Below are positions 1 to 64,000 of a DNA stretch of 64,000 nt, one piece after another. The first letter of the stretch is position 1. Every line of letters begins with the position of its first letter. The notes beneath the pieces are model-generated. The model was not told the origin of the DNA. It saw nothing but the letters and a program-made list of their open reading frames with translations, and did not search any database. Both the position numbers and the translations under genes were made by a program. The stretch comes from Podarcis cretensis (Eukaryota). The stretch lies in the NCBI GenBank assembly GCA_951804945.1, contig OX638155.1, positions 17,422,001-17,486,000 on the forward strand, in the 5' to 3' direction.

Positions 1-415
1 CGTCCACAGAAAATTTGTTATTTTAGTTCCACTCAAAATTCCATAGGACTTATTACAGGAGCCTGTTTTGGGCTCATCACACAGTAATGCTGTTTGTCTG
101 TCCAGTCAGCTAAGCTCACATCTAGTCCATACTTTTAGGGAATCAAAAGTTTCCATTGATAAGTGGAACACAATCTGAACAGCAAATGATATGGCAAATG
201 CAGATGATGAATTAGCTACATAGAGGGTTGAATCTGGCTGAGGTAAAAATGTAGCAGGGATTAGGAGAAAATGTAACAAAACAGAGAACCAGGGAATAGG
301 GAAGTTTCTTTTTCTTAGAAGAGCTTGTCTCAGCATGATCATATATACTATGCAGGAACAACCAATCAATGCATCATAATAGATACTAGGGCTTGATCAG
401 TTGCTAACAGATTAG

Positions 416-776
416 GTAAAGGTACCCCTGCCCGTACAGGCCAGTCGTGACTGACTCTAGGGTTGTGTGCTCATCTTGCTCAAGAGGCCGGGAGCCGGCG
501 CCGTCCGAAGACACTTCCGGGTCACGTGGCCAGCGTGACGAAGCTGCACTGGTGAGCCAGCACCAGTGCTGCACACGGAAACGCCATTTACCTTCCCGCT
601 ATAAAGCGGTCCCTATTTATCTACTTGCACTTAGGGGTACTTTCGAACTGCTAGGTGGACAGGAGCTGGGACCGAACGACGGGAGCTCACCCCGCCGCGG
701 CGATTCGAACCGCCGACCTTACGATCAGCAAGTCCTAAGCACTGAGGTTTTACCCACAGCACCACCCGCGTCCCTC
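416..776 (-). mobile_element. Sauria SINE
   Basis: tRNA-like head with A/B boxes, (ACCTTT)n tail, 14-bp TSD TGCTAACAGATTAG at 402-415 and 777-790. Confidence 0.92.
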
Positions 777-2724
777 TGCTAACAGATTAGAAACAGGAAA
801 TTAAAGCAGCTTTAAATGCAGATACTGAGGGGGCAACAGAGTACAAAATGTAAAAGACAAAATTACAGCTGAAGAAATTTGCTTCAACTTTAGCTTTAGG
901 AAAAATCAAGTGCCCACCCTTGGGATGTGCTAAGCCTTCTCTAACTCCACTTATGAAAAGCTGTTTGTTTCTCCAAAAATTCTTCAGAGGCTTTCGCTTT
1001 TGTAGCTTTGGCAATATTTGCTTAAAATATCACTACAGTTGGAATATTGGAAACAACATTAACTTTAGGCTGTTCCTGTGTTAACCTAGATATACCAGTC
1101 AGGGATTAATAACTTTTAAACCTACCAAAACAGTTAGGAGAGTCCAGAAAGAGCTTTATGAATGCTTTTGCTACATAATTAGATATGCAAATCCATCAGG
1201 GATGTTAAGCATCTCACAGGCAACAAGCCCTGGCCAGTGGGCCATTTCACACACACCCCCTATCCTATACCAGCTGATGCATTTCTCTCCTACACTTATA
1301 GCATAGCTAGAGAATCTGATTCCTCTGAGCATGTCCAGAATACATTTACCCTCTCATTCAGTAACAGTGTTGATTCCAGGCAGAAGTGAGACCAGGCTCT
1401 TCCAGGTTGCCAACTGAATTCTGTTGGTTTTAAGAAGCCCCCCCCCCCCCCGCAAAAAAAAATGTTTTTGAACTATTTTGGATACATATAAACTATAGGG
1501 TTTGTTTTAAAGTGGTTTCTGGAATAAATTTACCTGGGGTAAATTTATCCAGCATCTTAACATAAGTTTTTGACAGAGGTGCATATTTATCTTGGCAAAG
1601 CATGGGACTCAAAGAAGATTTTAAGAGGCGCAAGGAGCTCTGTCACCACCGTTACCCAGCACTACTACTCACTAATTTCGAGCTTCACTGAAGTGAGAAA
1701 CCCTTCTGAGACAGTAGCACTGCTGCCGTTACGTAGACTTTCTCTTGTTTTGAAGTTGGGAGTTATGCCTCAGGACCCTTTTGACTTGGTTTCTACAAAT
1801 CTGCATCTGTCTGTCTTAAACACTGTTCTTGTCATCAAGTCAGAAGCTTGCAGAACCTGATTGCAGTAACATCTGAGTCATTCACTCTGGCAATGTGGAG
1901 GCTAGCTTGAAGCTGGAATTAGGCAACTGAAATGCATTATGCAAATGAAGAAAGGTGTTTTGAGATGTACTTCAACTTGCATTGTAGTTGTCCAGCATTA
2001 TCACATCTGGAAATCAAGCAATTCATTTTCATTTATGAACAAAAACATGGAGACGGGGAGTCTTTATTGTTATTTCTTCCAGAAGGTAAAGACATAAGCT
2101 TTTAAGAAACTGGATTATTTTTTTCTACTCTATGTTCCCAGTGCTAAAGAAAAATGAAGAAACATATTCTGCATCAAGCCCATACAAATTATCGTCCCCA
2201 AAGTGTAATGCAGTTCATCAACCATCAACATTGCACAAATTGAAAAGATGGGAGATTGACAGAGGCAGGGTTGAGCCAGAGATCTGGGCCAATGAGGGAG
2301 CTGTCCACCAGGTTCTGGATGAAGGGAGCTGTCCAGCGATACCTAGTGTTGAATCAGCAAGACTAAATACTGTAAGGAGAATCAAACAGAATGGAAGACT
2401 GCAGATTTCCAATGGACTCTGCTGCCCATCTCTTCCTGGAGCTCTGAAGGGCCATGAATCAAAGTTCATATCAGTGCTTGCCTCCTCCTGAGTATGACTG
2501 ACAGAAGAGAGGCCCTTGGTTATCAACTGGATGCAATGTATCCATGGCTAGATTTGGGCACAGGCCCACTGTATCCTATATCTGTGGCTGACAGTGGAAA
2601 GCTGGGGGCCCTGCTAGCCTGCTGGGGCAGGGTGTCACCAAATGGCAGCCTACAGCTGTCCTTTGATGGACATTAATTCTGTGGTCCCAATCTGTGATGA
2701 CGACTGCAGTTAAATTACTCTTAA

Positions 2725-3073
2725 CAAAAGAGGTTTAAAGACTCTCTCAAGGCAAATTTTTAAAAAATGTAGTATCAACACTGACAGCTGGGAAACACTA
2801 GCCTGTGAGAACTCCAATTGGAGAGCAGCCTTTACCAAAGGTGTCATGGACTTTGAAGATGCTCAAACTCAACATGAAAGGGAGAAGCATGCTAAGAGGA
2901 AGGCATGCTTGGCAAACCCTCACCGTGATCAACTCACACCCAGAAACCTATGGCCCCACTGTGGAAGGATGTGTGGATCCAGAATTGGCCTCCACAGTCA
3001 CTTATGGACTCACTGTTAAGACCGTGTTCATGGAAGACAATCTTACTTGGCTACGAGTGATCACCAAAGAAGA
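2725..3073 (+). mobile_element. RTE-clade LINE 3' fragment (not Bov-B)
   Basis: Frame-disrupted KRFKDSLK…WETLA…WR…F and a C-terminal zinc finger (PHCGRMCGSRIGLHSHL.TH); (GAA) tail. Confidence 0.8.
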
Positions 3074-5155
3074 TCTTCTCTTAGGAGAAGTTCTTATCAA
3101 CTTCATGTCCTGTGCACAACTGGGTTCTGGTTGATGCTCAAGGCAGTACACCAGGGCTTTATAAACCTATTTTTGTGTCTGCTTGAACTGCAAAGAGAGG
3201 GGGGGAGTTGTCAAGCATCACACAATATGTGACTCATAATCTGCATTCAGATTGATGGGTCACAAAGTTTGCTGAGCAAGCTCAGTTCCCAGAAAATTTA
3301 GTTTCTAGTGCTGGTTAAGAAAGTTCAGTGAATGTGACACTGTCCAGGGGAGGCAGACAAATTGGGAGACAATATTATCAAAAGTGAGGACAGGAGCTCA
3401 GCTCTGATACCAGATGCCTCACACTCAAGGTGGGATCAGAGGCAGGTGATAATTCCATTCAATTGTTTAGCGAAATTAAATTAGAAAACTGGACAATGCC
3501 TGCACCATCATTTTATCCCAGGACACACACACACACAAGATAATCAGTGCTTCCAGTTCTGGGTCTGATTAGAGGAGGATGAGCAATTTGTTAACTCACA
3601 TTCCCTGCTCTCTGAACTCAACTCCAAAGAAGAATTTCTGAGTAGATGGAGAGATTGTTTGTCTCTCCTCACCCCAGCAAGGAACATGTGCAAGCACACT
3701 CTCCTTATTTATTTAATCATACTTTATCAGTCACTTTCTCCATGCAGCTCAGAGTAATGCACATGCAGTTATCCCCTTCAGTGCTTGAATTATAGCTTTA
3801 TTTCAAGACCAGACCAGACTTGTATATCCAGTCACCATACGCTAAATTCATGCTTAGGGTAGATAACACTGAATTCAACAGCTATGATTAACTTAAGACC
3901 ACTGAGTTGCACTCAACCAACTTTCACACAGATCTTTTTAAAAAAACAAAACCTAAGCTAGTAATGAACATTGATTACAATGGGTCTACTCTGAGTCAAA
4001 GGATAGCCGACTTCAGTGGGTCTGCTTTGACCATTGCTTAGTTGAGTGCAGTCTCATCTCCACAGATGTGTTAAACTAGCAAGTTTGACATAATTTTTCT
4101 GCTGGCAAAGCACTTGAAGAAGCAACTTGAAATAATTACAGTCCGTTATAAATTATGAAAAGAATATATTTATTATAATTGAAGGTACATCTTTAAAATA
4201 ATGTGGCCTAATAACAAAACAAAAAAGTTTCACCGCAGGTGCAAAACTGCAATAAATACTTAGTTGAACACAAAATTAAATATTAACTTTTGTGCAGATT
4301 TTTTTTTTAAGTGACTCCCTCAAAATAGCCTGCATGCTTTCAACCACAGAGAAACCTCATGGCATCCCCCCATTTTGAGGAGAAACTCCTTGGTGATTTT
4401 TAGCTCAACTTCAGTAGCAATATCTCACAACTTTTCTCTCTACCTTCATAATCTCATGGGCCCTTTTATCATTCACATCTAAAGTTTGCTTTAGGGGAAA
4501 CTCAGAGGCAACTCTATATTTTACCATCACAACAGTGGTGTGAGGTTGAAGACTCCACTGAGTTTCATACTTGCACAGAGATCTGAACCTCGCTCTTCAT
4601 AATCCAAATCCAACGCTACCCGGAGATTCTCACCGCAAAAGCAGGTAGCTTAGGAGGACAGGTGAGTGACCACTTGTCTCACCAGGTTGTATGCATTGTA
4701 TTTACAAACACTTGATGGGAATGAGACCAACTACACCCTCTTGGCAGTGACACTGCCACTCGCCAGAACAGGGGTGGAACCAGATGAGGCAGATATGGTT
4801 GGGATTGCTCCTGGTTGGTGGTAGCAGTCCCGCAGGTGTACTGCTGTTTGACCACATCCCAATGAGCACAGTGCTGCCATCATGCAGGCATTACTGCATT
4901 TCCAACCCATTGCTGCTACTTTACTCATTTCTTGCTACACTGAGGCTTTTGAGTCCTTGGTTGTGAGTCCTGGAAGACGTGTTTCCTACCTTGCTGGCCC
5001 TCATTGACTTCCAGCTACAAAGGCTGAGGATGCTGAACAGACTCTTGGGCTAGGGTATTGTTTAGGGAGTTTTCTTGGGGTGGGGGTTGATGATGTTATT
5101 GGTATTAATTTTTGCATTATTTTAGTTCAATTTGGTTGTGATTCTTTGATATTTT

Positions 5156-5639
5156 ATAAGGTCCCCTGGCCAGAACCCCTCTGACAAGATTTTATATCTC
5201 CTTGCAGACACAGATAAATATGTGCCCTGGCGTGTAGCACTCTTTGCACCTGCTGCTAGGAAAATTAGAGCAAATTATATAGCCAAGGTAGCCATCAACT
5301 GTAAAGGAGATGCATTTATCTGACCCTCTCTATCTACATCAGGCTATGCTCTATCTTTGTCACCAAACTCCGAGTATAAATTGCATACTGTATTAATTGA
5401 CATTGTTTTTTTGATATATTAGTGGCCATGTGATGATTTTAGCTTATGAATTTTATTGTTTAATGTCTTGATCTGTTGGGGTACTTTTATAGCTCTGTTT
5501 AGAGTATGCAATGTTTCGATAATATAAATGTTTTAAGTCTTTTGTATCAATCCAGTATACTTTCTTTTAATTGCCGAATGATTCTGTGTACATTGCGGCA
5601 GCCTTTGGCTATGTGCAATAAAACTGACTGACTGACTGA
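5156..5639 (+). mobile_element. LINE 3' end (RTE-X-like) with (CTGA)n tail
   Basis: AATAAAA followed by (CTGA)n; homologous to 47213-48740(-). Confidence 0.7.
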
Positions 5640-6725
5640 TATTTTATTAATTTCTTAATTATTGCCTTTGTTCTGTTGTAATTATGTATTTGTTCATGTT
5701 GTAAGCTGCCTTGAACTTGGTTTGAATGCTGGAAAGATGACATGCAAATATGTGTGTATGTATGTTTTGAAAAGAAAAAGTGTTACCTGTGGGACAGAAG
5801 CTGTGAACCATGAAAGGAAGCCCTGTGTCAATTAATTTTCACATGGCCATTTTTGCCTGCTTTCAGGACTTTCTCATCACTCTCTCAATAAACAATCCAG
5901 ATGGCATAAAAAAAACCCAGAAGTTTACACTGCTTAAAAACTACATCACCTGGGTCTAAGGCATGAAATAGGCCAAGAACTATGCAGTGTGGCTTCCCTA
6001 TAGCCTCTCCCGTTAATGGTATTCTACTCACACAAGGGCAAAATCCATTCTGTACTGTGCAGAGGAATGGAACCAAACTAACGTGAAGATTAACTCATGC
6101 TTGGCTTCCAAGGAGGAGGGGTGGGGATGAACTCCTGAATTCAGTACTGGAATCTCAGGTGAATAAACACAGGGAGGGATTACAGATGCCAACATATATC
6201 CAGGAGTTAGTGAAACCCAGCACTGCATTCCTCCCTTGGTGAAATCCCAACAAGTGAAGGGAATCAAAGTGAGGAATTTAAAATAAGGAGACAAGACAAT
6301 GCTGAAGGGTTCTCAGAAGCTTAAAAAAATCTCTTTTCCTCCCAACAGCAGTTGCTGCCAAGCAAATAAATAAATAAAGCAGCACCTTCACGAACAAAAA
6401 ATAATAGCCCAAGAGACAGCTGGAGCAAGGCAAAGGGGGGATGGATTTAAAACTAACTCTATCTGTGGTGAAGCAAATAAGCTGTCAAGCAGCCACAATG
6501 TCATATTCGGTAGCTGCATATACTCTAAAACATTCTTCCTCTGAAAGATATTTTTGGACAATGATTCTTACTAGTTCCAGCCTGCATGGCCAATGGTCAC
6601 AGATGAAGGGAGTTGTAGTGCAATAATGTCTAGAAGACAGAATTGCATCCCACAATTCAGGACCAGTTCACTTGAACTAGGAGGTTGCTTCATAGATGAA
6701 GAATCGGGGAAGGGAGAATACACTC

Positions 6726-6728
<3 letters not shown>

Positions 6729-6762
<34 letters not shown>
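6729..6762. repeat. (CA)n microsatellite
   Basis: Direct reading. Confidence 0.95.
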
Positions 6763-6764
<2 letters not shown>

Positions 6765-8853
6765 CAAACTACATGGAGACAGGAGCTCTCTCCCTCAGGA
6801 AAATTATGATTATCTAGATCCATTCTAGTCTAGTTTCAAGCCTGGTTTTAGCACTGAAAAAGCACTTCAGCAATATATCAAGTGTGAAATCATTACAGAA
6901 GTGGGCTAGTCCCCCTATTTTCCATGTAAATTAAAATCTGGGTTGTCTTTCTTTTTAACATACCAGGCACCCAACAGACTTGTGCCCATATGCATTGCAC
7001 TCCAAATCTCCAACGTAGGTCTCTGTGTGTGCACAGAATGAAAGGAGCCTGTGCTCACACCCATTTGTGCAGCTAAGTCACTTCACAGGAACTTGGACCC
7101 CAGAATATGGCCAGAAGGCACATGAGGTTACTGTCTTGTTGAATAAGCAGGCACTAACAGATTTTTGTTATTGCTGCTGCTGCTGCTGCTGTTGTTGTTT
7201 ATCTACCCATGGTTTTGAAATAGCCTAGTATAAATGATTTCCATATCGCTGTTATTTGTGGGAGGTATTTGAGAGAACATTTACATGAGCTAAAATAATT
7301 GTGTGGGAATTCATTCTTCAAAGAAATAGATAAGCCATATGGATCCCGCTTCCTTCTCCCCTCAAAAATACAACCACCTTTGTCCCGCAAATCAATTGTG
7401 TGTGCATGTAAATATGCCATTGTTATTTATATTCTGAGAAATCTATTCTGGAGGTGCTTTAACGCATTATTTTTGTAAACAGCTTAGAAACTATTGTAGT
7501 TAAGTGGCACGTAAAATGTTTAAAGAAAACAAAATAAATAAAATTAGAATTGTCTGCTCATTTGGACTGGTTGAGAGCTAATCAAATGAAGCTCAATCCA
7601 GATAAGACTGAGGTATCCTTAGTGGATGGTTCCCTAGACTGGATAGGTAGGATTCAACTTGATCTGGAGGGGGGTTTCCTCCCCCAAAAGAGCAGGCAAA
7701 CAAATTGGAAAAATTAGGAAGTGAAAGCATCAAATTTGTCCATCCTTATTTTATCCTGTATTTTGTCCATCATCATTTAAATCAGCCTTTTCCTCCCAAT
7801 TCCATACTGCTACTTTTGTTCCAACCAGGAGCCACAGAGAACTCACCTTCAAAATTCACAGTATGTCTTTTTCCTTAACAACCATAATGCGACAAAGTTT
7901 TAACGTTAGCTTCCTACGCTTCGCAGTCAAATTCCCCAGCTCTTAAACTCCCTCTTTTCATATAAGCTTCCTGAATGTTCAGCGTGTAACAGAGCATCCA
8001 TCAAGCTATAATTCGAGAAGTAATGTTTATGATCTTTTATTCCCCTTGAAAGATGCCAGCTTCTCCTAGCAGACCTCATCAATCCACAGAACTCTCAATA
8101 ATAGAAGCCTCTCTAAACATTGAACTGGAGAAGGACTAAGACACACAGAATTGTGGTTAGAATAACTGGACTTGAACCAGGGATGCCTGAGACTAAATAC
8201 GTACTTAGCCATAAAGCTTTTGATGAGTCACACAAATCTGGCTCCAACTACCTCATTGAGTTGTTGAGAGGTGATAACATGGGGTGGCTCTCATGTTTTG
8301 CCACATTGTGCTCCTTAAAAGGAGCAATGGGGTATAAAAGTGAAAAAGTATGTATACCTGTACACAGGGCCCTGTACCCATACTGGGATGACATGAATGC
8401 CTACATGCAGAGAAATACGAACACGATTCAATGAAATCCAGATAACCTCCCCTTCCCAAAAGAATCCCAAGGCATTTTCCCAATGAATCAGAAACAGAAT
8501 CCTAATGTTCTCCTCTGTTCCTTCCTTAGGTAATCTGTATGTAGGTGTGAGGGAGAGATGGATAAGCGCAGGATAGTGTGTGCAGGCCTGCCATTCCCAG
8601 GAACTGTTCATATGAATTCCAATAGAGGAAAATAGGGTGCTGATGAGTGCCATTCCAATCTTTCTATGCATAAGCACCACCTTTGTGCTTTACCTGAAGG
8701 AGCGTGTCCACCCCCTTTGCTCAGTCCAGACACTGAGGTCCTCCTCAGAACGTCTTCTGCTGATTCCCTCACTGCAATGTAGCAGGAACCCCCCCACCCC
8801 AATCATTCTGTTTGTATAAACTTCACACTCACACACTACATACGCCACATTTC

Positions 8854-9472
8854 TGTTATAAATTCATAGAAAATCAACCATACATTGGATTTGCACTGTT
8901 CCATTTTTATTTTACTCCATATGACAAGAACTAACAAAGGGGGGTGACTTAGTCCTGGTCAGCCATAATCCCTTCACTGTCTCAGCACATACACAGGAGC
9001 CCTGCCCATACCAACCCTGATGATCCCAGACAGAAGACAATCAAGATCACAAAGAACCTGCATATGGGAGTGGATTCAACATGGACTGAAACAAAGGACA
9101 CTGATCATGTCTTCCCTCAGGGGGCAGGAAACTGTGGGGAGGGGGAAAGGAGGAACCAGCCAGGTGACAAGACACTCAGGTTACCCTCAGCCCCTCCTTT
9201 CTGTAATGTATGCCTCCCTCAACCCCTCCTTTCTGTAATGTATGCATGATGTTTCTGGGGGTGGGCTAGACCTAGAGGAGGGGAATTTCAAAAGTTTTTA
9301 TAAGACCTTGCACACTATTCTTCTGGGTCTTTCCTCTCTCCTGCACGTGAGGGGAATACCCTGTTGCAACAGTTCAATAAAGGCCAAGCCTACAGGCTGC
9401 TGTTTTGCTCCAAGTTATCCTGGTTGGTGTCTTTGTTTTGTCCAAGGGAGCCCTCGGATTTTTCCTGTAACA
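8854..9472 (+). mobile_element. LTR-like element (5' boundary uncertain)
   Basis: TGTTA…TAACA ends, 32-bp tandem repeat at 9184-9245, TATAA at 9299-9303, AATAAA at 9376-9381. No TSD found. Confidence 0.5.
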
Positions 9473-9738
9473 GCAAGAAGTGACGTTTCAGGGAACCAGG
9501 CTGATGGCCTTCTCGGTAGTGGTTCCCTCCCTGTGGAATGCCCTCCTTCCAGATGTCAAGGAGATAAAGAACTACACAACTTTTAGAAGACATCTGAAGG
9601 CAGCCCTGTATTGGGAAGTTTTTAAAATCTGATGTTTGATTATGTTTTTATATATGCTGTAAGCCACCCAGAGTGGCTGGGGAAACCCAGCCAGATGGGC
9701 GGGGTATAAATAATAAAATTGTTATTGTTATTGTTATT
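9473..9738 (+). mobile_element. L2-clade LINE 3' end
   Basis: AFSVV.PSLWNALP-type motif and GATGGGCGGGGTATAAATAATAAA terminus. Confidence 0.78.
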
Positions 9739-10093
9739 TTATCATGTCCCTTCCCCACCTGCAATAAAACCCAGGTATTTTTGCTACATTGTGCACTAAT
9801 TCTGCTCTCTGGACAAACACACAAATGAGCTGATGGTGGGGCAATTGCAACAGTGCACTGGGATAGTACAATGAAGCCCTCAGGGTTTTCTTCTTACAAA
9901 CAGCAAAGATAGCAGAAATTACTCAAAGGTGTAAAGAGCAACCTTCTGAAACATCAACAACCCCACCCCACGCCACCCACCCTCTCTCTTCTGTTACACA
10001 TTTGACTAGAAAAAGATAACAGCTCCATGAATTCCAGCAAGTTAATTGCTGATCTTTCAGAACAGATTCAGTGCTGAGTTTGATTCTTTTAAA

Positions 10094-10329
10094 NNNNNNN
10101 NNNNNNNNNNNNNNNNNNNNNNNNNNNNNNNNNNNNNNNNNNNNNNNNNNNNNNNNNNNNNNNNNNNNNNNNNNNNNNNNNNNNNNNNNNNNNNNNNNNN
10201 NNNNNNNNNNNNNNNNNNNNNNNNNNNNNNNNNNNNNNNNNNNNNNNNNNNNNNNNNNNNNNNNNNNNNNNNNNNNNNNNNNNNNNNNNNNNNNNNNNNN
10301 NNNNNNNNNNNNNNNNNNNNNNNNNNNNN
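10094..10329. other. Assembly gap (236 N)
   Basis: Run of N. Confidence 1.
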
Positions 10330-11001
10330 AATAAGACATCTCCATTCCTCCTCTCTGCAAACTTCCTACGCAGCAAGCAAACTCAGAAGAATGCACCTTT
10401 GCATACAGTTGACCTGAGACTCCACCATTGCTTGGCATAAGTAGGAAGAGAGCTCCCTCCCTCAGTAACAGTCTTTCTGTCTTTTTCTCCCAGAATAATG
10501 ACTACTCCTAGTCCTTCACAGTATCAATATAACTAAGGACATCAAAGCAGGACATCAAAATAACTTATTCCAATTACAATAGAAATTCCAATATCTCTGC
10601 ATATATATTTTTCAATTTGTTATTATTTAACGTGGAGTGGAAAACTTGCAATTAATGCCTATTGGTCACCATAGCCACACACTGCATTGTATTTCTGCAA
10701 AGCACTGTGCAGGGAAATCAGAAGCAAGCCCCACCAGGCTCCAGGGGAAAACATTTATAGGATTTCAGCCTTAACCATACAAAACTGGAGCACGAAGAGG
10801 GAAGAGCATTCAAAGAACATATGCTATTGCCCTTTGCTTCTGCCAGAAGCTCTTTTTCCTTAAACTAATATTTTTGGTCGTGAAGGCGGCACTGATTTAA
10901 AGTTGCTTCAACCATAGAATTCTGCATTTACAGGGAGGAGTCAGGCTAATACCCTGCCCAAGAAACAGCAAGTGTTTCTTTCATATGACTAGTGCTTTTT
11001 T

Positions 11002-11559
11002 TTTTCCTTCAAAAAAATTGGAATATTTATTCCAGCAGCTTTAAAATATATGCAAAGAACCTATGCAGAACAGGCCAAAGAGAGGCTATCTCCTTCCCTT
11101 GCTCCCCAAAAGTCCACCTAGTAGCTGGCCCTCAGTTGGTGAGGGTAATCAGTGCTTCCACCAGGTTCCCCATGTGTTCCCGCAAGCTGCATTCTGCTGC
11201 TGCCCTGGATATTTCCATCTCGTTCATAATCAACTCCAAATCTTCTTTCTTGATTGTGACTTTGGCCAGTTCTTTTTCCTGCTCCTGCTTTGCTTTCTGC
11301 TCTGTGGATCTTCGGTCTCCAATCACTGATATTGCCGTTTCCAAGTTGGAGCTCTGGATCTCTTTCTCCTCCGCGTAGTCAGTGATGCGCTCAAGGTTGG
11401 CTGCTCCGCTGTCGTGCTTCTGCGGCTTCTCGGCTGGTTGCTCTCTGCTGCCTGCCAAGCCATTGGGCTCTGCTTCTAACTCAAGCTCAACATCCCCTTC
11501 AGCTGCCATCGCTTCGTCTGCCTTCCGCGCTCGTCGCGTGGTAAGGGGCGCTTCCGGAA
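11002..11559 (-). pseudogene. HYPK: Processed retrocopy of huntingtin-interacting protein K; intact 125-aa ORF at 11132-11509
   Basis: Intronless ORF MAAEGDVELELE...KHDSGAANLERITDYAEEKEIQSSNLETA...VTIKKEDLELIM..MEISRAAAE.SLREHMGNLVEALITLTN matches HYPK. AATAAA at 11026-11031(-) lies ~20 nt before the poly(A) (T-run 10996-11005). The 5'UTR is CpG-rich. TSD GCTTTTTT at 10994-11001 and 11560-11567. Confidence 0.93.
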
Positions 11560-11592
11560 GCTTTTTTCTAAAAAATTCTTTAGGGGTACTCT

Positions 11593-12274
11593 AAGCTCAA
11601 CATCAAAAAAACGAAGATCATGGCCACTGGGCCCATCACCTCCTGGCAAATAGAAGGGGAAGAAATGGAGGCAGTGAGAGATTTTACTTTCTTGGGCTCC
11701 ATGATCACTGCAGATGGTGACAGCAGTCACGAAATTAAAAGACGCCTGCTCCTTGGGAGAAAGGCGATGGCAAACCTAGACAGCATCTTAAAAAGCAGAG
11801 ACATCACCTTGCCAACAAAGGTCCATATAGTTAAAGCCATGGTTTTCCCAGTAGTAATGTATGGAAGTGAGAGTTGGACCATCAAGAAGGCTGATCGCCG
11901 AAGAATTGATGCTTTTGAATTATGGTGCTGGAGGAGACTCTTGAGAGTCCCATGGACTGCAAGAAGATCAAACACATCCATTCTTAAGGAAATTAGCCCT
12001 GGGTGCTCACTGGAAGGACAGATCATGAAGCTGAGGCTCCAATACTTTGGCCACCTCATAAGAAGAGAAGACTCCCTCGAAAAGACCCTGATGTTGGGAA
12101 AGATGGAGGGCACAAGGAGAAGGGGACGACAGAGGACGAGATGGTTGGAGGGTTCTTGAAGCGACAAACATGAGTCTGACCGAGCTGCGGGAGGCAGTGG
12201 AAGACGGGTGCCTGGCGTGCTCTGGTTCATGGGGTCACGAAGAATTGGACACGACTAAACGACTAAACAACAAC
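11593..12274 (+). mobile_element. Bov-B (RTE) LINE, 5'-truncated 3' fragment
   Basis: RT C-terminal ORF 11620-12159 (…RRIDAFELWCWRRLLRVPWTARRSN…RLQYFGHLIRREDSLEKTLMLGK…RRRGRQRTRW). Tail (ACGACTAA)2(CAA)n. TSD ACTCT at 11588-11592 and 12275-12279. Confidence 0.93.
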
Positions 12275-15200
12275 ACTCTCATTTTCCTACTCATATTGAA
12301 ATACTGCCCCTCAATGAGGCCAAACTGAGATTCACAAAATGTTTAGGGGTATGCGTATCCCCCGGGGGAAAAAAGCACTGCATATGACTATGTAAAAACA
12401 GAAGCCCCTATCGGCAGTCTGAAGTGCCACCATCCAGAAAAAAGGTTTACCATTTATTTCTATTGTATCAACTAGTTCTAAGAGAAAGGAAAAGGTGAAG
12501 AGGGGAGATTGAGGAAACAGTGCTTAGAGCACCTTTCACCTCATGCATTTTGCTTTAAGGTAAGGGCTATTGTTACTCTTCTCAAAAGAAAACATTGGCT
12601 TCCATCAGAATTCCTTGAACGTTTTACCTGGGAAATGCACTTTCAAGATTTCATTTTAGGTCAGCCTGGGTGATAGACAAGGGGTGGGTTTATCAATATA
12701 TTTTAGACTCCTTTAGTATTCCTCTGATATTTCATGATATTTCACTCCCAAATTCAATTCCACATTCATTTCAGGAGAAATGTCTGTAGCAACTCTAACC
12801 CCGAGTGTTGTCCTCCTAACTGCACTGAACCATCCAATTTTGAAAGGAAGGAATTCATGGATCATGAACAGAATTCTGTTTTTGCTCTAGCAGCATAGGC
12901 CTATCTGACAATACCCTTGAAGAATTTACATACTTCTCTGTCTTGATGTTTAGTAAGTCATCAGTAAACATGGGCATTCTTGCATTTCAACAGGGCCCTT
13001 GTTCTTCCCCACCTAAATTATGCTTGAGCCACTGGGGTGTAGCAAAACAAAAAAAAGGCTCTTCCAAAGATATGTCCCTCACCGGTAAAATTTGTCCCCC
13101 GGTGCCTCGCCAATTTTTATTGTAATTAAAAATAGCGTAAGTGCCCTTGAACATAAAACGGATGTGTTTGTGAGCATTTTACCTAATTTTGATACAACAA
13201 TTGAAAGAAGCCATGCATGCAGAGGATCTAATGAGGTGAGGAAGCAATTACAGAGAAGTCAAGATGTTTCAGATCTGGCTCATGAATCATTACCTTCCGT
13301 ACAGAGTAACATAAACAAACTACCCAGAGAAATAGAGGAGAAGAATCATACGCATAGATACACATTTTCCTCCTCTAATAGTCAATGATGTAAGGGAGAG
13401 AATATATACAAAGTTCTTGATGCTCAATGTCTGTGTTCCTGTATTAATTCTTGACCCTTTTTGTTTCAGGTCAGTTAAGCATGGTAGCCTCTTTGCCTTT
13501 TATTTAGCAGAAAATCTGCCAGTTTTCAGGCATGCAAATAGGCCTGGCAGAAAATCAGGGTTTTGCACAATGTCTGCTTACATCACAAAAACACTGATGG
13601 CTCCCTAAAGCAGAAAAAACCCCAATAATAATTCCTTTGGTAGTTCTTAGGTTCAAAATGACTTTGAGAAGCTGTTTAACATTCGAAAAGGTACCTTTCC
13701 CTCCTCTCAGCTTATAGATGGCATCACTCTCACCCTCACTAGAAAAGTGATTCAGTAGCATATAAACATTTAGGGGGGGGGAGTCAGTCATTTTCCACTA
13801 ACTTTTGCTGTTACTTCCTATGGACTCTCTATAGAGCTGGGCATTTTGAAAAACGTCAGATACATAATCTCCCTGATCTTGGGCCATACATACACAGAAA
13901 AGGGCTTTAGTGCAATTTCATGTTAGTGGTGCTATGTGCATTTCGCCTAGTTTAAATGCTAGGTGTTGGATAATCGGTAGTATTCTTATTCATCAGTTGG
14001 GCGGTGAGAGGAACATGGATGGCTTAATCCCACCTTCAACTCTCCGTTCCTTACCTCAAACAGTTAACCGGTGCTGTTTTAATACGTATTTCCACCTTCT
14101 TACATACTGGAATTGCATATCTGGGAGACTTGCCGGGCAAAAGTTCATAGCCAGTTTTGCAATGCAGATCTCAATCATCAATGTTCATCACAAACATCAT
14201 TTACAACTTGTTTAATTGCATCTTGTACATTCAGTCACTACTTTGTTTTTCACAGATTGGGACTATTATGCAGAAAAGTGAATGCGTGGTTTAAGCCGTG
14301 GAAGCAGAAAATCACAAATACTGTATTTACAGCACCCCCTACAAGTAGTTACTCCCATGGGTTTGGGTATCAACCTAGAACCACAGTAGACCTCCAATTT
14401 CTATACTGGTTATCTAGTATGTAATGCTCTTGAATTCAAATCCAGGCAGGATCTGGGGGAGAAACCATGGAATACCAGTTGATTTTAAAATTTAATCAGA
14501 ATGCCCTCCAAAACCCACCTCCCCTAATACACCAATAAAGGGATGGATCCCAATCCAGTATGAAAATGCTCTGCCCATTTCGCATGACTTTGGAAGCTGC
14601 ATTGCAAATCAGGGCAAGTGGATAGCAAAACCATTCCCATCTTGCCAAATAAGAGTGTCTGGGCGCACGTGTTAAGGTTGTCTTGCATTTCCCATGTTCC
14701 AGTGCCATGAGTGGGCAGTATTTTCACCCCACTGCCTCAATACCAGAAGTGAGAGAAATATGCAGGGTGGTTTTATACAGTGGCCTTAGGTCATATGTAC
14801 TGAATAGGGCAAGGGCAAAAGAGTCAATTGGGTCTTTACATGCAGGCTGGAAGCAAATTGCTACTCCAGCTCCCATGACCAATTCCAGTCTAGTTTTTGC
14901 AGTATTTTTACAGCAAAATGTGGCCCCTAAATCCATTGGAAACCACTGTTTGTAACAAGCCACTGTTAACATCAATTCCCATCTCCACACTGAAATCCTG
15001 TTCATGACACTTCACAAGTTCCTCTGAGCTAAAACTGACTCAGTTCCCTGTTCCTACTATGTGCTGCTTAGAGCCTAGAAACTCACCTACAACCTTCTGG
15101 CTGCCCACTTATGGATCCAAGACCATTCCTTTGCAGAAATTATATTACTTTGTCTAGTCTCTATCACTTTTGTAAAGGCAGGTCACTTATCCGGACTCTG

Positions 15201-16182
15201 CTACATGTTATGCCTTCTTACAAAGCAATATTCTTGGGTTTCAGACAAGTTTTCTTTTTCATTACAAAACACAATCACCTCCTGATCAAAGAACATCCCC
15301 TTAGGGAGCAAGATGAGCATTATGCATTAATCTTCCATTATCAGTGCAACAGTTTGCAATCATCGAATACTGTAAATTGCAGCATCTTCAAACTCACTGC
15401 TACTAGATCACTGATGGAAAGTTTGGTAAACACCTTACATTCATTTCCTTCTGAGTAGCAGGTGGCTGAATGGAAGTCATTGTGAAAGCAGTTTTCTTAC
15501 TTTCAAGTCACTTATTTTTGCCAGATGGAAGCATCTCTCCAAAATCCTCTTCCAACACCAAACTAGAGCTTAGCTGATATGACTGTAGCCCAAGTTTTAT
15601 CTGCAGGATTTTTTTAATGCATATTTAAATGCATGCTTAAATATGTATTTATGTGTTTATATTTAAATACATATTTTGTCTCAATGTATGCATTTCTGAA
15701 TGGAAGATGCAAATTATGTTTATACACTTTAAAAATGCAGACCAAACAAAATTCTCCCTCAGTCCAAAGTCCTAAAGGAGCAGGGTAGGAATCTCTCATA
15801 AGGTTTTGCCTTGCACTTGCCAAACTGCAATTATGAGAGAAAGCCGCAACACTTACATGGGCTTAAATTAGTAATGCAGGTATATTGAGGAGCATGTTAG
15901 AAAAAGAAATAGATGTCTCAGGAGCCTTGGGTCCATCAGAAATGCAAGATAATAGAAGCGGCTTTGGAAGGCATGTGGTGCCTGCATAAAATTTTCTTTC
16001 TTATTTCCGTTTTAGCATCCTGAAGTAATGCAATAATTTCTGAAAGATGTTCCCATCTTTCTTAAGCAACTAATTTTATTATTTGAAATTCAGAACTGTA
16101 TTTTTTTTACTGGATAGACTTGCTGTCAATGACTGTCAGCAACTCCAAGGCTTAACCCAGAACCCTGTAATATGAAACTAAT

Positions 16183-16565
16183 GGTAAAGGGTAAAGGACC
16201 TCTGGATGGTTAAGTCCAGTCAAAGGTGACTATGGAGTTGCAGCACTCATCTCGCTTTCAGGCCGAGGGAGCCGGCGTTTGTCCACAGACAGCTTTCCTG
16301 GTCATGTGGCCAGCATGGCTAACCCGCTTCTGGCCCAACGCAACAACATGACAGAAACCAGAGCGCATGGAAATGCCGTTTACCTTCCCGCTGAAGCGGT
16401 ACCTATTTATCTACTTGCACTGGTGTGCTTTTGAACTGCTATGTTGGGAGGAGCTGGGACAGAGCAACAGGAGCTCACTCGGTCATGGGGATTTGAACCA
16501 CCGACCTTCTGATTGGCAAGCCCAACAGGCTCAGTGGTTTAGACCACAGCGCCACCCATGTCCCT
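16183..16565 (-). mobile_element. Sauria SINE (older, diverged)
   Basis: Same consensus as the other copies (GTACCTATTTATCTACTTGCAC core) with more CpG decay. Confidence 0.88.
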
Positions 16566-17757
16566 CTATCTAATAATCCACCATGAATTTTCTGTACTCA
16601 GGCCTCAGAGCCTAATGACAATGCAGAAGGGAACAGTGATTTGTTATATTGGTTCCTGAAATCAGCAAGCAATATGAACCTTCTAGATTGGCCAGGCCAG
16701 CTATAAAGTCTAGGAGCCTGGCCTTTTTATTTTTCCTGGTCAACAGAGGGATGTTTTTTGTTTTGTTTTTCCTGTTTGCTCCATATCATGTACCAGCTAA
16801 CTAAGCTCTGGGCTCAAGGACCATGAGCTAGAAACACTCAATGTTTAGTTTTGAGTGCTGTTGCTTATGGCCACAGCCTGACCCTCACAGCATTCATGCT
16901 CAAATGCTTTCAGTTTAAACTGCATTTTTACCTGCTTAGATCAGAAGTCGACAAAAGAGTTTAGGAGGTCTGGGGTCATCTCTGGGTCATTTGTAATAGA
17001 TCGGGGGGGGGGGTGTCCTGACTCCCAATATTTTAACAAGAACAAGTAAAATTGTAGATAACAAATTGTAGATAACAAATAAATATATCAATGCCATGGC
17101 TGGCCTTGTGCTAATCACTCATGAGCCTCTGCATTCCTCTCCCCTAAAATACAGACAGGTATTGGTTGCCATTGACCAGGTACAGCCCTGCTAACTAGTT
17201 TTAGAGTTTTGTGTTCACATCCCTGATTTGTAGTAATTCAGATGATTCTTACTCCTATCTGCAGGTTATTCCAATGCATGGCTTAAAGGATGCAGCAGAT
17301 AATTAGCTCCACCCGCTGAGACACCATTTTGCTCCTGGTTCTGGTTGGTGGACCTTGGAGAAGGGATGGAGAGATCTTCCCAAGTTCATCCCATTTCATT
17401 TTCACGTGCACTCAGAGGGCCCATTTCATCCCACTTTATGTGGATTTTTAAAAAGAGGGCATAAAAGGCTCAAATTTAAATTGTATGCATTATTATATGC
17501 ATTGCTGTACATATTTGTGTGCATTCCCTCAATATGCTTTCCCATAAGGTACACATTTTTACTGTAAAATACATATTCTTGTGCATACTTTTAGCGCACT
17601 GAACCTACATTGCAAAATTTGGAGAACTACATAAACCAATTCAGAGTTGCATTCTGGACTGCAAGCAAGTCTGGGTTGCTCTACCAGATAGGTAATAGAT
17701 GGACTTGTGGTAAGTATTTTTGCATTTAATACATTAACCTTGTACTAATAACTTTAA

Positions 17758-18121
17758 GGGATGCGGGTGGCGCTGTGGGTAAAACCTCAGCGCCTAGGAC
17801 TTGCCGATCATATGGTCGGCGGTTCAAATCCCCGCGGCGGGGTGAGCTCCCGTCTTTCGGTCCCAGCTCCTGCCCACCTAGCAGTTCGAAAGCACCCCTA
17901 AGTGCAAGTAGATAAATAGGTACCGCTTTATAGCGGGAAGGTAAACGGCGTTTCCGTGTGCTGCGCTGGTCCTGGCTCACCAGAGCAGCTTTGTCACGCT
18001 GGCCACGTGACCCGGAAGTGTCTCTGGACAGCGTTGGCCCCCAGCCTCTTAAGTGAGATGGGCGCACAACCCTAGAGTCGGACACGACTGGCCCGTATAG
18101 GCAGGGGTACCTTTACCTTTT
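17758..18121 (+). mobile_element. Sauria SINE
   Basis: GGTGGCGCTGTGG A box, GGTTCAAATCC B box, ACCTTT tail, TSD TAATAACTTTAA at 17746-17757 and 18122-18133. Confidence 0.92.
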
Positions 18122-18137
18122 TAATAACTTTAAAGTA

Positions 18138-18346
18138 CAGTGGACGCTCAGAATGTGATCTGTGCGGGATGCACGTTCATAACCCACAGCACTGCATCTG
18201 CGCACACATGGGTTGTGATTTGGCGCTTCTGTGCATGCGCAACCCCCGAAACCCGGAAATTACCCATTCCGGTACTTCCGGGTTTCGGCGGGCCCGTAAC
18301 CTGAAAAAAATGCAAACTGAAGTGTCTGTAACCCGAGGTATGACTG
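18138..18346. mobile_element. Tc1/mariner (Tigger-like) MITE
   Basis: TA|CAGTGG…GACTG|TA. Confidence 0.75.
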
Positions 18347-19528
18347 TATATCTGTAGGGAAGTTTTCTTCCACTCCAGGAAGAAAAATTCCTTAAGCTCA
18401 TGGAAGTATATTTAACAAAGAATGTCTGCAATCAATCATGGTCCAGAACCTAGTCACATGCGTGGATTCTCTCTCTCAGGCATATATATCCACAAAAAAA
18501 CTACAGCATGAGAATTACTATGATACAGCAATTATTAGCACATCATCCCAAAAGCAATTGAACCTGTTGCAGTTAAAGGTCTAGAATGTAGTATAACATT
18601 ATTTCCAAACATCTTTGATTTTAATGGATTATAAAATAGTTTATTTGCCACAACACTACAAAACATGCACACTGTCCACTGCTTCCAAGAAAATCATCTC
18701 ACTCTTTATAATGCAGTCCATCTTGTACACCAACAGAAATAGATGAGTTAAAGGCATTTTTTACTTTCTTCTGCCCCCTGCAAAAGCATCTAAAAAAACA
18801 TTATCCTCGTCCACTTCTTACCAAACCTCTTTCACTCCCTCCTAAAATTCATGTCAATGACTTGGGCATTACATTTTACCTCTCCTTCACATTATGCCCA
18901 CCCAAAAGACAGGCTGCTGCTGAAAAAAGGAGCCTAAATTAATTTCAGAGGTGATGTGAATCCACTGCTAGCTAACGCTGTATTTTCATTTCCCCACTTT
19001 CAAAGAAGGTTGACCTTTACAGATATGATGCGATAACAGCTTTCCATTACATTTAGCATGATTTAGATAAGAGGTCACTTTGCTGTCATGCCCAATCATC
19101 TAAACCATAATTTAGTATGAAATGCATGGACAATAAGGAGGGAGGTGAGGAAAGCTAACGTCAAGTGATAAAACGAATGTAGGTAATAAAGCTTCTAAAA
19201 TCTGACAATGGGTTATGTTGAGAGTGGTGGAATCATAAGGTCTCACACTTAAAATGTTAAAGGTAAATGTGAGGTGAGACATTTCTGATGTATTTCATCA
19301 GTACGGCTGCTCTTACAAGCGGGGGCGTTAACACTACAGTCCCTGCATCGTAGAAAATCAGGTGGGGCATCATACAATTGAACCCCACTTCCTGCAGTGT
19401 TGGGGAGAAAAATTCTAGCCTGGCTTTCTACTGCCTTGCTACTTTTCTACATGGTGGGTTTTTGCATGTGTTGGGGCCGCAAAGTCCAGTGACTCAGAAA
19501 TACAGGGATAATTTTAACTACACAACCA

Positions 19529-19529
<1 letters not shown>

Positions 19530-19586
<57 letters not shown>

Positions 19587-20127
19587 CTGCCCATCTGGCT
19601 GTGTTTCCCCAGCAACTCTGGGCGGCTTTCAACAGAGCATTAAAAACAAAATAAAACTTCAAACATTAAAAACTTCCCTAAACAGGGCTGCCTTCAGATG
19701 TCTTCTAAAAGTCAGATAGTTGTTTATTTCTTTGACATTTGATGTGAGGCCGTTCCACAGGGCAGGCGCCACTACCGAGAAGGCCCTCTGCCTGGTTCCC
19801 TGTAACATTGCTTCTCACAGTGAGAGAACCACCAGAAGGCCCTTGGAGCTTGACCTCAGTGTCTGGGTAGAATGATGGGGGCGGAGACACTCCTTCAGGT
19901 ATACTGGGCCGAGGCCATTTAGGGCAGGCATAGGCAAACTCAGCCCTCCAGATGTTTTGGGACTACAACTCCCATCATCCCTGACCACCGGTCCTGTTAG
20001 TTAGGGATGATGGGAGTTGTAGTCCCAAAACATCTGGAGGGCTGAGTTTGCCTATGCCTGTTTTAGGGCTTTAAAGGTCAGCACCAATACTTTGAATTGT
20101 GCCCAGAAATATACTGGGAGCCAATGT
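19530..20127 (-). mobile_element. L2-clade LINE 3' fragment with a (CTT)n tail on + strand; hosts a MITE
   Basis: Reverse complement of the 9473-9738 family; split at 19925-20060. Confidence 0.78.
19925..20060. mobile_element. hAT (Charlie/Buster-type) palindromic MITE
   Basis: TIR CAGGCATAGGCAAACTC; near-perfect hairpin; TSD ATTTAGGG/TTTTAGGG. Confidence 0.9.
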
Positions 20128-20867
20128 TTAGATCTGTCCTTGACAAGTAAGCTAGTGCTAGAGTTTGTTTTGCTTTTTCCAAGTTCTTATGAGGTTCAGA
20201 GACATGGTCGGAAGACAGCCCATTCAGATGTTTTGTTTAAACTTAGAAGGTCTGGATCTGGTCAGTGCGGGATGAGAGATTACCCAAGAACTCATGTGTC
20301 CCATCAGGGATGGAAAGACAAATATGTATGTAATAAACTAAATACATCCCTACCAGCCTCTCAACTATATAATCATGTCTGGAAAGTTAATTAGTTTAAC
20401 TCATTTTATTTACATCATTAGTTAGTTGCCCTTCATTCAAAGATCTAGGTGGGGGTAGCAGCAAAATTCAGCAAAATAGGGCAGCCATACATAAGACCAT
20501 AAAACACAACAAAGGAAAACTTCAGCAACAACTAAACATCTCAAAATCCTGGCTAAAAAGCTATGGTTTGAGCTTGACACACAAATGCCATTAAAGTAGT
20601 TGTCAGATGAATTTCAGGGGCAGGAAGTTCTAAAGGTGTGAAGCCACCACAAGAGAGGCCTGCCTGCACGCCACAACCTAATGTGTCGCTCCTAGTGGGC
20701 AGGACACTAGTCCCTAGATGTTCTACCAGGGACACCCTCTGTAGAATCCTGCAATTAGAATTAATCCACGTGGAAGTGACATTTCATCAGGCCTTCCCTG
20801 TGATGGAGCTCACTGCCTTGCCATCCCCCTACATGCATGTGTGCAGCCAAATCTCATGCTTCTACAA

Positions 20868-21003
20868 CAGGCATAGGCAAACTCGGCCCCCCAGGTGTTT
20901 TGTGACTACAACTCTCATCATCCCTAGCTAACAGGGCCAGCGGTCAGAGGTGATGGGAATTGTAGTCACAAAACACCTGGGGGGTCGAGTTTGCCTATGC
21001 CTG
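20868..21003. mobile_element. hAT palindromic MITE
   Basis: Same TIR; perfect TSD TTCTACAA. Confidence 0.92.
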
Positions 21004-23829
21004 TTCTACAACTATCACATCAATTTTTGACAAATATGAGATTCCTGGTCTAAGTCGTAGCATCACTGACCAACATAATAGCAAAAACCATAATATAAAG
21101 GAGAACAGTCAAAATCATGCCCATTTGCTAGCAGAAAACTAAGGAGTCATTCGTATTATGACAGTGCACACCATGTAAACCATTTAAACCAGAAAGTTGT
21201 ATAAACCACCAACTTGGTGCTTTATCTAACCCCACATTAACATTATATACTTCTCCTTGGCATTCCTGCCTACCTTTTTAACAACCACTTTGTCCATTAA
21301 GCAGTTATTGTGACCTTCTACATTACTGCACTATGACACTGAAAAGCAATTAGGTTGAGTCAAGGACTGGAGATGTTTGGTTACATTTATTAAGCAATTA
21401 GCAGTCTGGAGTGGCTCTGTTGCATTGTCAACTAGCGGTGAATACTCTAACTGTGAGTGTTACAAGGAGTGAGCCTTGCAATAAGCGCTCGGTATAATAC
21501 TGCCCAAGTAATAAACTGGAATGGCCACATTAGAGCTGGACAAATTAGTCCATTAATATATGTCCTGCTCTATATTTGCCAGCACTTTTCATGGCCCTAA
21601 GAAATAGTTGTTTACCAGCCTCAAACTGTAGTCGAGAGAATAGCATACCGACATAGCCTTGCTTGTTGCAATATTGCAGCAATTGTCAACAAGAATAAAG
21701 ACAGGGTGCTTTTTTACGTTGCTTAAAGCACCCAAACCTTATTTTAAGTGAAACATTCTTTCTTCTTCAGCTGACCATTTTACGGATGTCTCAGGTGTGC
21801 TTCTTTGCCCTTCCTGTCTTACTAGTGGTTGTTTCTTAAAGGGTAAATAAAAGTGATTTCTCAATCTACAACTGAAGAGGAACACGGCTGGAGCAAAATA
21901 ATCTCACAGCCTATTTCTTCTGAGTTACTTTTAGCTGTCACACTGCTATGAAATCTAGGACACCATATACATTTGCTTAGACCAGCTTTGAAAAAATAGC
22001 AAACCCTTTACTACTTAGAGTAGGCCTCTTCAAACTGTGAACTATCACACCCAAACCAGGGAATGTATGCTAGCTCACCATGTTTAGGAAAAGCCCTCAG
22101 GAAGGCATGGGGGAAAGGGAGATATCAAGTCCTTTGCAGACTTCCAAACATGGCTGGCAGGCTGTGAGCAGACTGATAGGTCACAAGCTAGACAAGCTCG
22201 TATTATGCAACAGCAACACATATTCTGGTACCACTTTTCCTAGCTATGAAGATAATGAACAGCACTCAGGCTGGAGCCTAAAGAGGTCATACTTCTTCCC
22301 TATCCATGTGTAGTCCTCTTTCTGTCCCTTAAAAAATCTTATTCAGTAGCTCTTCTGCAGCACTCAAAGGGAGTGATTGTTAAGTATAATTGTTCAATTG
22401 ACACTGAAATGGAAAGTGCCTGTACGTATATTGCTGAAAAGGTTTAACAATTGAAAATTCCATTGAAGCACACTGAAGCTCTCTAAGCTTCTGAGTTGAT
22501 AATTAACTGTTGGTGTTCTCTGCTAGTACTCATGTGAGTGTTTAACCTTGGATCATGTGATTAAGGTATTCAATTGCAAATCTCGATTTTTAAATGGAGT
22601 TGCCTTTGCCTTTAGTTCCCAGTGAGATAATGATATATATACAGGAGCTGTATAGCCTTAGGCTGGATGCAGGCTAATGCAAGCTATGGGAGAGACAGAC
22701 CTTTGATTTTTGCTCTTCTCATAATTATGTTATTCATTTAAAAATAGAAACCTATGCTTAGATAAGTGTATGGTTTATGGAATTATTTGGATGTATCACT
22801 GATTTTTTCTGTACCTGTTTTGAAGAAGTTCTGGTTAGTAAAGCTTTGAATCACAATTATGTGTCTGGACAATTTTTATTCCAAAAAGAGTGAGCTTTTA
22901 TGCATCCAATTGCGTCATGCTGCACAATATTGATATCTGCAATAGTGATGGTGCACAAGGATAGCCTAGGACAACCTGTGGTGGTCTACAACTCTTACAG
23001 TGATCCTTGCAATCAGGTCTTTAGAAGCCAAACTCATAACATTAGCCATAATTCAACTGGATCAACACTAACATAGTTTTCACTATTTCCCCACTTCGAA
23101 CAAATCCACCACACATTGGAGGATTATATCAGTATTAATGGCTTCAAGTTTTGTTGCCCATCTTGGCAGGGCTGATTTTTGAGAGAGACATCAACCAATG
23201 CAAAATGTGGTGGTGGGGACAGGGACTTGCAGGGATGTCCATAAGTTAATTGGCTGCTGCAGTTTAGAGCATTTTTCATACACGATGCCAAAAGTTGAGC
23301 ATCACCATTGACAGCATTGTGTGAATGCTGTCAATGTGGGAGAGAATTCCAAAGGAGAAACCAATTTACACTGCAGCCCATTTTTTAAAGTAGCTTGTGC
23401 ACACAATGAAAAGAATCTACATTGGCTGCAGTCTTTTGGGCAGGGGAAAAGAAACACATAATCCTGAAACACATAATGAAAGGGACCTAGGCAGGAGCAG
23501 CTGGCAGGGCAGGGGGGCCAAGCCACCCTTCCAACAGGGGTGTGGCTCTTGCATACTGGAACAACACAGAGTGGGGCATGGTGGCAATGAGAGCACTTTG
23601 GCAGAAGCACCAGTTTGGCTTTGTTGGTGTGCCCATTTAGTCTTGACTTCATCAACACCCTGTCCCCACATCAGTCCAAGGAGCAGCAGCACGGTCCAGA
23701 CCCCTACTCCTGAGCCCATGTTAAATGTCATTTCCCCCCTGTCCTGATAAAAGTCTAGAGTAAGTTACTGATCAGAGGGAAGCCTGTAGGCCAGAGATAG
23801 CAAGGGGTTGATGGAGAGTTGTGCTCCAA

Positions 23830-23865
<36 letters not shown>
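23830..23865. repeat. (ATCA)n microsatellite
   Basis: Direct reading. Confidence 0.95.
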
Positions 23866-24024
23866 TGGAGAGCACTGTGTTGGCTGTCCGTGCATGCAGT
23901 CTAAAAAGTTTCCAAGCCATTTAAGCCAGTTTAGACACACTAAGGTTAAGGCTCCTAAGCCAATTTAACACTGGTCTAAGTGCATCATGATTGAAAATAC
24001 CTGTGTGTGTTTTCTGCGTGCGCG

Positions 24025-24070
<46 letters not shown>

Positions 24071-24072
<2 letters not shown>

Positions 24073-24311
24073 GGTACCTTGGTTTACGAACTTAATTCAT
24101 TCCAGAAGTCCATTCTTAAACCAAAGTGTTCTTAAACCAAGGTGTGCTTTCCCATAGCAGCAGGGGACTCAATTTACAAATGGAACACACTCAACAGGAA
24201 ATGGAACGTGTTCTACTTCCAAGGCAAAGTTCACAACCAAAACACCTACTTCTGGGTTTGCAGTGTTCTTAATCCAAGTTGTTCATAAACTAAGCTGTTC
24301 TTAAACCAAGG

Positions 24312-24315
<4 letters not shown>
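24071..24315. mobile_element. Tigger-like MITE whose ends merge into microsatellites
   Basis: GTGGTACCTTGGTTTA…TAAACCAAGGTACC; internal TTCTTAAACCAA repeats. Confidence 0.78.
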
Positions 24316-24376
<61 letters not shown>

Positions 24377-25575
24377 AGTTATTTATAGATGAACACACAC
24401 CTGTTTATTTGTTCAACTCAGTTACATCTTTGTGATGAAGGTAAATCAGGGTCATCCAAAAAGCTATTTATTTACTATTGTGCACTGCTATTTTTTTATT
24501 ATCATTTCTGAATGCAACTGATGTGGTGGAAAATATCACTCACAAAACAAGGTACTTCAAGTTGACGTTTCCCTACATGTATAAGCACCTTAGCTATCAA
24601 GATGCTTTTCTTCTACTACTTTGTGCATCCTACTTATCTATAGCTTATATCTTTCTCATTTATCCTTATCTGTATCTCAGTCCATAGACTGCATTATATT
24701 TTCTGTCTGCCACATGCATTTCATAGCTCAGGTCCAAATAAAACCAGTTCATCACATATATGCTGCCTGCAGCAATTTTAGTTATTAAATACTTTGCCAG
24801 TGACATGCCAAACAAAATCAGAAACCCAATACAATTGGGGTACTCACAAGATTGTGATTTTTTTGTTTCAACCCAACAACAAAACCAAATTAGGAAGTGT
24901 TGACCTTATGGGCTGGCGGTCAGCTACTACAAGACGGCTATGATTTAAGCAGAAAGTATGCATCTGAAGAGTCACAAAACAAAAACATATTTTTTTCTAG
25001 TTGCTGATTTTTTATATCTGCTTTTGACATTTTCGTCATTTATGCATGAATGTGCAGTAGCTTTCATCCAATGTTTCAACACTGAATTTTACCTAAAGCA
25101 AAATCTTAGTATGAATATCGAAGCTCCTGCTCAAGCCGAGTGTCCAAGGAATTTAAGGGAAGCAAAAGGCATTTAGATAAGGACAGCCAAATAACATCAA
25201 TGCAGGTTTCTTGATCAAGCTGTGCTGCAGATATCACCTGACTCTCAGCAGCACTGAGGGTGTCCAGCTCGGAGTCAGGAGCTAGTGAAGAAACTGTTTA
25301 TAAAAGTTGTCAGCATGCAACCCAAGTTGCCACTGAAATTCACTCAAAGTGAAATTTCAAGGTGAATGCAAAAGTTCCTGCTTGGCAGACATCTGGGGAT
25401 TTTCAAAAGAAGGAGTCTAGCAATATGAATTTTCAAAGGAGGCAAAAATATTCTAGCAGTAGATATAGATATATGGATCTGATGGACAGTGATACAATAG
25501 CAAGCCTCCAATTATAAGAATGCACATTTCCCTTCTGCAAAAATTGTCACCCCCAAATTAGAGGGATAGATAGAA

Positions 25576-25611
<36 letters not shown>

Positions 25612-26578
25612 CAACAGACCAACCTTAACTTTTCTATATTTAAATCCGAAACTGGATTTAACATCGTAAGTGCAGACAAAAACTCACCACACTGCCAAAA
25701 ATGAATCAATTTTGCTCCAACCTGTGCAGCACAGCTTCTTGCAGAAGTTGCTATTGAGAGAAGAATGGCAAGCACTTTGCTTCCTGCTCTGCCATTTCCC
25801 CTAAAGGGAATGGAGGTTTAGCAGATATGGTCCACAGAGAAAGAATTGGAACCAGGTCAGAAGCAGGAGAGGCCAAGATAAATTGAAAGAATGATTGCAG
25901 AATGGTAAGATACCAGATGCACATGAGCAGGGGGGAATGAACAATTGCCAGCATTTCTCCAAAAACAAACAGAAAGCATCAAAAGTCGATCATGTTAAGC
26001 ATGTGAAGTCTTGATGGAACACATGCCATTATGAGAAATAGATTGGTCTTGAGCTCTGCCATACTAGAGAACATGTTCCAGGAACAGCAGCTGAGATGGC
26101 TTAATTACAGAGCTGGGTATTAGATGTTGGCACTGTAATCACCACCATAAACTGGGAAAGAGGCTATTTTCAGTGTGAAAATATCAGAATGCTGTGCTTT
26201 CTGCCTTCTGTCCATCATTACACGCATGATATATATAAGCCACATGCAAAACCTTCACTGAGAAGATTAAAGCATTTTGTATGGCTAAAATCAATCCTTC
26301 TTCCTGTCTGGTTTAAAATGAAAATATGCTATAATACCTGCTATGCAGAAATGTTCAGATACATTTAATAGACATGACTGATATCCTCTTAAGGCTATCG
26401 AGGCTAACAAATGTTGATGAATATGTTTTTAAAAAAACAAATCCAGATTAATTGCACTTCTTTCAGGATATATTGTCTTCACGATCCGCACCCAGTCTTA
26501 CATTGAAACCTTAGAGCAGTATATTAGTTCACATTTTTAAGGTCACTCTAACCATGACCTGGGAGCTTCATATTGGAC

Positions 26579-26846
26579 TAGAGCTGGGCGATATTTGGTT
26601 TTCAACATCATGATATATCACCACCTAAATATCGCGATTTTCTATTATATCACAATGTCTGAAATAAGGATGGAGCTATGTAGAAGCATTGGTTGGTTTC
26701 ACGGTTTTCCCCACATTGTGATTTTTGCATAACACACACACACACACACACCATGATTCACAATATATTGCCAGGTCAAAAATGATGAAATAAATATCAT
26801 GATATGGACTTCAAACCGGTTTGGGATGATATAGCACCCAGCTCTA
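26579..26846. mobile_element. hAT-like element with TAGAGCTGGG TIRs
   Basis: TAGAGCTGGGCGAT / CCCAGCTCTA; GATAT-rich subterminal motifs; no TSD. Confidence 0.6.
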
Positions 26847-26953
26847 AAACACATCACGATTTGTTATATATTGCCAGGTCAAAAATTATGAAACTGATAT
26901 CACGATATAGACTTCAAACTGGATTAGGACAATATATCAATATATCACATAAC

Positions 26954-26955
<2 letters not shown>

Positions 26956-26993
<38 letters not shown>
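26956..26993. repeat. (GT)n microsatellite
   Basis: Direct reading. Confidence 0.95.
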
Positions 26994-26994
<1 letters not shown>

Positions 26995-27964
26995 GCTGAA
27001 AAAGTAGCTGGGGTATCACTCTTGGCCACTGCACTCCATCTGCAGTCTAAATCCTCACACATACACACCAAACTGCTATTACCACACAGGTTTTCCACTT
27101 TGGGGTTAATAGCACCTTTGTGGCTAACAGAGTCATCTGGTGCTCTCTTTAATGTATTTTCAGTGATAGGAAAATACATTTTTTGTTCTCCAAGGCCATT
27201 CAACTCCTCTCTAGTGTCCTTCACCAACCTGGTGCCCACCATAGGCGTTATAGGCCAAAACATCTGCAGAGCACTAGGTTGGCAAAGACTGCTTTGAAAT
27301 CATTGATACTATTTTGTTTTGGCTTCTGCAAAGTAAACAGCAATTTGGCTGGTTTTAGCTTTTGTAACTGTAACTGTGAGCTTTGTTGGATGGTTTCCTG
27401 GAATTTGATTTGTGGCTGTCCCTGGTCCCTTCCAGACAACCTGTTTACTGAACATTCCTCCTGACTTGTTTACGGGGAGGTAGCGGCTATTACATCGAGC
27501 CAAAAGTTCCATTTTCCCATCAGTTTCCTTACCGCAAAATGTTCCGTTTTGGCGAGAGGTTGAGTTTGTTGCACAAGAGCTCCATATCAGCATTAATTGT
27601 GCAATCTGTATTTGTCAGTATGGGACTGAATCCCACCTGGAAAGAATAATGGTCTAGAAGCACTCTCTGTTGGATTTTACGGCCAGGTTTTATTGTTTGG
27701 CTATTGTTGGGGTTGGCTTTCTTGATTTATGACTTTCTTGAATTATGTGGTATGTTTTAGCACTGTCCACTTTACTATTCACATCACCTAGAGAGTACTT
27801 CGTATTAGACTACTCATAATCTAGAATATATTTATTAGTTAGTTTGTTTATTATTGGGGGTTTAGATTGAAGTTGCAGTGAGGGGCAAAAAGTTGCATCT
27901 CCTCCTCCCCACCCACCACAGTCCTACTTTTTCCGTGAAAGAAAGGCTCCCACATCACATCTAG

Positions 27965-28317
27965 GGTAAAGGGGTAAATGGGACCTCTGACCATTAGATC
28001 CAGTCGTGGCCGACTCTGGGGTTGCGGTGCTCATCTCGCTTTATTGGCCGAGGGAGCCGGCGTACAGCTTCTGGGTTATGTGGCCAGCATGACTAAGCCA
28101 CTTCTGGCGAACCAGAGCAGTGCACAGAAACACCATTTACCTTCCCGGCAGAGTGGTACCTATTTATCTACTTGCACATGCTTTCGAACTGCTAGGTGGG
28201 CAGGAGCAGGGACCGAGCAACGGGAGCTCACGCCATCATGGGGATTCGAACCGCCGACCTCCTGATCGGCAAGTCCTAGGGCTCTGTGGTTTAACCCACA
28301 GTGCCACCCACATCCCT
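27965..28317 (-). mobile_element. Sauria SINE
   Basis: Consensus match; TSD ACATCTAG at 27957-27964 and 28320-28327. Confidence 0.9.
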
Positions 28318-28802
28318 TGACATCTAGTTTGGCTATATAAACAAGCTCTTTCAAAGAAAAGTTGGGTGACACTGTAATCTTGGGGGGGGGGTGATTGCTA
28401 CTGCTTCACAGAGGGGATTGGTTTTCTCTCTCCCCATTTTGCCTCTTTTTTTTTGAGGGGTGCTCTGTCCCCATGCGAGCTACCAGAATTACTTCACTCC
28501 ATTTGCTTGCATTGGATTGGGGTGAATATATTGTGGAACCTCCTTTTCTAAACAGTCAGATTTTGTGTACTCTGGAAAGGAAATCTAAGGGTCAAAGGCT
28601 CGCATCCAAATCAGACTCAGATCTTCCAAACTCCCCAAGTCTGAACTAAGCTTGGATGAACTCTCCCACCATGCCTAGTGGAAATCCAGTCTGATGTATG
28701 GTACATAGTCTTCAGATGGTAATTTAGGAAACTGTGATGATGTTTTCAGATGACAATCCAGGAAGCAGAATAATCACTACTTTGATTGCTGATGTATTCT
28801 TA

Positions 28803-29175
28803 CATCTCCTGGTATGCCCCGCGGAGGATCTTAAGGTCCACAAATGACAACACTTTGGAAGTCCCAAGTCACAAGGTGGGTTAGATTGGTCTCAACTAGG
28901 GTCAGGGTCTTTTCCGTACTGGCCCCGACTTGATGGAATGCTCTGTCACAAGAGACTAGGACCCTGCAGGACTTGACATCTTTCCGCAGGGCCTGCAAGA
29001 CAGAGCTGTTCCGCCTGGCCTTTGGTTTGGACTCAGTCTGACCCTTATGTTTCCCTCCCCTTATGGTTTTGATCTATGGGCTACTATTAAAATGAGGCTG
29101 TATTTACTGGTGTTAGCCACCCTGAACCCGGCTCTGGCTGGGGAAGGCGGGGTATAAATAAAAATATAATTATTA
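28803..29175 (+). mobile_element. L2-clade LINE 3' end (second family)
   Basis: LEVP…RVFSVLAPT*WNAL…FRRACKTELF motif; homologous to 62168-62608. Confidence 0.78.
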
Positions 29176-30477
29176 TCATATCATCTTCTTCTTCTTTTTA
29201 TGTACACAAAATAATTCTGCTCTTGTGATGGAGCTGCTCCAAAGTGGGTATGACAAAAATGTAAGGAGGACTTTCAGATATGCAATACGTCAGCAGCATT
29301 GATGGAGAATGCAGCATTGAGTTTAATGACTGGTTGGAAAAGTCAATGCCATCAGTGAGAAATTATAAGGAACTGCCCATAGTTCTTTTATCTATATGCC
29401 TGGCATGATTATTTCCCATAAAATTAGCAGCAAAGCTAACCTAGTAAATATAGGTTGCCATCAGTTATGGAGAACAGAATGTATGGATTAAGTGATTGAC
29501 TGATTGGACAGGTCAATTGTCTCAAGTAGGGACCTGCAATTACAGGGGACTACCCACAGTGCACTTCTTTCTTTCACATATCTAGCATAACTATTTCTTG
29601 TAAAAATGAGCAGCACAAAAGTAGCACATATATTTTTGAGTGTTGGGGAACAGGCTATTTGCCATGAACCCCCTGACATACAAACACACACATCTATACA
29701 ACAGTGAGGGGCAGCAATGCTCACCCAATCTCCCATCACCGGTGGCACTGGGGTTTGCCCAGGAAGGAGAGGAGAAAGGTGTTGATAGCAAGACTGTCAT
29801 GGGGCAACTAGACTGCAACACCAGACTGGATCTGACAGTGAATTTGAATTGTGCTTACCTTGCCGCAGTCGCAACCCTCCCCCCTCCTGGTAAATTGCAG
29901 CAATGCTGATGATGAAAGGCCAGGTTGGCAATGGTGCCCCTCTTTCCTACTTCTCTCTCTACATTAGAGGTAGTTAGACAGGATGTCCTCCAGATGACTG
30001 ATCTTAGGAGGCCCTTGGCCTCTAAGCCATTGGGTTAAAACAGGGGTGGGAACCTGTGGTGCCTCAATTGTTAATGACCTTCTCATCATGAGTTCTGCAA
30101 CACCTGCTTCCTGCTTTGTCTGGCCTGTTCCCACCTGGCCTGAGATGGTTGTGCTTTGGCTGAATCAAAGCACAAAGGCTAATTCTGCTGCTCAGGATGC
30201 CTAGAAATCTTCAGAGTGGGATTTTGTTCAGGGGCTGCTGCTTGGATTAAGACTTAGCATTGAAGATGTATTATTTTTCTGTTATCTGGATTAGGTTATT
30301 ATTGTTATTATTAGAATTTATGATGGATTATCAGTGGACTCTGATTTTATTGTATGTTTATTACAGTATTTTTAATTAGCAAAAAATATATAGTGATAAA
30401 CAGTAAGCTAAGTCTTGTAAGTGAATTGTGTAAACTGTTTTGAGTATGGTATACTATGGAAAGGCAGCATACAAATA

Positions 30478-30719
30478 CAGTGATACCTCAGGCTAAGTAC
30501 TTAATTTGTTCCAGAGGTCTGTTCTTAACCTGAAACTGTTCTTATCCTGAAGCACCACTTTAGCTAATGGGGCCTCCTGCTGCTGCCGCACCGCCGGAGC
30601 ACGATTTCTGTTCTCATCCTGAAGCAAAGTTCTTAACCTGAAGCACTATTTCTGGGTTAGTGGAGTCTGTAACCTGAAGCTTATGTAACCTGAAGCATAT
30701 GTAACCCGAGGTACCACTG
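30478..30719. mobile_element. Tigger-like MITE, family A
   Basis: TA|CAGTG.TACCTC…GAGGTACCACTG|TA; TAACCTGAAGC repeats. Confidence 0.88.
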
Positions 30720-31267
30720 TAAATTGCTGGGATGCTGGGATTTGTAGCTCAGCAACAGTGTTGGAGCAACATGTTGGCTACCCCTGTCATACACAATCCC
30801 CTACGTTTGTTCTAAATGTTTCTACTATAATTAACATTGGAAGAAACTTAGCTGATATATTTATTATCTACTTGTACACCAGCTCTTCTCCTTCACAGTA
30901 TTTTCAATAACATTACTGAGTTCTGAAAACTACCTTGTATTTCCTAACTGCTTATATTCCTGCCAAGTCCAAATAAACCACAAAACTATTATAAAACAAA
31001 ATGCAGAGTTATAAGCCCCAAAGTATAAATAAATTTATATATTAAAATCAACAGATTTGTATAAAACAGATATATGCATAAAAGTAGCTACAATGAACCC
31101 AACAATTTCCTTAACTTTATTTCTGTTCTTTATTCATAACCGTTATTAAATACTGCTCATTATTTTCTTATTATAGACTCAACCCCAGATTGTCCTCCTC
31201 TGAAATTTCAGCAAGATTCATGTGGCTGCAGCATCTGCAATAAGCATTATCTACATAATGTTGCATG

Positions 31268-31402
31268 CAGGGCTTTTTTTCCAGCCGGAACTCACTGGAA
31301 CTCAGTTCTGGCACCTCTCAGGTAGGCACCATTGCCATTATAAGAGAACAAGGGAGGCATTTGTGGTGAGTTCCAGCACCTCACCTTAGAAAAATAGCAC
31401 TG
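31268..31402. mobile_element. hAT-type MITE with CAG(G/T)GCT(T)n TIRs
   Basis: CAGGGCTTTTTTT / AAAAATAGCACTG; TSD GTTGCATG/GTTGCATT. Confidence 0.8.
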
Positions 31403-31637
31403 GTTGCATTGTTAGATGTTGCCTTCCCATCAGCAGGAAGCAACAGCTTCCTAAAAGATGTCCCACAATAAATGGAGGAAGATTGCTAAGTACAATTTGG
31501 GTAGAGTGTCATAAGCAAACATACTACACAGTTCTGGATAGTCAATTCAGTTCCAGAAAGGCACAATATACTATGTATATATTCACACAATCACTCACAG
31601 ATATCATGGAAGAGACATAACAGCTTTAAGCTCTACT

Positions 31638-32003
31638 ACGCGGGTGGCGCTGCGGGTTAAACCACAGAGCCTAGGACTTGCCGATCAGAAGGTCGGTCAG
31701 AAGGTCGGCGGTTTGAATCCCCGTGATAGGGTGAGCTCCCGTTGCTTGGTCCCTGCTCCTGCCAACCTAGCACTTCAAAAGCACGTCAAAGTGCAAGTAG
31801 ATAAATAGGTACCGCTCTGGCAGGAAGGTAAACAGCATTTCCGTGCGCTGCTCTAGTTCGCCAGAAGCAGCTTAGTCATGCTGGCCACATGACTCGGAAG
31901 CTGTACGCTGGCTACCTCAGCCAATAAAGTGAGATGAGTATCGCAACCTCAGAGTTGGTCACGACTGGACTGGTCAGGGGTCCCTTTACCTTTACCTACC
32001 TTT
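31638..32003 (+). mobile_element. Sauria SINE with a 12-bp internal duplication
   Basis: Consensus match; TCAGAAGGTCGG repeated twice at 31685-31708. Confidence 0.9.
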
Positions 32004-32965
32004 CACATTAGAACACAAGGATGGGGACCTGCCCACACAACATGTTACTGAACTCCAACTCCCATCAGTTCCAGGCATCTTGGTTAATTGTTGGGCATGC
32101 TGGAAACTCTAATGCAACTATATGTGCAGAGCCACAGCTCATACACTGCATATTGCAAATCAAGAAGGGAGTAAAATGAAAGCTTGATGCTATCGAAGTG
32201 AGTCTTTTCCACCCAAAAATAACATGCAAAATGTCTAAACATCTAGCTAGGATTTTAAAAAATATTCCTCAGCCATTCTTTCCAAAATGAGTTCATGATA
32301 GTCATGAATCAAGCCCACAGTAGATCTGGAACTGATGACCAGGCAGGAATTTTACACTCGCTTCTGATACTTTGAACTATTGTGTTCTCATAACAAAAGA
32401 AAATAGGTCCTGTGAGACACAGGCCTACCCAACCTTCAATAAATCTACACTGTATTCCAGTGCAATGCCTCCTTGGTCACACAATATAATCTCCAATCCC
32501 CATTTCTTTCTGAGTATAGACTGGGAGGTCATGGATACTGTAGTCAAATAAACATGTTATCATTTCAAATAAGTATGTTTGAATTAATATATTTTTGCCA
32601 CCCTCCCCCCATTTGAGAAATTAGAAATGCTCTTTCTGTGACATTTCGCAGAGGGATTTCCAAGTCAACACATTCAGGAAATGTAAATTTGGGTGTACAT
32701 ATGGGAAGATAACTGGGAAGCTAATAATTGGTGAAACTGGTTACATACATTTGTGTATAGAGGAGATGTAAGCTTTTTAAGAAAAATGTTATATATTTGT
32801 TAAGTATATTATGTTTCATAGGTTTCAAACATGCTATGAATGCTCTTAACAAATTGGATATTAGTTTAATAAACAGTTGTTTCTTGTTCTGATAACTGTG
32901 TGCCCCAGAGTGTTAGGTTGTTTGCAGCACATACAACATTTGCAAGAAGAAAAGATGTTCGTTAC

Positions 32966-33193
32966 CTTTCCAACATACTGAGGATCTGGTCCAAAGTGCT
33001 CTTCTAAAACAAAGAACTGGTTCCAAACCCATCCACGTTTGGGACGATGGTGAACTTCCGTTTCCCCCTCTATATGTTTGGTTTGGTTTCTGGTCACCTT
33101 GATGGAGCCATGATGTGCAGTTCCACAACACCTCTGCACAAAACAGAGACAAACTAGGACTGGGCAGATACAAGATGTGCTCGTAATTCTCAT
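32966..33193 (-). CDS. CDH18: Cadherin-18, first coding exon (signal peptide, short prodomain, RPKR cleavage site, start of EC1)
   Basis: Translation [76 protein letters not shown] is nearly identical to the amniote CDH18 N-terminus as recalled. It has the type II cadherin GWVWNQFFV motif. The 228 nt end at a phase-0 donor AAG|GTAAC (intron starts at 32965). Confidence 0.96.
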
Positions 33194-33459
33194 TGTAGGA
33201 TCGCTTTCCAGTTCAAGGTGTTTTCTTCCCCTTTCACCTCTTTTGCCTTCCCGCTATAATCCGTTAGTAGGCTCCCATGGAAGAAGGAAATAACTGATTT
33301 AACAAAACAGTCCAGAAAGTTTCTTTTAGCCTGTCCATGGTTCAGCTCCTCATTGGTCAGAGACTGGGTTCATTTACATCATGAAAAGCAAAGTGAGGAA
33401 GAGGCTGGGGTTTATTCTGTGATCTTCACAATTGACTGTTGGAGCCACACATTTTATAC
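33194..33459 (-). other. CDH18: 5'UTR portion of the CDH18 exon, with several uORFs
   Basis: A long polypyrimidine tract and acceptor TTCTCCTTTTCTTTCCATTAG|G lie at 33460/33459. The sequence is repeat-free down to the ATG at 33193. Confidence 0.8.
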
Positions 33460-34406
33460 CTAATGGAAAGAAAAGGAGAAAGAGAGAGAGGGGAGAAAAA
33501 AATACTTTATCACATCACTAAGAACAGTAATTTCAGATTTTTGACCTGCAGTAATGATGTACTTATTACCGCATTAAAAGGTTCTGCCAAGAGAATGCCC
33601 TGCAGCAAGCAACATTCTTTTTAACCTTTTATAGAAACTGTGTGTGTTTATGCATCTTAAAATTAGTGTGGTGTTTCAATAGGTGCAGATGGCAAGAGTA
33701 GACTAGCACAATATCCTGCAAGTGTGCGAAGCTTTGATACAGGAAATTTATTTTATGTTTTATTTATGAAGATTTATAACCCATCCAAAGCCCTGCAGCT
33801 CGGGCCAGCTAATACAATTTCCTTATCTCGTGCATTCTTCACGAACCTTGTCAAGTAGGCTGCTTTCTAATCACGCTCCCATGAGTGCAGTTCATGCCAT
33901 TCCATCTCAAGAGAGATTAGTAGTACTAGGGAAAGTGCAGAGACACTCAGAACAAATACCCTGGGATGTATCACACTTTCCACATTAGCACAATATGGCT
34001 GAGGTCTATAAAATCATGCCCGGCGAATCGCAAGCACTTGTGAACACCTTGTTAGTTGAGTGATCTTGTCTTGTTGGGCCTGTGAATTGATTTGCAACCC
34101 ACTTGGTTCAGATTAGACCCTTCGCCCTTGCCTCCAGGATATGACTCCTTGGCCATCCCATCATCCTGTGTCACAAAAAATATAGTTCTGCTAGTTCCTG
34201 CTGACAATCATACTTGTCAGGGCACATGGAGAGAGGGGGGGGGGGGGAGAGAGAGAGAGACTCAGATCCTGGGACACAAATTTCCTGCATTGGAATGTTT
34301 TGAGTATTGATATACAGAGAATGCATGCAGAGCACTTTTTCTTTTTCATCTGGGGGGGGGGGGGACAGGCTTTCTGGGTTGGAGTTGGTCTTAGCAGCTG
34401 TAAGAC

Positions 34407-34810
34407 CATGGGCAGGCAAATTAAGGCCCGGGGGCCAGATCCAGCCCAATCGCCTTCTAAATCCGGCCCACGGACAGTCCGGAAATCAGCCTGTTTTTAC
34501 ATGATTAGAATGTGTCCTTTTATTTTAAAGGCATCTCTGGGTTATTTGTTTCGCATAGGAATTCATTCATTTTTTCCCTTCAAAATATAGTCCGGCCTCC
34601 AATCGCCTTCTAAATCCGGCCCACGGACAGTCCGGAAATCAGCCTGTTTTTACATGATTAGAATGTGCCCTTTTATTTTAAAGGCATCTCTGGGTTATTT
34701 GTTTGGCATAGGAATTCATTCATTTTTTCCCTTCAAAATATAGTCCGGCCTCCCACAAGGTCTGAGGGAAAGTGGACCGGCCCCTTGCCGAAAAAGTTTG
34801 CAGACCCCTG
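34407..34810. mobile_element. Non-autonomous hAT element with a 153-bp internal tandem duplication
   Basis: CAGGGGTCTGCAAAC-type TIR; TSD TGTAAGAC at 34399-34406 and 34811-34818; units at 34446-34598 and 34599-34751. Confidence 0.85.
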
Positions 34811-34906
34811 TGTAAGACTATACTACTACTCCAATACAACAGGAAAATGATTATTACATGCACACACACAGACAAACGTACACAGCATGTGGTTGGGAAA
34901 AGAGAA

Positions 34907-34909
<3 letters not shown>

Positions 34910-34945
<36 letters not shown>
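34910..34945. repeat. (TA)n microsatellite
   Basis: Direct reading. Confidence 0.95.
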
Positions 34946-34948
<3 letters not shown>

Positions 34949-35389
34949 TGCATGTATTAGAAAGGAAAAGAAAAAAACAACCACCACACTGTGTGGAAGA
35001 CATTTTGTAATTCTGAGAACTGTATTTACTAGAATGTCAACCACAATAATGTCATGGATCTGTAATAATCAAAAGCTCCTGTAAGAAATCAGGGAGGGTG
35101 AGGGATTGGCAACTGTGTTGAAAACAACTCAGTGGTGATAAGGGGAGGTGGTAGCTTTTTTTGGGGGTATGACATCCCCACCTTTCAGACCCCAAACACA
35201 CTGTATGTCCCCCTCTCTTTGATGCCCGGTTGCTGAGTACTTCTAGGAAACAGATATTTCTGAGAGGAGATTATGGAAGTGTGTTGTTTTTGTGTGTGTA
35301 TGTTTGGCAGGAGAAGAAAGATGCCAATATTCTGGAGAGAGACATGAGAGTTGGGAAAGAAAGAGCATAATACTCTTGTCTTCCTGCAA

Positions 35390-35392
35390 ACA

Positions 35393-35444
<52 letters not shown>
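35390..35444. repeat. Compound (CA)n(GA)n microsatellite
   Basis: Direct reading. Confidence 0.95.
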
Positions 35445-35446
<2 letters not shown>

Positions 35447-36834
35447 TCTTAAAATCTAGCAAAAGCAACTGCTGCAGGAAACAGGTTGTCATGCGCAGGC
35501 CTCCTACACCCATGGGTGCCATTATCTTATGGTAATCATACCTCTGCCCTTCGTAGTGAATTGTTTAACAATCTAATGTGACAAAAGAAGGGGAATGATA
35601 TAATATACTCAATACCCGCTGGAACAAAGTTTGAAGAAACCCATCTTTCCAGGGTACTCCTGGTCAGGTTCTTGAAAACGAGGAAGACAAGTCACAGGAA
35701 TATGCAGGCCTCAAAGTGCCCCAGTTCCAGCATGGCTTATGAATTTTTCTCTCTTGCTCTGTACACATGCTTCAAAATGAAGATTCCCACTGGAACATGA
35801 GGCACTTTTGCAGTGTTTGTGCCGCATCCAAGTACAGTTCCATCAGGCAGCAACAGGGCAGAGAGCAAACACCAGCTCAATCCTTTTCTGCTAACTGCTA
35901 ATTAAGGAGCAAAAAACCCCCAGAGATGCACAGATTTTTCCAATACAAAACAAGTTACAACATAATTTTGGTGCAAGAGCTTCCGCCAAAAGGAAAGAGG
36001 AAAAAATAATTATCTGGATCTACATCTGTATATATTCGCTTGTGCCACTTCACACACAATAACCATCCCTCTGACAACTGCTCTACAAAAGAAGTTATTC
36101 TTTCCACATAATTAGTCTTATAGGATTGATCCTGCTAAGACTCGACTAGGACTTCACAAGTCTGTGGCTCACTGCTGCATTGGGTGGCGGGGGGAGGCTT
36201 AAACTAAAGATGAAGCTAGCAATATTGATTGCATGTGATCTGCTTTCCAGGGAACACAAAATACTGTATTAACCTAGATCACTTAATCATTTGAAACCAG
36301 TATTATATCTGAGGTGAGAAGAGCAAGGGCTCAGTCACATCTCCCTATCCTTTTTCCAATAAATATTCAACATATTATTATCAATAATAAAACCAGCAGC
36401 ACTCAAAGGTTACGAATGGGAGTTATTTCAATCACTGCATGGGTGAGAAGATCTTAAATAATTCAGCTGTTCTACTTTCCTTTTCCTTTTGCATAAGCAA
36501 CACAAAATTACTTCTCCCTAAGCCAAGAACAAATAGAATATGAACACTTGATATTAACTTCTACAAAACGCCATGGAAGAGACACCATTCAGTTCCAGTT
36601 CTCTTGGACAAACAAGGCTTAATAGATAATCTACAACTTCTTCTTTCATGTGCTGGATCACAAATTACACAGAGGCAACATCAGAGCTAGTAACCTGGAG
36701 ACAGGAAAGCAGTTCAGTAGACCCTGGCAAGTTTTCCAGAGGAAACAGGCCAAAGTCAGAAGTGATGTGTTAGCAACTCCTCGTGTCATGTGATTTTGCT
36801 GGACTGAAAAGTTGCAGTATCTGACCATCTAGAT

Positions 36835-36966
36835 CAGCAGTTCTCAACCTGTGTGTCCCCAGATATTGTTGGACTACAACTCCCATCATCCCTGAGCCTT
36901 GCTAGCAAGGGGTGATGGGAGTTGTGGTTCAACCACATCTGGGGATCCACAGGTTGAGAAAGGCTG
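36835..36966. mobile_element. hAT palindromic MITE
   Basis: TIR CAGC.TTCTCAACCT; perfect TSD ATCTAGAT. Confidence 0.88.
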
Positions 36967-37853
36967 ATCTAGATGGTGCTGCTGCTGCAGAGGAGCAAGG
37001 ATCTAAACTCTACTACCTGCTCACTGCTCTGGTGATGCAAGAAGAAGTGCACCTGGGCCTCACTGTCACAGTCCCAAGTCTAAGGTCTGCAGCACTAGCC
37101 ATGGCTTCCCTGATAACAAGTATAGTTAAATGATGCATGGGTTTCCAAACACATGTTTTCCCCACTCACACTTGATATCATTAGGCATGAAACCCAACCA
37201 TGTTGTGCAACAAGAAGACAGAAAATAATAACTGTTGTACTTCCGATTTTATCGCGGGCGGAGACGGGTGCGCTTTTGAGCTCTTGTGAGCTGGAGCAGT
37301 CACTGGATAGATATTGGGGCAACTCAAGGGCTGTCCAACCCCCCTAAGGGGGGAAAAAGATAGTAGACCTATACTAAGCATCCTAGGACAACTCATACTC
37401 CAGTTACTCCACATGCCTTTGGACCCAAGTCCTTTTCAGATAACCAACACAGTTTGACTGAATGTTTGAGGGATCCTGATAACATTGGAAAGCTGAGCAA
37501 CATACTTTGTATGCACATTATGTCTGATATCACAATCTATTGAATGTGCTGAAATATGTGGTGGGGTCCACCTGCCACCACAATCCTGAGTCTTCCCAGT
37601 GCACATTTATTGACAGACACCTCATACAAGCAGGTACACCTACAGAACATATGTAAGAGAGAAACACACTACGAGCAAAATATTAGGGCCCCAGGGACTT
37701 GGACTGACATCACTCACCAGTTGTCCCACTCAGCACTGCCTTCTACGCTGTCCCAGCCTGAAGACACTACTCTCCCATCATTGTCAGTCTGTGAGGATGA
37801 CCACACCTAGACAAGACCATGCAACTGCAGAATCAGTTTTGGACCCTTTAAAT

Positions 37854-37991
37854 CAGGTTTGGGGAACTTTGAGCCTTCCATAAATTGCTGAACTACAACT
37901 CCCATCATCCCTGGCCATTGGCCATGGTTGCTGTGGCTAATGGGAATTGTAATTCAGCAACATCTAGAGGTGCAGTAGTTCCCCACCCCTG
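37854..37991. mobile_element. hAT MITE (older)
   Basis: CAGG..TGGGGAAC TIR; TSD CTTTAAAT/CTTTAAAG. Confidence 0.78.
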
Positions 37992-38896
37992 CTTTAAAGT
38001 TTGCATGCAGCTCTCTCAAAGTGGTGGAGTCACTGGAAGGGAATGCCCTGCCGTGCTTCATCCTTTTGAAAACTGATGACTCTGTCCTTTCACACAACAG
38101 CCAGCAGGAATCCCTGGGAGCTATCCATGGTTCTGATATGCCTTGCCTTGTGCTGAGCCACACTTGGACTTGTAATTGCTACCAAATGATCTGCAGGTGC
38201 CAAACCTCAATAGAATAAGGTACAAATACATGTTACAGTATTTGGGGAAACTACTTCCAGAAGAGGCTCTTGGGAATGCAGAAGCACAAGATGGGTGGAT
38301 GTGTAACCCTTTCCTCACTCATATTTTCCCTGCTCCAAATCACCCCTTCGCAGTATCTTAGCACCCACAAAGTTTCAGATTTGTTTCTCTCATCCACCTT
38401 TCCATCCATGAACAGATTCAAATGACTAAGCTCAGTTATCACTATGTGGTGCATTCAAAGACCATTATACCAGGAAAGCTTTTGTCTGATTGTCTGTGTT
38501 ATGGACAGATCACATTTTTATAGCAGTTTGAGGATACTCTCTTCCCCTCCCTCCTTTGTGTTTACTTCACTGTGTGCTGAAATTGGTCTGGTTGCAAAAT
38601 GGAGCAATTTGGTAGCTGCATTACCACTATGCAGGTGTAATACGTGAATAGGTGAACAGACAGGTGAATAAACACAATCTTAGAAGTATTGTACAGTGAA
38701 ACAAATGCTATAATACGCATACTTGGCTGATAGTTCAAGAGCTGGCTGATCTGCTTCTCTCTGCAATTTTAAGCTGAGTATTGAGGTTCCTGCCTGAGAG
38801 ACAGAGGGATTTTCTGCACCTACCAATATTATAGTGGCATGGTCACTGGGGTTTTTCCAGATTTGGGGGGGATACATATATACAACTTCATTGGTA

Positions 38897-39231
38897 CAGT
38901 GGTGCCTCGCAAGACGAAAATAATCCGTTCCGCGAGTCTCTTCGTCTTGCGGTTTTTTCGTCTTGCGAAGCAACCCTATTAGCGGCTTAGCGGATTAGTG
39001 CTATTAGCGGCTTAGCGGCTATTAGCGGCAAAGCGGCTAAGCAGCTATTAGCGGCTTAGCGGCTTAGAAAAAGGGGGGGAGTGAAAAAATCGCAAGACTC
39101 GCAAGACGTTTTCGTCTTGCGAAGCAAGCCCATAGGGAAATTCGTCTTGCGAAGCACCTCGAAAAACAGAAAACCCTTTCGTCTAGCGGGTTTTTCGTCT
39201 TGCGAGGCATTCGTCTTGCGAGGCACCACTG
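38897..39231. mobile_element. Tigger-like MITE, family B (CpG-rich)
   Basis: Perfect TIR CAGTGGTGCCTCGCAAGACGAA; TA TSD; CGTCTTGCG and TTAGCGGC arrays. Confidence 0.9.
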
Positions 39232-39512
39232 TATTCAGCTAGTATTGCAGAATAGTGCACTCAAAAAGCTGTTTTTCTTCTTCTATTGAAAAAAAAAATC
39301 TGACTTTGATTTGCAAGCTCTTTTCGGAAGATATGTGGCTGATAGAGATTGTGGCATTGAGTCAAAGTACTGCCATGAGCTGCAGACAAAAGTTTATGAC
39401 AATAACCAAGTTTGCCCTAGCTCAGGCAAACACATAGCTCCTTTTCTAATCTCCTACATTCCCACAAGATTAGAATTCCATAATGCTAGGCATTAACCTC
39501 CTGCCCTCCTAA

Positions 39513-39550
<38 letters not shown>
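39513..39550. repeat. (TAA)n microsatellite
   Basis: Direct reading. Confidence 0.95.
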
Positions 39551-39831
39551 GCTGAGAAAGGGGTATACCTGTTTGAGAGCTCTTAATTCCAAGATATATT
39601 AATGGGTAGAGGAACACAAAAAATATATAAAGGGAGTGTGACTACAGTCAGTTGACTTTTCTATTTGGACACAACCAGTCATTAGAATGGAAAGAAAAAA
39701 GCCCTGTAGTCACTCTAATAACAGTGACATGTGACCAAAGATTCAGACAACCAGCTGCAATTTGACTCTTAAAAACATCGTCAGAAACAATAACTATACA
39801 CCTCAAATCTTAAGTGCAGGGAAACACGGTA

Positions 39832-40049
39832 CAGTGGTACCTCTGGTTACATACTTAATTCATTCCGGAGGTCCATTCTTAACCTGAAACCGTTCTTAAC
39901 CTGGGGTACCACTTTAGCTAATGGGGCCTCCCGCTGCCACCGGCGTGCGATTTTTGTTCTCATCCTGAGGTAAAGTTCTTAACCCAAGGAACTATTTCTG
40001 GGTTAGCAGAGTCTGTAACCTGAAGTGTTTGTAATCCAAGGTACCACTG
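39832..40049. mobile_element. Tigger-like MITE, family A
   Basis: TA TSD and CAGTGGTACC TIRs. Confidence 0.88.
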
Positions 40050-41599
40050 TATGAGTGTGTGCATGTAAGAGAGGGCATAAGGAGAAAGCAAACACAATGT
40101 ATACAAAGAAAGGTTATTCTTGCAGTAAAAGATAACATAGTAACAAAAGGAAACACAGTTACAGTCACAATTTTAAGGCAGCATTCTTCATTGGTGGCAG
40201 AGACCATCTATAGTGCTTTATGAACAAAACCTCTCATCTGCATTTTGGCAGGTCTGTGATTTTGCCTTGCTCATCTCAAAAGGAAGATGCTATAGGACTT
40301 TCATGCTTCACATTGGCATGAGGACATACATCCCATTGCTCCCTCAGATCCTTTTTACCGCAGTATGTAATTAGCCAGTTGCCCATTGGAGGAGAGTAGC
40401 AACATTTTTCTGCCTACGCTATACTGCTGATCTGATGGGGGTGGAGATATCTAATTGTTCTTTTGCCACATCCTGTGGCTGCATGAGAGCATGAGCTCAG
40501 TAAGCAGCCCACACTCTCTGACCTCCCCAAAACTTTGTGGAAGCAAATCAGGATGAAAGCTAAACAAACAGGTCATCTGGAAGTAACCCACATCTGCATT
40601 GTACGCACCGTGTTTGGGTGTCAGCATGAAGAACAAGCTTATACTGAATACCGTTGCTTCATTCCACATGTAACCAACATTCCATTAGACAAATCCAAGT
40701 CCAAACGTTCCTTCTCAACTCCACGTTTTGATCTTTCAGTGGTTGCTTCTTTTCCTTGTTCACTAAGATACTTCTTGCGAATGGGCATCTGTGACCCTGC
40801 TAAAAAGAAAAAATAAATATTATATAGGCAACTGTCTATTTGAGGAAGGTCTTGAGAATCCATTTATGATGTTTCTTTCCCCTTTTTATGGAACAGTCTA
40901 CACATAGGATTTCTGTTGTTCCTTGATAATTATTTATTGAATGAGGTCTCTCTGTGTTTATGCTGCTTGATCAATTTTATTGCATATATTCCGCCTCTGA
41001 TGGAGCACAGCAGTTCAAACTGCTTAAGATTTCTGATTCTACCATTGATAATACCTGTGGTTTTTGGTGTTGTGTGTATATATGTGTGCATGATGGGGTT
41101 CCCCCCCCCCCTTTGCAACAAAGAACATATGCTACCACTGAGCCAACTTTTCTTTTCTTTTCTTTTTTATCTCCTGGGAACCCTTGCAAAATGAGTTCCA
41201 TATCTCTTGAGTTGCTGCAGGTTGGAATTAAAATAAATAATTAAATAAGTTGATGGAGGGGTACCAGAAGAGAGGGATAAAGTTCTTCTTGTGCTGCTGA
41301 AACTCATTAGAGTATACTGGTTCCTGTTTAGCGAAGCAGTGAGACTCTAATGAATTCCCAAGGACCCAACTCTAGCATCGTGATGCAAGATAAAGGAAGC
41401 TTTGCAACCAGGAAAGCACAAAGGCCAAGATGAACTGTAAATCAGATGGGGTTTCAGAGGGCTTCGGAGCTCACCTGTCTGGTCAGACACCAGCAAGACA
41501 CTTCCAGGGTCCACACCACATACAGTCATACAGTGTCAACTGGCTGGTTTGCCTCATACTCTCCAAGACTTCTCCAATGAAAATAGGTGTGTCCTATTC

Positions 41600-41636
<37 letters not shown>

Positions 41637-41775
41637 TTACCCCAGCCACTCTGGGCAGCTTCCAACAATTATAAAAACAGAATAAAGCATCAAACATGTT
41701 AAAACTTCCCTATGCAAGGCTGCCTTCAGATGTCTTCTAAAGGTTGTATAGTTACTTATCAACTTGGCTCAGGGG
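41600..41775 (-). mobile_element. L2 3' end inserted in a MITE-like element (~41556-41905)
   Basis: (ATT)n plus CCCAGCCACTCTGGGC…AGATGTCTTCTAAA; host termini CATACTCTCCAA / TTGGAGGGTCTG. Confidence 0.6.
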
Positions 41776-43799
41776 GCAACATTTTGCTAATGAAAATAGG
41801 GATGTCCTAAGGAAAAGCACAACATTTTGGGATCAAATTAGAAACCGGGATGGCTTCTGTAAATATGGGACTGTCCCTGGGAAATGGGGACACTTGGAGG
41901 GTCTGCATTCACACTCCTGAAGCCAGGAGTGAGTTGTCCAAACCTAACGTTTGAAATCAGGATTCTGTCATTATCAAAGATGCCATCAACTAGACTAAAT
42001 AATGTTATCAGCTACAAATGAAGCAAACTGATGCCTCATTGAAAAACCAAAACAACAAAGAAGATGCACCCATATTTCAACTCCTACTTGCATGCAAGCA
42101 GGAGGGGGCAGGGATCCCTCAGCTGGGAAGGGAGGCTTCCTGTTGCCTAACTGGGAGATCCCTGCCCCCTCCTGTTTGTATGTAAGCTCTGATAGGTAGT
42201 GTGAAGCCTCCCTTCACAGCTGTGCGATCCCCTCCCCCTCCTGCTTGTACACAATTAGGAGTTTGGGGGCTGCTCTGATAGGCAGCATGAAGCCTCCCTT
42301 CCCAGCTTAGTTGCTGGGGTCAGGGAAGGTGGAGGCAGCCCGGAAACTGCATCTTAGAGCCCCTGCACCACCATCATATGGGAACTTCCAAGCAGCTCCT
42401 GAAGCCAGCCAGAGCCAACTGCTCCAGGCTGCTGAGACTGTCGCTGCTGCATTTCCCAGGGATTGAATTTGTCCGGGGACTTATTCGTAAATCTGGGGAC
42501 TGTCCCCAGGAAAGGGGGATGTCTGGTACCCCTACCTTACAAGATAGAACACAGGGTTGCACTGGCATTGCATTGAAAAACAACTTCTTGACAGTGGAAC
42601 ATGTACTCACTAGGTGGTTTGGGGCTGTTGCATTGCCAGTTTCCCCCCACCCCTCCTCAGTGCACCAGTAGAATGTGCAACTGTGAAATAAGCTACATTT
42701 AGAGCTGGGGAGGTAAATTTTTCAGAAGGCAGGAAGAGTGTGAAATGATGGGAAAGGATTAATAGTTATATTTAAAATCCAATCCTGGAAAACAATAATG
42801 GTATCTAAGTTCTAAAGAAAGCAGGAGACGAAGTTATTCATGACTATTGGAAGTCTCGTATGATATAACAGGATGTCTAAGCCCACACAACTTTCTCTGG
42901 ATTTTTCTTTTTCTTTTATTGAGATGGGGAGGGTCTTACAATATACTATTTTTAATATATTATTACCCACCCATAGCAGTTGAGACCAGGTACATTGCAA
43001 AAGCAAACAAACCATCAGACTAGAATGAAGAAGTATATAAATGTTGGCAAGACGTTTAGGGAGGGGATCAACCACTGAAACAGTTTTGGAAAGTGGAAAT
43101 GGAGCAATGTAAAGCAAGGACACAGAAATTGGGCAGGAATGAATCAATTCACTAAAGCAGAACTGGGAAAGGGAAAAAGAACAAGTGCATATACTGTGCA
43201 ATTGTATGGAAATATATATATATGCGGAGCTGTATCTATCACAGCTGGATTTGCTCCCAGCTGTTAACAGGAAGAAATGGAAGCTGAGAGAACAAAAAAC
43301 CTGGAAGAGAACATTTCGCAGGCACTGTGATGTACTGAGGGAGTCTACGGTGATGGCGCCTCTGATAGTGTTTGGATGAGCTGTCATAACATGAAGGACT
43401 AGGCAGGATTTATTTATTAATTTACTAAAACATTTCCATGCTGCCTCTTCCCCTTTTAGAAGTTAAAAGTAAACCAGCAATAGCTCAGGATGGGAATAGG
43501 GTGGGGTAGAGATATTATGAAGGAGGGTTTGAATCCAATGGGCAGGAAAGGGATGCCAGAGGGATGGGTATAAGAGGAGGAAATAAAGTTGAAGGCTGTC
43601 TAGGGAGGGTACTCCACAGAGTGGGTACCACTATCCCAAAGCTATGCTCCCTGGCTCCGCAGATGGAACTTCAGCAAGCAGCAAGACATGGTGCAAGGCT
43701 GTCTCTGCAGATCTTAATGTGTGGAGAAGGGCTTGTGGCAGAAAGCAATCCCTGAGATACCTTTTGCAGGTGATAAATAGTACTCTGAATTCTCACCCC

Positions 43800-43835
<36 letters not shown>

Positions 43836-45853
43836 GTGTTTGAGTTATAACATTTTAGGTCCGCAGCTGAAATGTAAACAGATCCTTAATTACTGCAGTG
43901 TGTGTGCGCGCGAGAAAGTAGAGAATGATTGGCAAAACGGCCTTAAAACACTCAAGAGCTCATTAGTTGGGGCTTAAGCAATAAAGCCCTTTATCTAACT
44001 TTAGCTGTCCTCTTAAAGCTGACTTCTCAAAAACCTGTTGCTTAAGCGTTGATGGGAAAGCCAGCTTTAATAGCTCAGCTGCTGGCAAAATGCCCAACAA
44101 TTTAAGACTGTGATTCATTTGTGGTCTATTTTTCTCATTCTCTCTCAGCCAGTTAAAGTCAAGGGTAACCAAAGCAGTGATCTGAACCTTCAACCTAGAG
44201 CTCAGATGCTAAGTGAACCAAAACTTTTCTGACGTTTGAAAATGACCACTTAACTCTCCTCCCCTCCCCATTATTTTTCATTTCTACCTGCCAAGACTGG
44301 AAATGTAAGCACTAAAATATTGCAAAGATCGACAACACACACTCGCAGCATTCCTATTTGAACCTAGAAGGCAAAAGTGTTTCCCTGGATCCAGCAAAAA
44401 AGGCCAGTGGCATGCATATGCAGGTTCCCTTGACCACAGCCAATATGGCAAGGATATGCAACTCCATCTGCACTGTGATGGGCATATAAGGCCCACTGAA
44501 TGGTCTGGATGTGTTTTTTTTACAGATACATGCCCCTCTCTATCCGGTTACTGAAGGGAATTCATTCTGCATCAGGGCTTTTGCATTTCAGAGGATAATA
44601 ACTGTATTACTGGATCAGAGCACTAATTCAACATTCTGTTTCCAACAACCAGCAGCCAGATGTCTCAGACAAGAAGGGTTTCATAGCGCAAAACTGGACA
44701 GGAACCCATACCCACGACTAGCAATTGTATAAATGTTCTTTTAGCACAGCGATTGGAGCTTTTCTCTAGATGCAAACAGAATGCCTGGAGGGAGGAGGAT
44801 CTGGTTCAGGAATAATTGCTAATTGCATGAATGGTGTCACATCTAGTTTGACCCTAAATTATAGTTTTCCCCCTATGGTATGCCTCAAGAGCCTGGTATT
44901 CAGATCTACATGGAAGTTCCATTAACAACTCAGAGGCTTACTCATTAATTTGTCTAATACTTAACAAAAGAAAAACCAGCCATCTGAGCTAGAGATCATT
45001 AGTATACCTTGTGGCAAAGAAGTCCCCTGATAGTTACGTGGTTGGCCTTGAATCTACTGCTATCCAGCTTCATTACATCACTGCATGTTCTAGTATTCTG
45101 AGAGGCTTCTATCCACACTTTCCACACACCAATAGCAAACACACAAGTCTTTTTTATGACTTCCATGTAAGCTGCCTGTATGCTGAGCATTAATTCTGCA
45201 GGAGCAAAGTCATGTCCACTGGTGGTGTAATATCACAAATACCAACGGCGGGCTCACTTGCCCAAATGCAAGTCCTTTCGTAGCCACCCTCTCACAAGGA
45301 GGAGATATCAGAAGGGTTGGTGAAACTTACATTAAGAGAAAAAATGAATAGCAAAAATATACCAAATGGGAGAGAAGGAACCCAAAAAAGCTCATTGTGG
45401 ACTTTGTAAGCTCAGGGAGAACATAATAAGAGCCTAACAAGACCCATGAGGCCAGCATCTTGTTCTCACAGTGGCCAACCAAATACCTGTGGGAAACTTG
45501 CGAGCAGAACATGAGCACAGCAGTACTATGCCCTCCTATGATTCCCAGGAAATGGTTGTCAGGAGTTCAGCCTACACTCGAGTAGGACCCTGGTAGAGAC
45601 ACATGCCCGCCTGGCATGTTCCCTCCCTCCTGGTTGATCGTTCAGGAGCTTCAAAAGACACCAGCACACTTAGGGATCCGCAGAGTTTGCGCACCTTGCG
45701 TGACAGACCTCAGCAACTCAGCATTTTGGCTAATCTGCTTTATTTACACAGGGAGCACTGCAACATGGCTCCCTCTTTTTCTAGCATCAGACAGCAAAGA
45801 GAAAAAGAACAAAGGACAATAGTCCCACTTCACGGAACACAGTAACACAAATA

Positions 45854-46179
45854 CAGTGGTGCCTCGCAAGACAAAATTAATCCGTTCCGTGAGGCTCTTC
45901 GTATAGCGGTTTTTTCGTCTTGCGAAGCAAGCCCATTGACAGCTTAGCGGATTAGCGCTATTAGCAGTTTAGCGGCTTTTAGCGGATCAGCTGATAAGCA
46001 GCTTAGCTGCTTAGGAAAAGGGGGGGAGGGGAAAAAACCCATAGGAACTCGCAAGACATTTCGTCTTGCGAAGCAAGCCCATAGGGAAATTCGTTTTGCG
46101 AAGCGTCTCCAAAACGGAAAACCCTTTCGTCTAGCGGGTTTTCCGTCTTGCGAGGCGTTCGTCTTGCGGGGCACCACTG
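45854..46179. mobile_element. Tigger-like MITE, family B
   Basis: Homologous to 38897-39231; TA TSD. Confidence 0.9.
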
Positions 46180-46499
46180 TATCCTGTTTCCGTCACTTCC
46201 CACTCTGTGGAGTCAAAACACATACCACCATGTGAAAGACAACAAACCCATGACTGCAATCATGGAGCTGGAATTCAAACAATGATATCATACTGCCTCT
46301 GACAGTGGAGGTAGAACATACCCATGATTGCTGGTAGGCTTTTTTATCCTTGTCCTCCACGATCCTCCACCCCCCCCCCAAAAAAAATCCTCTTTTAAAG
46401 CCATCCATGTTGGAAGCAATCATTGTCACCTGCGGGGACAACTGTGCTGAATGTGAGTCTATACTGAATCTTCCAATATTCAGCTAAAACGGATGTCCA

Positions 46500-47135
46500 C
46501 AAACTCTAGTAATATGAGAGGGAGAAATAAAGCTTGTCACCACCCACTTTCTGCATGCCATGAATACTTTTATAAGCTTCTATCATTCTATCATCTTACT
46601 CGCCTTTTCTCTCAGCTAAAAAGTCACAAAAATAACCTTTATGCAAAGAGAAGTTGCTCCACCCCCTTAATAATTTCAGCTGCCTTTTTCAGAACCTTTT
46701 AAAACTCTGCAATAGCCCTTATGAGTTGAGGTGACTAGAACTGTGCACAGTATTCCAAATGCAGTTTCACCGTAGATTTGCATAATGGCATTGTGACATT
46801 GGCAGTTTTGTTTCCAGTTCCTTTCCTAATGATCACTAGCGTGGAATTTGCCTTTTTCACAGCTGCCACACATTGAGTTGACAATTGAGCTATCCGCTAT
46901 GACTCCAAGGTTGCATTTCACTGCCAATTCAGACCCTGTGGATGTACATGTGAAATTGATGGCATTTTGGGGGGTGTTGTTGTTTTTTGCCCTGATATGC
47001 ATCATTTTTTGCGCTTGTTTACAGTGAATTGCATCTGCCATTTTACTACCCATTCACTCTGCTTGTAGGATCTTCATCATCTCTTTTTTGTTAAAAGGAC
47101 TCTGAACCGTTCAGTATCATCTGCAAACCTGGCCA
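46500..47135 (-). mobile_element. CR1 LINE RT fragment (decayed)
   Basis: FADDT catalytic motif at 47113-47127(-) and C.AAVKKANS.L.II motif. Confidence 0.8.
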
Positions 47136-47312
47136 CCGTAAAGCTGGCTGGCTTTTGGAAGGAAGAGCACAGAAAGAAGGAGTTGGGATGGAGTGGCTGG
47201 AAACCTGAACACTTAGTCAGTTTTATTGCACATAGCCAAAGGCTACCGCAATGTACACAGAATCATTCAACAATTAAAAGAAAATATACTGAATTGATAC
47301 AAAAACTTAAAA

Positions 47313-48017
47313 TGAAGGAATGGGATTCCCAAACCCAAAACTGACTGTGCAGGCAGTGTGAAACAGGCACCAAAATCCCTATTTTTCCTTAGCTAAAATC
47401 CATTAACTTGAGCTCTGAGTCAATGTATAAACAAAAACCCGGCTGAATAAACAAGTGCTCAGAGTCATCTCCTTTATCAGTTCATGATGGCAAGGATGGC
47501 CTTGACTGTTCCAGTAGAACAGGGATGACATGTCTAGGTCTTATCTTACGTCCTGGACACACTCTGACACATAGACACCTAGTCTGGGAACAGCGCCAGA
47601 GTGTGTTCTTGGAGTTGGTGACCTCTTGCTCCAAGATAAGAGTAGGAACAGGAATAGCCTTTATGGTCAGAAGTACAGGAAGGAATACACTTTTATGGTC
47701 AGAAGTACAGGAAGGAATACCATTTTATGGTTAAGAATACCGGAGCAGGAACACATGTGAAGTCAACCTGCGTGTATAGGCTGATGTGGTTGGATTCCTG
47801 GGGAAGGAGGGAGAGGGTGCCTGGAGGATATATATACTGCATAAAATTTCTCATTTCTTTGGACTTGCTGTGGACACACCACACAGGTGCCTTTCTGCTG
47901 TTCCGGAGAGCAGAAATAAAGAACTCTTTCTCTGAACCAACCCTCGGTGTCATTTGACTTCCTTCCTCCTGTCCAGGAGCAACACAGACGCAATCGGTGA
48001 ACTCCAATAAGGCTACA
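47313..48017 (+). mobile_element. Solo LTR (705 bp, ERV1/gypsy-like)
   Basis: TG…CA termini; 4-bp TSD AAAA at 47309-47312 and 48018-48021; U3 32-bp tandem repeats at ~47660-47735; TATA at 47829-47836; AATAAA at 47915-47920. The empty site is visible in the 5.5-kb paralogue. Confidence 0.85.
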
Positions 48018-48437
48018 AAAACATGTATATTATCAAGACATTACCTACTCTAAACAGAGCTATAAAAGTACCGTAATATACAAGTTAAGACATTAAACAA
48101 TAAAATTTATAAGCTTAAATTATCACATGGTCACTAATATATTAAAATAATGTTAATTAATACAATGTGCAATTATATTTGGAGTTTGGTGATAAAGATA
48201 GAATACAGTTTGATGTAGATGTAGATAGGGTCAAATAAATTCATCTCCTTTACAGTTGGTGGCTACCTTGGCTATATAATTTGCTCTAATTTTCCTAGTG
48301 GCAGTTGCAAAGAGTGCTACATGCCAGGTCACATACTTATCTGTGTCTGGAAGGAGATATAAAATCATGTCAGAGGGGTTCTGGCCAGGGGACCTTGTCA
48401 TTATAGGTGCCAAAAATATTTCTCTTGCTTCATTATA

Positions 48438-48675
48438 CATTGGTACCTCGGGTAACGCTTCAGGTTACATACGCTTCAGGTTACAGACTCTGCTATCCCA
48501 GAAATAGTACCTCAGGTTAAGAACTTTGCTTCAGGATGAGAACAGAAATCATGCTCCGGTGGTGCAGCGGCAGCAGGAGGCCGCATTAGCTAAAGTGGTG
48601 CTTCAGGTTAAGAACAGTTTCAGGTTAAGAACGGACCTCTGGAACGAATTAAGTACTTAACCTGAGGTATCACTG
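48438..48675. mobile_element. Tigger-like MITE, family A (inverted), inside the RTE-X-like LINE
   Basis: TA TSD; reverse complement of 30478-30719. Confidence 0.88.
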
Positions 48676-51600
48676 TATAAGGGGCAGTGCAAGATATAAT
48701 GCATAAGGTACTCCACTTGCTTCTTTGGGTTGTGTCCTGGCTTTTTTCAGCTACTAAGCATTCTTCCAGCCTTTGGGAATGCATTGACGCTGCTGAACAT
48801 TACTTTTCAAACTTTGGAGGACCGTCCTGCAGCTCACACATTCATCTATGAGAAGTCAGACTGAGGAGCGTTAAATCTTTGCAAAACCTCTGAACGGGCA
48901 CTATAACTGAACTGATTAAAAAGAAATATGGTTGGCAGTGTGTTCTAGACGAGGCACCAACTCCTATCGCAGCATTATCCAGTATCCTGACCTGCACCAC
49001 TGATCCAGATTTCAAGACATGAAAACATCATAAAGCCTACTGCAAAATGTCAGAAGTCATATGATGAATTATTTAAAAGAATCAGATTGTGGGAAATATA
49101 GTGTTTTATTCATTTACTGCTCGGAAATACCAGCTGCTGTAAAATTCTGAAGTAATCCGCTTTGCCACTGATAGTTTTATCAGCTAAAACAGTGATGTGG
49201 CATCTATGGCTATCCAGATGTTGCATCCCTGTTGGCCTTGCTAGCTGAGCTTGATGTCCAATAACATCTGGAGGCCAAAGGATTTCCTACCCCTGAACTT
49301 AAGACATTTAGCCCCCCCAGATTCAAGACTCTGAAGATGCACAACATTATTATGAGAAATTCTTTTTCCCCTTTTTTGTATTTTGAAACCTGTTTTCCTG
49401 GTCCAAAGGAATGGATTTCTATGGGAAAGTCTTTGCTTTTTTTAAAAAAAATAAAAATGTCAGCTTGTTTAGTTTGCTCTGGTACCTTTTCACTAGACGT
49501 TCTTCCATTGACAGTCTTCACTGACAGTCACCTTGCATCATGTTGTTTGTAGTCCCGCTCTCTTAGCCTAACAGCTTGCTATAGTTTAACAGGAAATTTC
49601 TAAGTCTGTAGCCACTGTGAAAATTCACACAAATGCTTTCTCCAAGCAACCTTCATAAGGAACCAAAGCCCACCCCACCCCCCACTTTGCAGTTTAGCAT
49701 TATAGCACAAACTGGTTGTGAGAGAATGCTGCCACCTGAATACTGCTACAAGAGGACATCTTGACACAACCCCCCCCCCCCCCAAGAAAGTTATTGCTAG
49801 ATGTCAGGTGCTTCCTTTGGAGGAAAAAAAAAGGGATTTCGCTGAAAGGAGGACAAGGCAACAGTGTTTGGTCAAGGGCTCTGTGTTCTCCTTGAGGCTA
49901 CACAAGCAGCAGCAAAAAGATTTCATTTTCCGTTGAACAAATTTGACAGAGCCCTCTGCTCACCTTCATCTATCTGCCAGCCATGCCTCACTTGCACAAA
50001 GACGCAAAAACAGGAGAAAACAAAATGGGGATAATGATCAAACATAACCTACACTGCTGTTATCGTCTTCTCGACTGAGCAGACCCTTCCCTTCCGATTA
50101 ACCTTTTCGATAAGTATGAAGTGAGGAAATCATTTAGACTGCCTCACCTGATGCTTGGATTTTGAATGAAAATGGAGAGAAAATCCAAGGGTTGGGAGAT
50201 TTGCCTCCCTTTGGGGAAGGGGTTTTCTAAACCCCTAGAGATCTTTTCCAACTCTAGCTTGAACAAACTCTTGTGACATCCCTTCTAAAAATGCATTCCT
50301 TCCTCCATACCGCCTTCAGAAGGAGCCAATACCATTTGCTTGAGCTCATGTGTATTCAGCTCACCCTTTTGAAATATCATTTCCTTTTAGCACATTTCTA
50401 TCCGTGGTTTAAAAAAGAAGCTATTATAATTAGGTCATGAAACCTAGACTTTGGCCTTCTCCTCTTTACTTTGGTCTTTGCGGAAGTCTAACATGCTCTG
50501 ATTTCTGGCAATATTTATTTCCTTAAACTGCTGTACTCCTCTCAAGCACATCAAGTAGCAGCATGTCACCTATATGGAAGATCTAAGAAGAAAATAAAAG
50601 ACCTTGCAGCTCTGATGCAAGTGTTAGTACTCCTCCCCAGCATACAGTACTCAATTTGACACATCAGTGGAACAATAAGAGGGGAAATGGGTGTGGGGAG
50701 GAAACAACACCTTGAAGAGTACACAAAACCTACAATCTCTCAATCTTGGGTCACCTTGATTTTCACTGACAGGATATGAAAAATTCCAACTGTACTCACA
50801 GCATGTTTTTATTGCTGTTCTCTGGTTTTTACATCTTGATTGTTTAAGAAGCAGAAGCAAACAATAAGTCCATTATTTACGGACACAAGCAGATTAAAAG
50901 CTTAATTTTTCATAAGATGCTTTACAATTTCCTTTTACAAAATCACCTTATACATTGTCTACTCAAAAGTAAACCCCGTGGAGTTCTATGGGGCTTACTC
51001 CCATGGAAGTATGTATAGGGTTGCAGCCTGAATGTGCATTTTCCTATAGTAATATAAAAGTGATTGTGGATTACATCCTGGATAGAATACCTGCACATGA
51101 TGAAAGGAGTCAATTACGGTACATAACAAAATAACCTATTCTTTATCTTTCTTCAGCTACTTGCGCATAGCATGTTAATTTGGAAATAATTGTTACATCC
51201 TAAACCTTCAAAATGCCTATTCTTAAACACTAGATAATTTAGCATTTGTCCTGTATTGTGTGTACTATATATACTTTCATCTGTAAACTCTTTGGTACCA
51301 ACTCTTTGTTTCTGTTAACAAATATTTTAGGATCTTAGACTGTTTCAATATATTACAAACCTATTTTAAAATTCACTTAATATATTTTCATGGTAGCTTT
51401 TACAACCTAAGGCAAGCCTATAAAGCAGTTATCACCACTTCCCCAAGCTGTGAAAATCACTACTGCATTTTGTTTCCTTTGAGTTGCGACATCCTTGTAA
51501 TATATGTTTATTCACAAATACATAGAGACTACTGGGAGCGAGCAGACTCCCAAAGCAGTGTCTTATGTAGACAATGAAGAAAACATATTTTGTAATTGTT

Positions 51601-52873
51601 AGCTAATGTCCTGTGGTGTTACACATTTTTGCATGGTTTTTATTGCCTAGGCAGACGCATTATGTGACCCATGAGAGCAGCGAAATAACTAGACTGTACA
51701 ATGGTGATGGGATAAAATCAGGCCCAATCTTTGACAGCAGAAGGCAGGGCAAAGGTTGGCATGACATTGGGTCCCAGGATCAGTTCATCATTCCAGAAGC
51801 CCCAAGTTGATGGAATGGATCTGCTGGGTTTGGATCACTCCAAACCTGTACAATGGAAGGTGATATTAGGATATAGTTCCATTCCACCTTTAGAACAGAT
51901 GTGTGGATTGCTGTATGCCACATGTCTGTTTACTTCCAGCACAGTCTGCTGGGAACCTCCGTTGTCTATTGCTTTTGCTATATGGCTATTTGCTTGGACA
52001 CAAAGGGAAGTAGACATGTTTTTCCTTTGTTCCTGATGCTGAATAAACACCTGTAAATATTATTACATATGCCTCTGTCCGCCACTTCCGTTGTGAAAAG
52101 TTATTAACTCTGCTGAGTAGAGCATGCTTAGTCTCTGAATGCTTCTGAGGCTCGAGTTGCTGATTGATGCTGTTCTGAGAACAGGAATTTGCCCGGCTGC
52201 AGCCAGCTGGGGGCCTGCCAAATGCCCCCGTCTCCCCGGATGCATCCCAACAGGTGGCCCATGTTGAACCTTGCCCATTGTGCAAGCCAAGCAAGCGAGG
52301 CCTCACTGGGGGACCAGGGTGCAGATTCCAACCAGGCAGTTACTGAACACAAGCTTGGGTTTGCCATGGTCAATCCTCCCCTCAGGCCCCTTATGTGTCT
52401 CCCTATACTATGTTGATCCTGACCAATGCTATTTCAGCCCTCATACAATGTTCTTCTGCCTAACAAAGGAAAGTCATAATTTCACTGAGGGAAAGGGCAG
52501 GGGGAGGGACTCAACCAAGTGTCAGTCAGGCTGAGGGGGGTGGGATCATTTCCAGCCCTGTCAACCAGTGACCCAAAATTGCTCAGTGAAGGCTCTAACC
52601 CGAGGGTGGGCAGACAGGAAGCTCTCAAAACAAAATGGCTGTGAGCTCTCCCCTCCCTTCTGAAGCAATGACTCATGGGGCAGCTTTTTCCCATGAGCCC
52701 ATCACACAGAGAGGATACTGGGCAAAACCTTGCCCAGTATTTTGCTGCAATCTATGGGCCACAGCACCACCGGGCAAAGGCATCCCGTGTTTATGGGGTT
52801 GTATAAATGTATGTTTGATGTCATCCATTTTGATTTTTCCCCTCCCATAGAATTGCAGTCTACAATGTTTTTT

Positions 52874-52955
52874 TAGATAGATAGATAGATGGCAGACAGA
52901 TGATAGATGATAGATAGATGATGATAGATAGATAGATGATAGATAGATATAGATA
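52874..52955. repeat. Imperfect (GATA)n microsatellite
   Basis: Direct reading. Confidence 0.9.
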
Positions 52956-52965
52956 TGGCCTAACT

Positions 52966-53101
52966 CAGGCATAGGCAAATTCCAGCTCTCCAGATGTTTC
53001 GGACTACAATTCCCATCATCCCTGACCACTGGTCCTGTTAGCTAGGGATGATGGGAATTGTAGTCCCAAACATTTGGAGGGCCAGAGTTTGCCTATGCCT
53101 G
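52966..53101. mobile_element. hAT palindromic MITE
   Basis: TIR CAGGCATAGGCAAA; perfect TSD GCCTAACT. Confidence 0.92.
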
Positions 53102-55155
53102 GCCTAACTAGCTTCACAGCCACAAAGGCACATTTTAATTTAGAATATTTTTTGTGGGTATGTTCAATATTTTGGTCACAAGCAACTGAAGAGCTTCTAT
53201 ATACCCTGCTTGACATAGTATGTGTCTGGATCTGATACCAACAGTTTAATTCTTTCTAGTAAATCTGATAGAAGAGAACGCAGAAGACTGAACCATAAGA
53301 CAACAACTGTGGCATCATGAATGGATGGCAGAAAAAAGGAAACAAAATTGTGTATGTTGATGAGAAACAGATATATTTAAACCATTTAGGTAGGAAAGCA
53401 GCACCATAGTGACCATAGGTCTCAACTCAGATTTTGACCAACTTGGATGTCAGAAGAAACAAAATAGCATCCTATGAAGGCTACATCAAGGGAATGAGCA
53501 TTCTAATGAGATGACAACCTATTTTAATTGGACCCATGTTAGAAACACAGATATATAAGCTAAGTGACAAACGGATCTTTAAACCAGGGTTACAGTCGCC
53601 CAAATGGGATGCCTAGTTGCCATTTTTGGCCAGATGGCTCGGAAGTCATATTTTTCAATACAACTTTTTGGCCAGGTGCAAAATATGCCTGATACCTGGC
53701 GAAACCTGAGTGCTGAATTGGACATACATGTGTATCTTCTAGACAAAGAATTTTCCATTGATTTGTGCAGGCTAGATGTGTATATAAATAATCCTGGCTC
53801 CTGCAAATTTACAAGAAGGTGCAAGAAAGAAAGAAAAGAATATATCAAAGCTTTATTGATAAGCAGGGTCTCCACTGAGATAAAGACACAGTGCAGAAGC
53901 AGACAGTTTTGAACAGGGGCACTGGACCCGCTTACAAATTGCACAGGAGATCATAGGATTTGACAAGACCTAGACATCATCTGGAGACCCGTTTTCATAC
54001 TCAAAGGAGCAAAATGGTAAAGGGCTGATATCTTCAGTACTTCCTTTTGTATCTCTCCCCTGCTGCTGTGACCTAGATGAGCATTAATAAGTGGGGAAGA
54101 AAATGTTATACATATAAAGAAAAAAAGTTCAAGCAGGGGAAAAATATATAATGAAGCAGAAGCCAGTTAGCGTGAACTTTAAAGTTCTCACCAATGACAT
54201 TTTGAAACATGTCACATTTTCAGCTTTTGAATAATGTAGTGAAAGATCAGATCTTAACCAGGAATTGAAGTTCGGGATCAAACATCAGCTGCAAAATTAG
54301 CATGCAAATGGAAAGGTATTGCCACTACATTAAATATACCTGCACACTGCTCTAAAGGTGGGAAGGGTTTGGTCGCCTACAATATTAGAATATTGGTAAT
54401 AATAAGAGCCTTCTGTGTAATGTGCACACACACACAGAGAGAGACATTTACACAACCAGTTGACTCATGCATGTATTTATTTGCTTTCAGGGACCACACT
54501 GTATGAAAGCAGGTGCCATATGCTATCTGCAACAACTAGGGCAAATTCTAAATCTGTACTCAAATTTCTACAAGTCAAACCTTACTCAGCAATTTCATAC
54601 AACCCACACCTGGATGTATTCCTGCATTCTCCTTGCTGCTCTTGTTTACTGGAATAGGTCATACAAACAGAGAGAGTTGCATGCAGCTGTGAATGGGTGG
54701 GTATTATGTCTGCAAAGTGTCATTCCTTAACACCATAAAAATTAACTTTATACAAATAAGGGGAGAAAAATGTGGAACTGTGGAAGCTTAAATAACCCTC
54801 CCCCCACAAAAGCTTCCCCACTTTTTTGCCTTCTGGGTTTAATAACAGGTCCCAGTAATTATATTTAGTATAACATTGGACAAAGGATATCTTTGGGGAA
54901 GAAAAAATACAGGAAAAAAATATAATTCAGGAAGATGATTCTAATATTACTTTTTATTAGCTTCATTTCATGATATTGCTCCTTGAAAAGATATGAAAGA
55001 TTGAAGAGTTCTGCAGTTATTGTTTTCTCGGTGACTTTACCACAGGAGTTGGAAAGTTTTGTTACCAAGAAAATGAAATCCATTATACCTGACAGCTGCA
55101 CAGCCAAAGCTTCATGCATCTGAAGCCAAACTTGAGATTCCACGATCATGAAGTA

Positions 55156-55521
55156 AAGGTAAAGGTAAAGGTACCCCTGCCCGTACGGGCCAGTCTTGAC
55201 AGACTCTGGGGTTGTGCGCCCATCTCACTTAAGAGGCCAGGGGCCAGCGCTGTCCGGAGACACTTCCGGGTCACGTGGCCAGCGTGACATCGCTGCTCTG
55301 GCGAGCCAGAGCCGCACACAAAAATGCCGTTTACCTTCCCGCTGGTAAGCGGTCCCTATTTATCTACTTGCACCCGGAGGTGCTTTCGAACTGCTAGGTT
55401 GGCAGGCGCTGGGACCGAGCAGCGGGAGCGCACCCCGCCGCAGGGATTCGAACCGCCGACCTTTCGATCGGCAAGTCCTAGGCGCTGAGGCTTTAACCCA
55501 CAGCGCCACCTGCGTCCCTTT
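55156..55521 (-). mobile_element. Sauria SINE, young CpG-rich subfamily
   Basis: TSD ACGATCATGAAGTA at 55142-55155 and 55522-55535; intact A/B boxes. Confidence 0.93.
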
Positions 55522-55846
55522 ACGATCATGAAGTAGCAGTCCTTAAACCTGCCGTGAAAATCTCTGTGATCAAATGTTGACTAGAACCCACAAGATTCCA
55601 GACATTCACTCATAACACTCATTTTTCAATGAGCAGAGTTCTTTAAAAGAATGACCTCACAGATTTATCTCTGTTAAACTGTTAGTGAAGTCTTGATGGG
55701 GAAAGTGAGCTCCTGAACCAGGTCAGCAAACTCTGTCCTTTTCACTTTATGACTTTTCTTCATTCTATCACATTTGTCTTTTCTTTCAGCTTCTTTTGCA
55801 GTCTCTCTCTGCCTCCTCCGTTTCCTCCTTGATCACACTCAACTTC

Positions 55847-56099
55847 CAGTGTGAGTGTAGTGGTTAAGAGTGGTAGTCTCATAATCTGGGGAACCGGGTT
55901 CGCGTCTCCGCTCCTCCACATGCAGCTGGTGGGTGACCTTGGACCAGTCACACTTATTTGAAGTCTCTCAGCCCCACTCACCTCACAGAGTGTTTGTTGT
56001 GGGGGGGGGGGGAGGGAAAGGAGAATGTTAGCCACTTTGAGACTCCTGAAGGGGAGTGAAAGGCGGGGTATCAAATCCAAACTCTTCTTCTTCTTCTTC
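55847..56099 (+). mobile_element. tRNA-derived SINE of a second family (Squam3-like)
   Basis: Head GTGTAGTGGTTAAGAG…GGGTTCGCGTCTCC, MIR/CORE-like GGGTGACCTTGG.CCAGTCAC, L2-like end GGCGGGGTAT, (CTT)n tail. Confidence 0.7.
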
Positions 56100-57394
56100 C
56101 CAGTTTATGTGCATAGAGAGGAGACTGTCTTCACATTGATGTCAACATCCCCACATTACTTTCAATCCAGATGTGTTCTCCTCCATATAGGCATAATGCA
56201 AGCTCACTAGTAAGTCAGGAGGCTGTCAGACATTTGATGAAAACCACAATAAAATCCTTCCTTGCCTCAGTTGCAAACACTAGGTGGTTTCAGATAAACA
56301 AGTGATCACTGAATTGGTTAACACCACTCTAAAAACAAATGAATCATTACATGGTGACTTTATACTATTACAATGCAAGTTTTCCATCCAAAGCGTTTAT
56401 GTGGCTAATAGAAGCAATGGGATAATAATTGTGCAAAGTACTGGTAAGGAAAAAACAACAACCCACTAGCTTTTTACTTGATTATGAACATTTAGACTCA
56501 ATAAAGTTATTATTAATTATGTGTATTCAGGTACACAGGAATACAGCCAAAGATATATCCTACTTATACTTTTATAATTTATCAGTGTCAACTCAAAATA
56601 AACTATTATTATTTATTGAATTTATATACCGCCCTATACCCAGCACGGGAAAGAAAGGAACTATGTCATTCAGTTTTTCTGTGAATGTGATCATTCTCAT
56701 AAACATGCAATGTATAGTTTGAATTTGAAAAGAAGGTGTCAAAGAAAAACATGGTGTTGTATCTATAAATTAACTTATACATGTCAGCTCATTATATATT
56801 TCAGTCCAGGTGACAATTTTAAATATATGTCTCCTTTACACCAGCCTTTGTACAAGTATTTATGTATTGGTTTTCCTTATCTCTTAGAGCTTTCTCAAAC
56901 CATTTTCTGTTACTTCAAACGGCATTTGATATATTTGGGCACATGGAATCAAGTAACACCACCAAATAAGAGCTGTTTGGCAATGGAATGGATTACCTTG
57001 AAAGGTGGTGGACTGAGTTTATTAAAAACATGTGTTTGTAAAATAAATAAATAAATAAGGAAAGGGTTCTGACCTCCCTTTGTCTCCTCAGCCTGGTCCT
57101 CAGACCCTTGTCGGCACAAAGGAGTCCACAAGAATATCCTTGCAGAGTGCTTTCTGCTTTTATTCTTAAAAGTCTTTGTGCAAAAGCAACTGACCAACTA
57201 TACACACAACACTACCAGCTTTTACTAACCAACCAACCAACCCACCCAACAAACTAACATTTGTCACTCTATATATACAACCCAGTGCAGGCCGCTGACT
57301 CATGCTGACCCTGCTTTTTAAGCATTAAAGAAACAGTGGCCATTTTAGCCGTGACAAAACAGAGGTTGACTGACCATATCTCATGAATTCTTCG

Positions 57395-57615
57395 GCTGCC
57401 ATTCCTGCACTGCAGGGGGTTGGACTAGATCACGCACCCCCAAACTCAGCCTTCCAGCTGTTTGGGGACTACAATTCCCATCATCCCTGACCACTGGTCC
57501 TGTTAGCTAGGGATGATGGGAGTTGTAGTCCCAAAACAGCTGAAGGACTGAGTTTGGGGATGCCTGGACTAGATGATCCTCAATGTCCCTCCACTTCTAC
57601 AATTCTATAATTCAT
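57395..57615 (+). mobile_element. CR1 3' end split by a MITE
   Basis: GGGGGTTGGACTAGAT|GATCC…TTCTACAATTCTAT terminus. Confidence 0.7.
57431..57566. mobile_element. hAT palindromic MITE
   Basis: TIR CAGGCATCCCCAAACTCAG; perfect TSD GACTAGAT. Confidence 0.9.
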
Positions 57616-58920
57616 AGAAATGCTGCAGAGGCTGGCAATGAATATTTCTTTTTGCCATCCCTGCTTTGGCTACTTAATATCAGTAAAAGAGTTGTGACTA
57701 TATATGTAGACCACATGTTGGTACTATGCAGAATCAGTTCATGCAACTGGCACTTTTATATGATCCTCTGTCAGGCCACAAGGCCAATGGCAGCTCCACA
57801 CATTCCCACTGACCAAACCAGCTTAAAAGTTCTAGGGTCCATCTGGAATAAACATCCTAAAAAGACAAGGTTTTTTCCTAAAGGTCACTTCTCTATCTCA
57901 TGCTACTTAGTGAGGAAAAATAATGCTCAAACAAAGCTTTCTTCCAATGGTATCCCAAAGTCCTTAACACTCATTCATCACATTCGCCAAATGACACTCT
58001 CCAGAAATGAACTATTTTACAACATTTATAGTTTCCTTTTCCTTTTCTTCATACCTCATGGTTATATGACATGCCTTCGCTCTGGAAGCCTAATTCATCA
58101 TTTTCTTTTTGCGCACACACGCTACTTTTGCTCTGTTGGATTTCAAGCTAAGTATAGAAACAAGAACAGTACACCAGGGAATTCAATCCCCAAGCAAGGA
58201 CCTAAGATCTTCCTTCCAAAATCTCCAGCAATGGCATATAATGTCAAAAATGATCACAGTGTTCTACTTTTGTATATGAGCAAGCTGGAAAGAATGAGAC
58301 CCTAGTAATAAGGCACCCATCCAAATTTCTTCATATGGATGGCATTTGCTTCAAGGAATACAGCCCCATCACCAGAATTTTCCATTCCTTTCAGTACCCA
58401 TGAATAACCATATTATTCCTTATGTATTTTGCAGTACTTTTTTGTGGATCTCATTTAGGCCCCTTTTCAGTCACAAATGGGGAAAAAAAATAGTTCAATG
58501 TTATTTTCCATAATAAGGTTCTTACTGACTGCAAGCCTGTCAAAGTGAACTACTTAATGTAAGAAGGTAAGAAGACTGCCCATTTGATCCAGGATCCTGT
58601 TTTCACAGAGGCTAACCAGGTGCCCATGGGAAACCCGTAAGCAGCACTCCCCTCTCCTGTGGTTTTTAGCAACGGGTCTTCAGAAGCAGAGGCAGAGCAT
58701 AGCCATCATGGTTAGCAGCCACTAATAACCTTATCTTCTATGAATGTGCCCAATCCTATAGGCTGGTGGCCATCACTGCAACACAATCCCATACATGCCT
58801 TCTCAGAGGTAAGTCTCTGGATTTAATGGATGGCTTGATGAATATGTTGACCCAGCATGCAGCAGCAGTGAAAAGGGGTAGATGTTAAACCTATATGCAT
58901 ACCCATCTCATTATTTGGAC

Positions 58921-59411
58921 TGTTGTTGTTGTTTAGTCGTTTAGTCATGTCCGACTCTTCATGACCCCATGGACCAGAGCACGCCAGGCACTCCTGTTTT
59001 CCACTGCCTCCGGCAGTTTGGTCAAGCTCATGCTGGTAGCTTCGAGAACACCGTCCAACCATCTCGTCCTCTGTTGTCCCCTTCTCCTTATGCCCTCCAT
59101 CTTTCCCAACATCAGGGTCTTTTCCAGGGAGTCTTCTCTTCTCATGAGGTGGCCAAAGTATTGGAGCCTCAGCTTCAGGATCTGTCCTTCCAGTGAGCAC
59201 TCAGGGCTGATTTCCTTCAGAATGGAGAGGTTTGATCTTGCAGTCCATGGGACTCTCAAGAGTCTCCTCCAGACCATAATTCAAAAGCATCAATTCTTCG
59301 GTGATCAGCCTTCTTTATGCTCCAGCTCTCACTTCCATACATCACTACTGGGAAAACCATAGCTTTTACTATATGGACCTTTGTTGGCAAGGTGATGTCT
59401 CTGCTTTTTAA
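58921..59411 (-). mobile_element. Bov-B LINE 3' fragment
   Basis: ORF WRRLLRVPWTARSNLSILKEISPECSLEGQILKLRLQYFGHLMRR…AWRALVHGV; (CAA)n tail; homologous to 11593-12274. Confidence 0.92.
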
Positions 59412-59460
59412 AATTCCAACATACATTGCCACTATTTATTTAGCAAGTTCTTAAACTAGG

Positions 59461-59640
59461 TACTGTTCCGGTGGGAAGGTAAACAGCATTTCCGTGTGCT
59501 GCTCTGGTTCGCCAGAAGCTGCTTAGTCATGCTGGCCACATGACCTGGAAGCTGTACGCCGGGTCCCTCAGATAGTAAAGCAAGATGAGCATTGCAACCC
59601 CAGAGTTGTCCGCAACTGGACCTAACAGTCAGGGGTCCCT
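59461..59640 (+). mobile_element. 5'-truncated Sauria SINE
   Basis: 3' half only, flanked by TSD TTAAACTAGG at 59451-59460 and 59641-59650. Confidence 0.88.
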
Positions 59641-60044
59641 TTAAACTAGGAATTAATAATTAGATCAATAGTTTTGTTTCATTTTATAACATTTTTTTTT
59701 AAAAAATGCAAATAATTAATATGTTGCACACACGAACAAAAATACTATGCCCTATATATATTCACTTGTTATATATTGGTTGACATGTTGGAATCCTCAG
59801 CTATCACCTTCCCTCTGTCTTGCTCCAATTCAAAAACAAAAAAAGGAGGGGAGAATGAGATTTGGAATGCACAGAACCCCAGTCTCCAGGGACACTAAAA
59901 CTGGCCACCCATGACTGACAAATAGACGCCTTGCTTGTATTTTTCGTTAGGTGAGAATTGCAGATACTGGCACATTAGTTTTTCACCTCAGCATCTGTTT
60001 TTAATGTGTTCCTAAATTTCCCAGTTTCTACGGGTAACAACATA

Positions 60045-60405
60045 AAAAGGTAAAGGTACCCCTGCCCATATGGGCCAGTCTTTACAGACTCTGGGGTTGT
60101 GCGCCCATCTCACTCAAGAGGCCGGGGGCCAGCGCTGTCCGGAGACACTTCCGGGTCACATGGCCAGCGTGACATCGCTGCTCTGGCAAGCCAGAGCCGC
60201 ACACGGAAATGCCGTTTACCTTCCCGCTGGTAAGCGGTCCCTATTTATCTACTTGCACCCGGAGGTGCTTTCGAACTGCTAGGTTGGCAGGCGCTGGGAC
60301 CGAGCAGCGGGAGCGCACCCCGCCGCAGGGATTCGAACCGCCGACCTTTCGATCGGCAAGTCCTAGGCGCTGAGGCTTTAACCCACAGCGCCACCTGCGT
60401 CCCTA
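60045..60405 (-). mobile_element. Sauria SINE, young subfamily
   Basis: TSD GGTAACAACATA at 60033-60044 and 60406-60417; near-identical to 55156-55521. Confidence 0.93.
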
Positions 60406-60533
60406 GGTAACAACATAGCCCTGAGCAATAGGTGTTTTCTTTTATTTCCGTTGCTTCTAAAAGGGAGGGAGGGAAACAAGATGCACAAAAGGCAAAAATA
60501 AAAAAAATAAAAAACATGCATAAGAGTCTGCTA

Positions 60534-60897
60534 AAGGCAAAGGTAAAGGTACCCCTGATTGTTAGGTCCAGTCATGGACGACTCTGGGGTTGTGCACTCA
60601 TCTTGCTCTATAGGTCAAGCGAGCCGGCATTTGTCCACAGACAGCTTCCAGGTCATGTGGCCAGCATGACTAAACCACTTCTGGCGAACCAGAGCAGCAC
60701 ACGGAAATGCTGTTACCTTCCCACTGGAGTGGTACCTATTTATCTACTTGCACTTTGACGTGCTTTCGAATTGCTAGGTGGGCAGGAGCTGGGACCAAGC
60801 AAAGGGAGCTCATCCCATCGTGGGGAATTGAACCGCTGACCTTCTGATCGGCAAGCCCTAGGTTCTGTGGTTTAGACCACAGCCCCACCCACGTCCC
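60534..60897 (-). mobile_element. Sauria SINE
   Basis: Consensus match; TSD AAGAGTCT(G/A)CTA. Confidence 0.9.
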
Positions 60898-62167
60898 AAG
60901 AGTCTACTACTCCCAGCCTATATAGAGCTTGCAAATGCTTTTAAAGCAGCATTTTTGCCTATTCATCCTATTCAACCCAGACACTGCCATAAATGTAACT
61001 AACTTAAACTTGTTGACACAGGTGTACCAAAGTAATTTCCAGTTCAAATCCCCAACATTTGCTCATGGAACGTCCAACACATCGTCTGCCACCACTACCC
61101 CGTATACCTTTATATGCAACATGGCTGAATAATCAATAGTTTTCTATTAACAACAGCAGCAGCAGCAGCAACCTCTATTTAAGGAAGGCAGAGAATATGT
61201 ATGCAAAGTGTTTTAAATACTTCAAATGCTCCTTATAGAGAGCATCATCAAAATCATTATCATTTAGGTTAAGACAAAAATTCCATTTTTAAAAATATGG
61301 ATGGAGGTATACATTTATGTATTTTCATAACTTGTACCCCACTTTATAAGCAGAAACTCAAAGTGGTTTACATCATAAAAAGAACAAGACATTGCATAAT
61401 ATATGGAAACTGCTACTTACTGGAGTACAGAATACCTATGATTGAAATAATGAATATGAGAACAAATCGGAAAGAAGAAACATGAAGACTGCAACCCAAT
61501 TCTTTGCAGTACTTGGACAGTGAGAGGGGAAATGTGTTGAGATGTTCTGACAATGATTTGCAGGATTTCCCCAAGTTAACATCCAAAGAGACAGAATATG
61601 GAAGGGGGAGAAAGAGATATGAAGAAGCATACATACGCCACACAAATGGAGGGCTTTATTAACACAGCCATATCAAAATGTCATGGGGTTTTCTGGTGCA
61701 GGCATCTGGCTGCAGTGACATGTCTTGCTTTATCTTGTCACACTCATCTTGTACAGTGCAATCTTTTACTGGTGACGCTTCACAGCAGTGACACATCTAT
61801 CAGACTAAATATATAGGGTCAGATTCACTGAGGCAGGCACAGAGAGGTTTAAATTACTACCCATCATGTCCGCCTGTCCCTTTGCATAGTCCCTCGTTAT
61901 CTCATGCCAACCCTGCAGGGAAGACAGATGGTACTGCTGGTGACATATGTACCCAGGGCATCCTCCATGACTGGTCAGCTTAAATATGCACCACAAACTC
62001 CATGAGATCTCCCACAGTAGCAGAAAACACATCATTCTGTACCTTGACCAAGTCATCCCTGTACCCAGTACTACGTCCTTTCACCCATCTTGGCCAAAAT
62101 AGAGCAAAAGGTAATGACTTCATTTCAATAACATCTCTGCCTGCTATTGGAGGTTTCTTCACTTATC

Positions 62168-62211
<44 letters not shown>

Positions 62212-62608
62212 TTTTATTTATATCCCACCTTCCCCAGCTGAAGCCAGGCTTAGAGCAGCTAACAACAGTAAAATAATACAACATTCTAAAATCATTTCAT
62301 TATAAAATCAGTTCAAATCAGATTAATGGCAACCATTGGGCTAGAGTTCTGTGAGGATTGCCAAAGGAGGGGGTCAGGCTGTGCCCTGGCCAAAGGCCTG
62401 GTGGAACAGCTCTGTCTTGCAGGCCCTGCGGAAAGATGTCAAGTCCCGCAGGGCCTTAGTCTTTTGTGACAGAGCGTTCCACCAGATCAAGGCCATGGCC
62501 GAAAAAGCCCTGGCTCTGGTTGAGGCCAGCCCAACCTCTCTGTGGCCTGGGACCTCCAAGATGTTTTGTTTCAAGACGATAAGGTCCTCCGTGGAACATA
62601 CCAGGAGA
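62168..62608 (-). mobile_element. L2-clade LINE 3' end with (TAA)n
   Basis: ORF …LEVPGHREVGLASTRARAFSAMALIWWNALSQ…SFRRACKTELFHQAF. Confidence 0.8.
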
Positions 62609-63050
62609 GGCAATCACTCGTAGCCAAGTAATATAATAATTTAATAATAATAATTTATTATTTATACCCCACCCATCTGGCTGGGTTTCCCCAGCCACTC
62701 TGGGCAGCTCCCAATCGAATATTAAAAGCACAATACAACATTAAACATAAAGAGTAAGATTGTTGTCCATGAACACAGTTTTAACAGTGAGTCCGTAAGT
62801 AGAGGCCAGTTCTGGATCCACAAGTCCTTCCACAGTGGGGACATAGGTTTCTGGGCAGGAGTTGATCATGGTGAGGGTTTGCCAAATGTGCCTTCCTCTT
62901 TGCTCATTTCTCCCTTTCATTCTGAGTTTGGGCGTCTTTAAAGCCCATGACACCTTTGGTAAAGGCTGTTCTCCAATTGGAGCACTCGCAGGCCAGTCTT
63001 TCCCAGTTGTCAGTTTATACTACAGTACTTTTCTTTAGTTTTGCCTTGAT
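62609..63050 (-). mobile_element. RTE-clade LINE 3' fragment, interrupted by an L2 3' end
   Basis: Reverse-complement match to 2725-3073. Insert at 62632-62752 flanked by AGTAA duplication. Confidence 0.8.
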
Positions 63051-64000
63051 TCTTCAATTATAGCCTTCACCCTTCAGAGAAAGGAACCTTGATGAATATA
63101 CAGAACTTTGTGGAGGTATGTTGCATTGCAACAGAAGCCTGGGAGTGGTGTCCTTATGGCATCTTTCCTGTGCCAAGACAACAAACTATAATAAAACTAT
63201 AATAAAAGGACCAGCAGGTCCAAGGCAAGCAATTTAGTTCCTGCTTATGCTGGTACCACATTACCTGGAGGCTGGGCAATGTTAATACACAATGGAACCA
63301 CATCACTGGTCCCATCATGGTTCATTTATGCAAAATGATATTGAAGCAGCCTGGGAGGAAGTACAGTGGAGGTGAAAGGCAATCAGGGAAAAAATAGGAG
63401 ATGTGCTTCAGGGTGCTTCTAAGTATAGGACAATATCACACAAAACTAGGAGTTTGGGTTTTGCAGACTTTTGATTTTGCAGCCGACATGGAAAGTCTCC
63501 AGAGAAATGTGTCATACCACTTTTTAAGTGACACGCATACTAAGAATGGCCAAGGTGGGATGATCATTTAGTGTAAATGCTTAGGCTGTGTACACAGCAT
63601 AGATTCAAAGCACATTTAAACCACATGGCTTCCCCATGTGTACTTCCCCGTTTACAGAGCTACAATTCCCATTGCCCTTAACAAACTACACTCTTAAACT
63701 GTTGAATAGCTTGAAGATCATGATAAGCTTTGATTTTCTATTTTCTACTGTGTCCCTTGAATCACTTACACACTTCTCATTAACCATCTTCAGAGGCAGA
63801 AAGCACAAACGCTATTGCAGGAGCACAGCAGCTTTGGTTTACTCTGGTTCACAAAGGACTTTCTTTAATTCATGAGCAGGTGTTTCTATTTAAGCTTTAG
63901 AATCAACATGAATTCATGATTTCAATATGAAATCCTGTTGGGGCTGCTGCATTTCACTTAACATTGTCAAATCCTTTCAAAATGATATGTTCCTTATGTT

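What the first reader, a model, noticed from the sequence alone, without database searches (positions are those of the whole stretch)
10982..12388. A tiny hAT MITE carrying a full HYPK retrogene plus a Bov-B fragment: a candidate gene-carrying (Pack-type) transposon
Seen, in order: CATATGAC | TAGTGCTTTTTT | HYPK mRNA copy (minus strand, poly(A), AATAAA, 5'UTR) | GCTTTTTT CTAAAAAATTCTTTAGGGGT ACTCT | Bov-B 3' fragment | ACTCT CATTTTCC…GGGGGAAAAAAGCACTG | CATATGAC. There are three nested TSDs (8, 8 and 5 bp). Removing both inserts rebuilds a ~138-bp MITE with matching TIRs. Known: 8-bp TSDs mark hAT elements, and DNA transposons can carry host gene fragments. Inference: two retrotranspositions landed 25 bp apart inside one MITE, making a 1.39-kb unit bounded by TIRs that a hAT transposase could move with a complete host ORF as cargo. 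The left TIR begins with T rather than C, which may have immobilised it.
Basis: partly seen in the sequence, partly recalled or inferred. Interest (0 to 1): 0.85.

Follow-up and report, generated by a model that had tools for sequence, protein, structure and literature searches.

The report
HYPK pseudogene nested in a MITE
One old copy of a very abundant small DNA transposon in a lacertid lizard genome was hit by two separate retro-insertions, a processed copy of the HYPK mRNA and a truncated Bov-B LINE; the result is an ordinary single-copy nested insertion, not a gene-carrying transposon that has moved.

Summary
An 8-bp repeat CATATGAC flanks terminal inverted repeats. Between them lie a full-length intronless HYPK copy (minus strand, 8-bp TSD, AATAAA, short A tail) and a 5'-truncated Bov-B (5-bp TSD). 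Removing both rebuilds a 138-bp element.

Contigs and reads from public runs show the host element is a real, very high-copy family. About 100 contigs per genome carry it without the Bov-B, with ACTCT present once.

- Retrocopy-type contigs have single-copy depth (13.6-15.1 against a flank of 16.8; 19.5 against 24.1).
- Each of two species shows only two HYPK sequence types, the retrocopy and the intron-containing parent.
- The cargo arrived by retroposition, not by DNA capture. Pack-TIR surveys discard such cases on purpose (PMC8277862).

The retrocopy is shared with a second species and with Podarcis lilfordi. It has lost 12 of 32 CpGs and changed residues invariant across vertebrates. Its N:S ratio fits neutrality (P=0.14). 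An open ORF is expected 24% of the time. No retrocopy-type RNA was seen in one run.

Verdict: ordinary nested insertions, and HYPK is most likely a processed pseudogene. Other first-stage notes report similar MITE-nested retroelements elsewhere in this genome; I did not check them.

The parts
10982..10989 (.). Left copy of the 8-bp target-site duplication CATATGAC of the MITE
   Evidence: Identical to 12381-12388. The structure exceeds the null in a TSD+TIR scan.
10990..11001 (+). Left terminal 12 nt of the MITE (TAGTGCTTTTTT). It forms most of the left TIR. Positions 10994-11001 (GCTTTTTT) double as the left TSD copy of the HYPK insertion.
   Evidence: 11/12 inverted match to 12369-12380. GCTTTTTT is repeated at 11560-11567.
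11002..11559 (-). Full-length processed HYPK retrocopy. A-tail remnant 11002-11005, 3'UTR 11006-11131 with AATAAA at 11026-11031, open 125-aa ORF 11132-11509, 5'UTR 11510-11559.
   Evidence: Pfam UBA_HYPK, E 1.5e-18. 90% identical to Zootoca HYPK and 97% to a Podarcis lilfordi predicted protein. A parental genomic contig (X5 record 20) aligns only over 11335-11561, so an intron lies there in the parent. An RNA contig (X15 record 9) is colinear over 11048-11528.
11560..11567 (.). Right TSD copy (GCTTTTTT) of the HYPK insertion. It is also MITE sequence.
   Evidence: The + strand T-run ending at 11001 is the inferred primer for reverse transcription of the poly(A) tail (inference from the TPRT model).
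11568..11592 (+). MITE middle piece CTAAAAAATTCTTTAGGGGTACTCT. Its last 5 nt (11588-11592) are the left TSD copy of the Bov-B insertion.
   Evidence: 24/30 match (my hand alignment) to the loose-end consensus that precedes 12275 in 122 and 88 contigs of other family copies.
11593..12274 (+). 5'-truncated Bov-B (RTE-type LINE) 3' fragment. It holds a 179-aa ORF remnant (11620-12159) and ends in an ...AACAACAAC tail.
   Evidence: ORF hits lacertid proteins at 89-95% and ruminant (Moschus, Capra) RT-domain proteins at about 80%. Word depth is about 10^6. Other copies continue upstream of 11593 and end at 12274/5.
12275..12279 (.). Right TSD copy ACTCT of the Bov-B insertion. It is also MITE sequence.
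   Evidence: The joints 11587->12275 have 5 letters that fit either side, in contigs of uninterrupted family copies.
12280..12380 (+). Right 101 nt of the MITE, with the right TIR at 12368-12380 (reverse complement CAGTGCTTTTTTC) and a second AAAATGTTTAGGGGTA motif at 12336-12351.
   Evidence: Depth 3x10^5 to 6x10^5 against 17-24 in the next bin. The read consensus of other copies ends ...CAGAAAAAAGCACTG. The direct subterminal repeat is family D11.
12381..12388 (.). Right copy of the 8-bp TSD CATATGAC

Best explanation
A member of a very abundant, short, hAT-like non-autonomous DNA transposon family (about 138 bp, TIR (C/T)AGTGCTTTTTTC, 8-bp TSD) inserted here first.

Later a LINE-encoded endonuclease/reverse transcriptase, presumably L1-type, nicked the + strand at the end of the T-run inside the left TIR. 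It used that T-run to prime on the poly(A) tail of a spliced, full-length HYPK mRNA. This left a processed copy flanked by the 8-bp duplication GCTTTTTT.

Independently, and in unknown order, a Bov-B element integrated 25 bp away. It was 5'-truncated and made a 5-bp duplication.

Nothing has moved since. The composite is single-copy and is inherited vertically by at least three lacertid species. The HYPK copy lacks the parental promoter. It has decayed mainly by CpG deamination and is most likely a silent processed pseudogene whose short ORF has not yet been hit by a stop.

Shown: the boundaries, the TSDs, the reality of the family, the lack of an intron, single-copy depth, orthology in other species, and the decay pattern. 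Inferred: the LINE that did the retroposition, the order of the two insertions, and silence in this species.
For: Anatomy and family:
- Boundaries and TSDs.
- Statistical excess of the TSD+TIR structure.
- Family reality, the empty Bov-B site in other copies, and Bov-B ends: (depth table, loose ends at 11593, 12275 and 12361, joints 11587->12275).

Processed origin of the HYPK copy:
- X5 record 20 is a 2264-nt parental genomic contig that aligns only over 11335-11561.
- X15 record 9 is an RNA contig colinear over 11048-11528.
- The AATAAA lies 20 nt before the A-run.

Single copy:
- Retrocopy-type contigs have depth 13.6 and 15.1 against a flank of 16.8 in X1.
- In X5 the figure is 19.5 against 24.1.
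- The total depth at diagnostic sites equals retrocopy plus parent contigs (38.3 = 23.2 + 15.1; 43.7 = 24.2 + 19.5).

Vertical inheritance:
- X1 record 3 spans the HYPK/MITE/Bov-B junction with 0 differences.
- X5 record 19 is the ortholog in a second species (9 differences in 343 nt) and reaches into the MITE middle piece.
- The P. lilfordi protein P0001 shares 9 of the 11 retrocopy-specific residues and reads through the same 5'UTR.

Decay:
- 13 of the 21 CDS differences are CpG C>T or G>A changes in the retrocopy. The CpG count over 11006-11559 falls from 32 to 20.
- 11 differences are nonsynonymous. Six replacements (R30Q, M60I, R69T, R77Q, R107C, V116L) hit residues identical in all five full-length HYPKs from gecko to primate; V42I hits a residue that only the Podarcis retrocopy lineage changes.
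- N:S of 11:10 against a neutral expectation of 13.9:7.1, P = 0.14. P(ORF still open) = 0.24.

Expression: at nearly all diagnostic sites 100% of stranded RNA reads carry the parental letter (X23).

Field definition: PMC8277862.
Against: - The ORF is open in this species and in P. lilfordi. The N:S ratio is somewhat below the neutral expectation, so weak constraint is not excluded.
- The only RNA data come from another species label (organism G). I did not show that this species carries the retrocopy, and the tissue is unknown. Silence in the window's species is therefore not shown.
- Depth from Logan contigs is only a rough proxy for copy number. The tool also filters some human-like records, so a third diverged copy could be hidden.
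Confidence: 0.85

Rival explanations
1. The HYPK copy is a functional, lineage-specific retrogene. Its ORF is kept by selection, and it is expressed from a promoter supplied by the MITE or the flank, perhaps in a tissue not sampled.
For: - An intact 125-aa ORF with a recognisable HYPK UBA domain.
- The ORF is also open in P. lilfordi, where it is annotated as a protein.
- There are 11 nonsynonymous changes against 13.9 expected. NG86 dN/dS is 0.26.
- The retrocopy is several times older than the split of the two species compared. My estimate: 7.4% divergence from the parent against 2.6% between orthologs.
Against: - The deviation from neutrality is not significant (P = 0.14).
- The low NG86 value comes from hypermutable synonymous CpG sites.
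- Six replacements hit residues identical in all five full-length HYPKs from gecko to primate.
- An open ORF is expected by chance 24% of the time.
- The directional CpG loss suggests that the copy is methylated and not part of a CpG-island promoter.
- No retrocopy-type RNA reads are seen among 80-240 reads per diagnostic site.
Confidence: 0.1
2. The 1.39-kb TIR-bounded composite is, or was, a mobile Pack-type hAT element that a hAT transposase has moved with HYPK as cargo.
For: - The outer TIRs are 12/13 complementary with a perfect 8-bp TSD.
- hAT-derived Pack-TIRs exist in animals, and a few are multicopy in frog and alligator (PMC8277862).
Against: - Retrocopy-type contigs have single-copy depth in two species, and there is no third HYPK sequence type.
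- The same junctions are inherited at one locus in the two species sampled.
- The single perfect TSD is explained by the original MITE insertion.
- The cargo carries its own TSD and poly(A), so it was not captured.
- The HYPK insert cuts the left TIR after nt 12 and separates it from the left subterminal motif.
Confidence: 0.02
3. There is no MITE. The outer 8-bp repeat and the 12-nt inverted repeat are chance matches around two adjacent retro-insertions.
For: No second copy of the rebuilt 138-bp sequence lies in the 64-kb window.
Against: - The pieces outside the two inserts are high-copy in two genomes.
- Those pieces occur joined to each other without Bov-B in about 100 contigs per genome.
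- Other copies end in ...AAAAAAGCACTG.
- The null expectation for the TSD+TIR structure is 0.09 per window.
Confidence: 0.01

Closest known systems
Processed pseudogenes / retrocopies made in trans by LINE machinery (target-primed reverse transcription)
   Same: Intronless copy of a multi-exon parent. It runs from the transcript start to the poly(A) site, with AATAAA, an A-tail remnant and an 8-bp TSD whose 3' end is a T-run. It has no promoter and shows CpG decay.
   Different: Nothing essential. The A tail is very short (4 nt beyond the TSD). The LINE responsible in this lizard is inferred, not shown.
Nested transposable-element insertions
   Same: Two younger retro-insertions, each with its own TSD, sit inside an older DNA transposon copy. 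Removing them restores the host element.
   Different: Two hits 25 bp apart in a 138-bp host is a neat example but is not unexpected. By my rough arithmetic, about 10^4 host copies and 10^5 to 10^6 retro-insertions in a genome of about 1.5 Gb would give dozens of doubly hit copies by chance.
Animal Pack-TIRs (Tan et al. 2021, PMC8277862), the counterpart of plant Pack-MULEs
   Same: Host-gene sequence lies between the TIRs of a hAT-type element bounded by one TSD. Most animal Pack-TIRs are also single-copy.
   Different: Pack-TIR cargo is copied at the DNA level (gap filling or template switching) and has no TSD or poly(A) of its own. Their pipeline discards intronless copies of multi-exon parents as retroduplicates. 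This case would be filtered out.
Human ARF6 retrogene inside the hAT-Charlie element MER20 (discussed in PMC8277862)
   Same: A nearly complete retrogene sequence enclosed by a hAT-derived non-autonomous element. The authors themselves note that it may simply reflect retroposition.
   Different: A different gene and host. The human case is transcribed, and no transcription was seen here.

Membership tests
hAT-type non-autonomous element (MITE) | 8-bp target-site duplication | tested here: met
   CATATGAC on both sides. This holds for this copy only. No other copy of the family with its flanks could be read.
hAT-type non-autonomous element (MITE) | Short terminal inverted repeats that begin (C/T)AG | tested here: met
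   TAGTGCTTTTTTC against CAGTGCTTTTTTC, 12/13. The read consensus of other copies ends ...AAAAAAGCACTG.
hAT-type non-autonomous element (MITE) | Multi-copy family that shares the internal sequence and ends | tested here: met
   Word depth 3x10^5 to 6x10^5 against 17-24 in the flank. 122 and 88 contigs join the mid and right pieces directly. The left terminus of the family was not seen.
hAT-type non-autonomous element (MITE) | Target consensus nTnnnnAn | tested here: inconclusive
   CATATGAC fits at one of the two positions in either orientation. One site cannot test a weak consensus.
hAT-type non-autonomous element (MITE) | Cognate autonomous element with a hAT transposase and the same termini | not testable with these tools
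   None lies in the window, and no vertebrate genome or repeat library is on hand.
Pack-TIR / Pack-MULE type gene-carrying DNA transposon | Host-derived sequence between the TIRs of one element bounded by one TSD | tested here: met
Pack-TIR / Pack-MULE type gene-carrying DNA transposon | Cargo acquired at the DNA level, not a retroduplicate | tested here: not met
   The cargo is intronless against an intron-containing parent. It has its own 8-bp TSD, AATAAA and an A tail. The exclusion rule is quoted.
Pack-TIR / Pack-MULE type gene-carrying DNA transposon | Transposition of the composite (copies with different TSDs) | tested here: not met
   Retrocopy-type contigs have single-copy depth, and two species show only two HYPK sequence types. 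Caveat: this rests on contig depth, not on a whole-assembly search.
Processed retrocopy (LINE-mediated) | Lacks the introns of the parent and is colinear with the mRNA | tested here: met
   X5 record 20 gives the exon 1/intron boundary at 11335|11336. X15 record 9 is a spliced RNA contig colinear with the copy.
Processed retrocopy (LINE-mediated) | Poly(A) tail after a polyadenylation signal, flanked by a TSD | tested here: met
   AATAAA at 11026-11031 (minus strand), an A-run of 10 of which 6 belong to the TSD, and the GCTTTTTT TSD.
Functional retrogene | Purifying selection on the ORF | tested here: inconclusive
   N:S of 11:10 against a neutral 13.9:7.1, P = 0.14. Residues invariant across vertebrates are replaced.
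Functional retrogene | Transcription of the retrocopy itself | tested here: inconclusive
   No retrocopy-type reads in X23. That run is from another species label and an unknown tissue. No RNA run of the window's species was offered.
Bov-B (RTE-clade LINE) | ORF2 homology with the squamate-ruminant distribution typical of Bov-B | tested here: met
   89-95% to Podarcis and Zootoca proteins and about 80% to Moschus and Capra proteins. Longer hits carry RVT_1. The Bov-B name itself rests on my knowledge of that distribution; no repeat library was available.
Bov-B (RTE-clade LINE) | 5'-truncated copies that share one 3' end with a short-repeat tail rather than poly(A) | tested here: met
   Other copies run on upstream of 11593. 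131-159 contigs diverge right after 12274/5. The tail AACAACAAC is seen.

The most novel reading that the evidence does not exclude
The T-run/A-run in and next to the TIRs of this MITE family may be a preferred LINE endonuclease target. If so, TIR-bounded retro-insertions would arise repeatedly in lacertid genomes. Other first-stage notes on this genome describe an L1, a CR1 and a polyadenylated retroelement nested in MITEs, though I did not check whether those MITEs belong to this family. Somewhere in the clade at least one such composite might have been moved by a hAT transposase. That would be a retroposition-then-transposition route to gene-carrying DNA transposons.
Probability: 0.04. Interest if true: 0.55.

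Novelty: new member of a known kind. Interest (0 to 1): 0.15.

Why it matters
It matters little beyond annotation.
- It shows that a TIR-bounded host gene in a vertebrate genome can be a plain retro-insertion into a MITE. This is the false-positive class that Pack-TIR surveys already filter out.
- It flags one Podarcis lilfordi 'hypothetical predicted protein' as probably a processed HYPK pseudogene.
- It documents a high-copy short hAT-like MITE family in lacertids whose TIR holds a good LINE nick site.

If the retrocopy proved to be expressed and constrained, it would be a lineage-specific duplicate of a chaperone-like cofactor of the NatA N-terminal acetyltransferase complex. That would be of modest interest.

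Tried and rejected
- Other copies of the rebuilt MITE in the window: none (blastn-short, TIR pattern).
- Pfam on the Bov-B ORF remnant: no family.
- ESM Atlas on the Bov-B ORF remnant: only unnamed clusters.
- The search of earlier findings by place near and by sequence: blank.
- NG86 dN/dS of 0.26: rejected as evidence of constraint. Five of the ten synonymous differences are hypermutable CpG changes. I replaced it with a class-matched neutral expectation.
- A Bov-B-less state of the locus in organism B: one X5 contig joins 11592 to 12287 at single-copy-like depth. It matches only 26 nt on the left, all of it MITE sequence, so it may be another MITE copy. Left undecided.
- The 12-nt repeat AAGCTCAACATC in the HYPK CDS and at the Bov-B start: taken as chance. 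About 0.1 are expected in 2 kb (my arithmetic), and the Bov-B junction is with the MITE, not with HYPK.
The N block upstream was left alone.
Full report
**Observation**

- CATATGAC lies at 10982-10989 and again at 12381-12388.
- Just inside are TAGTGCTTTTTT (10990-11001) and AAAAAAGCACTG (12369-12380).
- GCTTTTTT occurs at 10994-11001 and 11560-11567, around a minus-strand HYPK copy.
- ACTCT occurs at 11588-11592 and 12275-12279, around a plus-strand LINE fragment.

Joining 10990-11001, 11568-11592 and 12280-12380 gives a 138-bp sequence whose ends are 12/13 inverted. I scanned the window for any 8-bp direct repeat that directly flanks a 13-nt inverted repeat. The scan finds this structure at 11/13 as it stands, against 0.09 such structures per window under a first-order Markov null.

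**Is the host element a real family?**

No second copy lies in the window, so I laid public data on 10300-13000. The runs were:
- DNA contigs of organism A. Its contigs show 0 differences from the window over more than 1 kb, so it is the window's species.
- DNA contigs of organism B.
- An RNA contig set and raw stranded RNA reads of organism G.

The results were:
- The bin that holds the right MITE part (12302-12392) has a summed word depth of 3.3x10^5 (A) and 5.7x10^5 (B). The next bin, which is unique flank, has 19-30.
- In 122 (A) and 88 (B) contigs the sequence beginning at 12275 is preceded by ...TTTTTTTTTTTTAAAAAAATGTTTAGGGGT rather than by Bov-B. By my hand alignment this matches 24/30 of the window's left and middle pieces.
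- Contigs with the joint 11587->12275 have five letters that fit either side. ACTCT is therefore present once in uninterrupted copies and duplicated here.
- The read consensus of other copies ends ...CAGAAAAAAGCACTG, the window's right terminus.

An 8-bp TSD together with (C/T)AG-initial short TIRs points to hAT. I could not test the cognate transposase, the family's left tip, or TSD length in other copies.

**The HYPK insert**

The 125-aa ORF (11132-11509, minus strand) has the HYPK UBA domain. It is 90% identical to Zootoca HYPK.

It is a processed copy:
- A 2264-nt parental genomic contig of organism B aligns only over 11335-11561. The parent therefore has an intron after codon 58 and unrelated promoter sequence beyond 11561.
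- A 492-nt RNA contig of organism G is colinear over 11048-11528 without gaps.
- AATAAA sits 20 nt before a 10-nt A-run, of which 6 nt belong to the TSD.

The geometry fits target-primed reverse transcription. The + strand T-run ending at 11001 would be the primer, so the nick lay inside the MITE's own TIR. That an L1-type element did this is inference.

**The LINE insert**

- Its 179-aa ORF remnant hits lacertid proteins at 89-95% and ruminant (Moschus, Capra) RT-domain proteins at about 80%. From my own knowledge, that squamate-ruminant distribution marks Bov-B.
- Other copies continue upstream of 11593, so this one is 5'-truncated.
- 131-159 contigs per genome diverge right after 12274/5, so that is the common 3' end.

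**Has the composite moved?**

- Retrocopy-type contigs have depth 13.6 and 15.1 in A, against 16.8 for the unique flank contig. In B the figure is 19.5 against 24.1.
- At diagnostic sites the total depth is exactly the retrocopy contig plus the parental contig (38.3 = 23.2 + 15.1; 43.7 = 24.2 + 19.5). Each genome therefore shows two HYPK-like sequences and no third.
- A contig of A spans HYPK, the MITE middle piece and the Bov-B start (11336-11622) with 0 differences.
- A contig of B (11250-11591, 9 differences) is the ortholog and reaches into the MITE middle piece.

The composite is thus a single, vertically inherited locus.

**Is it Pack-type by definition?**

The survey of animal Pack-TIRs (PMC8277862) requires DNA-level capture. 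It explicitly discards intronless copies of multi-exon parents as retroduplicates. It found only 1.4% of Pack-TIRs to be multicopy. It also notes that a human ARF6 retrogene inside MER20 may simply be retroposition. The present case is the same situation, with the retroposition hallmarks intact.

In addition, the HYPK insert cuts the left TIR after nt 12 and moves the left subterminal AAAATTCTTTAGGGGTA motif 566 bp away from its terminus. The left-tip T need not matter, because Ac has the same C/T asymmetry (my knowledge).

**Gene or pseudogene?**

I compared the retrocopy with the parental-type contigs of organism A, adding one site seen only in organism G's parental sequences.
- The CDS has 21 differences: 11 nonsynonymous and 10 synonymous.
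- 13 of them are CpG C>T or G>A changes in the retrocopy. The CpG count over 11006-11559 falls from 32 to 20.
- Six replacements (R30Q, M60I, R69T, R77Q, R107C, V116L) hit residues identical in all five full-length HYPKs from gecko to primate. V42I hits a residue that only the Podarcis retrocopy lineage changes.
- Given the observed numbers of CpG transitions, other transitions and transversions, neutrality predicts 13.9 nonsynonymous changes. P(11 or fewer) = 0.14.
- The same mutation load leaves the ORF open 24% of the time.
- The Podarcis lilfordi protein P0001 shares 9 of the 11 retrocopy-specific residues. Its N-terminal extension is the retrocopy 5'UTR read in frame. It is therefore the ortholog, annotated there as a hypothetical protein.
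- Divergence from the parent (about 7.4%) against divergence between orthologs (about 2.6%) puts the retroposition several-fold before the species split (my estimate).
- In the stranded RNA run, reads over HYPK come from the minus strand. At nearly all diagnostic sites all of the 80-240 reads carry the parental letter. That run is from another species label, so silence in the window's species is not shown.

I rate pseudogene at about 0.85-0.9 and retrogene at about 0.1.

**Verdict**

The Pack-type interpretation is not supported.

By my rough arithmetic, about 10^4 copies of a 138-bp host and 10^5 to 10^6 retro-insertions in a genome of about 1.5 Gb should give hundreds of singly hit and dozens of doubly hit MITE copies. 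A few should hold a processed pseudogene. Other first-stage notes in this genome describe similar nestings. I did not check them.

Noticed in passing
window 20868-21003, 52966-53101, 57431-57566, 36835-36966: Four palindromic 132-136-bp MITEs, each with a perfect 8-bp TSD (TTCTACAA, GCCTAACT, GACTAGAT, ATCTAGAT) and CAG-initial TIRs. Three share the core GGACTACAATTCCCATCATCCC. They belong to a different family from the host of the HYPK insert.
   Followed up: partly
Protein P0001 (Podarcis lilfordi, 135 aa): This annotated 'hypothetical predicted protein' is the ortholog of the retrocopy, not the parental HYPK. It shares 9 of the 11 retrocopy-specific residues and starts at an ATG that corresponds to ACG in the window's 5'UTR. 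It is probably a mis-annotated processed pseudogene.
   Followed up: partly
window 11573-11588 and 12336-12351: The MITE carries a direct subterminal repeat, AAA(T/A)T(C/G)TTTAGGGGTA, near both ends (D11). Other first-stage notes on this genome describe hAT MITEs with TTAGGG-like units. Whether this is the same or a related family was not tested.
   Followed up: no
window 12352-12368: Many other family copies diverge from the window after 12361 and read TGCGTCCCCCCAGAAAAAA.... The window's copy seems to have a small deletion or rearrangement just inside the right TIR.
   Followed up: no
window 12148-12208: Compared with most other Bov-B copies, the window's fragment lacks letters around 12148-12151 and 12205-12207, and many copies run on differently at 12149 (tables 4 and 7). 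This is why its ORF stops at 12159.
   Followed up: no
window 11855-12051: In the RNA run, 142 reads, all with one mate orientation, join 11855 to 12051 with 19 other letters between (tables 5 and 5c). This suggests a transcribed Bov-B-derived variant somewhere in organism G.
   Followed up: no
window 11297 and 11315: About half of organism G's RNA reads carry the window's letter at these two sites, while neighbouring diagnostic sites are 100% parental. This is most simply a polymorphism of the parental gene in that species.
   Followed up: no
window about 10070-10305: A block of 236 N about 700 bp upstream of the element. The 171-aa 'ORF' at 9923-10438 runs through it and is not meaningful.
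   Followed up: no
window 11483-11494 and 11593-11604: An exact 12-nt repeat, AAGCTCAACATC, lies in the HYPK CDS (antisense) and at the first bases of the Bov-B fragment (D14). I judge it to be chance.
   Followed up: partly
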